From a virus (lineage: Duplodnaviria > Heunggongvirae > Uroviricota > Caudoviricetes), in IMG/VR virus record IMGVR_UViG_3300031998_000032, positions 1-44,041 of that record: a stretch of DNA of 44,041 bases. The stretch is one strand, 5' to 3'. This document shows positions 1-44,041 of the stretch, piece by piece. The translations under genes were made by a program, and so were the position numbers. A model generated the notes under the pieces. It saw nothing but the letters and a program-made list of their open reading frames with translations. It was not told the DNA's origin and did no database searches. Positions within the stretch are counted from its first letter, which is position 1, and the number at the start of each line of letters is the position of its first letter.

Positions 1-351
1 TCCGATCTCGTGTCCAACATCGCAACCGTAACTGCTGTTGACGCCAGCGCTCCTGACTACGACATCCTGACCATGGATAACGTAGCTGAGGAAAGCACCG
101 CCTTCATCGCCGAGGGTGATGTCCTGGCTGAGGCTAAATCTGCAGAGGTTAAGAAGATCAAGGCTCTGCCCAACGGTCTGACCTACTGCGACAATGTTCT
201 TGGCGATAAGGCATACGCCATCGACATTGACTACATCTGGAATTGCATGGAGAAGCCCGTATTGGAGCGTCGTATGCCCCCTCTGACCGCCAGTCTGAAG
301 AAGGCCCTCCGCGACAACGAGTGCTATTTCCGTTTCTCAAACCGCAAGTAA
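1..351 (+). CDS. Capsid-associated (head decoration-like) protein, 5' truncated by the window
   Basis: Frame is open from base 1 to TAA at 349-351. It lies immediately upstream of the major capsid gene, the usual slot for a decoration protein. Function is inferred from position. Confidence 0.45.
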   Translation, partial: SDLVSNIATVTAVDASAPDYDILTMDNVAEESTAFIAEGDVLAEAKSAEVKKIKALPNGLTYCDNVLGDKAYAIDIDYIWNCMEKPVLERRMPPLTASLKKALRDNECYFRFSNRK

Positions 352-370
352 ACTTAAAGGAGATTAGATT

Positions 371-1525
371 ATGAGAGACCAAAAACTTTATGGACTTACA
401 GGTCTGCATGAGTTTGTAGACGCTGAGAACTTCGGTCTGATCCTCGATACTGTCAACGCCAAGTATAACAATGCTATATGGCGTCAGTTTGCTTCGTGGG
501 GACAGCCGTCAAACGAGAGAGAGTGGAAGCAGGGTGTCAAGAAGACTCCTATCCTGGTACGTGCCAGCATCCTCGGTACCCATTCCGAGAAGCCGCAGCG
601 TGCTACTCAGGGTTGGGAGATGTACGGAGGTACACTGCCCAAGTTGGGTCATGGCTTTAAGATTGATCAGGATGACCTGATCGAACTGCGTCGTGTCGCC
701 AACCTGAATAACACCACCTTTGGTGATCAGATCATCGATGCCTTCATTCAGAACTCCAGCAATATGCTCGGAGGTGTACATAACGAGCTTTCGTATATGA
801 CCCTGCAGGCTATGTCAACCGGAGAGATTCATGATGTTGCTGTCGATGGTTATCACTTCGACTTCAAGTTCCAGATCCCCGACGAGAACTTCGTGGCTCC
901 CGATAAAGATTGGTTCATTTGGGATACCTCCGGAGCCGAGCCTAAGCTCGTTCCGAATCCCGACGCCGACGTTATCGGAGACTTCCTCTTCCTGCAGAGA
1001 TATTACACCAAGACCCGTAATCTCGGTGTTGATCACTGGAAGTTGTCTGACAGACTGCTTGACATGATCTTGGTTCATCCGAGTGTTGTCAAGGCTTACA
1101 CAGCCAACAAGAACTTCTTCCATCCGAATGATGTGAAGGTTGTCCGCAACGACGTCCTCACATGGATGCACAACGACATGAAGATCTGGCCCTTCCAGGT
1201 GATTGATTTCCAGTCACGTCACGAGGAGGACGGTAAGCCTGTCGCTGATGCTCCTGCCTTCGACGAGCACAACCTTGTCGCTGCCACACGTCAGTATCGT
1301 CTCTTTGAGATGAAGTGCATGAACAGCGTCTACGTTGACCGTGTGAAGGCCGGTGGTCTGACCGCTTCTGACCGCTACTCATTTGTTGAGGACCGCATCG
1401 CAGTCCTGAACTCATGGAGTGAGCGTCCTATCGAGAATGTTGTAGACTGCGAGCTGTTCGCAGGTCCTGTCTTCAACAACGTGAACGACCACGGTATCGT
1501 AACCGTTTGGAAGGATCAGGCGTAA
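371..1525 (+). CDS. Major capsid protein (HK97-fold, lambda gpE-like family)
   Basis: 384-aa ORF with strongly biased codons, preceded by AAGGAG at 357-362. Size, position before head-tail genes and segments such as PKLGHGFKIDQDDL and HNELSYMTLQAMSTG resemble gpE-like capsid proteins of Bacteroidetes phages. Confidence 0.75.
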   Translation: MRDQKLYGLTGLHEFVDAENFGLILDTVNAKYNNAIWRQFASWGQPSNEREWKQGVKKTPILVRASILGTHSEKPQRATQGWEMYGGTLPKLGHGFKIDQDDLIELRRVANLNNTTFGDQIIDAFIQNSSNMLGGVHNELSYMTLQAMSTGEIHDVAVDGYHFDFKFQIPDENFVAPDKDWFIWDTSGAEPKLVPNPDADVIGDFLFLQRYYTKTRNLGVDHWKLSDRLLDMILVHPSVVKAYTANKNFFHPNDVKVVRNDVLTWMHNDMKIWPFQVIDFQSRHEEDGKPVADAPAFDEHNLVAATRQYRLFEMKCMNSVYVDRVKAGGLTASDRYSFVEDRIAVLNSWSERPIENVVDCELFAGPVFNNVNDHGIVTVWKDQA

Positions 1526-1536
1526 ACCCTTGACCG

Positions 1537-1950
1537 ATGGCCGAGAACGAGACACAAGTCTACAGCGTTGAGGATTATATCCGTGGCCTGTCAACCAACG
1601 CCAACGTCAGTGAGGATACCGTCAAAGGTGTCCTCGCCGACGCAGGTGTTGATGCCGGCACCCCGTTCTCCAATCTCACGGAGAAAGACAAGGATCTGAC
1701 TCAGGCTTACTTCTATATCCGTATCGCGATGAATCCCGTCTCGTCACAGCGCGTGACAGACAAAGACGGCGATTGGGAACATTCGGAAGGAAGCGAGCAA
1801 TGGTCTCCCTTGCAGATGCAGCAGTTCCTGCTGTTGGCCCGTGACCTGTTGAAGAAATGGGGTATCACCGACCAGCGCGTTGACACCTTGGCTCCCAAAT
1901 GGAAGTTCAAGGGCACGGGGTTCCGTAAGATAAGGAAATATTCGAGATAA
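1537..1950 (+). CDS. Head-tail adaptor/connector protein
   Basis: 137 aa directly after the capsid gene. The SVEDYIRGL...DL..AY.Y...TDKDGDWEHSEG pattern resembles Bacteroidetes phage adaptor proteins. Confidence 0.6.
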   Translation: MAENETQVYSVEDYIRGLSTNANVSEDTVKGVLADAGVDAGTPFSNLTEKDKDLTQAYFYIRIAMNPVSSQRVTDKDGDWEHSEGSEQWSPLQMQQFLLLARDLLKKWGITDQRVDTLAPKWKFKGTGFRKIRKYSR

Positions 1951-1955
1951 CCGCT

Positions 1956-2393
1956 ATGGCAAGAGTAAACAATCCGCGTTTCCCTCATACCTGTCGTATC
2001 CTGCGACGTCCTGAGAGCGACCCTATGAGCGATCAGCCGGGTACCGTCACCGACGACCCTATGACTGATAACCCGATGGCCGACGAGGAAGAGCAGGAGG
2101 TTGAACAGCAGAACCAAGAACAACAAGAACCCTCTTCGGAGGTTGTCGTGTTGTATGAAGGTGTTTGCAGGGGATACAACCGTGACACTACATCAGACAA
2201 CGGAGACGTCAATGCATCATATAGGAATCTCGCGTTGCCTCTCAAACAGGATGAGTGGACGGAGCAGAATATCCCACGCGAGGGCGACAAGATTGAACTC
2301 CATAAATTCGGTTACACTGAATACGGACAGATAATAGATATCCGTCCGAGTAATCTCGGAACTCACATCTTATGGAAGTATGTCAGGAATTAG
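1956..2393 (+). CDS. Head closure / head-tail joining protein
   Basis: Position in the neck module. Has NPRFPHTCRI...LYEGVCRGY and an acidic low-complexity insert (DPMSD..DPMTD..NPMADEEEQ). Confidence 0.5.
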   Translation: MARVNNPRFPHTCRILRRPESDPMSDQPGTVTDDPMTDNPMADEEEQEVEQQNQEQQEPSSEVVVLYEGVCRGYNRDTTSDNGDVNASYRNLALPLKQDEWTEQNIPREGDKIELHKFGYTEYGQIIDIRPSNLGTHILWKYVRN

Positions 2394-2919
2394 CCCATAT
2401 CAGGCGGCTCAGAAAGTCAAGGCTTTCCGTAAGGCCGTGATGGATGAGATCGAGAGGCGTTGTACTCAGTATTGCAGTGAGCTTTGTCTTGAAGCGATAG
2501 AACAACGTAAGAATGCGCCTGGAGCACATAACTTCACCGGAAACCTTATCAACTCGATTGTAGTTGGTCTGTACCGTGAAGGATTGCCCAAATACGCATA
2601 CTACTCGAAATCATATCTCGAGCCTGCCATTCAGGTTAAGATGACACGCTCCGGACGATATCACTTCGATCCCGATTATGACAGCACGAAATCCAATTAC
2701 GTGCCTACTGTCGAGACGAACAGAGGATGGGGAGAAGAAGATGCCGTAAGGTTTTTCCAATCCTACCGGCCGAAAGGCAAGAATATCTTCGATATCGTGG
2801 TTGCTTATCCCGTTGAGTATGCGGATTTCATTGAGAAACTTCGTCACACCACCGGTATATTGGCAACCTACGCTGAGGCTCAGAAAATAGCGAGAACTTA
2901 TTTATGTATCAACAATTGA
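2380..2919 (+). CDS. Neck/tail-completion protein (HK97 gp10-like)
   Basis: HNFTGNLINSIVVG and VAYPVEYA motifs typical of this family; position between head closure and tail terminator. Confidence 0.55.
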   Translation: MSGISPYQAAQKVKAFRKAVMDEIERRCTQYCSELCLEAIEQRKNAPGAHNFTGNLINSIVVGLYREGLPKYAYYSKSYLEPAIQVKMTRSGRYHFDPDYDSTKSNYVPTVETNRGWGEEDAVRFFQSYRPKGKNIFDIVVAYPVEYADFIEKLRHTTGILATYAEAQKIARTYLCINN

Positions 2920-2924
2920 CGACT

Positions 2925-3338
2925 ATGGCAGAAAAGAAGAGAACTCCGCTCTATCTCATCTACGATGATCTTTGTCAGCCGATGAAGGAAGTCGCAGAAA
3001 AAGTTTCTTTGGGTCGTCGTCCCAAGCAGACCAAGACCGAGCTGAAGACTTTTCTTGTCATCAATCTCGCTTCGAGGCTCCGCAACCTCATTGCAGGCGA
3101 CCTGACCAATATGCCGCAGTGCTATGGAACCATCACTGTCTTCTGCAAGGCCAAGGATGACGGAACCCTCAATATCGAGAGTCAATCTGATGTCGTTGAT
3201 GCAGTCATAAAGAAGTTCCCTATCTCCGGAGAGCATATTGCAGCCACCCGGCCGCAGATAATGATGGAAGGAGAAGATGGTTACGGCTATCAGGTAACGC
3301 AGATCTCGTTCACTATACGAGGTAAGAAATTCGATTAA
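2925..3338 (+). CDS. Tail terminator-like protein
   Basis: ATG at 2925 (ORF track starts at 2904). About 137 aa, immediately before the tail tube gene. Confidence 0.5.
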   Translation: MAEKKRTPLYLIYDDLCQPMKEVAEKVSLGRRPKQTKTELKTFLVINLASRLRNLIAGDLTNMPQCYGTITVFCKAKDDGTLNIESQSDVVDAVIKKFPISGEHIAATRPQIMMEGEDGYGYQVTQISFTIRGKKFD

Positions 3339-3356
3339 CTTCAAAACAATACAACT

Positions 3357-3977
3357 ATGAGCAAAGTAGCTAATTATCAGAACAAGGCATTCGTGGGTAT
3401 ATCCCACCTGTTCTTCATCAAAGGTGGCTTTGGTGATAACTTCGATATGACTGGTAAGTCTGCTGCCAATGGCGATATCCTCGAACTCCCTGTGGCTCAG
3501 GATGGCGGTTTCACCTACAACGGCGGAACACCGAGCATCGACCACTACAAGGTTCACGGCATCGCAGGCGACTGGACCAGCCGTATGACTCCCGGTGAGA
3601 CCGAGATCAACCTGTTCATCCCCACCATCAACGACGACGTTCTGGCCGCTTGCGGATTCCAGAGCATCTCTGATGTCGGTTCTACAGCTCTCGGCAAGGC
3701 TGTTATCAACGCCGGTGCCGGTGAGTACAAGTTCACTCCGTCAGCGGGTTACACCTTCGCTGAGACCCAGAAGGCTTTCTCAGTTGGTATCGCAGCCCTG
3801 AACGATGAGGCCAATCAGATGTTCGCCATCAAGAAGGTGAAGCTGATGGCTTCCATCCTATTCGACTCCGCCGACACCGCAAAGCCTATCGGTATCACCC
3901 TGACCGGCTCCAACGCCGCATCAAGTGCTCCCGATGCAATGGGTATCTTCGACGGCGTTACCGGCGAGGGCAACTAA
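3357..3977 (+). CDS. Major tail (tube) protein
   Basis: 206 aa, beta-rich, highly biased codons, followed by a terminator. No sheath gene lies nearby, which fits a non-contractile tail. Confidence 0.7.
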   Translation: MSKVANYQNKAFVGISHLFFIKGGFGDNFDMTGKSAANGDILELPVAQDGGFTYNGGTPSIDHYKVHGIAGDWTSRMTPGETEINLFIPTINDDVLAACGFQSISDVGSTALGKAVINAGAGEYKFTPSAGYTFAETQKAFSVGIAALNDEANQMFAIKKVKLMASILFDSADTAKPIGITLTGSNAASSAPDAMGIFDGVTGEGN

Positions 3978-3988
3978 ACATCAACCAG

Positions 3989-4030
3989 AAGGACGGTATA
4001 GGTGTTACAGCCTGTGCCGTCTTTCCTTTT
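3989..4030 (+). terminator. Intrinsic terminator after the tail tube gene
   Basis: AAGGACGGTATAGG-loop-CCTGTGCCGTCTTT forms a 14-bp stem with three G:U pairs, followed by CCTTTT. Confidence 0.65.
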
Positions 4031-4040
4031 ATCCGCAGGT

Positions 4041-5168
4041 ATGAAGATAGATTATATTATCCCGATGGTCTTCGACAACGACCTCAAATGGCGCGATTCA
4101 TTCCGTCAGTGTCATTGGATTAAATACGACTCCAATAACAACGTCACACGTTGGCGCAGTATGGGAACAGAGGAGCTGCTTGTGCGTTGCATAAGAGCTT
4201 TCATGCCGTTTGTCGGCACCATACATATCCTCTTGGCCCGCGAGAGTCAGAAAAGACCATGGATGGATAACTATGGTATCCATGTCGTGTATCATCACGA
4301 GTTTATACCGCCTCAGTACCTGCCCACCTTCAACAGCCGCACCATCGAGATGTTCTTGCATCGCATACCCGGGCTGCAGGAGCGCTTCATATACTCAAAT
4401 GATGATATGTTTCCTGTGTCGCCGATGCAGGAGTCGGATTTCTTTATTGAAGAAGGTCCGTGCCTGTACAAGCAGTATATGAAACTTCCTAAGGATTTCT
4501 CACAATTCGCATGGGTGTGTAAGGAAGAAACCCAACTTTTAGCGAAGTTATTTGGTGTAGATATAACAGAGGATACATGGATATCCCTCGGTCATGGCGT
4601 CACTCCTATGCTCAAGTCAACATATGAGAATGTATGGGATTTGTTCCCCGCCAACATCCTGGGTTCCATTACCCGGGACCGTGATTGGAAGAACTACAAC
4701 CAATATCTCTTCGCTTACTATCAGCTTTTTCACGGATCTGCTGTTGAGACAGCCAACAATACGTCGTATGCCGACAACACTATGCCACTTGCAGATGTGG
4801 AGAAAACCATCATGAATGCCAAGGGTATAGTATGTGTCAATGACGCTATAAAATCCAATGACTTTGAAAAATTCACCGCTGTAGTCTCGGCGGCTATCGA
4901 AAAGAGACTGCAAACATATTTGGAGAAAACAAATTATGGCAAAGGAACCGAAAATAACACAGCCGGAGATAGATGCGCAGATGCTACTCCTGTCTCTGAC
5001 AAACAACGACGCAACGGAGGTGACAATACTCCGCACGAAGAAAAAATACAAGATCAGGTGGCTGAAAAACGGCCAGTTGACAAGACTGACTCGCCTGCTC
5101 CTACACAAGAAAAACGTGGAAAAGGAGCAAAAAACAACGGGAAGCGACGTTTTAGATTCGATTCTTGA
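4041..5168 (+). CDS. Stealth-family hexose/HexNAc-1-phosphate transferase (CpsY/XcbA/SacB-like)
   Basis: All four Stealth conserved regions are recognisable: CR1 KIDYIIPMVFDND..W; CR2 HHEFIPPQYLPTFNSRTIEMFLHRIPGLQERFIYSNDDMF; CR3 HGVTPMLKS; CR4 IVCVND. The likely start is ATG 4041 (ORF track starts at 4002). Confidence 0.85.
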   Translation: MKIDYIIPMVFDNDLKWRDSFRQCHWIKYDSNNNVTRWRSMGTEELLVRCIRAFMPFVGTIHILLARESQKRPWMDNYGIHVVYHHEFIPPQYLPTFNSRTIEMFLHRIPGLQERFIYSNDDMFPVSPMQESDFFIEEGPCLYKQYMKLPKDFSQFAWVCKEETQLLAKLFGVDITEDTWISLGHGVTPMLKSTYENVWDLFPANILGSITRDRDWKNYNQYLFAYYQLFHGSAVETANNTSYADNTMPLADVEKTIMNAKGIVCVNDAIKSNDFEKFTAVVSAAIEKRLQTYLEKTNYGKGTENNTAGDRCADATPVSDKQRRNGGDNTPHEEKIQDQVAEKRPVDKTDSPAPTQEKRGKGAKNNGKRRFRFDS

Positions 5169-5451
5169 AGACAACAAGCTGGCTTGCAAAGCCGCTGCAA
5201 TCATCACCCTTGACGGCTATTGGAAACTCTTTTTTTGGTATTGGATCAGATGGAGGTGGTTCTATTATATCAGGCAGTATGACAATATACAGCTCGAACC
5301 GATACTTCTTGTCGGTAAAAAAAAAGTTCCGCTGATGCAATTCTACAGGACTACCATATCCTTGACCGAGGCAAGGGATACGCTGATGCAGATGAGGACG
5401 GCGGAAGTAGAAGCTACCCTTCTCGCACAAAGTACGGAGCAGCCTACTTAG
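4936..5451 (+). CDS. Tail assembly chaperone (gpG-like)
   Basis: 171 aa between tail tube and tape measure genes; contains GKKKVP encoded over an A9 run (5317-5325). Confidence 0.65.
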   Translation: MAKEPKITQPEIDAQMLLLSLTNNDATEVTILRTKKKYKIRWLKNGQLTRLTRLLLHKKNVEKEQKTTGSDVLDSILEDNKLACKAAAIITLDGYWKLFFWYWIRWRWFYYIRQYDNIQLEPILLVGKKKVPLMQFYRTTISLTEARDTLMQMRTAEVEATLLAQSTEQPT

Positions 5452-5759
5452 ACCGTAAGCAATGTCAGCACCTTCTGATGTCCCGCTATTTCTTCGGGAT
5501 ATGGGAGGTGCCTGAATGGGGCTACACATGGGGTCATACAGCGGCCCAGATCCAGCTCATATACACAGACTTCCCGCTCACCGTTTACAAGGCAAACAAA
5601 GAGAGACCCAAGCCCGGAGAAAAAGGTTATACCAAGACCGCAGAGGAAGCCGCTCGTGATTACGCACGATGGAAGGCCCGCAAGGAGGAAGAGAAGCGAA
5701 AAGGTATCTCGATTGATATGAATACGTTTCTTCAGACGGGAGAGAAGAAAAAAATCTGA
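5319..5759 (+). CDS. Tail assembly chaperone extension (gpT-like), probably reached by -1 frameshift
   Basis: The -1 frame is open from 5319 (just after TAA at 5316-5318) through the 5478-5759 ORF to TGA. Confidence 0.55.
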   Translation, partial: KKSSADAILQDYHILDRGKGYADADEDGGSRSYPSRTKYGAAYLDRKQCQHLLMSRYFFGIWEVPEWGYTWGHTAAQIQLIYTDFPLTVYKANKERPKPGEKGYTKTAEEAARDYARWKARKEEEKRKGISIDMNTFLQTGEKKKI

Positions 5760-5765
5760 CATACA

Positions 5766-5800
5766 TAATGGGGGCTTTTGGGTCTCCATTATTTGTTTTA
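5766..5800 (+). terminator. Intrinsic terminator before the tape measure gene
   Basis: TAATGGGGGC / GTCTCCATTA forms a 10-bp stem with two G:U pairs, followed by TTTGTTTTA. Confidence 0.6.
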
Positions 5801-5870
5801 TTTGGTAAAATCAGTTTATTACGTTTATATTTTATTGTGATGATTACCAATTTCATAGTAAACTATCCTT

Positions 5871-5878
5871 ACATTTGA
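5871..5878 (+). promoter_or_regulatory. Bacteroidetes -7 promoter box upstream of the tape measure gene
   Basis: TACATTTG matches TAnnTTTG, 27 nt before ATG 5906 in an AT-rich gap. No clear -33 TTTG was seen. Confidence 0.5.
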
Positions 5879-5905
5879 AACAATTAAACAACAAAACACG
5901 ATAAT

Positions 5906-8900
5906 ATGGATGCTCTTCAGTTTGAAACCGAGATAAAGGGCACAGCCCTGAGAACTTTAGAACAGATACAGACCATCTTGGAGTCTATATCAAAAAAAAC
6001 CACGATCACTCTCGCTGTTGAGGGATTCGAGGATTTCAAGAGGTTTATCCAAAGTGACGATTTCAAGAATATTGCGAAGAATATATCATCTGCATTCGGC
6101 GGCAAGAAAGCCCAGAATGTCGAGCAGTTCTTTACTAACCTGCGTAATGAAATAGAGAAAGTCAAGACGGCCCTGAAGACAGATGACTTCTCGACTTTCA
6201 TGAATCAGATCGAGCAGCTCACCAAGCAGTTCTCTAACCTGAGTACCGAGTATGAGCGTTTCCTCAAGAGTACCGGTACCAAGACAGGCTCCAACCTCAT
6301 GGGTAATATGTCGAAGGAACTCGGTGATATCAAAGGCACCATCACCCAGACTAAACTCGCAGACGGAAGCCTGCAGCAGTTGGAACAGACGACCCGCCGG
6401 GCCGAGAAAGCCAGCCGTGACTTTGAGAAGCAGCAGAAGAAACAGGAGGAGCAGACGCGCAGAACCAATGAAGAGACAAACAAGCAGTCATCGGCTATCA
6501 GTCAGCTTGAAAGTATGATGGGGCGTTACCTGTCCATTTACGCCGTCGGCCGTTTCGCATCAGAGATGGCACAAATAACCGGTGAGCTGGAACTGCAGAA
6601 ACGCTCTCTCGAGGTTATCATCGGTAATGCGTCGATGGCCAACGAGTTGTACGGCACCATACGTGATATGTCACAGATGTCACCGTACACCTTCCAGGAT
6701 TTGATGAAATCCACACGTCAGCTCTCTGCCTTCGGTATCGAGACAAAGGATCTGTACGGCACGATGAAAGCCCTGTCTGATATCGGCGCCGGTCTCTCCG
6801 TTGACGTGCAGCGACTCATCCTGGCTTATGGTCACACCCGTTCATACGGCTATCTTTCCGGTATTCAGAACCGTCAGTTTGAGACCGCCGGTATCGATAT
6901 GATCGGAGGCTTGGCAGACCGTTATAACCGTCTCGCCGACGCAGAGGAGCGTGCCGGCCGTGCCGCGGAACACGTCACACGTAAGGATGTGTTCAAACGT
7001 ATGGCAAAGCGTGACATCTCATTCGAGGATGTCAACGCAGTCATCATGGATCTGGACCGCGAAGGCGGTAAGTTCTTCAATATGCAGGAGCGTCAGTTTG
7101 AGACCTTGGGCGGTAAGCTGCGTAACCTGCGTAACAACTACAACATCATGATGTCGGAGATGGGTGAGCAGAACAAAGGCATACTACGTGCCGGCGTCAA
7201 CCTGCTCAACGAACTCACCGGCAATTGGGAAAAATACGGCGAAGTTATCAAAACCCTCATATGGCCTCTCGGTGCATTGAAGCTCGCCATGATTGCTGTC
7301 AATCAAACAGGTGTAGAAGGCGCAAAGATATTCAGTCGCGTGACATTACAGGGCGTACAAATAGGATTCGGAAAGATAACATCTTCCATAAAAAATATCC
7401 TGACATCTTCTACTACCTGGATTACCGCTGCCATTGCTGCTATAGCGGGTATCATCACCCATTTTACGTCTATGTCGCGTGAAGCCGAGCGCGTAGCCAA
7501 GAGTATGGCTGAGTCTGCCGAGCGTTCTGCTGCCGAAATAGATAGAATATTACAGAAGTACAATGGCGGTGCCATCAACATCTCGCCGACAAAAAGCTAT
7601 GTGAATGGTAGTGAAGTTACTACCAATAACATACAGTTCAACCGAGATGCCATGCGTTCGCTGAATCTCGGTTATGAGCTCGAGGAGCTGAAACGCAAGC
7701 TGCAATCCATGTCACCTTTCTACGAAGGAGATTTGGTGGATATATTCAAACTGCAGAGCCAGGAAGAACAGTTTGAGGCTATCATACGTAAGATGGAGAG
7801 TTACCGTCAGTCCGGGGATATCCTCTCCGCATACGAGGATGTCTTTGCAGATAGCAGTAAGGGAGGTTTCTTTAAAGGCATGGAGTCTTTGGAGACCAAC
7901 CTTAAAGATTATGCTGACAACATCACGCGCATAGGCAAGAGATTGCGTGAAATGCGCGATGATGATGTGCTGACACCCAACTTGGTTGACGGTTTCAATA
8001 AGGAACTTAACGGTATTTTGGGAGACGGCAATCTGGCTTCAAAAGTTGAAGAGTTGAGGAATTACTTCGTCAGCACACTTTCTTTGAGTGAGGACGACAG
8101 ATATCAGTTGTTCCTCTCATGGTCACAAGGTCTCAAAGATACTTATGTCAAAGCTATGGATCTTACCGGTAATGGCGCATACCAATCTCATGCTTCTTCC
8201 GGTAACCCATGGCGTTTCGGTGACCTCTTCAGAAAAAGTGCTGTAAAATCAAAGAGTGATCTTGAGGCTAACATTGAGAATGTCGCCAAAGGGTTGGAGA
8301 CTGCACTCGCTAATGTCGATAGCTATGAAACTCGTATCGCCACAATGCGTACCCGATTCACGTCGTCTATGGAGGGAGCCAATCTCAGTGCTGATGTGTC
8401 ACGCACACTGTTTGAATCCTTGCTTCGCAATGTCAGTGGCAGGCTGGGTAATGATGATTACACTCAGTTCCTGACAACTGAGTTTATGAGCGATTTCGGC
8501 AAGAGTATGTCCGATGCTATCAAGAATAATCCCAACTGGACGCAAGGGCAGGCTTTTGATGCAGCAGCGGGAATAGCCGGTAACATTAAAGAACAATGGA
8601 TACAGGCCGGTCGAGATGTTGCCTCTTTCTGGGGCGACGGTTTTGTGGAAGAATTGCAGACTTCGGCGAAATCAATGGTTTCTGTCCGTCAGGCATGGCA
8701 GGAGGAACTGCAGGGCGCATTCAAATATCAGGATGAGCAAGGTCAGGATCAATGGGGTTACTCGGAATTTTATAACGCATTCACCAACAGAGTGCGCGAA
8801 GCAACAGAATCCGATGATATAGGTACTTTCTTCGGTGAGACCATGAAGAAAGTGCATGATGACATGGCTAAAACAATAGAAAATCTCTTTAAGCCTGCGT

Positions 8901-11900
8901 CTAAGAAATGGGGAATTAATATCGAACCGGACCTGAAAGTCAAGACCGGCAATCTCGAACAACTCAAGAAAGTAAGGGATGATATTGCAAAACGTCTTGA
9001 TATAACAGTCCTCAATCCCGCGACAAGAGAAGGACTTGAGGAATTGAGCAAAGAACTGAATAAGGTTATTCTCCTCGAGGAAACAGCCAAGGAGTACGGA
9101 TTCCTATACGGCGAAGATAAGAAAAAAAGTGATGGTACCGGCTATAAAGCAGAATTCGAGAAGCGGTGGGATGAGCGTATTCGCATCATGAAGGAAGCCT
9201 ACGATTGGTATGACAAATGGGAGAAGTTGGTCGGACATGACAAGGCGTTGGAGAAGGTCAACGAACGTTATCAGGATATATTCGAGCAGTGGCGCACCGA
9301 CAACAAGATACCGCTTGATTTCGACATCAAGGATATAGCCGATTACAAGAAGTATGTGGAGCAGATACGCGACTCCGCTCTTGAACTTTATAACAAACAG
9401 AAGAATAACCCGGCCAAGAATAACGGTCAGGAGGCTCTGCGTGTATACCGTCAGGCTGTATCATTACTTACCGATATCAATTACGATAACGTCACCAAGG
9501 CAGCAGAGAAGTTCAGTTCCATAATCAAGAAGACCCTTGATGATATGGATAAGAGGTGGGATCTCTACAGGTCCGTCCTGGAGGCCACCCATGATCAACA
9601 GATGGCTTATGACATAGCCGGTATGTCTGAAAGTGAAATGGAGGTTAGTACCGAGGCGGCCGCTGCACGTATCAACCTTGAGGATTTGATATCCGATGCA
9701 GGATTCTCAGGTATAGAACTCGATCTGTCACTTGACGAGGAAGGTATACGTGATATGTTCAAAAATGCCATACCTGACACAGATGACGTCGATAAGTATG
9801 CAACCAAAATCAACGGTCTCGTAGATGCGTATCAGAAATGGCAGGAGCTGCAACGTGAGATCATCAAATCGGATGTGCAGGTGTTCGCAAGACTCATGGG
9901 TGGCGGTCAGTCCTACGAAGATCAGCTTCATAACATCAACGAAGAAGTACGTGAGCAGATAGGAGCCAACCTCCGTCTCGCTAATCTGTATAAAGAGACA
10001 GAAGGCAAGAAAGGTATCTCTCCCGAACAAGAAGCTGAAGCCAACAGACGCGCCATAGCTCAGGGTGATTATAAGAAGCTCCAGCTCTCCGCCAACTATA
10101 TCAATGCCATGAACAACGCTGTTGCTATGACAAGCGATAAGTTTGAGGAGGTTAAAAAATCTATCGACGCCACTCTCGAGTCGATGCTCAGACATGGCGA
10201 TATATCCAAAGAGCAGTATGTGACTGAGAAGCAGCGTCTTGATACTGCTGAACAAAGTCGTATCGGTGCACCCGGTAGCGCTTTTGAAGCTCAATTACGG
10301 GGAGGCTTTGAAGGTCGTGCTTCATATTACCGCTCTTTGCAGAGTATGTACCTGAATCAGATGGGTGCCTCTGAATACTCCGAGGATGCTGATTCCGCAT
10401 ATCAGACGAATAAGAGGAACGCTGAGGCCGCTAAGATTCTGGCTGATGAGGCACAGAAGATGGCTGTCGCTCTTGAGAGAGTTCAGAATGCAGCAAACAA
10501 ATTGATTTCTGCTATGAACTACTCCAAGGAATTCTTCAACGCGATAGGTGACAAGGATACAGGATCGGGTTTAGAGAAAGCAGGTACGATGCTGAGCTCG
10601 TTATACAACGGAGTGTCGACGGGAGCACAGATAGGAGGAGTGTGGGGCGGTATAATAGGAGGTGCCTTGGGTATGGTTGTCGGTGCATTCCAAGTGCAAC
10701 ATCTTGATGCCCAGGAAACGCATCAACGCAACAAACTTCTCATTGACAAATTAAATAATATCAATAAAAACCTTGATAAGATAGCGGAACGCTCTTTAGG
10801 GTATGCATCGATGGATGACCAGACGAAAAGCTATTTTGCCGCTGAAATAGCAAGCCACAAAGAGGGGCGAGAGAGGTTGAAAGAGTTAAAGGATGTCGAT
10901 ACGTCCAATATGACAGAAGAAGAACTGAGAAAGTATGAGAGTGAAGTGGCCTTCAGTCAAGCAAAGGCTAACAAATATAGCGAGCACACTATTAAGGCTA
11001 TGGAAGAAGCTGAAGAAAGTGGAAGTGCTTATATGGCGCAATACGCATCTCTCTTGGCTCAACGAGATCGTGCCGCCAGTGATTTGCGTACCGAAGAAGG
11101 AGATAAGGATGGCTCTAAGGAACAAATAGAATCCTACAAACAGCAGATTGCTGAGTTGGATGACCAAATTATACATTTTGGTCAGGATTTGGCAAAAAAT
11201 CTGTGGGGTATCGACATTAAAGGATGGGCTGATCAGATAAACGATGCTCTCATGAATGCTTTCGAGAACGGCGAGAACGCAGCCAAAGCCTACGAGGACA
11301 CCGTCCGTTCTATCATGCAGAGCGTAACGAGTCAGATGATGAAGATAGGTATTCTGCAGCCGATGATGGATCAACTGCAGAAGCAGCTCTTCGGTACCCA
11401 AAACGATAAAGGCGAGTATGTAGGTGGTACCGTATCATCCAAAGAACTCCTCAATGACCCCGAAGGCTCAGCTAAGAAACTCGTAGAGAAGTCTAAGGAT
11501 TTCTTTGATGAGCAGGGTAACCTCATGATTACCGCCGCCAGGGAATTTTATGAGGGTATGAACGCGATGATGGGTGGCTCTCTCCGTAACCCCGACACCA
11601 AGACACTCTCAGCGAGCGTACAGGGTACCTCTGAGCAGACCTCAGGACTACTTGCCGGTTATGTGGCTACCACCATGCAGGATGTCGCGATGCAGCGCAC
11701 GATGTTGGAGCATTATCTCAATGAGATGTGGCCCACATACATCGATGATTACGTCAAGAGTATGACGAATAACATCAGTTTGATTCAGTCCAACGTAAAG
11801 GATATACGTGATGCTATCGTCGAACCTGGAGGTATGGCGGATATGATCTACGAGATACATAGTATCTTCGATGCGGTATCCAACGGCTCCAGGATCAAGT

Positions 11901-11917
11901 CGATATCTACGGAATAA
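5906..11917 (+). CDS. Tape measure protein
   Basis: 2003 aa, largely helical/coiled-coil. Carries the tape-measure domain LEVIIGNAS.ANELY..IRDMSQMSPYTFQDL...RQLSAFG...L.LAYG...G.L.G...RQF. Confidence 0.92.
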   Translation: MDALQFETEIKGTALRTLEQIQTILESISKKTTITLAVEGFEDFKRFIQSDDFKNIAKNISSAFGGKKAQNVEQFFTNLRNEIEKVKTALKTDDFSTFMNQIEQLTKQFSNLSTEYERFLKSTGTKTGSNLMGNMSKELGDIKGTITQTKLADGSLQQLEQTTRRAEKASRDFEKQQKKQEEQTRRTNEETNKQSSAISQLESMMGRYLSIYAVGRFASEMAQITGELELQKRSLEVIIGNASMANELYGTIRDMSQMSPYTFQDLMKSTRQLSAFGIETKDLYGTMKALSDIGAGLSVDVQRLILAYGHTRSYGYLSGIQNRQFETAGIDMIGGLADRYNRLADAEERAGRAAEHVTRKDVFKRMAKRDISFEDVNAVIMDLDREGGKFFNMQERQFETLGGKLRNLRNNYNIMMSEMGEQNKGILRAGVNLLNELTGNWEKYGEVIKTLIWPLGALKLAMIAVNQTGVEGAKIFSRVTLQGVQIGFGKITSSIKNILTSSTTWITAAIAAIAGIITHFTSMSREAERVAKSMAESAERSAAEIDRILQKYNGGAINISPTKSYVNGSEVTTNNIQFNRDAMRSLNLGYELEELKRKLQSMSPFYEGDLVDIFKLQSQEEQFEAIIRKMESYRQSGDILSAYEDVFADSSKGGFFKGMESLETNLKDYADNITRIGKRLREMRDDDVLTPNLVDGFNKELNGILGDGNLASKVEELRNYFVSTLSLSEDDRYQLFLSWSQGLKDTYVKAMDLTGNGAYQSHASSGNPWRFGDLFRKSAVKSKSDLEANIENVAKGLETALANVDSYETRIATMRTRFTSSMEGANLSADVSRTLFESLLRNVSGRLGNDDYTQFLTTEFMSDFGKSMSDAIKNNPNWTQGQAFDAAAGIAGNIKEQWIQAGRDVASFWGDGFVEELQTSAKSMVSVRQAWQEELQGAFKYQDEQGQDQWGYSEFYNAFTNRVREATESDDIGTFFGETMKKVHDDMAKTIENLFKPASKKWGINIEPDLKVKTGNLEQLKKVRDDIAKRLDITVLNPATREGLEELSKELNKVILLEETAKEYGFLYGEDKKKSDGTGYKAEFEKRWDERIRIMKEAYDWYDKWEKLVGHDKALEKVNERYQDIFEQWRTDNKIPLDFDIKDIADYKKYVEQIRDSALELYNKQKNNPAKNNGQEALRVYRQAVSLLTDINYDNVTKAAEKFSSIIKKTLDDMDKRWDLYRSVLEATHDQQMAYDIAGMSESEMEVSTEAAAARINLEDLISDAGFSGIELDLSLDEEGIRDMFKNAIPDTDDVDKYATKINGLVDAYQKWQELQREIIKSDVQVFARLMGGGQSYEDQLHNINEEVREQIGANLRLANLYKETEGKKGISPEQEAEANRRAIAQGDYKKLQLSANYINAMNNAVAMTSDKFEEVKKSIDATLESMLRHGDISKEQYVTEKQRLDTAEQSRIGAPGSAFEAQLRGGFEGRASYYRSLQSMYLNQMGASEYSEDADSAYQTNKRNAEAAKILADEAQKMAVALERVQNAANKLISAMNYSKEFFNAIGDKDTGSGLEKAGTMLSSLYNGVSTGAQIGGVWGGIIGGALGMVVGAFQVQHLDAQETHQRNKLLIDKLNNINKNLDKIAERSLGYASMDDQTKSYFAAEIASHKEGRERLKELKDVDTSNMTEEELRKYESEVAFSQAKANKYSEHTIKAMEEAEESGSAYMAQYASLLAQRDRAASDLRTEEGDKDGSKEQIESYKQQIAELDDQIIHFGQDLAKNLWGIDIKGWADQINDALMNAFENGENAAKAYEDTVRSIMQSVTSQMMKIGILQPMMDQLQKQLFGTQNDKGEYVGGTVSSKELLNDPEGSAKKLVEKSKDFFDEQGNLMITAAREFYEGMNAMMGGSLRNPDTKTLSASVQGTSEQTSGLLAGYVATTMQDVAMQRTMLEHYLNEMWPTYIDDYVKSMTNNISLIQSNVKDIRDAIVEPGGMADMIYEIHSIFDAVSNGSRIKSISTE

Positions 11918-11941
11918 GACAAATACTTACAAAAAAAACGC

Positions 11942-11975
11942 AAAAGGTGCTGTCTTCTCGGATGGCACCTTTTTT
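11942..11975. terminator. Terminator between the convergent tape measure gene and the minus-strand gene
   Basis: AAAAGGTGCTGTC-TTCTCG-GATGGCACCTTTT hairpin with an A run on the left and a T run on the right. Confidence 0.7.
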
Positions 11976-12013
11976 GCTCTAATGCGAAAAATCAAAATAG
12001 TAAAAAATCCAGG

Positions 12014-12511
12014 TCAGAAACGGTTTTTGTATTTTATATCCTTGTCAGCGTTAAGAATGGTGTCCGGAGAATGACGGACGACGAAGACCTTCGCCAAATC
12101 CTCTTTCTCCACCGTCACCTGAGCCTTGTCGAACAGATGTATGATGACGAAGCTCCTGTTCTTGGCGGACACCTTGACGGATGAAGTATCCTGTATATGT
12201 ATGACACCTGATGATATTCCATTGTAGCGAACGGTGCTCTCTGAGTTGCCAGTGATAAGAGCTTTCTCAGGATTAAGCAGGCTGTAGCGGTCGTCGGCGA
12301 CGATATTCTTACTGCGGAGTATAGATCTGTCGAAGTGAGAGATGAGGAAGTCTTTGCTCGGATAGTGATACTTGGAGCAAAAGTTGAGACCCTTGAACAT
12401 CATCTCAGCCATCTTATCTACATCCCAATCCTCGTTCCAATCCTTCTGCCATTGGGCACACATACCCAACGCTATCGCCTGATTTTTAAGTTCTGTGTTC
12501 AGTTTATTCAT
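12014..12511 (-). CDS. Hypothetical protein with C-terminal beta-solenoid-like repeats
   Basis: Likely start MNKLNTELK at 12511 (ORF track extends to 12574). The C-terminal half has roughly 10-residue S.V.V/I repeats. Confidence 0.65.
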   Translation of the reverse strand: MNKLNTELKNQAIALGMCAQWQKDWNEDWDVDKMAEMMFKGLNFCSKYHYPSKDFLISHFDRSILRSKNIVADDRYSLLNPEKALITGNSESTVRYNGISSGVIHIQDTSSVKVSAKNRSFVIIHLFDKAQVTVEKEDLAKVFVVRHSPDTILNADKDIKYKNRF

Positions 12512-12622
12512 GCCGCGAATATAACAATCTTTTATTCCAATAAAAATGAGTTGTATTAAAACATACACATACAATCATCACATTACCAATTGAAACGCTT
12601 TATAAATCTCTATTATATATGC

Positions 12623-12630
12623 TATTTTTG
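12623..12630 (+). promoter_or_regulatory. Bacteroidetes -7 promoter box upstream of the distal tail gene
   Basis: TATTTTTG matches TAnnTTTG, 19 nt before ATG 12650. Confidence 0.5.
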
Positions 12631-12649
12631 GTAAAATTTATTTACAGTA

Positions 12650-13234
12650 ATGGAGAAGGTTAAGACATATATACAGCAATTGGCTTTTGATGGCCTTAAC
12701 TACACCAAAGGAAATGTAGTGGACATTCTGACATCCTTTGGTATCATCTGTCAGGAAATTCCATTCAAATACAAACCTGAGGCGAAGGAATTACCCAAAC
12801 GTGATTGGGCCGGTTATCATGGTGCCGACGTGTTTACGCCCGATGGTGGCCTACCTATCAAGGATTATACTCTTGATGTAGAATTCATGTATGTAGGTAA
12901 GGATGATTACAAGGCTGAGGCGTCCGACGAGCGAAAGATCCGCACGGATATCAAGGCTTTCATAGACTACCTATATGGACACGCCAAGGCGCCAGGTCAG
13001 TCGGGTGGCGTGCAGACCGGCAGGTTGGCTATTTATAACGAGCGTACAGCAATAGGTCGCAAGGATGTTACGGTCAAGAAGGTAGATCCTAAACTCTTCC
13101 TCTGCGACCCATGGGATGACGAATGCCTGGCCCGTTTCTCTGTAACCTTTGATATCAATGACCCTGTGACAGACGTGACACCTGTTGAGGATCAACAGAC
13201 GGGAGTAGTAACCGACTTAACCTGGAGCGTATGA
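12650..13234 (+). CDS. Distal tail protein (Dit-like)
   Basis: 194 aa, first plus-strand gene after the tape measure gene. The KELPKRDW...G.DVF.P....KDY.L.VEF.Y pattern is typical of Bacteroidetes phage tail proteins. Confidence 0.6.
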   Translation: MEKVKTYIQQLAFDGLNYTKGNVVDILTSFGIICQEIPFKYKPEAKELPKRDWAGYHGADVFTPDGGLPIKDYTLDVEFMYVGKDDYKAEASDERKIRTDIKAFIDYLYGHAKAPGQSGGVQTGRLAIYNERTAIGRKDVTVKKVDPKLFLCDPWDDECLARFSVTFDINDPVTDVTPVEDQQTGVVTDLTWSV

Positions 13235-16200
13235 ACAGCATGATAATAGAGAAGCTGGTCGTAGCCGGCGTGTTGTCATCCACAGGTCGCGTCGATAAGG
13301 AGCAGCTTGCAACATACTCACTGACCCACGACATTCTCGTGGTGATGTACGACGTGACAGAGGATGAAGAGATTCATACTTATGTTCGTGCTGTTATAAA
13401 CAAGTGGACCTTCCAGGACAAGGCTATGGGTGAGCAGTTCCTCACCTTCACCCTGAATTCCGAGGTGCCGGTGGCGTGGGCTATAGGTGACTACTGCGTC
13501 TTCCGCGGTGAGATATTCTCCCTCAACTACATACCGTCCGTCACACAGAAGGCAGGTCGTGCCGAGAGACTCGACTCCTACGTCTATGAGAACGTGAAGA
13601 TAAACTCCCTGCAGGATGAGTTAACACGCTGCCAGATGCTCGACGTGGTCCTGGGTGATCACTCCGCATCGGAAGGTACTAACTATACCGGAAGTGCGGT
13701 GTTCGAGCTGTTCTGCGGCGAGACATCGGTGGTGATAGAAGGTACGACTGTAGTACGTACGCCTGTGGCTACGTTGGCGGATAAGATATTGGCTAACCTC
13801 AACCGCCGTTATGGTGATGACGTATGGCATATATATGTCAACTACACCACCACCCACACCGAGGATAAGAAGCTGTTGTTCAACAACCAATATGTCTCAC
13901 AGGCGTTGGCTGAGGTCAAGAACACCTTCGACATCAACTACTGCGTCAAAGGACGTAACATATACATCGGCTACGACATGGCCGACATCACGGGTGACAC
14001 CTCATCTGACATCTTCAAGTTCGGATATGGTAAGGGTTATCCTGTGCATGACGCTGACGGCAAGGGTCTCTTCGAGATAAAGAAGATATCGGATAGCCAA
14101 CAGCAGATAGTGACACGTCTGCGTGTCTTGGGTTCAAGTAAGAACCTGCCGTACCGTTACTATAACAAACACTATCCCAACCTGCCGCAGACGCTGTTTC
14201 CTCTCACTCTCCAGCTTCCGGATACGTTCCTCCCTGAGGGTTATCCTACCGATCTGCCGTCGGCAAACACCAAGTGGGGGCATAACAACGGACGCCCCTC
14301 TACGCTCAACGCTGTCCTCGGTCCTGAGAACGACGGTTACATCGACAAAGGTAACGATGCTGCCGGTCAGCCCGAAGGAATACGTGAGGCTACTGTGCGC
14401 TTCGACGGCTCCGACGGTAAGATAAAGGAGATATACCCAACCATCGAGGATGTCACCTATGACGAGCTGCGTGCCGCCACAGGACTGAAGGATATAGACG
14501 GCACCGAGACACCTTCTCAGTCCGCCTTCCCTGTATATGGCACAGATGAGAAGATAAACCGCATCCTGGCTATCGGCTATGACGCTGACGGCGAGATGGT
14601 CGATGATGCCAACATTGGTAACGGTATACTGTCTGTAGGCCGTGATGACGAGGCACAAGGTACCAAGGAGACGGCGGAGATAGCCACTCAGATATATATG
14701 AATATCAGCTCATGGAACGAGGAAGAAGACTACCTGTATGGCGATGAAGAAGAGCTGTTTCATGTCAATAACGTAGTGAGCGGCAGATACGCCTTCACTC
14801 CTTATGCTTCCAAGGAGCCGTATTATTGGTATAATACCACTATCGAAGGACTCGCTCCCAAGGTAGGATTTATCATACGTGTCAAGCAGACCACCAACGC
14901 CGGTAGTGTCACCAGCACCATTGCCGAGTATGTCTCCGACTGGTATTCGAGCGACGCATGGGTCAAGCTGCCGTCTATACCTGACGCCCTGTTCCTGGAT
15001 AGCGCCAAGGTTAAGGAGATTAAGGTTACCGAGACCTCCAAGGTCACTGTAACCTTCACACCAATCATCGAAAAGTTGGAGGGTATTCGTGACTGTAATT
15101 TTATCTATGGCGTTACCAACAAGGGTACCCACCACGAATACATACCGAAATACGTATGGTGTACCATGGACGAGATAGATAGCGGTAACGTGCCGTTCCA
15201 TATCTACATCAAGGATATGGGCTTTAACCTTACCGCTCAGTTCAACGGCGACACCCCGAAGATATGTATGAAGAGTGGCCTCTGTATAGGCCGTGAGTTC
15301 CAGATAGGAGAGAATATCGAAGAGGTGGAGTATGAGGGTAAGAAGGGTTATAAGCTGACTCTCACCCGTGATCAGGATACGAGTCTCAACACCTACTATC
15401 CGAACACCAACTACGTCCTCGCCGCTAACGATGCGTTTGTCATCACCGGTATCGATATGCCGGATGCTTACGTCCAGGCTGCTGAGCTGCGTCTGCTTGT
15501 CGCTGCTACTGAATGGATGTCGAAGAACGGCTCCACACACTTCCACTATCAGCCGTCGATAGATGACGTATTCCTCAAGCGTAACTATGATAATATGGTC
15601 GCTGCCGGTACTCCGGAGAAGAGTATCTATTGGCGTCTCTATGCCGGTCTGAAGCTGTCGTTCTACGGCATCCCCAATACACCCAACGATACCACACCAG
15701 AGGAGAGCGTCACCATAGACTCTGTGACGATCAACATGGGCGACAACCTGACACGTAAGGTGGAGATCGTACTCAATGACGAACCCAAGCAGAGTACCCT
15801 GCAGAAGGTCGCTGCTTCGGTGGATAAGATCACAAGCACCTTGCAGGCCGGTGGTAGCGGTATGAGTACCGTCACTATGGAGAATACCGTGATGAGGATC
15901 GGTGACAACCGTTACATCTCCAAGGTTTATAACGACACCGCGGATAACGACATCACCTTCAATGGTACCATATCGTTCTCCAAGAGACCGCAGATGCTCG
16001 TCGGTGCACTATTCAGTCAAGACAGCAACGGACTCTACGGTGCTGATATCGATGAGTCCGGAAACATACACTCCAGAAAAAACATATACGCCAACGGAGG
16101 TGTGGCAGCCGGCGGTATCCCAGATCTGCCTATCGTCGGCGGAGGAGGGGGCGGCACTATTACCGAGATAGACATCAACGGCACTCCTCTTGGTGACGAA

Positions 16201-16707
16201 GATGGTGTGGTTAATATACCCCTTGCTACCACAGGCAACGATGGTGCTATGTCCGCCGCCGACAAGACCAAGCTCAACGGCATAGAGACGGGTGCGGAGA
16301 AGAACAAGATAGATGCTATCAAAGTCAATGGTGTGACACAGACCCCTGTAAACAGGGAGGTAAACATAACCATACCCGATGTCCCCGATGTAGTAGCCTA
16401 TAACGACTTGGACGACTCCGAAGAGGAAGACCTGACGAAGGTGGCATCGGCTAAGTCTGTAGCGATACTCAAGGGCGATATAGGAATAAATGACCTCGAC
16501 GAGTTCTCTACAAGCAAGAGCTACTATAGAGGTGATGTATGCAAGGTTACTGACGGAATGGGTGTAGCGCGTGGTTATAGGTTTGAGCAGAACAAGGCCG
16601 CAGGTGCTTGGGACGGAACGAAGGTGGTGAGGCTGACGTATAAGACACTTGCGCAGCCCTGCCACATACTTGAGAGTGACCTGTTATCAATGTTGACAAT
16701 GAATTAA
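13231..16707 (+). CDS. Tail tip / baseplate hub protein with C-terminal fibre-like extension
   Basis: 1158 aa after Dit. N-terminal ...MGEQFLTFTLNSEVPVAWAIGDY..FRGE.F.LNY.P hub-like region, VTRLRVLGSSKNLPYRYY, and a C-terminal GGVAAGG fibre motif. Confidence 0.7.
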   Translation: MNSMIIEKLVVAGVLSSTGRVDKEQLATYSLTHDILVVMYDVTEDEEIHTYVRAVINKWTFQDKAMGEQFLTFTLNSEVPVAWAIGDYCVFRGEIFSLNYIPSVTQKAGRAERLDSYVYENVKINSLQDELTRCQMLDVVLGDHSASEGTNYTGSAVFELFCGETSVVIEGTTVVRTPVATLADKILANLNRRYGDDVWHIYVNYTTTHTEDKKLLFNNQYVSQALAEVKNTFDINYCVKGRNIYIGYDMADITGDTSSDIFKFGYGKGYPVHDADGKGLFEIKKISDSQQQIVTRLRVLGSSKNLPYRYYNKHYPNLPQTLFPLTLQLPDTFLPEGYPTDLPSANTKWGHNNGRPSTLNAVLGPENDGYIDKGNDAAGQPEGIREATVRFDGSDGKIKEIYPTIEDVTYDELRAATGLKDIDGTETPSQSAFPVYGTDEKINRILAIGYDADGEMVDDANIGNGILSVGRDDEAQGTKETAEIATQIYMNISSWNEEEDYLYGDEEELFHVNNVVSGRYAFTPYASKEPYYWYNTTIEGLAPKVGFIIRVKQTTNAGSVTSTIAEYVSDWYSSDAWVKLPSIPDALFLDSAKVKEIKVTETSKVTVTFTPIIEKLEGIRDCNFIYGVTNKGTHHEYIPKYVWCTMDEIDSGNVPFHIYIKDMGFNLTAQFNGDTPKICMKSGLCIGREFQIGENIEEVEYEGKKGYKLTLTRDQDTSLNTYYPNTNYVLAANDAFVITGIDMPDAYVQAAELRLLVAATEWMSKNGSTHFHYQPSIDDVFLKRNYDNMVAAGTPEKSIYWRLYAGLKLSFYGIPNTPNDTTPEESVTIDSVTINMGDNLTRKVEIVLNDEPKQSTLQKVAASVDKITSTLQAGGSGMSTVTMENTVMRIGDNRYISKVYNDTADNDITFNGTISFSKRPQMLVGALFSQDSNGLYGADIDESGNIHSRKNIYANGGVAAGGIPDLPIVGGGGGGTITEIDINGTPLGDEDGVVNIPLATTGNDGAMSAADKTKLNGIETGAEKNKIDAIKVNGVTQTPVNREVNITIPDVPDVVAYNDLDDSEEEDLTKVASAKSVAILKGDIGINDLDEFSTSKSYYRGDVCKVTDGMGVARGYRFEQNKAAGAWDGTKVVRLTYKTLAQPCHILESDLLSMLTMN

Positions 16708-16718
16708 AATATAGAGAT

Positions 16719-19700
16719 ATGGCTTACGAACAAATACTGAGTCAATATGCCAACAAAAACAATGTTGGTACGTTGTGGGCGCAGATAGTCGCCAACTTCA
16801 TTCACGCAGCACCCGCAGCCAAAGGCGATTTGCTCTTTTGGAACGCTGCGAGTCAGGGTGGCAGTGGCAACACACCTACGCAGCCGAGTCACTTGACGAT
16901 AGGTAACGCGGGAGATTTCTTGAGTGTGAACAACGGAGTGCCCGTGTGGACTGCGTTCGGAACACCCTCACTTGCGTTTAGTGACACCACGACTGATGCT
17001 CCCAAGCTGGCTATCACGATACAAGGCAAGACCTCTACCGCAGTGGCTCTACCTGTAGCCGATGCCACACATTCAGGTATCTTGACTACGGGCGCACAGA
17101 CCATAGCAGGCGCAAAGACCTTCAAGGAGACCGTACACTCAGAGAAAGACGTTGAGGCTGACGGTGGTGTGTCGGCTTTCGGTATCGCTGACTTGAGTGT
17201 ATCGGGCGGTAGCGGCAGTCCCATTGTCGGCATACGCTACGATAACATAACCGTCGGTAGCATTTACTCACCCGTAGACGGCATTATAACGCTTCCTAAG
17301 AGCGCGGATAACATCACGTGGACATCTACCAACCAGAGCTTGACACAGACGCAGAAAACGAATCTCTTGGCCTTGTATGACAAAGCACCGAGCGCATTGT
17401 GGAACTCAGGTAATGAGATAGCCGATAAGTCTTTCGTCAACTCAAGCATAGCAACGGCAACGGCAACCTTCAGGGGTACGGTGACAGCTACCGATGATAC
17501 CGATGCCGCCGCCGCAACAGCATTGGCTACCATAACCACGAAGGACTTGAACGACTATGCCTTTGTCAAGGTGGAGAACACACCCAACACAGGAGTAGAC
17601 AAGTATAAGAGATACAAGTGGAACGGCAGTTCGTGGGACTATGAATATACCCTGAACAACTCTTCGTTTACCTCAGACCAATGGAACGCTATCAACTCTG
17701 GCATAACTACCTCTCTTGTTACCGACATAGGCACTCTCAAGGGTTTCTTCAATATGTCAACAGGGGTAGCGAATAATGCCGACAAACTCGATGGGTACGA
17801 CTCAAGTTACTTTGCTGCGGCAAGCTCATTGGCTGATTACGTCACCCTTGCTACTGCGCAATCCATAACGGGCGCAAAGACCTTCGCATCGGACAACTTT
17901 GGCGATGTGCTTATAGTCAAGAGGAACGATACTACTCTTGGGCAGGCCATTAAATTCACCAACAGTAGTAGCGTACTCGGCTACCTCGGATTTGGAACTA
18001 ACGGTCTTGCTTACTGGGACTATAACGCGCAAGAAAAGAAGATATGGACTGAGACCAATGACGGCAGTGGAAGTGGTCTTGATGCTGACCTCTTGGACGG
18101 ACAGCACGGCAGTTACTACGCTGTCAAGGCAGACACCGAGAATGCTGTCAACGTACTCTCTTCGGCTATAGGCGACGTCAGTTCCGTAGCCTATGACAAC
18201 AAGGAGAAGATAGACTCCGTTGAGGACGATGTGATTGAGCTGTACGGCTATTTTGACGGGTCAAGCGCACTACACGCTCTCTCAAGCACCAAGCTCACCA
18301 CGGCAAGGACTATATGGGGTCAGAGCTTTGACGGCACGGCAAACGTAAGCGGTGCTATGTCAGACGTGACAAGCATTGACTCCCTTGTATATATCAGTTC
18401 CTCTAAGGTAGGTATAGGAGTAAGCTCGCCTACGGCTAAGCTGGACATCTCAGGAGGGTTAAAGACCACCGAGGACATCAGTGGCGGGCAGGACATCTAT
18501 GCCGCAGGAGGTGTGGCAGCCTATGGTATCGCTGACCTCGCAGCAGGAAGCGGTGGCGGTCAGGGTACGGTGACGAGCATCAAGTTCGAGGGTGGCTCTA
18601 CCATATATTCTCCTGTTGAGGGAATCATCACCCTTCCTGCCTATCCGTCCCTGATAGGATATGCGACACAGACGTGGGTGTACGGACAGATTAGCGACCT
18701 TAACTTAGGCACGGCTTCAACCCACGACCACGGAGATTATGTCACCGCAGTATCTATCAGTGGCACTAACCTCAGTGTCACGAAGGGTAACGGCAGTGCG
18801 GTGACTTCTGCTATCAACGCTGCCACCCTTGAAGGTACAGCAAAGAGCGGATTGTTTACCGCCTTAACGACAGGTACTACCAATGCTATCGGTATCACTA
18901 TCGGAGGCACGACAAAGAACATCACCGCATCGGACTTGAGGACGTCACTTAACATAGGTCAGCATAGCGACTACGTTACGGCTTTGGGTGTTAGCGGTAA
19001 CACTCTTACGTGGTCTAAGGGTGGTGTGGCGCAGACGGCTATTACCGTTCCTTATGCTACCAACTCAGACACCGTAGATACTCACCACGCATCGGAGTTT
19101 GTCGGCGCTTTAGGTACGAGCGGAGACGACCTCACTTGGACCAAGATAGGCGGCTCGGCAAACACCTTGACCGTACCCTATGCCACCACAGCCCTTGACG
19201 CAAAGACCGAACTCAAGGAAGGACAGGAGTTCGCGTTTCGTCAGACAGGTAGTGGCACACTTACCAAGCCTTACTCAAGTGGTGTATTAAAGAGGGTGTT
19301 GGGTAATACGGTGGTGTGGAATCAGAATGTGCATAATGGAACTTTTGAAAGCACGACTGGTTGGGGTGCGGTAAATGGAACAATATCGGCAAGTGGAAAC
19401 ATTCTCTCCTTTACCTATGGTGGAAGCGGTGACGGTGCAGTTTATTACTCTCGCAACTATGTTCCTGTCGTAACCCATAAATACCTCATATATGGTTACA
19501 TTAATTCAAGTTCAGTGGCACGTTTTATTTGCGGAAATGGTGCAAGTTATGCCACAGGTATTACAGAGATAGAGGTTGTTCAGTCTTTAGCAAATACAAT
19601 GTCAAAGGCTTATACGTATTTCAGCGCATCGAGTGGAAATAATATGAACACGTTTTTCATAAGAAGAAGTAATAACTTCACTGTGAAAAATGTAACTCTC

Positions 19701-21077
19701 TATGACCTCACCCTTATGTTTGGCGCAGGAAATGAGCCAACAAGTGTAGCAGACTTTGAGCGCGACTACGGCTATCTATTAGCCAACCCCGAATACAACG
19801 CAGGTGAATTGATTAACAATGCTTGTAGCGGACTGGAGACGGTGGGATTCAATCTTTGGGATGAGGCAAATGGATTCACTAATACAAATATAAATTCTAC
19901 AGGTGATGTTACGTCATCCGATGTCTCGGCCTGTTCAAACACCTTTATTCCCGTCGTTGGAGGTTTGTCTTATTGCGCGAGCGCAAGGAGTTCGCTTCAC
20001 GGACTTAGGATAGCATGGTATGATGCTACCTACAGCTTTATTAGCAGAAGTGCTGTCACTAATATATCTTTGATTACCGCAACTTCTCCTGCATCGGCAA
20101 GATATGCAAAATGGGTTCTTAATTATGATAATACAAGTTTGGTGACCGCATCTATTATTGATGCCCTCAAAATAAACTTTGGTGTTTCCGACACCGTCAA
20201 GAACGGCACATACGAACCCTACCGCAAGAACACCCTACCTCTCAACCTCAACTCCTTCCGAGTAAAAGACTCACAGGGTAATATCATTACCATCAACGGA
20301 TTGAAGAAGGCGGGAAGTGTGTATGATGAGATTGTGGGACGGAAGTTTATACAGAGGCTTGGAAGCGTAGATTTGGGTAGTCTGTCGTGGAATAAAAGTC
20401 CTAATTACAATTTCTTTTTTGCGACAGGGTTTGGCAAAAAAACATCGCAACTCAATGTATTGGAAAATATATTGTCTTGCAGATATGTTACAATGGCGAC
20501 CTCTTATGATAATCAAGTTCAAAATAGAGGCGATAAGACTATCGCGGGTTTTTCAGGAACAAATGGCATTACAGTTGTTGATTCTTCATACTCCGATGCA
20601 GCTACATTCAAAACCGCGATGAACGGCGTCTATCTCAACTACGAACTCGCCACTCCCATAGAATACGAACTGATAGACGACTTCCCCACCACCTACCCAG
20701 TAGACGTGTTAGGTACAGAGTCTATCCCCGAAGGTGAGATGGTAGCCCCCTTTAAGGCTGACATACAGTATGGCGCAAAGCAAAACGATTTCGCTTGGGA
20801 TATAGACCATTTGGCAGGTAAGGTGGCTGATATGGACATAAGCCATTACAGTTCTATGAGTGATTCCACAATGGACACTCACGTCATAACGATTGGCGGT
20901 AAGAAGTTCTACTTGAAGTTCAGAGCCACGCAAGCCGACACAACGTCTACACCGCAGACCTTGCCCGCCTTTGAGATTGCCGTAGCCGACAACCCCTACG
21001 GACAGAACGAACAGGAGTTTGCCTTTGGTACTATCACCGAGGATTGGATAACAACGAATTGCGTACTTCCTTCATAA
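16719..21077 (+). CDS. Long tail fibre / receptor-binding protein
   Basis: 1452 aa, Gly/Ser/Thr-rich. Repeated AD.LDG.H.S.Y/F, AQ.ITG.KTF, L.TARTIWGQSFDG and GGVAAYG fibre motifs, then a beta-sandwich-like C-terminal module. Confidence 0.8.
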   Translation: MAYEQILSQYANKNNVGTLWAQIVANFIHAAPAAKGDLLFWNAASQGGSGNTPTQPSHLTIGNAGDFLSVNNGVPVWTAFGTPSLAFSDTTTDAPKLAITIQGKTSTAVALPVADATHSGILTTGAQTIAGAKTFKETVHSEKDVEADGGVSAFGIADLSVSGGSGSPIVGIRYDNITVGSIYSPVDGIITLPKSADNITWTSTNQSLTQTQKTNLLALYDKAPSALWNSGNEIADKSFVNSSIATATATFRGTVTATDDTDAAAATALATITTKDLNDYAFVKVENTPNTGVDKYKRYKWNGSSWDYEYTLNNSSFTSDQWNAINSGITTSLVTDIGTLKGFFNMSTGVANNADKLDGYDSSYFAAASSLADYVTLATAQSITGAKTFASDNFGDVLIVKRNDTTLGQAIKFTNSSSVLGYLGFGTNGLAYWDYNAQEKKIWTETNDGSGSGLDADLLDGQHGSYYAVKADTENAVNVLSSAIGDVSSVAYDNKEKIDSVEDDVIELYGYFDGSSALHALSSTKLTTARTIWGQSFDGTANVSGAMSDVTSIDSLVYISSSKVGIGVSSPTAKLDISGGLKTTEDISGGQDIYAAGGVAAYGIADLAAGSGGGQGTVTSIKFEGGSTIYSPVEGIITLPAYPSLIGYATQTWVYGQISDLNLGTASTHDHGDYVTAVSISGTNLSVTKGNGSAVTSAINAATLEGTAKSGLFTALTTGTTNAIGITIGGTTKNITASDLRTSLNIGQHSDYVTALGVSGNTLTWSKGGVAQTAITVPYATNSDTVDTHHASEFVGALGTSGDDLTWTKIGGSANTLTVPYATTALDAKTELKEGQEFAFRQTGSGTLTKPYSSGVLKRVLGNTVVWNQNVHNGTFESTTGWGAVNGTISASGNILSFTYGGSGDGAVYYSRNYVPVVTHKYLIYGYINSSSVARFICGNGASYATGITEIEVVQSLANTMSKAYTYFSASSGNNMNTFFIRRSNNFTVKNVTLYDLTLMFGAGNEPTSVADFERDYGYLLANPEYNAGELINNACSGLETVGFNLWDEANGFTNTNINSTGDVTSSDVSACSNTFIPVVGGLSYCASARSSLHGLRIAWYDATYSFISRSAVTNISLITATSPASARYAKWVLNYDNTSLVTASIIDALKINFGVSDTVKNGTYEPYRKNTLPLNLNSFRVKDSQGNIITINGLKKAGSVYDEIVGRKFIQRLGSVDLGSLSWNKSPNYNFFFATGFGKKTSQLNVLENILSCRYVTMATSYDNQVQNRGDKTIAGFSGTNGITVVDSSYSDAATFKTAMNGVYLNYELATPIEYELIDDFPTTYPVDVLGTESIPEGEMVAPFKADIQYGAKQNDFAWDIDHLAGKVADMDISHYSSMSDSTMDTHVITIGGKKFYLKFRATQADTTSTPQTLPAFEIAVADNPYGQNEQEFAFGTITEDWITTNCVLPS

Positions 21078-21083
21078 ACGACT

Positions 21084-22229
21084 ATGGCGAAAGAAGATTA
21101 TCTAAGGAAACAAGAGGTGTTGAAACTCTGGGGGCAGATAGTTGACCTGTTTGCCACCAAGAGTTCCGTCACCACCTTGCAGGGGTACTTCACGGACGGC
21201 AAGGCAAAGAAAGCCATTGCGGACGGGGACGGGAACACCATAAGCACGTCCTATCTCAAGCTCACGGGCGGTGTGATGAATAACAACGTGGGCATAGGGT
21301 GGAAGAACTCAGGAGGAACGCAAGTGGCGAACCTGTTGAGCTACAACTCAGGTAATAACTTCGTGATAGGCTACTCACAAAAGACCACAGGCGACACAAG
21401 GATATTCGGCAAGGACATCAGACTCTACTCCAATGGTGAGACCGAGCGCCTTACGGTAGACAGCACAGGCAAGGTGACAATAGGAGAGTTAGATACCCCC
21501 GCATTGGGAGTCCTTGCTTCGGGCATAGGCAGCGTAAACGCCATAGCGCAGGATAACAAGCAAGCCATAGACGCGCATACGGAGAATATAACCGAGCTAT
21601 ACGGCTATTTCAACGGAGGTGTAGCCAATAACGCTGCGCGTCTGACAACGGTTTCCAAGACCGCGTGGGGTAAGACCTTCTGGACAGCCAATGGAGTACC
21701 CGACTCAATAAGCGGTGATATGACAGGTGTGGGTGATGTCAAGATGGATAACGACAAGGGTATCTACATCAAGGACTATTCTGCCAGCACCTATCGGGAG
21801 GTCTTGAAACTCGACTACACCGACCTGTTGAGTTTGGGCTACGAGACAGGTGCGGAAGGGTATGACACTTACATCTGGGGTAGCCAAGTCGTGCTTTCAG
21901 CGCATGACGGCAATGACTATCAGGATATCGCAACGGCAAAGGTGGTGAGCGGAGTCAACAAGTTCGACATAAGCGGAGACCTCACAATAACGAAAGGTGG
22001 TTACACCTCCAATGGCCTATCGCTTGACGCATCGGGTAATATGAAGATAAGTGAAGGTGCAAGGCTGACGGATATCTACGGTAGCACGATAAAGTTCTAC
22101 ATAGGAACGAACGAGGCTGCCTCGATAGACTCAAGCAAGAACCTCACTTCAAAAGGCAGCGTGATAGGCTTGATGGGTGTAGCGGCATACGGGATAGCAG
22201 ATTTGTCATTAATAACAGATAACAATTAA
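21084..22229 (+). CDS. Short tail fibre-like protein, paralogous to 16719-21077
   Basis: Shares LW.QIV..F (N-terminus), IG.V..(V/I)A.DNK..ID......ELYGYF and GVAAYGIADL with the long fibre. Confidence 0.65.
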   Translation: MAKEDYLRKQEVLKLWGQIVDLFATKSSVTTLQGYFTDGKAKKAIADGDGNTISTSYLKLTGGVMNNNVGIGWKNSGGTQVANLLSYNSGNNFVIGYSQKTTGDTRIFGKDIRLYSNGETERLTVDSTGKVTIGELDTPALGVLASGIGSVNAIAQDNKQAIDAHTENITELYGYFNGGVANNAARLTTVSKTAWGKTFWTANGVPDSISGDMTGVGDVKMDNDKGIYIKDYSASTYREVLKLDYTDLLSLGYETGAEGYDTYIWGSQVVLSAHDGNDYQDIATAKVVSGVNKFDISGDLTITKGGYTSNGLSLDASGNMKISEGARLTDIYGSTIKFYIGTNEAASIDSSKNLTSKGSVIGLMGVAAYGIADLSLITDNN

Positions 22230-22233
22230 AGAT

Positions 22234-25200
22234 ATGAGTTTACTAAGGAATCCAAGAGGACAGTCTACGAATACTTTGACTGTCAAACGTTTTCTCAATA
22301 ACGAGGCTTTTTCGAGCAGACGTGTCGGTAGCGTAACGATGAACTACTTCTCGCGTGAGTGGGTAGGGCTGAACAACTACTATCTCAAGAACACGGGTCA
22401 GACTACCTCCAGTCACGTAGGTTTCAACGCGGAATCTGTGATTATCATACGATGCTCACTTGCTACCGATGCCGTAGGCCCTATCTTCGGAGTCACAGGT
22501 AAGATGCGTGTTATGTGCGAGAGCGGCAGCATCAAGTGGTACAACGATAGCGGCACGGTGGTACATACGGTAGCCATAGACGGTAAGCGTCACGACATAG
22601 GCGTCTATTCGGATAATGGCTATCTAAAGCCCTTCTATGATGGTGTTACCACGGCCAATGCTATGACCTCACAGACCTCCGAGCGTGACTTCTATCCTTG
22701 TATCCTCTCTACCGATGCCAATAACGGTGATGTTACGGGTGTGTGCCTTTCCTCTGCCTCACAGACTTATGCTATCAAGATACACGAGATAGCGGGTACG
22801 TTCCTGCAAGTTGCGTCAGGTTCTTCATCTACACCTTTCCTGCATTACTACGCTTGTAACGTGGACTACAGCGAGACCACTCCTTTTATGTTCGAGACAC
22901 GTGGACGTAATGCCACTGTCCTTGATGCCGTAGCAGGCTCAAGTATAACGGGTGTCACCGCAGCAGCAGGGCTGGGCGACCACGTGACCTATGGAATACA
23001 GCTACACGACTTACAGGAGGCTTTCGGGACGTATTACACGCAACTGATGGCCGTCCTCTGCAACGATGGCGGTGTGGATAGAGGCGGTGGCGAAGCTGCC
23101 CAATACTATGCAGGGTGGGACGACCCCGTATCGGTCAACGTCAATAAGCTTAAGAACGCCGACACACCAGAGACCGTAGTGGTTGGAAATGATACCTTCA
23201 AATCGGCTTTCTGCCTTCCCGCGGGCGCTCTCCCTTCAGGGGCTACGATAACTTATCCTGCCGACAAATCAACTACCGATTACTACGATGATGGCGACCT
23301 TATACGTGGCCGTAAACCCAAGTGGAACTTATGGGCGGATAACGTAGGTGCTTTCAAGTACGTCAAGCAAGTCCCTTCGGGTGTCTATGGGCAGAATTAC
23401 AGTTATCAGATGAGGTATAACATCTACAAGGATTTCTTCGGGAACAACATCTTGAACAACACGCACCCCGATATGCTTGCTGTCTTTGACGGCTATTCCA
23501 ATAGGGCGGCTACGTGGCACGCACCGCGTCTTGAGGTGACGGGTCTGCCTGTGGTCTATACCTATAACTCATTGGCTTTCCTAAAAGACATCAGCAATAT
23601 GTATTCAAGGGACTACGCTAACGTGGAGACCAATGCCTATGTCTATAACAGCGCGGAAGGTGACGGTGCTGTCAAGGGTGTCTTGGGCAATCTTCCTTTC
23701 TGGACTCTCACGGCATCGGAACAAGGCACGAATATGAAGGTCTATGGTCTTGGCGTACGTGGCGTCTATCGTGACGGTAGCGGCTATCACGACATCTTCA
23801 CGATGGTGAAGTGTGAGAGCAGTCCCCTGTCCTCGGAGTCCTCCGATGCCGTCAAGACGTTATACAAGAGTACGGGTGAGACCGCCAGCCTGAAGGTTAC
23901 GGCCCTGACCGACTCGGCACGTATCCTTGCCGATAATGGTGTTTTCAAGACCTATTTCGTTATGGGTATGTTGAAGAGTCAGACTACTACGATAACGGCC
24001 AATAACATCATCGACTGTTCACGTCTCGTTCCTGCCGTCATATCCCAGTCCTTGACCTATCAGGACTATTCCAACCTTATGCTCATAGGACAGAAGAACT
24101 ACGACGGTAAGGTGTCAATGGGCGGCACGGCTTATGACATATACGTATCCCAGGCCACAGCCGACAATGCGAACATCGGTAGCCGTGGCTTCTACTTCGA
24201 TTCCTCTTATACTCCAGAACGCAAGGGTGTAGGTTTCAAGTTCGCCCTATTGGATACCAACAGGGATGCGCAGGTGCTGTTCAACAATGGCACGCCTAAG
24301 TTCTATGCCTACATAGAATATGTACGTATGGCATCGGACAAGTCTTACATTCTTCTGCCCGACAACAATTTCAGCGCGGTAGATTCCAAGAACGACCTAC
24401 CGCAAGGACAGGATGCCTACAATGGCATAAAGGATGCCTACATCGTCAAACAGGGACGTAAGGTGTTCCGTAGGACTAACAACCTTTACAACGAGGTTAA
24501 GGTGGTGTCATTCCCTACGCTTAGTGACTTCCCAAGCGAGACGATAGTCTACAAGACTACGAATGAGTCCTATGACGGTACACAAGCGTTTGCGAAGAAA
24601 GTGTTCGTATATATGTGGAATCAGTACATCAATCCGCGTAACTACTCCAGTTCTTCCGCTTATACTACGCAACTGATATCCGTTAATTCCTCTAACGCTT
24701 GGCCGACCTCAAGCAACGCACAAACGGCAGCAGTGTATTACAAGAACTATGGTGACGACAACGAGGACGACAGATACTATGTATGGCGCAAGGGAAGCGG
24801 CGGCTTCGACAAGGTACAGGCTACGGTGGTACACGTCCCGAACAAGGAGTCTCTACCAGAAATAGGCGACTATTACAAGGATGAAAGCACGGGTAAGATA
24901 TATTGGAACTATTGGAAACCGCAGAGTGCGAATTATTACGTGGGTTACTACAACGACTATACCGAAATGACCGTTCATACATCAGCTTCCAAACCTACGG
25001 GTACGGGTAGTGGCGGTGCGAACATCTACTACGCGCAGGATTCGGAGAAATACTACGACTACGGCTACGGTCAGGCGGGCCATTACCGCTACCACGAGGA
25101 CGAGGTAGTGTCAGGTACAAGACCTTCAACAGGTGAGGTAGGTAAGATATACTCCGATGGTGGACAGTGTTATCGTTATATGGATAGTTCTTGGAAAGAG

Positions 25201-26085
25201 ATTAGTCCTTTCTTTGACAGAGGTGAGGTGATAGAACGCCGTGCTATGTTCGCACAGACCTTTGCCTTTGACCGTACAGTATGGCCGTTGAACGGTTCTT
25301 ACGCCACTGGTATAATCAGCGACGGTGATACCTTGTATATCAACAAGAACACAAGTAAGACCATAGGCAACGACGACAACACCAAGTATGCCGCAGCGGT
25401 ATTCTACGACCAAGACCTACGGCAGAACGCGGATGATACTCCGTTGACAAGCCGTTATAACAACTACGACAGCGACAGTCAGCCGCGTACTATGAACGTG
25501 AGGTTGTTCGAGACCGCCACCGCACCGCACGCTTGGTGTGTCAAGGATGCCTATATGAGCGACAAGGTGGAGAACTGGATGTTCACCGTGGGTAATAGAA
25601 TTATCAGCAGCACAAGCAGGACATTGTGTTACTTCCTCCTGTCCAATGACTACCTTATAGCCAACGGCAACAGCGCAGTGGTACAGGCATCGCTTGGTTT
25701 GTGTTATAAGACAAGCAATGACTACGAGAGTTACGTTGACCTTGAGTCTAATGCTACAAACTTTATGGGTTTCAAACTCTCGCTTTACAAGCAACTGCCG
25801 ACCAAGCCGTATGTGATGAATGGCAACACTCCTGAGTTTGACAGCACGCATAACACCACAACGGTGTTCGAAAACCTGACTATCAACTATCCCAATCAGG
25901 ACTATACGAGCGGTAACTACACGGTACGGATTAAGTATAACCAGACGTTTGACGGTTTCCGTATGAATGCATCGGGCAACACCAAGAACGGCATCTTCAA
26001 TGAGGACTGCTACTATCTTGAGATAACGACCACCGACACGATAGAGCCAGGCGCTACCTTCCTGTTCAAGATAACAGCACAATAA
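22234..26085 (+). CDS. Large Tyr/Ser/Thr-rich putative virion adhesin
   Basis: 1283 aa in the fibre cluster, predominantly beta-type composition, with degenerate internal repeats near 24380-25210. Function is inferred from position. Confidence 0.5.
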   Translation: MSLLRNPRGQSTNTLTVKRFLNNEAFSSRRVGSVTMNYFSREWVGLNNYYLKNTGQTTSSHVGFNAESVIIIRCSLATDAVGPIFGVTGKMRVMCESGSIKWYNDSGTVVHTVAIDGKRHDIGVYSDNGYLKPFYDGVTTANAMTSQTSERDFYPCILSTDANNGDVTGVCLSSASQTYAIKIHEIAGTFLQVASGSSSTPFLHYYACNVDYSETTPFMFETRGRNATVLDAVAGSSITGVTAAAGLGDHVTYGIQLHDLQEAFGTYYTQLMAVLCNDGGVDRGGGEAAQYYAGWDDPVSVNVNKLKNADTPETVVVGNDTFKSAFCLPAGALPSGATITYPADKSTTDYYDDGDLIRGRKPKWNLWADNVGAFKYVKQVPSGVYGQNYSYQMRYNIYKDFFGNNILNNTHPDMLAVFDGYSNRAATWHAPRLEVTGLPVVYTYNSLAFLKDISNMYSRDYANVETNAYVYNSAEGDGAVKGVLGNLPFWTLTASEQGTNMKVYGLGVRGVYRDGSGYHDIFTMVKCESSPLSSESSDAVKTLYKSTGETASLKVTALTDSARILADNGVFKTYFVMGMLKSQTTTITANNIIDCSRLVPAVISQSLTYQDYSNLMLIGQKNYDGKVSMGGTAYDIYVSQATADNANIGSRGFYFDSSYTPERKGVGFKFALLDTNRDAQVLFNNGTPKFYAYIEYVRMASDKSYILLPDNNFSAVDSKNDLPQGQDAYNGIKDAYIVKQGRKVFRRTNNLYNEVKVVSFPTLSDFPSETIVYKTTNESYDGTQAFAKKVFVYMWNQYINPRNYSSSSAYTTQLISVNSSNAWPTSSNAQTAAVYYKNYGDDNEDDRYYVWRKGSGGFDKVQATVVHVPNKESLPEIGDYYKDESTGKIYWNYWKPQSANYYVGYYNDYTEMTVHTSASKPTGTGSGGANIYYAQDSEKYYDYGYGQAGHYRYHEDEVVSGTRPSTGEVGKIYSDGGQCYRYMDSSWKEISPFFDRGEVIERRAMFAQTFAFDRTVWPLNGSYATGIISDGDTLYINKNTSKTIGNDDNTKYAAAVFYDQDLRQNADDTPLTSRYNNYDSDSQPRTMNVRLFETATAPHAWCVKDAYMSDKVENWMFTVGNRIISSTSRTLCYFLLSNDYLIANGNSAVVQASLGLCYKTSNDYESYVDLESNATNFMGFKLSLYKQLPTKPYVMNGNTPEFDSTHNTTTVFENLTINYPNQDYTSGNYTVRIKYNQTFDGFRMNASGNTKNGIFNEDCYYLEITTTDTIEPGATFLFKITAQ

Positions 26086-26116
26086 ATCCATTTATTAACT
26101 TAAAAACAATAAGATT

Positions 26117-26440
26117 ATGGAACTGATGATTTTAGCCGCAATCACATCGTTGGTTGCAAGTGTAAACGTACTGAGCGATTTCTTCAAGAGATTGTTCAAG
26201 GTGGACAAGAAATGGTTTAACGAACTCTTGTCTTGGGTTATCGCTATCCTCGTCACCTTCGCAGCGTGGGGTATGGGCAAGATGCCTACCTTCTTCACTC
26301 CCGAATGGCTGTGCGTACTCGTTGAGGGTATCTTTGTCGGTATCGCCGCCAATATAACCTACGGCTACGACTGGGTGAAGAAGATACTTGACTTCATCTT
26401 CTCTTTTATTGACGGCAAGTGGTACGAAAAGAAAGCATAA
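26117..26440 (+). CDS. Small three-helix membrane protein, holin-like
   Basis: 107 aa with three hydrophobic segments and a basic C-terminus (WYEKKA). Confidence 0.5.
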   Translation: MELMILAAITSLVASVNVLSDFFKRLFKVDKKWFNELLSWVIAILVTFAAWGMGKMPTFFTPEWLCVLVEGIFVGIAANITYGYDWVKKILDFIFSFIDGKWYEKKA

Positions 26441-26441
26441 G

Positions 26442-26741
26442 ATGATAACGAGTGAGCTTATCTCAAAAAAGAAAGGTGCTTACGAAGCATCTATCAGAGC
26501 CGATTACGTAGACGGAGCGTTTCACTCCGTCTCTTTCGGCGTGGTGACAAAGAACGGTGAGCCGTTGGACTTATATCTCTATCTCTCGGAGTACGGCCTT
26601 GAACATTCCTATTCTGGTGAGGACAAAGACAAGGTGGATGAGATTGTTGCACTCTTGGGCGCGAAACTCGCCAAAGATACGGGTATTACGTTCAGCGAAA
26701 GACCGCAAATGGATATTAACCCTCAAATCGAAGGAGAATGA
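26442..26741 (+). CDS. Hypothetical protein
   Basis: ATG at 26442 follows the previous stop by 1 nt; its TGA overlaps the next ATG (ATGA). Confidence 0.6.
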   Translation: MITSELISKKKGAYEASIRADYVDGAFHSVSFGVVTKNGEPLDLYLYLSEYGLEHSYSGEDKDKVDEIVALLGAKLAKDTGITFSERPQMDINPQIEGE

Positions 26742-28012
26742 ATACTATGACATTTTCGACTGTTGCCTTGTATAAAGCCGCCAAAGCATCGGGCGGTACG
26801 ATATACAACGCATTGGTCAACTCAACTAAAGTAAGTGACACTGTTGTCAGCTTCATCACGGACATAGGACAGACAGCCATAGACGCGATGAATCCCATAG
26901 TGGAAGAGCCTTACGGAGAGATAGGAGACACCCTTCTCTATTGTAGCACCGACTCAAAGTTCTATTGGCTGAAATCCCGCGCAGGAATCAACGCAGGAAC
27001 GGTGGGATGCTCTTTCGCCGTCACGTCAAAGCTGACTAACTATACGATAATCGGCACTCTCATTCATAGAGTCAAGGGTGAGGGACTGATTATGTCCGAT
27101 TCTCTTGGTGGCATCCCGTGGTGTAGGACGAACTCATACAGTCAGAGCGACCAATCAACGTGGGCTATTACGTTCAGCAATATGCCTAACATACAACACG
27201 CAAAGACGAGAAAGTCAATAACAAGACATCAAGCCTATGCGAGTCTTGGATTGGATATGAGAGAGAGGTTGGGCAGTGGATATAACCAATACTCCAATCC
27301 CTTCCCAAGAAGCGCGTGGGACGCTATGATGGCCGCTTATCAGGCAGGCTCGGTCACGGCAAGCAACGCTTCTGGCGGGACGACATATGACACGTCGGCA
27401 AACTGGACTTGGAAGGTTGAGAAAGTGGCCGCAGGCGGTTCTCTTACGGGTAACACCATAAAGGCTACTTTTTCATTCAAGACATCGCAAGGCGCGAACA
27501 CGGGCTACAACCCTGCCGATTGGGATTTCAAGTTTGACCGTTGGTATAAGGATTGTATGGAGATATATTGCATCGCTCCGAACAGCTCTGCCTACGAAGG
27601 TTCTTCAACCGAGTTAAGCGGAAGGGAGAACACGAGAAGGATGCTTGAATTTATCTCCACATATAATAACGGCAAGGCTACGGCAAGTCAGATAAATGCC
27701 ACCGCGAGCGGCAACTGCGCAGTAGCCTGCGACCTGTATTATAAGATTGCTACGGACAACGCGAAGTTCGGACAACACAAATGGTGGCTTCCGAATCTGA
27801 CGGAGCTTGCTTATGCCACCACCCACGACAGAATACTTTTCAAGAAGGGTATCAACCTCGGAGGTAACTATTGGTGGAGTTCAACGCAGTATTCGCAGTA
27901 CAACGCTTTCTACGCGAACACTTACTCGGACAGCGTTATATCGAGCAACCGCATCAAGTGTAGCGGCTTTACAGTCCGCGCCGTCTCCGCTTATCAATTT
28001 CCTAATTCCTAA
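26738..28012 (+). CDS. DGR target protein with C-terminal C-type-lectin-fold variable domain
   Basis: WWLPNLTELA...NYWWSSTQYS...VRAVS is the CLec-type DGR target signature. The 3' end carries the VR. Confidence 0.88.
   Translation: MNTMTFSTVALYKAAKASGGTIYNALVNSTKVSDTVVSFITDIGQTAIDAMNPIVEEPYGEIGDTLLYCSTDSKFYWLKSRAGINAGTVGCSFAVTSKLTNYTIIGTLIHRVKGEGLIMSDSLGGIPWCRTNSYSQSDQSTWAITFSNMPNIQHAKTRKSITRHQAYASLGLDMRERLGSGYNQYSNPFPRSAWDAMMAAYQAGSVTASNASGGTTYDTSANWTWKVEKVAAGGSLTGNTIKATFSFKTSQGANTGYNPADWDFKFDRWYKDCMEIYCIAPNSSAYEGSSTELSGRENTRRMLEFISTYNNGKATASQINATASGNCAVACDLYYKIATDNAKFGQHKWWLPNLTELAYATTHDRILFKKGINLGGNYWWSSTQYSQYNAFYANTYSDSVISSNRIKCSGFTVRAVSAYQFPNS
27884..27997 (+). repeat. DGR variable repeat (VR)
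   Basis: Ungapped match to 28530-28643. The 13 differences in 27884-27990 all lie opposite TR adenines; one non-A difference at 27994/28640 lies at the 3' end. Confidence 0.95.
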
Positions 28013-28017
28013 ACCCC

Positions 28018-28043
28018 TGCTCCCGCCCCTCAAGGCGGGGGCA
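28018..28043 (+). promoter_or_regulatory. GC-rich hairpin downstream of VR (DGR target-recognition hairpin)
   Basis: TGCTCCCGCC-CCTCAA-GGCGGGGGCA: 10-bp stem with one G:T and a 6-nt loop, starting 5 nt after the target stop codon. Confidence 0.7.
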
Positions 28044-28059
28044 ATTAAACCTCAAAACT

Positions 28060-28464
28060 ATGTCAACGGGACTTGCAAGATTTAGATTCTACAAAAACTT
28101 GAAAGAAATCAAGAATCTCATAAGAAAGGAGGTCATAGAGCGTATTCCAAAGGCTCACAGGCTTCCCGATGCAATCTTCCTTAAAGAGCATTGCTCGATG
28201 ATGATAAGGCTCACTGCGGCCATTTATCTCACCGATGCGGAGGACTTGAGAACAAAGGAGGATTATGTGAATCAGATACTCTTTGAGTTGTTCCTATTGA
28301 CAGACGAGGTGGAAGAACAGGAGATAGCACATATTGTATCTCAAAGCACAGCGGCGGGCATATACATAAAGATTAGAACAGCCCAAGACGAGATAATGAA
28401 ATTCAAGAATTATCTCAAAAAGAAGTCAGATTCCGATAGTTTAAGGATTGTCGGAGAGAACTAA
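28060..28464 (+). CDS. avd: DGR accessory variability determinant (Avd-like four-helix bundle)
   Basis: 134 aa, helical, located between target and TR. IPKAHR resembles the Avd (F/I)PK..R motif. Confidence 0.7.
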   Translation: MSTGLARFRFYKNLKEIKNLIRKEVIERIPKAHRLPDAIFLKEHCSMMIRLTAAIYLTDAEDLRTKEDYVNQILFELFLLTDEVEEQEIAHIVSQSTAAGIYIKIRTAQDEIMKFKNYLKKKSDSDSLRIVGEN

Positions 28465-28475
28465 ACGAGTTATCT

Positions 28476-29810
28476 ATGATAAGGGGTGTTAACTCTCATT
28501 TAGAGTTTTGTCACTATAACACCGTTAGGACGCAGTATTCGCAGAACAACGCTTTCAACGCGAACACTAACTCGGACAACGTTATATCGAACAACAACAA
28601 CAAGTATAACGACTTAACAGTCCGCGCCGTCTCCGATTACCAAGATGATGAAGGGTTCATTCTTTTCTTTACGGGTATGCTCGCCGCTTACTATGAGTGC
28701 AGGAGAAACAAGAGAGGCTCTATAAGTGAGATACTATATGAAATCAACGCCATAATGAACACCCTCGACTTGGCCTATGACGTATATACAAAGACATACA
28801 AGGTCGGGGCGAGCATCTGTTTTCTAATCTATATCCCTACGATAAGAGAGGTCTTTGCGGCCTCATTCACGGATAGGGTGCTGCACACTTGGATTGCCTT
28901 AAGAATAGAGCCTTATCTCGAAAGATACCTTCCAGACTGTACCTATTCCAACAGAAAAGGTCGCGGCACATCGGGCGCAGTCAATGCGTTAAGGAAGATG
29001 ATAGACGAGCATCCTGATTACTGGATATGGAAATTCGACCTACAAGGATTCTTTATGTCAATAGACAAGAGAATACTATGGGGTGAGTTTGAGCCTTTCA
29101 TAAAGGACGCTTATAAGGGCGGCGATTTGGAGTATCTTGTTTACGCTACGAGGATGGCTCTGTTTAATGCCCCGCAGTTTAACGGCATCCGTATGTGTGA
29201 AGAATCCAAATGGGACGTTCTTCCTAAAAGCAAATCCCTGTTTGACAATCCTTGGTGGAAAGGCCTCCCTATAGGAGATTTGCTGTCACAGATGATGGTA
29301 GGCTTCTTCCTAAAGCCCTTTATCGACTACCTCAATTCTCTTGGATTTACCCTCATATCCCATTATGTTGACGATTTCGTGGTTATGCACGAGGATAAGG
29401 AATATATCCTTGAGTCAATCCCGAAGATAAGAATGTGGCTATGGGAGAATCGCGGGCTGACCTTGCATAAGAAGAAATCCTATCTTCAACACGCAACGAA
29501 GGGCGTGAGGTTTCTCGGCGCTGTCTTGAGGTTGAATGTTATCTTTGCGGGCGAACGTACAACGCTCAATGCTTTTGCTATGAAACTGCCGAGGTCTCTG
29601 AATAAGACTCTTCAGAAGGTCAACTCCTATCTCGGATTTTTTCGACAGTATATGACCTACGGATTGAGAAAGAAATTGGCCGAAAAATGCTTTAAGAAGT
29701 TCCATAGTAGGATATACTTCGGGAGAGCATATCTTAAAATGGTGGTGAGGAAGAAATCAAAAAGAAAACGCGCTTTGCGGAATAAGTGGTACGAGGAAAA
29801 GCAAGAATGA
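28476..29810 (+). CDS. DGR reverse transcriptase
   Basis: Motifs AYYECRRNKR, REVFAASFTDRVLH, KFDLQGFFMSIDK, GLPIGDLLSQ, catalytic YVDD and GVRFLG. An alternative in-frame start is ATG 28677, downstream of the TR. Confidence 0.95.
   Translation: MIRGVNSHLEFCHYNTVRTQYSQNNAFNANTNSDNVISNNNNKYNDLTVRAVSDYQDDEGFILFFTGMLAAYYECRRNKRGSISEILYEINAIMNTLDLAYDVYTKTYKVGASICFLIYIPTIREVFAASFTDRVLHTWIALRIEPYLERYLPDCTYSNRKGRGTSGAVNALRKMIDEHPDYWIWKFDLQGFFMSIDKRILWGEFEPFIKDAYKGGDLEYLVYATRMALFNAPQFNGIRMCEESKWDVLPKSKSLFDNPWWKGLPIGDLLSQMMVGFFLKPFIDYLNSLGFTLISHYVDDFVVMHEDKEYILESIPKIRMWLWENRGLTLHKKKSYLQHATKGVRFLGAVLRLNVIFAGERTTLNAFAMKLPRSLNKTLQKVNSYLGFFRQYMTYGLRKKLAEKCFKKFHSRIYFGRAYLKMVVRKKSKRKRALRNKWYEEKQE
28530..28643 (+). 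repeat. DGR template repeat (TR)
   Basis: Adenine-rich copy of the VR: 38 A in 28530-28636 and 11 in-frame AAC codons. Confidence 0.95.
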
Positions 29811-29811
29811 C

Positions 29812-29895
29812 TATCTTTGTAACAGCTTCCAACCTTTGAATTAGTTCAGGCATAAGGCTTGACGATAAGCGCGAGAGAAATCCCGCGCTTTTTTT
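29812..29895 (+). ncRNA. Candidate ~70-nt small RNA with its own promoter and terminator
   Basis: TATCTTTG (TAnnTTTG) at 29812-29819, no ORF, then an AAGCGCGAGA-GAAA-TCCCGCGCTT hairpin followed by five further T. Confidence 0.35.
29867..29895 (+). terminator. Intrinsic terminator downstream of the DGR
   Basis: GC-rich stem with a GAAA tetraloop, one mismatch, and a T run. Confidence 0.75.
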
Positions 29896-29898
29896 AGT

Positions 29899-29950
29899 GA
29901 ATATTTTCTTATTAAATCTAATGTTATGTCACGAATATTTTCTAATTTTG
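29899..29950 (+). promoter_or_regulatory. Promoter box with tandem 11-bp direct repeats (putative operator)
   Basis: GAATATTTTCT at 29899-29909 and 29933-29943; TAATTTTG (TAnnTTTG) at 29943-29950. Confidence 0.5.
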
Positions 29951-29958
29951 GAACCGTT

Positions 29959-30090
29959 ATGGGAAGAAAGAAAGTAGAAAATCCGAAAGTGTCGATGGCG
30001 GTATCAGTAAGACAATCGACTAAAGACCATATCCGCGATAATAACATCAACGCGGGTGAGATACTGGATAATATGTTTAAAGACAAGTGA
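29959..30090 (+). CDS. 43-aa putative ribbon-helix-helix DNA-binding protein (not in the ORF track)
   Basis: MGRKKVENPKVSMAVSVRQSTKDHIRDNNINAGEILDNMFKDK: basic N-terminus, alternating hydrophobic strand, two short helices. Confidence 0.5.
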   Translation: MGRKKVENPKVSMAVSVRQSTKDHIRDNNINAGEILDNMFKDK

Positions 30091-30091
30091 T

Positions 30092-30259
30092 ATGGAAGAA
30101 AAACCATTTACAGAACGGTGGAAAGAGAAGGTTTATATCGAAGAAAAAGAAGAGTTGAACGCAACCCATAGCCTTCTCCGTCTTATCTGGTATTGTGTAA
30201 AGGAGATAGAGATTTTAAGACAAGAGATAACGCAACTTAAAAAAAACAATTTAAATTAA
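30092..30259 (+). CDS. 55-aa protein with C-terminal coiled coil
   Basis: ATG 30092 lies 1 nt after the previous stop; ends LIWYCVKEIEILRQEITQLKKNNLN. Confidence 0.5.
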   Translation: MEEKPFTERWKEKVYIEEKEELNATHSLLRLIWYCVKEIEILRQEITQLKKNNLN

Positions 30260-30562
30260 GTGATTATGGAAAAGAAAAAGAGAATGATTAACCTGAAGGA
30301 GGTAGAAGTACCCGCTATCGACGGGACAAGTGTAAAACTTGACGTATCAAAGGACGTTGCAAGTATTACCTACAACTCAACCCAAGACCTTGAGGTCGTA
30401 GCGGCTTGTATGGACTTGTTCAAGAACGGAGAATGCGAATACTCCGATAAGGTCAAGGAGGACTTGACAAAGACCGTCAACAACCTTGTCCGTATGGTAG
30501 ACGGTGAGGCTATCCCAATGGGTATCGTGATGAAGAAAGCCATATTGGATGCAATAGGATAA
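30260..30562 (+). CDS. Conserved Bacteroidetes-phage hypothetical protein (fibre-associated type)
   Basis: INLKEVEV..IDG.....DVSKDVA...Y....DL......DLFKNGECE resembles a small gene family recalled next to fibre genes. The probable start is an internal ATG. Confidence 0.5.
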   Translation: MIMEKKKRMINLKEVEVPAIDGTSVKLDVSKDVASITYNSTQDLEVVAACMDLFKNGECEYSDKVKEDLTKTVNNLVRMVDGEAIPMGIVMKKAILDAIG

Positions 30563-30601
30563 AAACTAACTCACACTAAACCTACAAACGATTAATTAGT
30601 T

Positions 30602-30634
30602 CAGGCGCAGGTCTTCGGGCTTGCGCTTGTTTTT
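30602..30634 (+). terminator. Intrinsic terminator
   Basis: CAGGCGCAGGTC-TTCG-GGCTTGCGCTTG: 12-bp stem, UUCG loop, T5. Confidence 0.8.
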
Positions 30635-30730
30635 GGTAAAGTTTACAATAAATCAGACTTTTTTCCATCTCTCTTATAGTACGTATTTGTTTCTATGGTT
30701 TGTTTTGTACGACAAAAAAAATAACAGATC

Positions 30731-30841
30731 ATGGCAAAAACAAAAGTAAAGGTGAAAATTAAAGCGAAGCCCACCAGTGGTCGACCAAAGCCGCTCGCAA
30801 CCAAGATGGGTGTAACTGTTGACGGTAAGAAACTGCATTGA
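30731..30841 (+). CDS. 36-aa Lys-rich peptide (not in the ORF track)
   Basis: MAKTKVKVKIKAKPTSGRPKPLATKMGVTVDGKKLH; its stop overlaps the next start (TGATG). Confidence 0.55.
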   Translation: MAKTKVKVKIKAKPTSGRPKPLATKMGVTVDGKKLH

Positions 30842-31218
30842 TGAATAAGAAGATCGTTCTCATATCACTCAAGGTCGTACCTTGCGTCGGTGCGCTGAGC
30901 TGCGCCGGCAATTCACTGCTTTCGTACTTCGGCATAGATCTTACTTGGTTAGGATACGCAGTTATTATCGTCTTCATATTGTCCTGGTATTTGTTGGCGA
31001 GATATTTCCAATTTTGTTCGTTCTACTTCATGCTTCTCTATTATATCATCACCTGTGAGGCCCTGAATATAATAGACTGCAAATACCACCTTCCATTCTC
31101 GGATAAGCATATGTTCGTGCTTCATGTCTCCTTATTCGGGTTCTACGCACTCTTATATACTTACCTCCATGTCAGAGATACAAGAAAGATTAAGCAGCAT
31201 CTTACTGAAGACCGCTGA
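30841..31218 (+). CDS. Multi-pass membrane protein
   Basis: About 125 aa with three to four hydrophobic segments; ATG at 30841. Confidence 0.7.
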   Translation: MNKKIVLISLKVVPCVGALSCAGNSLLSYFGIDLTWLGYAVIIVFILSWYLLARYFQFCSFYFMLLYYIITCEALNIIDCKYHLPFSDKHMFVLHVSLFGFYALLYTYLHVRDTRKIKQHLTEDR

Positions 31219-31468
31219 CGGATTGAAAACCGGCAATACACATCTCGATGAACCCGAGATGGAATTTCTGTTGGATACGTTCAATGAGGTCACTTCTCCC
31301 GACATCAGCACCTATACCGCCATCAAGTTATCCGGATACAGCAAAAGTGAGTTCTACAAACTTGTATCTGACGGATTGTTACCCAAGGGCTATCACGTCC
31401 AAGGGTTTAAGGAAATCCGCTACAACAAAGAAAGGCTACTCAAGGCTTTGAAGAAACTCAAGTCTTAA
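31169..31468 (+). CDS. Helix-turn-helix DNA-binding protein (excisionase/AlpA-like HTH)
   Basis: ISTYTAIKLSGYSKSEFYKLVSDGLLPKG...GFKEIRY is the MerR-superfamily HTH pattern. The likely start is ATG 31169. Confidence 0.7.
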   Translation: MSEIQERLSSILLKTADGLKTGNTHLDEPEMEFLLDTFNEVTSPDISTYTAIKLSGYSKSEFYKLVSDGLLPKGYHVQGFKEIRYNKERLLKALKKLKS

Positions 31469-31495
31469 TATAAACATCCCATTATAAGCCATTTG

Positions 31496-31545
31496 CGGCG
31501 CATATCGGACTCGTTATTTTTCCGGTGTGCGCCGTTCTATTTTTG
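31496..31545 (+). promoter_or_regulatory. 14-bp hairpin followed by a -7 promoter box
   Basis: CGGCGCATATCGGA / TCCGGTGTGCGCCG (two G:T) at 31496-31534, then TATTTTTG at 31538-31545, upstream of ATG 31606. Confidence 0.55.
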
Positions 31546-31605
31546 CCATATCAATCGCGATTGTGAGAACTAAACTTAATTATTCACAAACTAACGCTAA
31601 TTTAT

Positions 31606-32490
31606 ATGGCAGAAATTTATCAGTTGCCCGAAAACGGCAACAACAACGGAAGCATTCCGTTTTCTATCCCCATTGGCATGGGTAATGGATTTGGTGGAGG
31701 TTTCGGCAGTTTCAATAGCATCGCTGACCTGTTTGGCCTTGCTATCATCGCCTCGATGTTCGGCTGGGGTAACAACGGCTTCGGCGGCTTCGGTGGATGG
31801 GGTGGCAACTCCGGTGCTGGATTCCTCTCTAACCAACTCAACAACGATTCAGGCCGTGAGCTTATCATGAACGCAATCAACTCTAATGGCGAGGCTTCAC
31901 GCACCGCTATCCAGAGTCTTGCCAATATGCTCGGCCAGGACTTCAACCTCGTGAACGGCGCTGTTCAGAACGTACAGAACGCACTTGCAACTCTCGCTTC
32001 ACAGCAGGGTATGTCAACCCTTCAGATCGTGAACGCTATCCAGAGTGGTGACGCAAGTCTTGCCTCTCAGTTCCAGAAGTGCTGCTGCGACAACCAGCTT
32101 GCCATCTGTCAGCAGACCAACGCTCTCCAATCACAGGCTGACCGTAACGCCAACTCTATCCTGAACGCCATCAACGCTCAGACAGTTGCTATGGATAATC
32201 AGTTCTGTGCCCTCAAGGAGCGTGAGCTGCAGTCTAAGATCGACACTCAGGCTGACATCATCACTCAGCTCCGCGGCCAGATTGACAACGCAAACCAGAC
32301 CAACCAGATCATCGGTTATGTCAACGGCGTCATCAGTCCTCTGCAGACCAAGCTGACTGAGATTGAGAATAAGATGCCCAACACCGTACCGGTACAGTAT
32401 CCCAACCTTATGGCAGTGAACAACACTCCTTATAGCGGTGGCTACTACGGAGGTGGCTATAACGGCTTCGGCGGTAACATCGTATTCTAA
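31606..32490 (+). CDS. Gly/Asn/Gln-rich low-complexity protein with a CCCD motif and coiled coil
   Basis: 294 aa: G/N/F-rich N-terminus, one hydrophobic helix, Q/N-rich helices, KCCCDNQ, and a YGGGYNGFGG tail. Confidence 0.85.
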   Translation: MAEIYQLPENGNNNGSIPFSIPIGMGNGFGGGFGSFNSIADLFGLAIIASMFGWGNNGFGGFGGWGGNSGAGFLSNQLNNDSGRELIMNAINSNGEASRTAIQSLANMLGQDFNLVNGAVQNVQNALATLASQQGMSTLQIVNAIQSGDASLASQFQKCCCDNQLAICQQTNALQSQADRNANSILNAINAQTVAMDNQFCALKERELQSKIDTQADIITQLRGQIDNANQTNQIIGYVNGVISPLQTKLTEIENKMPNTVPVQYPNLMAVNNTPYSGGYYGGGYNGFGGNIVF

Positions 32491-32509
32491 AGCATAAGGA
32501 GGATTGGTT

Positions 32510-32851
32510 ATGGGATGCTTTAGTATTACCACCAACGCAGGAGGAATACCTTATCTGACTACTTCCAACGTGACGGTCTCCGACACCTCGGTTGACCTCG
32601 CGCTGGGGTGGAGAAGGGATAGGCTCGCACCTGTCGGATATTTCACTGTGAGACTCGCAGATGAGATACCCGCTGGTACCACCACCACCCTGCCCGTCAC
32701 ACTCTCTCTGAACGGAGTCACACGGAACCTTACTTTGTTTGACGGCACTGCAGTGACCGTTGCAGACCTTATCGGAGGTACAGGGGCCATCCTTGTATTC
32801 AACGACAGGTTCAACAACATACTGCAGTTGATGTCTCGCACGGTAGTTTAA
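32510..32851 (+). CDS. Beta-rich hypothetical protein
   Basis: ATG 32510, preceded by TAAGGAGG (32495-32502); Thr/Val-rich strands. Confidence 0.75.
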   Translation: MGCFSITTNAGGIPYLTTSNVTVSDTSVDLALGWRRDRLAPVGYFTVRLADEIPAGTTTTLPVTLSLNGVTRNLTLFDGTAVTVADLIGGTGAILVFNDRFNNILQLMSRTVV

Positions 32852-32881
32852 CGGAGTATTAACAAACAAAAGTGATTAACA

Positions 32882-33430
32882 ATGGATTTTCAAAGTCTTG
32901 GCGCTGGTTCGCCATTTTATATCCTGAGAAAGGGCGATAAGCCCACTCTTGAACAAGGTGTAGTTAAAGAGAAAACCGCACCGCAACCAAAGTATCAGCA
33001 GCAGACACCCGGCGTTTACAACGGCATGGGTATGCAGCACGTAATAAGTATCACCGTGACTGTCAACGGCAACGACAGGGTTATTCCGGATGTGCCGGTC
33101 AACGTGGAGATAGCCGCTCGCGGCAACGAGACATTCACCGGTAGCAGGGAGGCTATGATCCAGGCTGTGGATAGCATGATACAAGCCTCTAAGAAAGCCT
33201 TGACTGAGGTTGACTATCACAAGATGATATTGACTGAGGGAGATAAGATGCTTGAAAGCCTCAATCCCAACTATAAGGAAGAGAAACTGCGGGCACAGTC
33301 CATTATCGCACTGCAGGAAAAGAGTAACGCCCAGGACAAGCGTCTGGCGACCCTTGAACAGCAGAGTGCTGAGATGCTTAATATCTTGAGGGAACTGAAT
33401 GGCGGGCCGGCCAAGACAGCGAAAAACTAA
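32882..33430 (+). CDS. Hypothetical protein with beta N-domain and C-terminal coiled coil
   Basis: 182 aa; heptad pattern in QEKSNAQDKRLATLEQQSAEMLNILREL. Confidence 0.75.
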   Translation: MDFQSLGAGSPFYILRKGDKPTLEQGVVKEKTAPQPKYQQQTPGVYNGMGMQHVISITVTVNGNDRVIPDVPVNVEIAARGNETFTGSREAMIQAVDSMIQASKKALTEVDYHKMILTEGDKMLESLNPNYKEEKLRAQSIIALQEKSNAQDKRLATLEQQSAEMLNILRELNGGPAKTAKN

Positions 33431-33444
33431 AAACCCTTACTACA

Positions 33445-33663
33445 ATGAGTTGGATTTTTGTTGACAAGGAGAGCGAAGGCTCAAAAGAGCAGATGCGCTC
33501 ACAGATGCGCCGCAATATGCGCGGTGGTTATCGTAGCGGTGGCAGTTATCGTGAGGATTACAACGATGGCTATCGCCAGGGTTACAAGCACGGTTATGAG
33601 GATGGTGAGGAGGACGAGATGGAAATGCGTCGTTCTCGCGACTCTCGCGGCCGTTTCATGTAA
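33445..33663 (+). CDS. Small Arg/Gly/Tyr-rich disordered protein
   Basis: 72 aa with RGGYRSGGSY, GYxxGYxxGY repeats and an RRSRDSRGRFM end. Confidence 0.7.
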   Translation: MSWIFVDKESEGSKEQMRSQMRRNMRGGYRSGGSYREDYNDGYRQGYKHGYEDGEEDEMEMRRSRDSRGRFM

Positions 33664-33669
33664 GAATTT

Positions 33670-33699
33670 GGGGCAGGGTGTAATGCCTTGCCCCTTTTT
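33670..33699 (+). terminator. Intrinsic terminator
   Basis: GGGGCAGGG-loop-CCTTGCCCC followed by TTTTT. Confidence 0.7.
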
Positions 33700-33723
33700 A
33701 TAAACCATAAATACTTATAAGAA

Positions 33724-34122
33724 ATGAAACAATACATAAGCAAGGGAGAGGCAATCTACCAAGATGAGAACCACGGCCTCTTCAGTAAGAGATTGGCTGA
33801 ATGGGCCATCGGTATGATGGAATCCAAGGACCCAGATACAGGTAAAGCAAAACCTGTCAAGATGCGTACCGTTGATGAGGTGAAATCTGTCCTCAAGGAA
33901 AATGGCGTGGTACTTCCTGACGAGTTCATATATACCGCATGGTATCTGTTTATGATGGCCATAGCGGATTACCCCAAGACACTCAAGACAGATGCCGACA
34001 GAGCTTCTTTTGTAGAAGAGACCATCTGTGATCCCGACGGTTGCCCGGAGAATGTTCTGAGTTGCTTTGCGGCTAAGATGTGCAATGCCGGAGAGCCTAT
34101 CTATTGGGAATTGTACCTGTAA
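33724..34122 (+). CDS. Hypothetical helical protein
   Basis: 132-aa ORF with an AT-rich start context; family not recognised with confidence. Confidence 0.7.
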   Translation: MKQYISKGEAIYQDENHGLFSKRLAEWAIGMMESKDPDTGKAKPVKMRTVDEVKSVLKENGVVLPDEFIYTAWYLFMMAIADYPKTLKTDADRASFVEETICDPDGCPENVLSCFAAKMCNAGEPIYWELYL

Positions 34123-34139
34123 TCCAAAATTCCACGGTT

Positions 34140-34526
34140 ATGCGAGAGGTATATATTGACGTAGATGGATATTGGGGTGTTCTCTTATGCTTTGATTACT
34201 CGCGAAGGGATTGGCCCCGTATGCGTTCTATTATGGAGTCGTTCGGATTGGATGAGTATAAGACCATTGAAGCCATTGATGTGTTGAGACATCGCAACAC
34301 AGGTATGTCTGTCTCCAGGAGTGATATCACTATGAGCGTCATGTTTGTCGGTCCGGCTACCGACAGGGAACAGTTCTTTGACACACTCGCACATGAGATA
34401 TATCACGTGCAGGTGGCCATCTGTAATCATTACGGAGTGGAACGTGACGGTGAGGATGCCGCCTGGTTGCAGGGATACCTGATGAGAGAATCCACGAGAG
34501 CTATCATACCGTATATGTGTGATTGA
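34140..34526 (+). CDS. Putative zinc metallopeptidase (HExxH)
   Basis: DTLAHEIYHV followed by GEDAAWLQGYL as a candidate third-ligand helix. Likely start is ATG 34140. Confidence 0.55.
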   Translation: MREVYIDVDGYWGVLLCFDYSRRDWPRMRSIMESFGLDEYKTIEAIDVLRHRNTGMSVSRSDITMSVMFVGPATDREQFFDTLAHEIYHVQVAICNHYGVERDGEDAAWLQGYLMRESTRAIIPYMCD

Positions 34527-34806
34527 TATGCACTGCGCTACTTTACTTGCCCTGACGTTTATATGTGTGGCATTTTACCATTTCAAACTGGGGTCTGCAC
34601 TCGGTATTATATCCGATGAGTCGGATGATCCGGCGTATGCTTCCTTCCTGTTTGTTTTCGTCTATTCGGCATTAAAGGCAGGTAATATCATTCACGCATT
34701 CGCTCTCGCTTTTCTACTCGCTTATATCTCACGTTGGATCGATATCTTATTATCGGTATTGGACAGTTTCTATGAGAAAATTAAAACCAAGCATTCAAAA
34801 AACTAA
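34519..34806 (+). CDS. Small multi-pass membrane protein
   Basis: About 95 aa with three hydrophobic segments. Confidence 0.6.
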   Translation: MIDMHCATLLALTFICVAFYHFKLGSALGIISDESDDPAYASFLFVFVYSALKAGNIIHAFALAFLLAYISRWIDILLSVLDSFYEKIKTKHSKN

Positions 34807-34818
34807 CAAACAGATGTT

Positions 34819-35319
34819 ATGACAAAAGAAATTCAGGAAAGATTAGATGATTTTTTTGAGATCTTGAAGACCTCAAAAAAAGACAGTGCATTTGATATCT
34901 TCAAAACGGCGATAAGTGAGATGATGGATTTCGCTTATGAGCGTGATCCGTCGATAGTACAGACCTGGCTTGATAACTTGGGCGCCGTAGAGTGGCAGAA
35001 CTACATCAACAAAAAGGAAGCAGAGGCTATTGTGGCTGAGATGGAACCTAAGGCTCCGTGGACCATAGAGCAATGGGATAAAATCTTGGAAGCCAACGAA
35101 CTCGACAGAGAGAAGGCTCCTTTTTATAATCCATATGCCTTATATGTGGTTATGAGCAGCATATACAACCTCCATGCGCAGACGTTGGCAAAGATAGTAG
35201 GTCAGACCATCGACGAGATCCCCGAGGATGAGTTCTTCCAGGCAGTATACTTCCTTGCGCTCGACCGGTTAAAGAAGAACGACGCAAATATGGATGTACG
35301 GAATTGGTACAATCTGTGA
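34819..35319 (+). CDS. Hypothetical helical protein
   Basis: 166 aa with NYINKKEAEAIVAEM...PWTIEQW...YNPYALYVVM, a pattern recalled from gut phage accessory cassettes. Confidence 0.7.
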   Translation: MTKEIQERLDDFFEILKTSKKDSAFDIFKTAISEMMDFAYERDPSIVQTWLDNLGAVEWQNYINKKEAEAIVAEMEPKAPWTIEQWDKILEANELDREKAPFYNPYALYVVMSSIYNLHAQTLAKIVGQTIDEIPEDEFFQAVYFLALDRLKKNDANMDVRNWYNL

Positions 35320-35422
35320 AATCCAAGTCCGTATTAAAAACAAATTAATTAATAATTTGCTCCGAACAAAATTGTATTGTATTGATAATCAAAGTTTTTT
35401 TTCGATTATTTAAGAGCAAAAC

Positions 35423-35454
35423 TAAAAGCAAACCGCCATCTTCTCAGACAGCGG
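35423..35454 (-). terminator. Terminator of the minus-strand lysis cassette
   Basis: On the minus strand: CCGCTGTC-TGAGAA-GATGGCGG (two G:U pairs), followed by TTTGCTTTT. Confidence 0.6.
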
Positions 35455-35483
35455 CCGGCAGAACCATGTTCTAACCAATTTAC

Positions 35484-36098
35484 TTATGAAACGAATTTCT
35501 GTAAGATAGATATAATGATTTTCTTAAAGAATTTGCGGTAGTTGATGAGAAGCCAACCGAATAGTATATATGAAGCGTAGAAGCGCGTCTTGTCCCACCA
35601 CGTGTAGTCACGCTCGACATACTCTGTAACAGTCTGATGGTTTTCAGTGATATCGGTGGTCGTATGCTCTTCTTTCTCTGACTCGGTTATGGTAGTTACC
35701 GGCTTCTCGTATTCAACCGGTATATCCTGTTCCTTTGTTTTGAGATTATGGTAAAGCGTGCCGTCAGGGTTGATCTTGGCGTCACTGCTGCAGTATCGGT
35801 TCTCAAGATGGGATGAGTCACCTATGATATGATTGACGCTCTCTTGGGCCGGTATATGGACGTACGTGGTGTCATGCACGTATTCAGTCACTTTCTCATA
35901 CCGGATTTCAGTACGCACGCTGTCGCTTGACTCATGATTGTTGTTGTTGTCGGTCGCCACCTTCCTGCACGGACAGCAGCCGAAGACGAAGAGAAGGACA
36001 ACCAGGATGCAGAACATCATGGTGGGTTGCAGACAGCCGTTGTTGTTCAGCTGCTCGTAATAATCCCTGATGGCTTGGTTGTTCTCTTTTTCAGTCAT
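35484..36098 (-). CDS. Unimolecular spanin-like lipoprotein
   Basis: Hydrophobic signal with lipobox VFGC, a polar beta-rich periplasmic region and a C-terminal transmembrane helix (WWDKTRFYASYILFGWLLINY); last gene of the lysis cassette. Confidence 0.7.
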   Translation of the reverse strand: MTEKENNQAIRDYYEQLNNNGCLQPTMMFCILVVLLFVFGCCPCRKVATDNNNNHESSDSVRTEIRYEKVTEYVHDTTYVHIPAQESVNHIIGDSSHLENRYCSSDAKINPDGTLYHNLKTKEQDIPVEYEKPVTTITESEKEEHTTTDITENHQTVTEYVERDYTWWDKTRFYASYILFGWLLINYRKFFKKIIISILQKFVS

Positions 36099-36101
36099 AG
36101 T

Positions 36102-36185
36102 TCATCTGAAATCTGCAAACATCCAAATAAGGCCGATGACGCAAAGTATGGCCACTACGATGTAAACCCATTCACCTTTTTTCAT
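36102..36185 (-). CDS. 27-aa single-pass membrane peptide (not in the ORF track)
   Basis: MKKGEWVYIVVAILCVIGLIWMFADFR; its ATG overlaps the holin TGA (ATGA). Confidence 0.5.
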   Translation of the reverse strand: MKKGEWVYIVVAILCVIGLIWMFADFR

Positions 36186-36676
36186 TTCTTTTTCTTTTTA
36201 AGGACTTCTTGAACTTCCTCTACGGGTATGTTCAGCTTGGATGCTATCTCACCCGAGAGTGCTTTCTGGAAAAGTTTGAGGAACGGAAAATCGGGATACA
36301 GGATGAGCATACTGGCTGATGAACTCCATAGTTCGACGAGCAGTATGGCAGCACCGACCACCTTTGTGCTTATCGTTAGGTCTGTAATCTTATCCAGGCC
36401 GATAAACACGATGAGTGCGCTTCCGTACACCGTTAGTTTTCCGACTGTGTTACGCATCAGTTCAGACAGCGTGAACTTACCTTCTTTCACCGATACTGCA
36501 ATACCCCATACGGCATCCAATATCGTTGCGGCCACCACGAGCTTGATGACCAATGCATGAGGAGAGAAATAATCTATAATCACTGTTATAAGAGCAAGGA
36601 CCCAGCCGTACAGCGTACAAGACAGTGCGGCCAACTTTGAGAAACAATGACTAATTATGGAATGGACGTGTATCAT
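36182..36676 (-). CDS. Holin (phage holin family 4-like)
   Basis: Multi-pass membrane protein with LDAVWGIAVS.K.GKF.LS.L.R.T..KL.VY; ATG 36676 overlaps the endolysin stop (ATGA). Confidence 0.75.
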   Translation of the reverse strand: MIHVHSIISHCFSKLAALSCTLYGWVLALITVIIDYFSPHALVIKLVVAATILDAVWGIAVSVKEGKFTLSELMRNTVGKLTVYGSALIVFIGLDKITDLTISTKVVGAAILLVELWSSSASMLILYPDFPFLKLFQKALSGEIASKLNIPVEEVQEVLKKKKK

Positions 36677-37179
36677 GGCTCGAACTGGAAATGAGGTAAT
36701 CTGTAATTGAGCCATCCGTTTAGAAACTTCTTCTGAGACGGCTTGCGCTCAACCAAGTCTTTATAATATTGAATACGTGCATCCATTATCTTACAGAAGA
36801 TGCATTTGGCCGGGGATCCATTGAGAGCGCCTAATGTCTTCGGGCCGAAGATACCGTCTTCGACCAACCGGAAGACTTTCTGAACACCCTTACGACCTTC
36901 GACTCCTGAGTTGATACTCCAATCAACCACCAACTCTGCGATAGATTGGTTGGTTATCTTATCGGCGTTACAGGAATCCCAATAAATCTTGTAGATATAA
37001 CGCCATTGCTGTTCTGTCATGTTCTTGAGATCCTGAACGGTCTTGTCTTTGCCGTAGACAGATCTGAAAGTGGCTATGGTAACGCCTCGGTATGTCTCTT
37101 TGCCGGCATCGTCTTTATCGTTGGAGAAGCCTCCTTCGATGTCGCTTATGATTGGATAGAAATGCTCGATATTTGCCAT
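36673..37179 (-). CDS. Endolysin, glycoside hydrolase family 108 with C-terminal peptidoglycan-binding domain
   Basis: IEGGFSNDKDDAGKETYRGVT matches the GH108 EGG..N...D.G..T..G(I/V)T motif; also DWSINSG, DGIFGPKTL and QKKFLNGWLN. Likely start is 37179. Confidence 0.88.
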   Translation of the reverse strand: MANIEHFYPIISDIEGGFSNDKDDAGKETYRGVTIATFRSVYGKDKTVQDLKNMTEQQWRYIYKIYWDSCNADKITNQSIAELVVDWSINSGVEGRKGVQKVFRLVEDGIFGPKTLGALNGSPAKCIFCKIMDARIQYYKDLVERKPSQKKFLNGWLNYRLPHFQFEP

Positions 37180-37270
37180 GTCGTTTCTTTTTCTGCAAAA
37201 CAAAACAAGAATGACATTATTTAGTTTTTTAATAGTGAAAAATGTTTACAAACGAAGGAAAGATTACCAT

Positions 37271-37293
37271 AAAAAGAGAACTCGAAGGTTCTC
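37271..37293 (-). terminator. Terminator ending the upstream minus-strand accessory genes
   Basis: On the minus strand: GAGAAC-CTTCGA-GTTCTC-TTTTT. Confidence 0.65.
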
Positions 37294-37299
37294 CTCTAC

Positions 37300-37749
37300 T
37301 TAATACTCTTCATCATAAGGCCACTCTTCAATGGTACCCCATGCGACAATATATGAATCACTTTCATCTGGCGTACCTTTGTCGCACCAACGATGGATAA
37401 TTCGGAACCCGCGTCTTTTGAGCTCATCCAAAGTGTCTGTAGTGATGCAAAAATCCATAGGAAGAGTCCAATATGCCTGGAACTCGGAGTATTGTTCACC
37501 ATTCTTCATACAAGCTTCTATTATATCCAAAGCATACGATAGGTTACTATCTATATCAATAGTTCGGGATAGGCGCGGATCATCTACCTGCTGTATTCCT
37601 CTGATGTAATCTGCAGCAGCCAGGATGGTCTCTATAGACACATGACCATCAATAAATATCACATCATCTTCTATAGCATAGTAGTCGTGCTCGAAGAACT
37701 TCTCGGCCACTTCGCACATTTGCTGTTCTGTTAGTTTCATATCACTCAT
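37300..37749 (-). CDS. Hypothetical acidic protein
   Basis: 149-aa ORF whose start overlaps the upstream frame's stop by 8 nt. Confidence 0.7.
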   Translation of the reverse strand: MSDMKLTEQQMCEVAEKFFEHDYYAIEDDVIFIDGHVSIETILAAADYIRGIQQVDDPRLSRTIDIDSNLSYALDIIEACMKNGEQYSEFQAYWTLPMDFCITTDTLDELKRRGFRIIHRWCDKGTPDESDSYIVAWGTIEEWPYDEEY

Positions 37750-38346
37750 TTTTATCGTTCAACAAATCCTCTTTCAAAATAGTTAGACGTTCCCTTAGTT
37801 GCTCGACAATCCTTTTGCATTCAGGTTTGTTCCTGGCGTAACGCATGAGATATAAAGGATGGATGAACTTGTTTTGCTTCATATCCGGATAGAGGAAAGT
37901 GGAGAACCTAATAGATCTCCAAAAAAAAAAGATTCTGCTCGACGAGCGACATCCGGATTCATCCAAAAGTCTCCCCATCCGATATAGGTAGGAACTGACA
38001 TGTCAAATTCTCCGTCGTTATCTGCGATGATGATAGTCGTTTTTGCTTTGTCAAAATCCGCCTCTCGGGTATCCGACAGGTTCCATATTCTGACAGCACC
38101 GCCATCCTTGTCGATACCGAACAACTCAGCAACAGCGTACATGGTTGCATCAACAGAGAACTCCTTACGTCCATCCTCGCGTTTGAATAATGTATCATCC
38201 AAAGGACGGGCTGATCCCGGATTTTTCATGATGCAGTTTCCGATGATCCGCTCATCATCGTTACCGACAAGTATGGTGCCGGCCCGGTATTCAACGCCAT
38301 TAACCACTCCGAAATAGGCGTAGCATTTGATGTTTTTACCACTCAT
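37742..38346 (-). pseudogene. DUF1643-like gene split by a frameshift at a T10 tract
   Basis: The N-terminal frame (38346-37879) has CIMKNPGSA and WNLSD. The -1 frame after the T10 (plus-strand A10 at 37921-37930) has IHPLY and ends at 37742, overlapping the next start. Confidence 0.6.
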
Positions 38347-38678
38347 ACCTCACTCTCTTTTATTACGTTAAGGTCGATATAAGATGTTGCAGCAAAAATG
38401 GTATATACCACTCTGTTGTTGGGTTTACTCTTATCATCCTTGATGGGTTCCCTGTAGAAGTCTTTGCTCGTAACCACCGATGCAATACACTCTGCCAGGT
38501 TATCTGCTGTTGTATGCTCTTCCACCCAGGGCATAGCCATCAAATCTAAATCGTGAACTACAGAGCCGTGTATGGCTACACCCCAACCGCACGCTGTTGC
38601 TACTTCGCGTATCTTGGGCCATTGAAAGGTCCAGAAGATAGCGTCGTTGTCTTTGAGTTTTTCCAAATCAAATGCCAT
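38343..38678 (-). CDS. Minimal nucleotidyltransferase-like protein
   Basis: VAIHGSVVHDLDLMAMPW fits the hGS...DhD motif of the Pol-beta superfamily; only 111 aa. Confidence 0.5.
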   Translation of the reverse strand: MAFDLEKLKDNDAIFWTFQWPKIREVATACGWGVAIHGSVVHDLDLMAMPWVEEHTTADNLAECIASVVTSKDFYREPIKDDKSKPNNRVVYTIFAATSYIDLNVIKESEV

Positions 38679-38681
38679 ATT

Positions 38682-38711
38682 TCAATCTTTAATGATTATT
38701 ACTTTAACCTT
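38682..38711. repeat. 30-bp exact direct repeat, copy 1 (copy 2 at 39658-39687)
   Basis: TCAATCTTTAATGATTATTACTTTAACCTT is present at both positions. Confidence 0.9.
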
Positions 38712-39425
38712 GTCGCCAATTTTGAACTTGTGGAAGTTTTTCCTCTCGCAAGGAATATGGGTTATGTTAGACGGAGTAAGAGCATTATATCCTTCTACTC
38801 TTACATTGATATGGTCTATAACCCTACCACATACATTTCCTTCTATCGCGCCCTTCATCATCTGCTCTTTCTGTAGTAGGGCGCCATATCTGCAGGCGTC
38901 GATAAGGTCGTTAGTGGAATCGTATTGTATCGGCTCTCCAGATGTTTCTAAATCGCATTCACAGTGTTCACGTTTGGCATATTCCTTGAAGGCTATTTCC
39001 ATATCTTTGCTTACTAAATATTGTTTTTCCCGCCATTTTGCGCCTTGGATGAAATATCTCTCTGCAATCCACATAATACCCCTGCGTGCAAAGTCATCAA
39101 CCTCCTGGCAGTCTTGCATATAGTGTATAGCGGCCTGATACCGATCATCTGTCGGTTCTATATGTGTAAACTCTCGCTCTTTCTGCCATTGTGCGCCAAG
39201 TTGTGCGTACTTGCTTGCAATATCGTCTATTCCTCTGCGAACAAAGTCATCTACATCACCATCATACTCCATTTGTTCTCTTACAGCAACCGATAAGTCC
39301 TCGCTTGCAGGCTCTTTCAGTTTCTCCGCAAACTCCGTCAGCAATGCCTCCAGTTCGCTTGCATCCATCCACCGATTATCTGCGTGGGCGGTTACATATT
39401 GGTTTATCAGTTCTTTGGTTGTCAT
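38682..39425 (-). CDS. Hypothetical protein with internal repeats
   Basis: Two VDDF(V/A)RRGI..IA..Y...GA.W units and a DKVKVIIIKD end. Confidence 0.75.
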   Translation of the reverse strand: MTTKELINQYVTAHADNRWMDASELEALLTEFAEKLKEPASEDLSVAVREQMEYDGDVDDFVRRGIDDIASKYAQLGAQWQKEREFTHIEPTDDRYQAAIHYMQDCQEVDDFARRGIMWIAERYFIQGAKWREKQYLVSKDMEIAFKEYAKREHCECDLETSGEPIQYDSTNDLIDACRYGALLQKEQMMKGAIEGNVCGRVIDHINVRVEGYNALTPSNITHIPCERKNFHKFKIGDKVKVIIIKD

Positions 39426-39441
39426 ATCTCATGATAAATAT

Positions 39442-39654
39442 TCATAATACAACTGTAACATCTGAACTACCTTTAAAGTATTTGTCCAATTCCTCAATGC
39501 TTATAATATGCAGTCCAATAAGTTCTGCAAGAGTAAACAATCTCGGATATTGCCCATCATAGATATAATGCCACTTGTTGTACCAATGTTCTTTTCTTGA
39601 TACAATGTATCTGTATTGGTCTCCAAGTAACAAGCAGGTTATTTTCCTTTTCAT
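39442..39654 (-). CDS. Hypothetical protein
   Basis: 70-aa ORF tiling the minus-strand gene array. Confidence 0.55.
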   Translation of the reverse strand: MKRKITCLLLGDQYRYIVSRKEHWYNKWHYIYDGQYPRLFTLAELIGLHIISIEELDKYFKGSSDVTVVL

Positions 39655-39657
39655 ATC

Positions 39658-39687
39658 TCAATCTTTAATGATTATTACTTTAACCTT
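39658..39687. repeat. 30-bp exact direct repeat, copy 2
   Basis: Identical to 38682-38711. Confidence 0.9.
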
Positions 39688-39915
39688 ATCGTTTTTGGAT
39701 AATTGAGTCTCTAACATAATCCAAGGGTAAGTATGCGGTCTGTCACTTATTGTAGTTCTTACTGCTACAACCTTTCCTTCAATCGCATCCTTCATCATCT
39801 GCTCTCTCTGCCATTGTGCGCCTGCCGTAAATCCTTTATATCTTGTTTCTCGTGCATCAAGGTTTGCAGTATTGTCAGCATATTTATTTGCTGCCCTATC
39901 CAAGTCCTCTCGCAT
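39658..39915 (-). CDS. Short paralogue of 38682-39425
   Basis: GAQWQREQMMKDAIEG...DKVKVIIIKD, with identical DNA blocks shared with 38682-39425. Confidence 0.7.
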   Translation of the reverse strand: MREDLDRAANKYADNTANLDARETRYKGFTAGAQWQREQMMKDAIEGKVVAVRTTISDRPHTYPWIMLETQLSKNDKVKVIIIKD

Positions 39916-39920
39916 AATTG

Positions 39921-41024
39921 TTATTGTTTTAATTTTGTTAGTTGTTCATGTAATGTTCTAAGGTCAAATGCACTTTCTTCACCACAATTCTTTGCAAGAC
40001 TTAAAGCATTATCAAGTGCTTTAATCTGCTCATCACTCGGCTTCCAAGTGCATCTTTCTTTGAAAGCTTTGAACCAAGACATTGCTTTTCTCACTCTTTC
40101 TGTATATTCAAGACTCATGTGGTGTTCTTGCAATTTCACACAAATCCACTTAAACTCATTTTCATCCTCTTCACTCCAAGCAGACTTCTGAAAATACTTA
40201 TTGCAGAATCTAATAAATCCATCATGGTCAAATTGGATTTCATCTCCCTTATCATAGAAGTATGGATTGTTGACCTTATTGTGTTTCCAATAATCCTCAA
40301 TCCATTCATCTGTAATAGGTATTGGTTTCTGCTCAATCTTTCTCAACTCTTTCTTCTCAGCATCCCACTTATAACCTGCTTCTTTTATTTTTTGAAATAA
40401 GAGGTCATACTGTTCTTTGGTGGCTGGATGAACTGCTTTTGATGTTTCCCAATAGTGTTCTAATCCTTCGTTAAATTTAACAGCATTATCAGTTGTAAAC
40501 GCGATATAATACTTACAAGCATCATCAACCACACCTTTGAAAAGAAAAATAGAATCATCAGAAGCAACAAGCACATCACCATCTTTTGCATCTTGGATAG
40601 TCCAAAGCCGTGCAGTCGAAAGATTTCTTTCATTGACAAGTTCTTTCTCAATTCCAAAATTCGTTACAAGTTTGTTACAGCCTTCTTCACGTTTTACAAT
40701 TTGACAAATGTCATCATTATAAACAACCCAATCGCCAACCTTGAACTTTGGTTCAATCTTGCAAGTTTTTGCAGAATTAGCAAGTTGTTGCGAGCCTTGC
40801 TTTTCAAGCCAAGATAACCACCTTTTGCAATCGTCACTTTTGTAAGGATGTGATTTATTATTGGCTCCGGCACGGAATAATTCTATCAATTCTTTCCTCG
40901 TCCGCTCATCTTCGCTCTCTTTGAGTTCAGGGATAAGGGTTTCAAGTGCTTCATTTAAGTCTTTACCGCTTGACGGGTAATACTCTCTTACTATTTCTAT
41001 TGCTTCACTTCTTTTCATAATCAC
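39921..41024 (-). CDS. Modular hypothetical protein of Bacteroidales phages
   Basis: String of short motifs: ESEDER.RK.L, WLEKQG, KFKVGDW, WTIQDAKDGDVL, HPATKEQ, WSEEDE, WKPSDEQ. Confidence 0.75.
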   Translation of the reverse strand: MIMKRSEAIEIVREYYPSSGKDLNEALETLIPELKESEDERTRKELIELFRAGANNKSHPYKSDDCKRWLSWLEKQGSQQLANSAKTCKIEPKFKVGDWVVYNDDICQIVKREEGCNKLVTNFGIEKELVNERNLSTARLWTIQDAKDGDVLVASDDSIFLFKGVVDDACKYYIAFTTDNAVKFNEGLEHYWETSKAVHPATKEQYDLLFQKIKEAGYKWDAEKKELRKIEQKPIPITDEWIEDYWKHNKVNNPYFYDKGDEIQFDHDGFIRFCNKYFQKSAWSEEDENEFKWICVKLQEHHMSLEYTERVRKAMSWFKAFKERCTWKPSDEQIKALDNALSLAKNCGEESAFDLRTLHEQLTKLKQ

Positions 41025-41104
41025 TTTGATTTATGCTCGTCGTCCTTCCACAACGCGGCGACGAGACCGATGAATAATACAACAATAACAATAACTGATT
41101 TCAT
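41021..41104 (-). CDS. 27-aa membrane peptide (not in the ORF track)
   Basis: MKSVIVIVVLFIGLVAALWKDDEHKSK fills the gap between denV and the next gene. Confidence 0.45.
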   Translation of the reverse strand: MKSVIVIVVLFIGLVAALWKDDEHKSK

Positions 41105-41107
41105 ATT

Positions 41108-41551
41108 TTATCTTCTTAATAGTTTAACCGCTTCTTCTTTGCTAATAGCCTTGCCATAGTAGTGAAAGCACTTCTTCGGGCTGTTCATTATGCGCTCGGT
41201 GATGCGCTCTATGAGCAGGTCGCGTTCCTCAGAGGTGGGAGTGTAGTAATTGTAAAAATCCACGAATTTCAAAGGCATAATAAAATTACCTTCATAACTT
41301 TTCGGTGAAAAACCTCTATTCTCACATTCCCTATAAATATCCATATATCTCATATGCACAAACTCCATCTTATCCAAGAAGAAAAGCACGTGTCCCTTAC
41401 CAAGGGTGAACTTCTCAGGGATATTCTTGATGCTACCGCTCTCAATGGCATTCTCAAGACACCACGGGAGTCGCTTTATCTCACGATGCTCTGCAAGCAG
41501 ATGCTCATCAGTGAGGTTCTCTACGGGAATTGCGGAATTGATGCGGGTCAT
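41108..41551 (-). CDS. denV: Pyrimidine-dimer DNA glycosylase/AP lyase (T4 endonuclease V)
   Basis: MTRINS...LTDEHLLAEHREIKR...FTLGKGHVLFFLDK aligns with T4 DenV MTRINL...DQHLMAEYRELPR...GHVTFFYDK. The Thr2 and Glu23 equivalents are retained. Start is ATG 41551. Confidence 0.9.
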   Translation of the reverse strand: MTRINSAIPVENLTDEHLLAEHREIKRLPWCLENAIESGSIKNIPEKFTLGKGHVLFFLDKMEFVHMRYMDIYRECENRGFSPKSYEGNFIMPLKFVDFYNYYTPTSEERDLLIERITERIMNSPKKCFHYYGKAISKEEAVKLLRR

Positions 41552-41553
41552 AG

Positions 41554-41721
41554 TTATTCCTTGTCTGCGAAATGTAACCATATGGCAGTGTATGCCACTA
41601 CTAAAGCGAACTCAGGTCTATCAAGTTCTATGCCGCAGAGACGGCACGTAACCCAACTTACCAAATACAATATACCCAAGTAGATTATTGTCTTTAATAG
41701 GTTTGAAAATACTTTTTTCAT
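41554..41721 (-). CDS. 55-aa two-helix membrane protein (not in the ORF track)
   Basis: MKKVFSNLLKTIIYLGILYLVSWVTCRLCGIELDRPEFALVVAYTAIWLHFADKE; ATGA overlap with the upstream gene. Confidence 0.55.
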   Translation of the reverse strand: MKKVFSNLLKTIIYLGILYLVSWVTCRLCGIELDRPEFALVVAYTAIWLHFADKE

Positions 41722-42053
41722 AGTTCTGATGTTGCTAATTCATAAAGATGGAAACAATTCTCATGCACATTGACGAACTCCTCACGCGGAGGGAAAATCT
41801 GCGCTACATGCATATCGTTCGGCATGAACATATATCGTATCTCTTTAAGTTCGTAATAACCCAAAGTATGATTTGCCGATACGCTGAGATGCCACAAGCC
41901 AGCCTCATTGTTGATTATGATACTTTTACCCTTGTACTTGAAGAGGCCGGTGGAGTAAAATCCATACTTGTCTTGTCTTTCCTCATCCCTTATCTTGAAA
42001 GGGAACTGCGGAGGTGAGGGCTGTTTGTATCTCTTCAATTCTTCTATTGTCAT
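41718..42053 (-). CDS. Conserved phage hypothetical protein
   Basis: WHLSVS...ELKEIRY.F......AQIFPPREEFVNVHENCFHLY is a pattern recalled from a widespread phage DUF family. Confidence 0.7.
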   Translation of the reverse strand: MTIEELKRYKQPSPPQFPFKIRDEERQDKYGFYSTGLFKYKGKSIIINNEAGLWHLSVSANHTLGYYELKEIRYMFMPNDMHVAQIFPPREEFVNVHENCFHLYELATSEL

Positions 42054-42057
42054 AACC

Positions 42058-42294
42058 TTATCTCAATGATTTGTAATAGTTGATTGTCTTCAAGCAAGCG
42101 GAGCATGTGCATTTCTTGAGTGAGCCTCTGAATGGTTCTCCGACACGCTCATAACCTTCAAAATCGAGGTTGCTATCTGGAGTAGCAAGGCCACATGCAG
42201 TATATTCTGCTCCAAGATGAACTTCATCTACGATATGTATAACCTCACCTTGAACTTCATCGCTATCATGCATCATTATTTGTAATAGTGCCAT
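42058..42294 (-). CDS. Small Cys/His-containing protein, possibly Zn-binding
   Basis: 78 aa with H...TACG and CTCSAC. Confidence 0.6.
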   Translation of the reverse strand: MALLQIMMHDSDEVQGEVIHIVDEVHLGAEYTACGLATPDSNLDFEGYERVGEPFRGSLKKCTCSACLKTINYYKSLR

Positions 42295-42306
42295 AGTTAT
42301 TCTCTT

Positions 42307-42678
42307 TTACTTGTTTAGTTTGATTATCTCTCGGCCGTCGTCATAGACGCTTGCGTAGGAGCCATCTTTCGTGGGTTGCTTCCTTGTGGTCAAACGACGA
42401 CCGTAATAAGTAACATACAGACCACTACCTATTGTCAGACTTTCACCGATAATCTGTTCCACCTGGATGATTATACTGGACATCTGCAGTATATCCCCAA
42501 TCTTAAACCTGGCGTGTTCTGCGGCCCATTCGTCAAGGATTGTTCTTCTGCGCTGAACATAATCCATCCTCACCGTATTAAGCGCTTTATTTTCCTCATC
42601 GAAAATCTTGTGCAGTTCGGTGAATGCTTCTGAATCCGTCATAGCCACATTTATTTGGATATTGCCAAAAGAATACAA
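42307..42678 (-). CDS. Hypothetical protein
   Basis: ORF tiling the minus-strand array; the true start may be the internal MTDSEAF. Confidence 0.6.
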   Translation of the reverse strand: MYSFGNIQINVAMTDSEAFTELHKIFDEENKALNTVRMDYVQRRRTILDEWAAEHARFKIGDILQMSSIIIQVEQIIGESLTIGSGLYVTYYGRRLTTRKQPTKDGSYASVYDDGREIIKLNK

Positions 42679-43643
42679 CTCAGATATTTCGCAATGGATA
42701 CCAGCTCAGGGATATCCTTATATTTTTCTTCATCACCACGGCAGAGTGCCTGATGCATAGAGAATGTATTGTACTGCCAATGCTCGGGGTCATTGAAGAA
42801 CTCACATTTGATTTTCAGGCTCACAAAGTCATTATCCTTCAGGTATTGCTCACGTTCAGCATAAGCCTTTTCCCTTCGCTCTGTTTCCTTATCATCTGAA
42901 GAATTGCTTATGAGTGTCCATAACAGATTGTGGGCCACTTTCCCATCTAATGTGTCAATACGCTTCCGGAGAAGCTCGTCATACTCCTCTTTTGATATGT
43001 CAACCATTTTACCATTCTTCTCTGTACGGAAGATATTAAGAGCAACTCTCTCCCCTTTAGGCGTATCCATATATAAGAGCCCCTTGGTGTCGAAATCACC
43101 ATTCTTTCGGTCCGTAAGGAAAGTTTGGGCGTAGATCTTGTATTTACCATTCTCCGGCATATACGGCATGGTAATAGGAAGCATCTTGTCGAGAAAATCC
43201 GTATTGGTACTATATGTATCACTCGGCCCCTCGGCGTTAATAAAATACGCACGGTTGATGTCGTGATAAGACACCGTGCCGTCAAGAGCCTCACGACGGA
43301 ACAGGCTGCTCATACGCGGGCATTGTATCTCGGATTTCAAACCTTGCTCCTTCAGGTAATCAGAATCAAACTCGAAGGATTCTTTTGGCGCGTTCATAAA
43401 GAAGTCCTCATCGGTGATAGGTGTCAAAGGCTGATCGTTCATCAACCTTATCAGAATATTCTTGGTTATACTCCAACTATAACCGGAATGACCATCATTA
43501 CACAGGCTCTTATAGGCTTTCAAGGCCGACTTGTAGCAACTGCAGCCGTAATCAAAAGCCTTGTCGTCATCAAAGTTGAAATCAGGGTTCTCCCTCTTGC
43601 AGGCTATACGGCATTCCTGCTCTGCCCAATCTAATACACTCAT
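42651..43643 (-). CDS. Conserved phage hypothetical protein
   Basis: 330 aa with DGHSGYS...RL....PLTPITDEDF and QCPRMSSLF motifs. Confidence 0.75.
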   Translation of the reverse strand: MSVLDWAEQECRIACKRENPDFNFDDDKAFDYGCSCYKSALKAYKSLCNDGHSGYSWSITKNILIRLMNDQPLTPITDEDFFMNAPKESFEFDSDYLKEQGLKSEIQCPRMSSLFRREALDGTVSYHDINRAYFINAEGPSDTYSTNTDFLDKMLPITMPYMPENGKYKIYAQTFLTDRKNGDFDTKGLLYMDTPKGERVALNIFRTEKNGKMVDISKEEYDELLRKRIDTLDGKVAHNLLWTLISNSSDDKETERREKAYAEREQYLKDNDFVSLKIKCEFFNDPEHWQYNTFSMHQALCRGDEEKYKDIPELVSIAKYLSCILLAISK

Positions 43644-43655
43644 AGTTCTATGCTT

Positions 43656-44041
43656 TTATAATGTTTTCGGATTATTGGAACGTACCGACTCTTCTACAGC
43701 CGTGCGGATTGCCCTGGGCGACAGATTGTATACCTTCGGGAACTCACGGCATAACCTATTCTGTTTGGTCAGGCAGTTATACTCCCAAAGCTGGACGTTG
43801 GATGAAGGGATGACACCCGACTTGCCGGCCGGATGAAAGGTACGGCCTTTGATTACTACCGTCACGAGATCCTTTACTTGCTCCTCGGTAGCCTCGACGA
43901 TATCTGTCGTCTGCTTGTCTTTCCCCCGCGTATAGATGATGCGGTAGAATTTGTCATAAGTCGGTTTGATTAGCATTGGTTCTAAAATAAAGGGCAGAGA
44001 AATCCGACTCCAGGTGTGGTGTTCAGAGTCTTCATTCAATG
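43656..44041 (-). CDS. Hypothetical protein, probably 5' truncated by the window
   Basis: Minus-strand frame is open from the window edge to 43656. Confidence 0.5.
   Translation of the reverse strand, partial: LNEDSEHHTWSRISLPFILEPMLIKPTYDKFYRIIYTRGKDKQTTDIVEATEEQVKDLVTVVIKGRTFHPAGKSGVIPSSNVQLWEYNCLTKQNRLCREFPKVYNLSPRAIRTAVEESVRSNNPKTL

Follow-up and report, generated by a model that had tools for sequence, protein, structure and literature searches.

A divergent Stealth-family sugar-1-phosphate transferase gene overlapping the tail assembly chaperone gene of a Bacteroidota phage

INTRODUCTION

Why would a phage keep a gene for a sugar-phosphate transferase among the genes that build its tail? 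The question arises from a 44,041-nucleotide stretch of DNA (the window) belonging to a large phage that infects gut or rumen Bacteroidota, in which a 375-codon open reading frame (P0002) at positions 4041..5168 follows the tail-tube gene. An earlier note, made from the letters of this DNA, recognized a Stealth-family transferase there and proposed that the phage may phospho-glycosylate its own tail or capsid or else remodel the host capsule, preferring the first because of the gene's place among virion genes. To our knowledge, virion glycosylation by phage enzymes, which shields particles from antibodies, has been shown only in a few mycobacteriophages. All features given below by window coordinates lie on the plus strand.

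RESULTS

The ORF encodes a predicted Stealth-family transferase with intact catalytic residues

The ORF begins with an ATG at 4041, a start consistent with the MKIDY or MIDY found at the N terminus of relatives, and ends with the stop codon at 5166-5168. In a Pfam search, it matched PF11380 (Stealth_CR2) over aa 37-138; the score of 84.4 bits (87.3 bits in a six-frame search of the genome) lies above the cut-off of 39.4. The Pfam models for CR1, CR3, and CR4 gave no match at E<=1, nor did searches of the protein against PHROGs and NCBIfam give any. By BLASTP, aa 1-290 aligned with residues 19-340 of a cellular Bacteroides Stealth protein (29% identity), a span that includes its CR1 (19-45), CR2, CR3 (231-265), and CR4 (308-348). 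Thus, the claim that all four conserved regions are present holds by homology but not by profile, where CR2 alone is recovered. Pfam matched CR1 and CR4, and weakly CR3, in the cellular protein, and these short profiles appear too specific for the divergent phage clade. The ORF also matched CpsY (8j2n) by phmmer at 1.5e-16, with GNPTAB matched as well. Its AlphaFold2 (AF2) model has pLDDT >90 over aa 1-297, and Foldseek placed that model closest to CpsY 8j2n (E 1.4e-17, target-normalized TM 0.84, rmsd 2.4) and GNPTAB (E about 1e-16); GT8 and LARGE1, the fold class ranked after these, came out 12 orders of magnitude weaker. Homology and modeled fold agree that 4041-5168 is a real ORF for a predicted divergent hexose/HexNAc-1-phosphate transferase of the Stealth family (Sperisen et al. 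2005). The product is a soluble enzyme without a signal peptide, in which CR1 starts at residue 2.

The catalytic domain occupies aa 1-298 (4041..4934). Its key residues are E103, N120, D121, D122, H185, and R214, with a CR4-like GIVCVND at aa 262-268, and the catalytic residues could be mapped to CpsY E305, N322, D324, and R419 and to GNPTAB D408, H956, and R986. D122 corresponds to the metal-binding Asp (CpsY D324, GNPTAB D408), H185 to the base (GNPTAB H956), and R214 to the Arg assigned to the phosphate (CpsY R419, GNPTAB R986), and the sugar-contacting Glu and Asn are both kept as E103 and N120. The NDD aspartates, whose loss the earlier note had named as evidence against its reading, are retained (N120/D121/D122). 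Each key residue is either invariant or conserved in at least 90% of 60 homologues, and conservation of at least 90% extends to the motifs ID-x-[IV]-x-P-M-V-F-x-x-D-x-x-W, NDD, GH-x-x-x-P, R214, and GIVCVND. Purifying selection on the domain is indicated by pairwise differences of 0.275, 0.246, and 0.517 at codon positions 1, 2, and 3, and the full set of catalytic residues is retained in this phage and in five other full-length lineages. Because these residues are intact, the protein is predicted to take hexose- or HexNAc-1-phosphate from a UDP-sugar and attach it to a hydroxyl group, and the ORF apparently encodes an active enzyme.

The gene occupies a variable slot in the tail operon

We assigned the surrounding genes to structural functions. 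A 384-aa product encoded at 371..1525 matches the major head protein family phrog_29 (E 1.6e-12) and ends ...GIVTVWKDQA. The 206-aa product of 3357..3977, ending ...MGIFDGVTGEGN, is the major tail-tube protein: the structures listed at the top by Foldseek for its AF2 model (pLDDT 70) are almost wholly of tail-tube/Hcp type (Bxb1, YSD1, lambda gpV, T1), at weak E values of 2e-3 to 0.1, and its gene lies directly 5' of G/GT and the tape measure gene. The tape measure protein (2003 aa, 5906..11917) has a homologue in a relative that matches Pfam TMP_3. Small genes neighboring the Stealth gene had no match in a Pfam search.

The spacer that separates the tube gene from the Stealth gene holds a terminator-like hairpin (16 pairs) and, after it, a T-rich run (3988..4025). 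A hairpin with MFE <= -15 kcal/mol within 75 nt of the tube stop codon is found in 77 of 80 relatives, Stealth-bearing or not. A second terminator-like hairpin, of 12 pairs, lies 3' of the T reading frame described below (5765..5792). A motif resembling the Bacteroides -7 element, TAcaTTTG, is present at 5870-5877, upstream of the tape measure gene; no TAnnTTTG occurs on the plus strand 5' of 5870, promoter scans of this kind being weak evidence.

Tube and chaperone genes are adjacent in most relatives, as had been stated: the slot past the tube gene is empty in about 53 of 74 related phages. Stealth occupies that same insertion site in 15 of the 74, by itself or as a fusion with two more domains of glycosyltransferase type; in some relatives a single protein of 737-746 aa joins Stealth, DUF4422, and a domain we call X. 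Being empty, filled by Stealth alone, or filled by a three-domain fusion, the slot makes a clean natural experiment.

The Stealth gene family is common in uncultured phage contigs. Alignment-based searches of IMG/VR found 71 and 80 loci; a single-protein pattern search of the same database found nothing. Stealth adjoins GT92 and/or X in dozens of IMG/VR loci. Many larger phages carry a Stealth-GT92(-X) set outside the structural genes, in one case beside anti-defense-type and DNA-methylase genes. In the slots surveyed, we found no flippase, transporter, or membrane anchor beside Stealth. One relative is recorded as a provirus. The statement that no phage Stealth system had been described agrees with our searches: the literature search returned no paper on phage Stealth enzymes, and neither tblastn of the protein against 50,697 GenBank phage records nor megablast of the first 12 kb against GenBank phages gave a match. 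The three-domain fusion drew only weak DUF4422 matches in GenBank phages, from uncultured fecal phages. The only viral Stealth-fold entries in BFVD (E 4e-13) are the uncharacterized A0A5J6VJV6 and A0A5J6VJ25 (Megaviridae environmental sample), which share the fold but are only 15-19% identical and belong to giant viruses of eukaryotes. The nearest cellular relatives (26-31% identity) lie in glycan-type loci of Bacteroidales, which hold three Stealth paralogues, GT92, an epimerase, and a lipid-A-type acyltransferase; the acceptors there are therefore probably not proteins.

The Stealth frame is overprinted on the chaperone gene

The gene had been described as sitting between the tail-tube and chaperone genes. 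The slot is indeed unusual, but the final 233 nt of the ORF (4936-5168) run into the chaperone gene, which is read in a different frame. That gene, tail assembly chaperone G (171 aa, P0122, 4936..5451), is intact and conserved in all relatives, and its codon positions 1 and 2 differ far less than position 3, also within the overlap. An A9 slippery run (G GTA AAA AAA AAG, 5317..5325) would direct a -1 frameshift that yields the GT fusion. The GKKKV motif of this site is conserved in all lineages, and the slippery site together with an open -1 frame is conserved in seven. The T frame is open for 146 codons from the slip site (5319..5759) and has a dual-coding signature, with third-position diversity falling to 0.124 where G and T are both coded. 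G/GT itself matched neither Pfam nor PHROG families.

The dual-coding stretch (4936..5168) encodes in one frame a C-terminal extension of the Stealth protein, about aa 299-375, which is disordered and basic (AF2 pLDDT <50 over aa 306-375), and in the +1 frame the first 77 codons of G. The overlap measures 230-251 nt in seven lineages. By synonymous resampling, the chance of the extension frame staying open is 0.0005-0.0045, and outgroup G genes (n = 23) contain 3-12 stops in that frame. Judged from these sequences, the extension frame is held open by selection in the seven lineages. Third-position diversity of G is 0.339 inside the Stealth overlap versus 0.383 outside, and the extension is barely constrained in amino acid sequence beyond stop avoidance. 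Stealth relatives of about 290 aa have no extension at all.

Two other explanations of the long ORF were considered and rejected. A sequencing error does not account for an overlap common to seven independent assemblies, and a Stealth-G frameshift fusion would depend on an A6 run in the overlap that is not conserved, lineage L002 having none before the GKKKV site.

In sister lineages, we observed truncated derivatives (P0011, P0012, P0028) that lack CR3 with its His and Arg, and in which NDD has become ADR and E103 has become R. They overlap G by 239 nt and are under purifying selection: across 183 codons, positions 1, 2, and 3 differ by 0.29, 0.20, and 0.61. A dead copy is kept in these lineages; therefore, catalysis is not the sole selected property in this clade. 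The 233-nt overprint and the selected dead-enzyme derivative offer a tractable case for the origin of a new protein segment and of a pseudoenzyme in an essential operon.

Relatives carry Ser-rich tails on virion proteins and this phage carries a second glycosyltransferase

Poly-Ser C-terminal tails occur on the capsid proteins of 6 of 15 Stealth-bearing relatives and 0 of 50 Stealth-less ones (Fisher p 6e-5, uncorrected for phylogeny), and the tailed ORFs are major head proteins. Such capsid tails accompany 16 of 17 slot cassettes with extra glycosyltransferase domains; where the slot holds Stealth alone, the tail is mostly missing (4 of 6-7 phages). In relatives, Ser tails are also found on a head-region protein of 146-149 aa and on tube-sized proteins. 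The tube protein shows a weaker trend in the same direction: of 7 independent pairs, about 5.5 have Stealth together with at least two Ser among the last eight tube residues (p about 0.06), a statistic chosen post hoc with the data already seen. The Ser-tail association supports virion phosphoglycosylation in the family. Ser tails are absent from the clade of this phage. In this phage, no plausible gene has a Ser- or Thr-rich tail or tract, and the capsid protein lacks a Ser-rich tail. The proposal that the phage phospho-glycosylates its own tail or capsid thus gains strong comparative support from relatives but finds no such tail here, and host-glycan remodeling is a candidate alternative for this phage.

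About 13.6 kb upstream of the Stealth gene around the genome (genome G000, 97,958-99,532) lies an intact gene for GT524, which combines a GT92-like domain with the phage-specific GT-A-like X domain. Its X domain is 41% identical to the X of the relatives' slots and is fused to GT92/GT2_4. The split arrangement recurs in a divergent lineage, where a GT524 homologue with 59% identity is encoded about 13 kb 5' of Stealth. No Ser-rich acceptor was found beside GT524. The earlier note had overlooked this partner glycosyltransferase elsewhere in the genome, as well as the chaperone overlap and the catalytically dead derivatives.

DISCUSSION

The phage protein shares its fold with M. tuberculosis CpsY (PDB 8j2n) and with the Neisseria capsule polymerases CsaB/SacB and CsxA, along with the catalytic residues of CR2 (Glu and Asn-Asp-Asp), CR3 (His and Arg), and CR4 (C-x-N-D), and as in those enzymes the predicted chemistry converts a UDP-sugar to a sugar-1-phosphate ester and UMP. 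Unlike the bacterial enzymes, to which it is 20-30% identical, it is a minimal domain of 298 aa without spacer S2, in which only CR2 passes Pfam; its gene lies in a tail operon with an overprinted tail, and the acceptor in relatives is probably protein Ser rather than a glycan. GNPTAB (PDB 7s6n, 9bgf) likewise has a Stealth catalytic core and places a sugar-1-phosphate tag on a macromolecule from the same system. The mechanism proposed for GNPTAB, with a His base, an Arg, and Asp-Mg (PMC9388126), maps onto H185, R214, and D122 of the phage protein. However, GNPTAB acts on mannose of N-glycans in the Golgi lumen and has large recognition domains, none of which applies to the phage protein. In the eukaryotic secretory pathway of Dictyostelium and Leishmania, Ser residues within Ser-rich stretches receive sugar-1-phosphate, the chemistry suggested by Stealth together with a poly-Ser tail; the likeness drawn here is one of chemistry.

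The account of Freeman et al. 2023 given in PMC12363180 describes mycobacteriophages (Che8, Corndog, Myrna) in which phage-encoded glycosyltransferases glycosylate the phage's capsid and tube proteins. As in that account, the transferases here are phage encoded, and in relatives Ser-rich C-terminal tails lie on the same two proteins; in contrast, the systems it describes use ordinary glycosyltransferases and have Actinobacteria hosts, whereas here the enzyme is a Stealth phosphotransferase and this phage lacks the tails. Of the Che8-type features, the phage has transferases (Stealth; GT524 with GT92/GT2_4 and X) and lacks Ser/Thr-rich acceptor tails. We do not class it among Che8-type virion O-glycosylation systems, and by analogy give a moderate probability to its working like one. 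If sugar phosphates do decorate Ser tails of capsid and tail proteins, they would form a second, chemically different virion coat, widespread in phages of gut and rumen Bacteroidota, with consequences for how phages persist in mucus and are recognized by the immune system, and the enzyme would be a compact tool for protein phosphoglycosylation.

Prophage modifiers of surface glycans, such as Gtr clusters and S. aureus TarP, are expressed in the lysogen, often with membrane partners. The Stealth gene resembles them in that a phage carries it and its product, a transferase, might change the surface glycans of the host. Unlike them, it has no upstream TAnnTTTG, no membrane or flippase partner in the surveyed slots, and an overlap with the late gene G.

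We tentatively favor a model in which Stealth, paired with GT524 as a second phage enzyme, builds a phosphate-linked glycan on a protein made by the phage, with late expression alongside G/GT at the level of read-through past the tube-gene hairpin. In relatives, the most likely acceptors would be the poly-Ser C-terminal tails of capsid and tail-tube proteins, where Ser-O-phosphoglycosylation may be followed by extension through the further glycosyltransferase domains. In this phage, the modification could fall on the tube protein, whose short end contains Thr/Ser, or on a different virion or assembly protein. The ancestral Stealth stop codon would have been lost in this clade, where selection maintains the 77-residue disordered basic tail overprinting G; docking and translational coupling are guesses at its role. 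A bolder version, which we consider rather unlikely, supposes a large group of Bacteroidota phages whose capsids and tails bear a phosphodiester-linked glycan coat, perhaps a sugar-phosphate polymer resembling teichoic acid, primed by Stealth on C-terminal poly-Ser tails; such protein chemistry is otherwise known from slime molds and eukaryotic parasites. This clade would have been rewired, losing the acceptor tails and gaining a selected overprinted tail that docks to or regulates tail assembly, with some descendants keeping only that noncatalytic function.

A different substrate would make the pair modifiers of the host. Stealth and GT524 might add sugar phosphate to capsule, LPS/LOS, or another lipid-linked glycan at the cytoplasmic face, altering the surface in superinfection exclusion, receptor masking, or lysogenic conversion. 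The characterized bacterial Stealth enzymes all act on glycans, CpsY having been assayed on glucan (PMC10668966), and the closest cellular homologues lie in glycan-type loci of Bacteroidales. The provirus classification of one relative, the accessory-gene setting of the Stealth set in other phages, and the lack of a Ser-tail acceptor here are also consistent with host modification. Yet the chaperone overlap behind the tube hairpin and the lack of a promoter-like motif of its own favor late lytic over lysogen expression, no flippase, transporter, or membrane anchor accompanies Stealth in the surveyed slots, and poly-Ser capsid tails are confined to Stealth-carrying phages. On balance, we regard host-glycan remodeling as unlikely.

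Somewhat more doubtful is a mainly noncatalytic role in this clade, in which the N-terminal half and the overprinted tail would act in tail assembly or in translational control of G/GT while catalysis is dispensable or being lost. The selected open frame in seven lineages, the truncated dead derivatives that are still under purifying selection and still overlap G, and the missing Ser tails argue for it. Against it stand the catalytic residues retained in this phage and five full-length lineages, the intact GT524, the scarcely constrained extension sequence, and the relatives of about 290 aa that manage without any extension. Glycosyltransferases acting on DNA are familiar from phages, and the Stealth gene lies near DNA-methylase and anti-defense-type genes in some phages, so one might imagine the enzyme placing sugar phosphate on a modified base of phage DNA. 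We consider this very improbable: no thymidylate-synthase or hydroxymethylase-type gene was found in the genome, the Stealth gene lies within the tail operon, and the link to Ser-tailed virion proteins has no explanation in terms of DNA.

A Stealth-family enzyme with conserved catalytic residues

The window covers the opening 44 kb of an IMG/VR virus record of 108,041 bp with a completeness rating of 100%. On its plus strand, the Stealth ORF runs from an ATG at 4041 to a stop codon at 5166-5168 and encodes 375 aa, beginning directly at conserved region 1 (CR1), with no signal peptide when the sequence is read by eye. The protein matches Pfam Stealth_CR2 over aa 37-138 (84.4 bits; cut-off 39.4); the short Pfam profiles for CR1, CR3, and CR4, as well as PHROGs and NCBIfam, gave no match. 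Yet homology covers the entire catalytic domain: phmmer matched Mycobacterium tuberculosis CpsY (8j2n; 1.5e-16, aa 18-247) and GNPTAB, and BLASTP aligned aa 1-290 to a cellular Bacteroides Stealth protein that itself matches Pfam CR1-CR4. An AlphaFold model built from 60 homologues (pLDDT >90 across aa 1-297) matched CpsY (E 1.4e-17; TM 0.84, target-normalised) and GNPTAB (~1e-16), with other GT-A folds ~12 orders of magnitude weaker. The Stealth-family ORF reported in the earlier note is therefore real; its four conserved regions hold as homology over aa 1-290 to a CR1-CR4-bearing protein, but the HMM search that it proposed returned CR2 and none of the other three.

Functional residues were mapped using a CpsY mutagenesis study (PMC10668966) and a GNPTAB mechanism study (PMC9388126). 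E103, N120, and D122 correspond to CpsY E305, N322, and D324; D122 is also equivalent to the Mg ligand D408 of GNPTAB, and H185 to its proposed general base, H956 (PMC9388126). R214 corresponds to CpsY R419 and GNPTAB R986. All five residues are invariant or at least 90% conserved among the 60 homologues, and loss of the NDD aspartates, raised previously as a sign against a Stealth enzyme, is not seen in the window protein, where D121 and D122 are present. Across six lineages, the catalytic domain is under purifying selection (pairwise differences of 0.275/0.246/0.517 at codon positions 1/2/3).

Stealth overprints the tail chaperone gene

The major capsid gene (371-1525, plus strand; phrog_29) is followed by four small genes and then a 206-aa gene (3357-3977, plus strand) assigned as tail tube from weak model matches, almost exclusively to tail-tube proteins. 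Downstream of it, a hairpin of 16 pairs leads into a T-rich run (3988-4025, plus strand). A strong hairpin and T-run sit directly 3' of the tube stop codon in nearly all relatives (77 of 80), with or without Stealth, and probably form an attenuator setting the ratio of tube protein to chaperone. The tail chaperone gene G (4936-5451, plus strand) has the classic layout with a slippery run, here A9 (5317-5325, plus strand), from which the -1 frame, T, is open to 5759. The GKKKV motif and T frame are conserved in seven lineages, and third-position diversity drops to 0.124 in the dual-coded part of G/T. A second hairpin (5765-5792, plus strand) lies 3' of the T frame, and after it a TAcaTTTG motif (5870, plus strand) stands ~30 nt before the start of the plus-strand tape-measure gene (2003 aa), which follows G/GT and may be driven by a separate promoter of the Bacteroides type. 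Close relatives have tape measures of about 2000 aa up to >3100 aa. On the plus strand of the window, no TAnnTTTG motif occurs anywhere upstream of 5870. We therefore infer that transcription of Stealth would come by read-through from the head-tail operon, shared with G/GT.

The earlier placement of Stealth between the tube and chaperone genes is right as to position, but Stealth and G are not separate: the final 233 nt of the Stealth ORF lie inside G, in the reading frame set back by one base. On related contigs, gene callers retain the long Stealth ORF and omit G. Judged by its N-terminus, conserved as far as distant phages, and by codon-position differences inside the overlap (0.15/0.13/0.34, vs 0.13/0.10/0.38 outside), G is clearly translated from its ATG. 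Because the codon pattern of G is much the same inside the overlap as outside, the Stealth extension is under hardly any constraint as an amino acid sequence; what is constrained is the openness of its frame. In synonymous resamplings conditioned on the G protein sequence and phage codon usage, the Stealth frame stayed open in only 0.05-0.45% of cases. Each lineage has 25-32 at-risk sites in this frame, with a T at none, and the same frame contains 3-12 stops in 23/23 G homologues outside the clade formed by the window phage and its overprinting sister lineages. The extension is predicted to be disordered (AlphaFold pLDDT <50) and contains many basic residues; its last residues are KRRFRFDS. 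In relatives outside the clade, Stealth is ~290 aa long and ends just before G.

A variable slot and a putative recurring enzyme set

As the earlier note had proposed, relatives were surveyed for the same insertion site, using G as probe to obtain 74 IMG/VR loci with both the tube gene and G. The slot is empty in about 53 of these (genes 88-165 nt apart), holds Stealth alone in 8, and in 7 encodes a single 737-746-aa protein combining Stealth, DUF4422, and X, a phage-specific GT-A-like domain. Other small inserts occupy the remaining six (394-709 nt; L130, L131, L178, L179, L190, and L191). The junction is a general hotspot for accessory genes. On the tube-protein tree, Stealth is gained or lost at least 10 times.

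With a Stealth alignment as probe, 71 IMG/VR loci were compared. Slot cassettes had the layouts DUF4422-X-Stealth, X-Stealth, X-GT92-Stealth, Stealth-GT92-X, and the fusion. In a second class, on contigs often of 100-430 kb, GT92 comes after Stealth, sometimes accompanied by X, and the genes lie apart from the structural ones. In one 98-kb phage (L007:7001-12672), Stealth lies among accessory genes (YopX, DUF3310, a Tad2-like/Sequestin protein, and an N6/N4 DNA methylase), with DUF4422 and an X-domain gene 4 kb downstream, far from structural genes.

The window phage encodes a possible partner outside the window, a 524-aa protein (GT524; 97,958-99,532 of the complete record G000, equivalent to L037:3959-5533) upstream of an HNH, portal, and terminase block. 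The N-terminus matches GT92/GT2_4; the C-terminus shares 41% identity with X, which falls in phage-only clusters with a faint GT2 link and is fused to Stealth in other phages. The layout is also split in a divergent lineage (G008), where Stealth lies ~13 kb downstream of a GT524 homologue (59% identity). These fusions and neighbourhoods suggest that Stealth, GT92, and X form a recurring functional set.

Among GTDB species genomes, close relatives of the phage protein (34-42% identity) were on only four MAG contigs, labelled Bacteroidales, Bacteroidetes, Prevotella, and Treponema. On two of the four, an X/GT524-type partner adjoins Stealth, so the contigs were taken as phage or prophage DNA. 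Stealth genes of cellular origin share only 26-31% identity with the phage protein, and by sequence the phage proteins form a distinct clade. Small Bacteroidales cellular loci (L043-L059) show, by tblastn, two to four Stealth paralogues plus a GT92 gene; the annotated one, from a Bacteroides sp. MAG (L052:6132-12874), has three paralogues, GT92, a TupA-like ATP-grasp, a lipid-A-type acyltransferase, and an epimerase. Such loci are probably the source of the phage genes. No publication on a Stealth enzyme from a phage came up in full-text searches, and tblastn of GenBank phage records gave no match, in agreement with the earlier note, which knew of no described phage Stealth system; the two viral Stealth entries in BFVD are both from giant viruses.

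Serine tails, probable pseudoenzymes, and possible functions

In mycobacteriophages, glycosylation sites are C-terminal. Capsid proteins of Stealth-bearing relatives often carry long C-terminal serine runs (e.g., ...GEASSSSGSSSSSE, ...DGSSSSSASSSSASSSSE), and phrog_29 identifies these ORFs as major head proteins. Among relatives found via G, the capsid tail is present in 6/15 with Stealth vs 0/50 without (Fisher p 6e-5, kinship ignored). It changes state four times on the tree, and two to three independent pairs agree with Stealth and none oppose it. By counts of loci that were not dereplicated, it accompanies 16/17 slot cassettes with extra glycosyltransferase domains and 2-3 of 6-7 phages with Stealth alone in the slot. 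A 146-149-aa protein encoded immediately after the capsid gene also carries a serine tail, as do tube-sized proteins. On all three kinds of protein (L203:4465-5712 and 5723-6163; L217:5546-6844 and 8664-9245; L210:6335-7534; L196-L200), the poly-Ser end is usually closed by Glu or Asp (...SSSSE). Of 7 independent pairs, about 5.5 show at least two serines in the last eight residues of the tube protein together with Stealth, and 0.3 show the opposite (sign-test p about 0.06, for a statistic picked after the data were seen). Decoration of C-terminal serines on virion proteins by the enzyme set would be expected to give this pattern. In mycobacteriophages, virion proteins are decorated by ordinary glycosyltransferases (Freeman et al. 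2023, as related in PMC12363180).

We consider virion decoration well supported by these sequence associations in the Ser-tailed relatives. For the window phage, virion phosphoglycosylation, which the earlier note preferred, draws on that association, but the phage itself has no such tail: its capsid protein ends in ...VWKDQA and its tube protein in ...GVTGEGN, and none of the plausible genes on the 108-kb record encodes a tract or tail rich in Ser/Thr. Tube proteins of clade members L002, L004, and L011 end in ...PSQS, ...KSAS, and ...QSQS. We hold it most likely, at somewhat short of even confidence, that Stealth in the window phage would be expressed late and transfer sugar-1-phosphate as the first step of a phage-encoded phosphoglycan. 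Remodelling of host glycans, which we regard as rather unlikely, is compatible with such late transfer. So is a mainly non-catalytic, tail-operon-linked role, to which we assign a slightly lower likelihood still, and for which the sister lineages provide some evidence.

Three diverged sister-lineage protein clusters (P0011, P0012, and P0028) have lost ~115 residues in frame, including the CR3 His and Arg, and carry NDD -> ADR and E103 -> R. The truncated ~262-aa protein, lacking CR3 (e.g., L005:6001-6792; L201:1055-1843), still overprints G, by 239 nt, and codon-position differences of 0.29/0.20/0.61 over 183 codons show purifying selection on the remnant. It looks like a retained pseudoenzyme, and in the clade something other than catalysis is under selection. 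The G gene flanking it in L005 shares 96% identity with the window G, the Stealth N-terminal region (aa 1-130) only 53%.

Follow-up and report, generated by a model that had tools for sequence, protein, structure and literature searches.

Organization of the locus

The window (the whole stretch of viral DNA analysed, 44,041 nt) contains at 30731–35319 eleven co-oriented open reading frames on the + strand, g01–g11, with coordinates as given in the preliminary description; the preceding terminator, the internal hairpin with promoter and the internal terminator listed there were likewise recovered by terminator scanning and folding. The block is a composite of three transcription units (g01–g03, g04–g07 and g08–g11) and not a single one. 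Its features are:

30602–30629, + strand: intrinsic terminator closing the preceding unit (−19.8 kcal/mol, z −5.15, then a T-run; scan and fold)
30731–30841, + strand: g01, 36-aa Lys-rich peptide (28% Lys) with a GRPKP (AT-hook-like) motif
30841–31218 (ORF from 30838), + strand: g02, 125-aa multi-pass membrane protein with 3–4 hydrophobic segments (hydropathy)
31124–31468, + strand: g03, small putative DNA-binding protein, excisionase/MerR-type HTH_17 below threshold
31495–31545, + strand: hairpin and T-run, terminator of g01–g03 (hairpin at 31495–31535: 15 bp, −26.5 kcal/mol, z −5.74)
31538–31545, + strand: Bacteroides-type −7 promoter box TATTTTTG, overlapping the T-run of the g01–g03 terminator
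31606–32490, + strand: g04, 294 aa (13% Gly, 13% Asn, 9% Gln) with a CCC motif
32510–32851 (ORF from 32504), + strand: g05, 113-aa predicted all-beta protein, phrog_31654
32882–33430, + strand: g06, 182 aa, predicted N-terminal small beta-barrel and C-terminal helical hairpin or coiled coil
33445–33663, + strand: g07, 72 aa (17% Arg, 14% Gly, 8% Tyr)
33670–33694, + strand: intrinsic terminator ending the g04–g07 unit (−19.7 kcal/mol, z −3.94; scan and fold)
33724–34122, + strand: g08, DUF7841 helical protein (PF25223 at 39.2 bits, cut-off 25.2; phrog_38431)
34140–34526 (ORF opens at GTG 34080), + strand: g09, minimal zincin-type metallopeptidase with HExxH, 128 aa as in relatives
34519–34806, + strand: g10, 95-aa membrane protein with hydrophobic segments, local to this phage
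34819–35319, + strand: g11, another DUF7841 protein, diverged and local to this phage (PF25223 at 32.9 bits, cut-off 25.2)
35456–35431, − strand: terminator of the convergent lysis cassette, where the block ends (terminator scan)

Three of the genes have alternative ORF openings upstream of their likely true starts, which are ATG 30841 (g02), ATG 32510 (g05) and ATG 34140 (g09). The − strand 3′ of the block encodes an endolysin (phrog_315, E 9e-34) along with proteins of 204 aa and 177 aa, the latter a membrane protein. In 23 of 33 loci, against about 2 expected, a TAnnTTTG box is found no more than 160 nt 5′ of g04 (mostly at 52–79 nt), and g04 is under its own conserved promoter.

Conservation and distribution

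The broadly conserved core consists of only six genes, g04–g09, and is shared by thousands of Bacteroidales phages from gut and rumen, crAss-like ones among them. The order g04-g05-g06-(g07)-g08-g09 is collinear in all 45 distinct loci, down to 22–35% identity and across phage families. Among the 45 with enough flanking sequence, g05, g06 and g09 are each detected in 36, g08 in 33 and g07 in 20, the last count being a lower bound because the gene is short and of low complexity. The preliminary description had proposed one dedicated eleven-gene system and a check of co-occurrence and order across phage genomes; g04–g09 do keep a fixed order in very different Bacteroidales phages, and this part of the proposal stands, while g01–g03, g10 and g11 fall outside the core. 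In line with its remark that none is a standard virion, lysis or replication gene, family, profile and fold searches find no characterised relative or function for any of g04–g09.

Carriers include a siphovirus-like phage with a diversity-generating retroelement (DGR), Steigviridae, Suoliviridae, the cultured B. uniformis phage C3_41T2LP, unclassified phages and Bacteroidales prophages in metagenome-assembled genomes (MAGs). The hosts are Bacteroidales, and the suggested extension to Firmicutes is not borne out: the only Firmicutes or spirochaete matches are 3–5 kb contigs binned into MAGs. Nor was the 'spore-coat-like' label said to attach to such blocks found. The insertion site differs between phages. 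The cassette closes the late operon of siphovirus-like contigs, where the genes directly before it are those of giant tail proteins or of the DGR target; in Suoliviridae it is within the structural block, and in the Steigviridae phage cr116_1 at the lysis-capsid junction. About 17 of 27 loci, representing at least five lineages, have a lysis gene (holin, endolysin or 204-aa spanin-like) no more than 7 kb away, and about 10 loci have none nearby. Phage phiCrAss001 and all structurally studied crAss-like phages are without the cassette.

Proteins of the conserved core

The signature protein is g04, which matches phrog_16490 (E 1e-36) and belongs to a family of at least 7,785 clusters at 90% identity that has no Pfam family and no name. 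Alignment A4 divides it into three parts: a head rich in Gly and aromatic residues that includes a short hydrophobic helix, a Q/N-rich coiled-coil rod of ~190 aa in which the CCC cluster is invariant, and a Gly/Tyr-rich tail with Phe at the end. No 19-residue segment has a Kyte-Doolittle mean above 1.6, and a search for longer fused forms found none. Some homologues are annotated as 'viral fiber' or 'spike' in existing records. The g04 gene has the highest GC3 of the block (0.634; the major-head-protein gene has 0.616), and in amber-recoded phages its homologues contain 1–5 in-frame TAG codons, which in recoded gut phages are a mark of late structural and lysis genes. Its own −7 box, the terminator after g07, the GC3 close to that of the major-head-protein gene and the TAG codons together suggest late, strong expression of g04, and the position after tail, DGR or lysis genes similarly points to late expression.

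The AF2 model of g05 (pLDDT 88, pTM 0.78), whose family comprises 166 clusters at 50% identity, is all-beta and aligns with bead III of the Pa193 tail fibre gp47 over 88 of 113 residues (rmsd 3.1 Å) at Z 5.7, a value below the level of a safe fold match and isolated (the next is Z 2.8). Weaker fold matches are to tailspike domains and one capsid spike. The matched Pa193 chain is itself an AlphaFold model fitted into the map of a trimeric tail fibre (PMC11456595). For g06 (phrog_28898, E 5e-22; AF2 pLDDT 69) the predicted barrel resembles EF-P domain I (KOW/SH3-like) at a VIA Z of ~7, which is background level, and BFVD matches are to uncharacterised phage proteins only, including the 188-aa neighbour of the g04 homologue in cr109_1. 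Conserved motifs in g07 are GYRQGYKHGWED and a C-terminal RRxRDSRGRY (alignment A6).

In Suoliviridae the DUF7841 domain found in g08 recurs (E 1e-43) as the N-terminal part of a 200-aa protein encoded immediately 5′ of the g04 homologue. The g09 protein has His85, Glu86, His89 and Glu105 invariant in 16 homologues and is the most divergent core member (median identity 36%). It matches phrog_1365 (E 6e-7), has no Pfam family at threshold, and its homologue in OR296439 is annotated 'PolyVal metallopeptidase superfamily'; the nearest named Atlas cluster is Peptidase_M78 (ImmA/IrrE; 0.87, a lead only). A second zincin paralogue adjoins early genes in loci L009–L013. With its small size, phage-borne gene and HExxH with downstream Glu, g09 is similar to ImmA/IrrE (Peptidase_M78), SprT-like and 'MPTase-PolyVal' zincins, to which it has weak single-member matches besides the Atlas lead; however, it reaches no family threshold, no Xre-type repressor adjoins it as in ImmR/ImmA pairs, and it is not fused in a polyvalent protein.

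Genes outside the core

The upstream unit accompanies the core in few loci. Homologues of g01, which is outside the widely conserved core, are found immediately 5′ of g02 at L005, L006/L007 and L040 (53–65% identity). Family searches with g02 gave no match; its homologues lie 5′ of g03-g04 at L005/L006, L040, L053 and in cr116_1, where the g02 homologue adjoins the endolysin gene. The HTH_17 match of g03 (E 0.058, 14.1 bits, cut-off 27) rises to 21.1 bits in the cr116_1 homologue, annotated 'terminase small subunit/excisionase', and the true g03 start may be internal because relatives are 100–104 aa long. Control of the cassette by this HTH protein had been suggested, but the match is sub-threshold, and g03 belongs to a different transcription unit and is present alongside the core at only a minority of the loci. 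At the other end, g10 has no homologue among ~60 related loci, and g11, 23% identical to g08, has none in related loci at E 1e-3; both look like local additions. Membrane anchoring is thus not a conserved feature, contrary to the preliminary description, as g10 occurs nowhere else, g02 occurs in few loci and g04 lacks a segment of transmembrane strength.

A candidate accessory virion fibre and its alternatives

We tentatively favour the interpretation that the cassette encodes an accessory fibre or appendage of the virion, together with a helper protein (DUF7841) and a small zincin. A fibre-like nature is suggested by the long coiled coils of g04 and g06 and by the isolated match of g05 to a tail-fibre bead, and the tail-fibre genes of P2, Mu and lambda are well-known examples of fibre modules that unrelated phage families exchange. 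The core would then be a portable, late-expressed cassette common to many unrelated Bacteroidales phages, and its product a fibrous appendage such as a whisker, head fibre or side fibre. In such a structure g04 would form a coiled-coil stalk with sticky Gly/aromatic ends, in which the cysteine cluster could lock chains together; g05 would contribute a beta domain similar to the beads in the shafts of trimeric tail fibres, g06 a beta-barrel and coiled-coil partner or adaptor, and g07 a small charged cofactor. From the next transcription unit g08 may act as an assembly helper and g09 as a processing enzyme, with g01–g03 (membrane protein and small HTH protein) an optional upstream unit and g10–g11 local additions. 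That expression is late, that the proteins assemble into a fibre and attach to the virion, and that g08 and g09 serve as helper and peptidase are inferences from these gene and protein features. Several observations argue against a fibre: family and fold searches reveal no counterpart in the cassette of known fibre anchors, receptor-binding domains or Tfa-type chaperones; receptor-binding tips are usually hypervariable, whereas the g04 ends and the whole of g05 are well conserved; and g04 has a hydrophobic helix and FG/GY-type low complexity, both uncommon in fibres.

The frequent nearness to lysis genes fits a role at the envelope equally well. There the proteins would act late at the Bacteroidales envelope, in outer-membrane disruption, release control or blocking of re-adsorption or superinfection, with the hydrophobic Gly-rich head of g04 inserted in a membrane and its coiled coil spanning the periplasm. 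The convergence of the cassette on the lysis genes in the window, the small multi-pass g02 with its endolysin neighbour in cr116_1, and carriers that differ in virion yet share one host order are consistent with this. We nevertheless regard it as rather unlikely: besides the absence of a transmembrane-level segment in g04, no signal peptide or lipobox is found in any of g04–g09, the window already has genes for an endolysin, for a membrane protein and for a protein with hydrophobic anchors at both termini, phiCrAss001 does not need the cassette for lysis, about 10 loci have no lysis gene nearby, and g02 and g10 are not conserved parts of it. The preliminary description instead envisaged a coat, condensate or shell matured by the peptidase, drawing on composition alone. 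Narrowed to the core, this becomes an intracellular polymer in which g04 self-assembles into an intermediate-filament-like structure or condensate, with g07 as co-scaffold and g09 as processing enzyme, and the resulting mesh, shell or compartment organises assembly or shields phage DNA. The three-part layout of g04 is that of keratin-type filament proteins (Gly/Phe/Tyr-rich head and tail, coiled-coil rod), g07 carries RGG and GY motifs as is typical for proteins that phase-separate, the expression signals look strong, the partners are conserved and the zincin motif is invariant. But no part has a homology or fold match to filament, chimallin, encapsulin or condensate systems, the probable late timing (TAG codons, position) suits shielding of incoming DNA poorly, and g05 has its closest fold neighbour in a virion fibre. 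A polymer of this kind is unlikely.

It is less probable still that the genes encode a packaged or late-made effector set in which the zincin and its partners, either injected along with the phage DNA or active inside the cell, cleave host defence or regulatory proteins. The invariant HExxH...E, the PolyVal annotation, the Peptidase_M78 lead and the paralogue beside early genes are in its favour; against it, no PADLOC, Pfam or NCBIfam match reaches threshold, g09 is the most divergent member of the core, and the best conserved part, the fibrous g04–g06 trio, is left unexplained. That the block is no system at all, its genes being unrelated small morons travelling together by chance, draws on the division into three transcription units, the restriction of g10 and g11 to this phage and the presence of g01–g03 in few relatives; for g04–g09 it is largely refuted by the collinearity in every locus, and it is very improbable.

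Relationship to known systems

The closest systems to the proposed fibre are the head fibre proteins gp21 and gp29 of phiCrAss001, of which gp29 is encoded among lysis genes next to the capsid genes; unidentified head-fibre analogues are expected in other crassviruses by the same authors (PMC10172136). Both are small proteins that form accessory fibres on the virion of a Bacteroides phage, as the cassette products may do, and the cr116_1 cassette occupies the same lysis-capsid junction as gp29. Unlike gp21 and gp29, to which it has no sequence similarity, the cassette comprises six genes including a zincin, and no phiCrAss001 chain is among the g05 fold matches. The 35 records with gp29 homologues and the 25 with g04 homologues do not overlap, and gp29 is undetectable in five cassette-bearing crAss-like genomes; this disjunction follows phylogeny and may mean nothing.

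Tail-fibre modules such as lambda stf-tfa, P2 H-G and Mu S-U resemble the cassette in lying at the end of the tail genes and in being exchanged across families, and they combine fibrous proteins with helpers encoded further downstream, as proposed for the cassette. The Pa193 tail fibre gp47 (PDB 9b45), of the beads-on-a-string type, resembles it in the modest alignment of bead III with g05. In contrast, the cassette has no detected Tfa or receptor-binding domain, its proteins are short, separate polypeptides, and the tips are conserved and not hypervariable. With keratins, crescentin and FilP, g04 shares the Gly/aromatic-rich head and tail flanking a coiled-coil rod, a resemblance in architecture only, as there is no homology and the rod is shorter. 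Similarly to phage morons, g04–g07 have their own promoter and terminator, the insertion site varies and close relatives (e.g. phiCrAss001) lack the cassette; unlike morons, it is a co-adapted multi-gene set that is also present in virulent crAss-like phages, and its expression signals look late and not lysogenic.

Organization of the block

The eleven plus-strand ORFs g01–g11 (30731–35319) are present as the preliminary description had them, and the compositions that it reported were reproduced. Alignment with relatives points to shorter starts for three of them, at ATG 30841 (g02), ATG 32510 (g05) and ATG 34140 (g09, giving 128 aa). The window covers the first 44 kb of its 108-kb IMG/VR parent record, which CheckV rates complete, and the block lies to the right of the virion genes and faces a convergent lysis cassette.

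Features of the block and its neighbours (+, plus strand; −, minus strand)
Left part of the window: major head protein gene (phrog_29)
Right of the major head protein gene: 2,003-aa ORF and further giant tail ORFs
26738–28012: target of a diversity-generating retroelement (DGR), directly upstream of the block
28060–28464: DGR accessory ORF, 134 aa
28476–29810: DGR reverse transcriptase (phrog_1423, E 1e-60)
30602–30629, +: terminator, fold −19.8 kcal/mol
31495–31535, +: 15-bp hairpin, fold −26.5 kcal/mol, then a T-run overlapping the −7 box
31538–31545, +: Bacteroides-type −7 box TATTTTTG, a consensus match only, overlapping the T-run of the 15-bp hairpin
33670–33694, +: terminator, fold −19.7 kcal/mol
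35456–35431, −: convergent terminator
35484–36098, −: 204-aa protein closing the lysis cassette
Beyond the block, −: convergent set of the 204-aa protein, a 177-aa membrane protein and an endolysin (phrog_315)

A signal scan and folding bear out the punctuation proposed earlier (terminators and an internal hairpin with a promoter box), and the three plus-strand hairpins (30602–30629, 31495–31535 and 33670–33694) have z scores of −3.9 to −5.7. The positions of the terminators, hairpin and −7 box divide the block into three transcription units, g01–g03, g04–g07 and g08–g11, so that all genes of the 'eleven-gene cassette' stand but not as one unit. The arrangement of g04–g07 is that of a moron (an autonomous transcription unit), with a predicted promoter 5′, the terminator at 33670–33694 3′ and patchy presence among related phages; the cassette is found in the Steigviridae record cr116_1 and not in phiCrAss001.

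The DGR directly 5′ of the block (26738–29810) is complete, with target, accessory ORF and reverse transcriptase. A tail protein, reverse transcriptase, lysis genes and the cassette are likewise grouped in Suoliviridae cr52_1, and a reverse transcriptase lies upstream of the cassette in one further locus (L043).

Distribution and conservation of the cassette

Loci were drawn from IMG/VR contigs, species-representative genomes and GenBank phages, and the block proteins were mapped onto them. A homologue of g04, the Gly-rich coiled-coil protein, occurs in 55 distinct loci, 45 of which have at least 3.2 kb of downstream flank. Among these 45, g05, g06 and g09 are each present in 36, g08 in 33 and g07 in 20, and the order of the genes present is identical in 45/45. 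Identities of the core proteins across loci have medians of 36–62% and minima of 21–33%. Gene co-occurrence and order, the test named in the preliminary description, thus hold for the six genes g04–g09, and a dedicated system therefore exists; that the block is no system at all is highly improbable. Genes g01–g03 join this core only in L005–L007, L040, L053 and cr116_1, and no other locus carrying g10 or g11 was found among the collected related loci. In the Suoliviridae DUF7841, the family of g08 and g11, forms the N-terminal part of a 200-aa protein encoded 5′ of g04.

The g04 family comprises at least 7,785 clusters at 90% identity (7,785 of 8,000 scored candidates reach E 1e-3). The members listed lack a Pfam domain, and apart from one generic IMG label, 'hypothetical protein' is the sole name they bear. 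A DNA-level search of the phage collection gave zero matches. One cultured phage, the B. uniformis phage C3_41T2LP (OR296439), has the cassette, with homologues of g04, g06, g08 and g09 and, where g05 would lie, a 180-aa gene.

Genome matches fall almost entirely in Bacteroidales MAGs (Prevotellaceae, Bacteroidaceae, Muribaculaceae and Paludibacteraceae), on contigs of up to 539 kb. Three contigs of 3–5 kb with matches are binned to Treponema or Clostridia; a Firmicutes host range, supported only by such 3–5 kb contigs in MAG bins, was rejected. The interpretation in the preliminary description is partly supported. Its dedicated multi-gene system stands; its Firmicutes range is not supported, nor is its 'spore-coat' label: there is no Cot- or exosporium-type Pfam, NCBIfam or PHROG match, the hosts are non-sporulating Bacteroidales, and no homologue seen bears the annotation.

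Expression signals and genomic position

In 23/33 loci a −7-type TAnnTTTG box stands no more than 160 nt 5′ of the g04 start, mostly at a distance of 52–79 nt; as the motif has 32 matches on both strands of the 44-kb window, about 2/33 would be expected. At 0.634, the GC3 of g04 exceeds that of every other gene of the block and is near the value for the major head protein (0.616). Homologues of g04 in amber-recoded phages (L027/L028, cr109_1, cr52_1, cr4_1 and cr272_1) contain 1–5 in-frame TAG codons each, and in recoded gut phages in-frame TAG codons mark late genes. The positions of amber-recoded cassette carriers are L027 1292–3680, L028 7001–7621 and the g04 homologues of L001, L003, L036 and L037; the g09 homologue of L027 carries two in-frame TAG codons.

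In siphovirus-like contigs the cassette closes the late operon, after the giant tail proteins or a DGR; in the Suoliviridae it is within the structural block, and in cr116_1 it lies between the L,D-carboxypeptidase and gp31/MCP homologues.

Properties of the cassette proteins

Searches of Pfam, PHROGs, NCBIfam and PADLOC with all block proteins returned only DUF7841 and function-less PHROGs. A relation to T5.077-079 was rejected, since that PHROG is matched by none of the block proteins. Profiles of g04, g05, g06, g08 and g09 have no significant match among PDB sequences (best E 0.0037 over 35 residues, besides coiled-coil noise), and for g04 and g09 the ESM Atlas gave solely viral clusters of 'hypothetical protein'. 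Literature searches found no papers on DUF7841, MPTase-PolyVal or C3_41T2LP, and the g04 homologue 'spike' is undiscussed in the epsilon-crAss paper.

In the g04 alignment, a Gly/Phe-rich head encloses a hydrophobic helix of ~16 residues in which an Asp is conserved. The rod that follows is enriched in Gln, Asn, Ala and Ser and has heptad character and an invariant CCC cluster; the C-terminal part has a conserved Pro-rich stretch, then a Gly/Tyr-rich tail with a terminal Phe. No 19-residue window of g04 has a hydropathy of 1.6 or more, and a membrane anchor or spanin, for which transmembrane-level hydropathy is absent, was rejected as its role. A search for fused or longer forms found none, which is weak evidence. 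Although the proteins are otherwise similar, their distal rod (alignment columns 201–300; residues ~175–250) comes in two allelic versions that cannot be aligned, which points to recombination inside the gene; in one version a QLAMCQQT motif is duplicated.

The AlphaFold model of g05, built from a 75-sequence alignment, is all-beta (pLDDT 88, pTM 0.78) with a fold that is rare in the PDB, where 20 of 48,161 chains reach Z 2. Its sole outlier match is Pa193 gp47 residues 246–339 (Z 5.7, rmsd 3.1 Å over 88/113 residues; next Z 2.8; Foldseek E 0.13). These residues are 'bead III' of a tail fibre with a trimeric beads-on-a-string shaft (PMC11456595). The weaker rows are domains of tailspikes, a capsid spike and trimerisation domains of collagen. 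The match to a fibre bead is a lead, short of proof. Two other ideas about g05 were rejected: its invariant N-terminal Cys as a lipidation or nucleophile site, the residue being lost in distant family members, and a match to a 7,790-aa adhesin, in which ~11 bits per repeat reflect Thr-rich beta-strand composition.

The g06 model (pLDDT 69) has a small beta-barrel (1–87) and then a helical hairpin (89–172); Foldseek returned nothing, VIA gave Z ~7 to EF-P domain I, which is background level, and BFVD gave only uncharacterised phage proteins. Two g06 homologues have an in-frame stop, at L012 9084–9605 (TAA) and L032 7001–7561 (TGA or TAG), which may come from a disrupted gene, sequencing error or recoding. 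Protein g07 has an Arg/Gly/Tyr-rich composition with two conserved motifs. Both g08 (39.2 bits) and g11 (32.9 bits) exceed the gathering threshold of 25.2 bits for DUF7841 (PF25223), a family without known function, and the proteins beside the g04 homologue in Suoliviridae reach 146–148 bits.

Protein g09 is a predicted zincin-like metallopeptidase, judged from its HExxH motif and downstream Glu: across 16 sequences of 21–70% identity, His85, Glu86, His89 and Glu105 do not vary. One family member has E 0.031 to Peptidase_M78 (ImmA/IrrE) and one E 0.012 to SprT-like, both short of the family threshold; g09 of the window matches neither, and its nearest named cluster in the Atlas, a lead only, is Peptidase_M78 at 0.87. 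The label 'PolyVal' for a g09 homologue is another record's annotation only. A diverged second HExxH zincin paralogue (130–184 aa) is encoded on the opposite strand just 3′ of the cassette in L009, L010, L011 and L013, where it adjoins early or replication-type genes, so the two copies are under different expression regimes.

Possible roles of the cassette

The cassette is very widespread among Bacteroidales phages and predicted to be late. It probably encodes either an accessory fibre of the virion or a late accessory of another type; that it is something categorically new is the less likely case. We tentatively favour an accessory virion fibre or appendage, because of the predicted late and strong expression, the genomic position, the coiled coils, the fibre-bead lead of g05, the fibre-like mosaic spread and the non-overlap with gp29. 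The gene of gp29, the head fibre of Bacteroides phage phiCrAss001, occupies the same genomic junction as the cassette, and the 35 records with gp29 and the 25 with a g04 homologue have none in common. An envelope or lysis accessory is less probable; lysis genes lie within 7 kb of the cassette in about 17/27 loci, and neither a signal peptide nor a lipobox was found in any of g04–g09 when spanins were sought (i-spanin, N-terminal transmembrane helix plus periplasmic coiled coil; o-spanin, lipobox signal peptide).

The intracellular self-assembling polymer of the preliminary description is more doubtful still, its one support being the keratin-like or FG-like architecture of g04 with the RGG/GY composition of g07. 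It is equally doubtful that g04 is a new kind of phage-made structural polymer, in which the Gly/aromatic ends and CCC-locked coiled coil would self-assemble, g05–g07 would join and the g09 zincin would trim, yielding a mesh, a sheath or a condensate that lies within or around virions or infected Bacteroidales cells. An effector set centred on the g09 zincin is improbable, and the remaining probability falls to functions beyond all these readings.

Numbering over 7,700 clusters at 90% identity, the g04 family is without a name, Pfam family or literature that we could find, and it is present in crAss-like phages, the most abundant human gut viruses, and in rumen Prevotella-type phages. All cultured and structurally solved crAss-like phages are without the cassette, which has therefore escaped study. 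A virion appendage would bear on gut-phage adhesion to mucus or to capsule-covered hosts, and if the system is instead an envelope or intracellular polymer one, phage cell biology would gain a new element. Were g04 a structural polymer, a sizeable fraction of gut and rumen Bacteroidales phages, crAss-like ones among them, would carry a novel class of material built by the phage.

Genes flanking the cassette

The product of g01 (30731–30841, 36 aa, Lys-rich) contains the AT-hook-like motif GRPKP. The gene overlaps the start of g02 with its stop (ATGA) and is kept together with g02–g03 in L005–L007 and L040, so that g01 likely encodes a real, small peptide that binds DNA. Protein g03 may be a divergent HTH, scoring 14.1 bits against a Pfam cut-off of 27 for HTH_17, the excisionase/MerR-type domain (21.1 bits for the cr116_1 homologue).

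In the 204-aa protein beyond the block (35484–36098), an N-terminal hydrophobic segment ends in a Cys-rich FGCCPC motif and a second hydrophobic segment is C-terminal, an arrangement that recalls unimolecular spanins. Homologues adjoin the cassette in six loci (L015, L016, L020, L025, L035 and L038), and related genes in crAss-like records are annotated as 'LysB-like lysis regulatory protein'.
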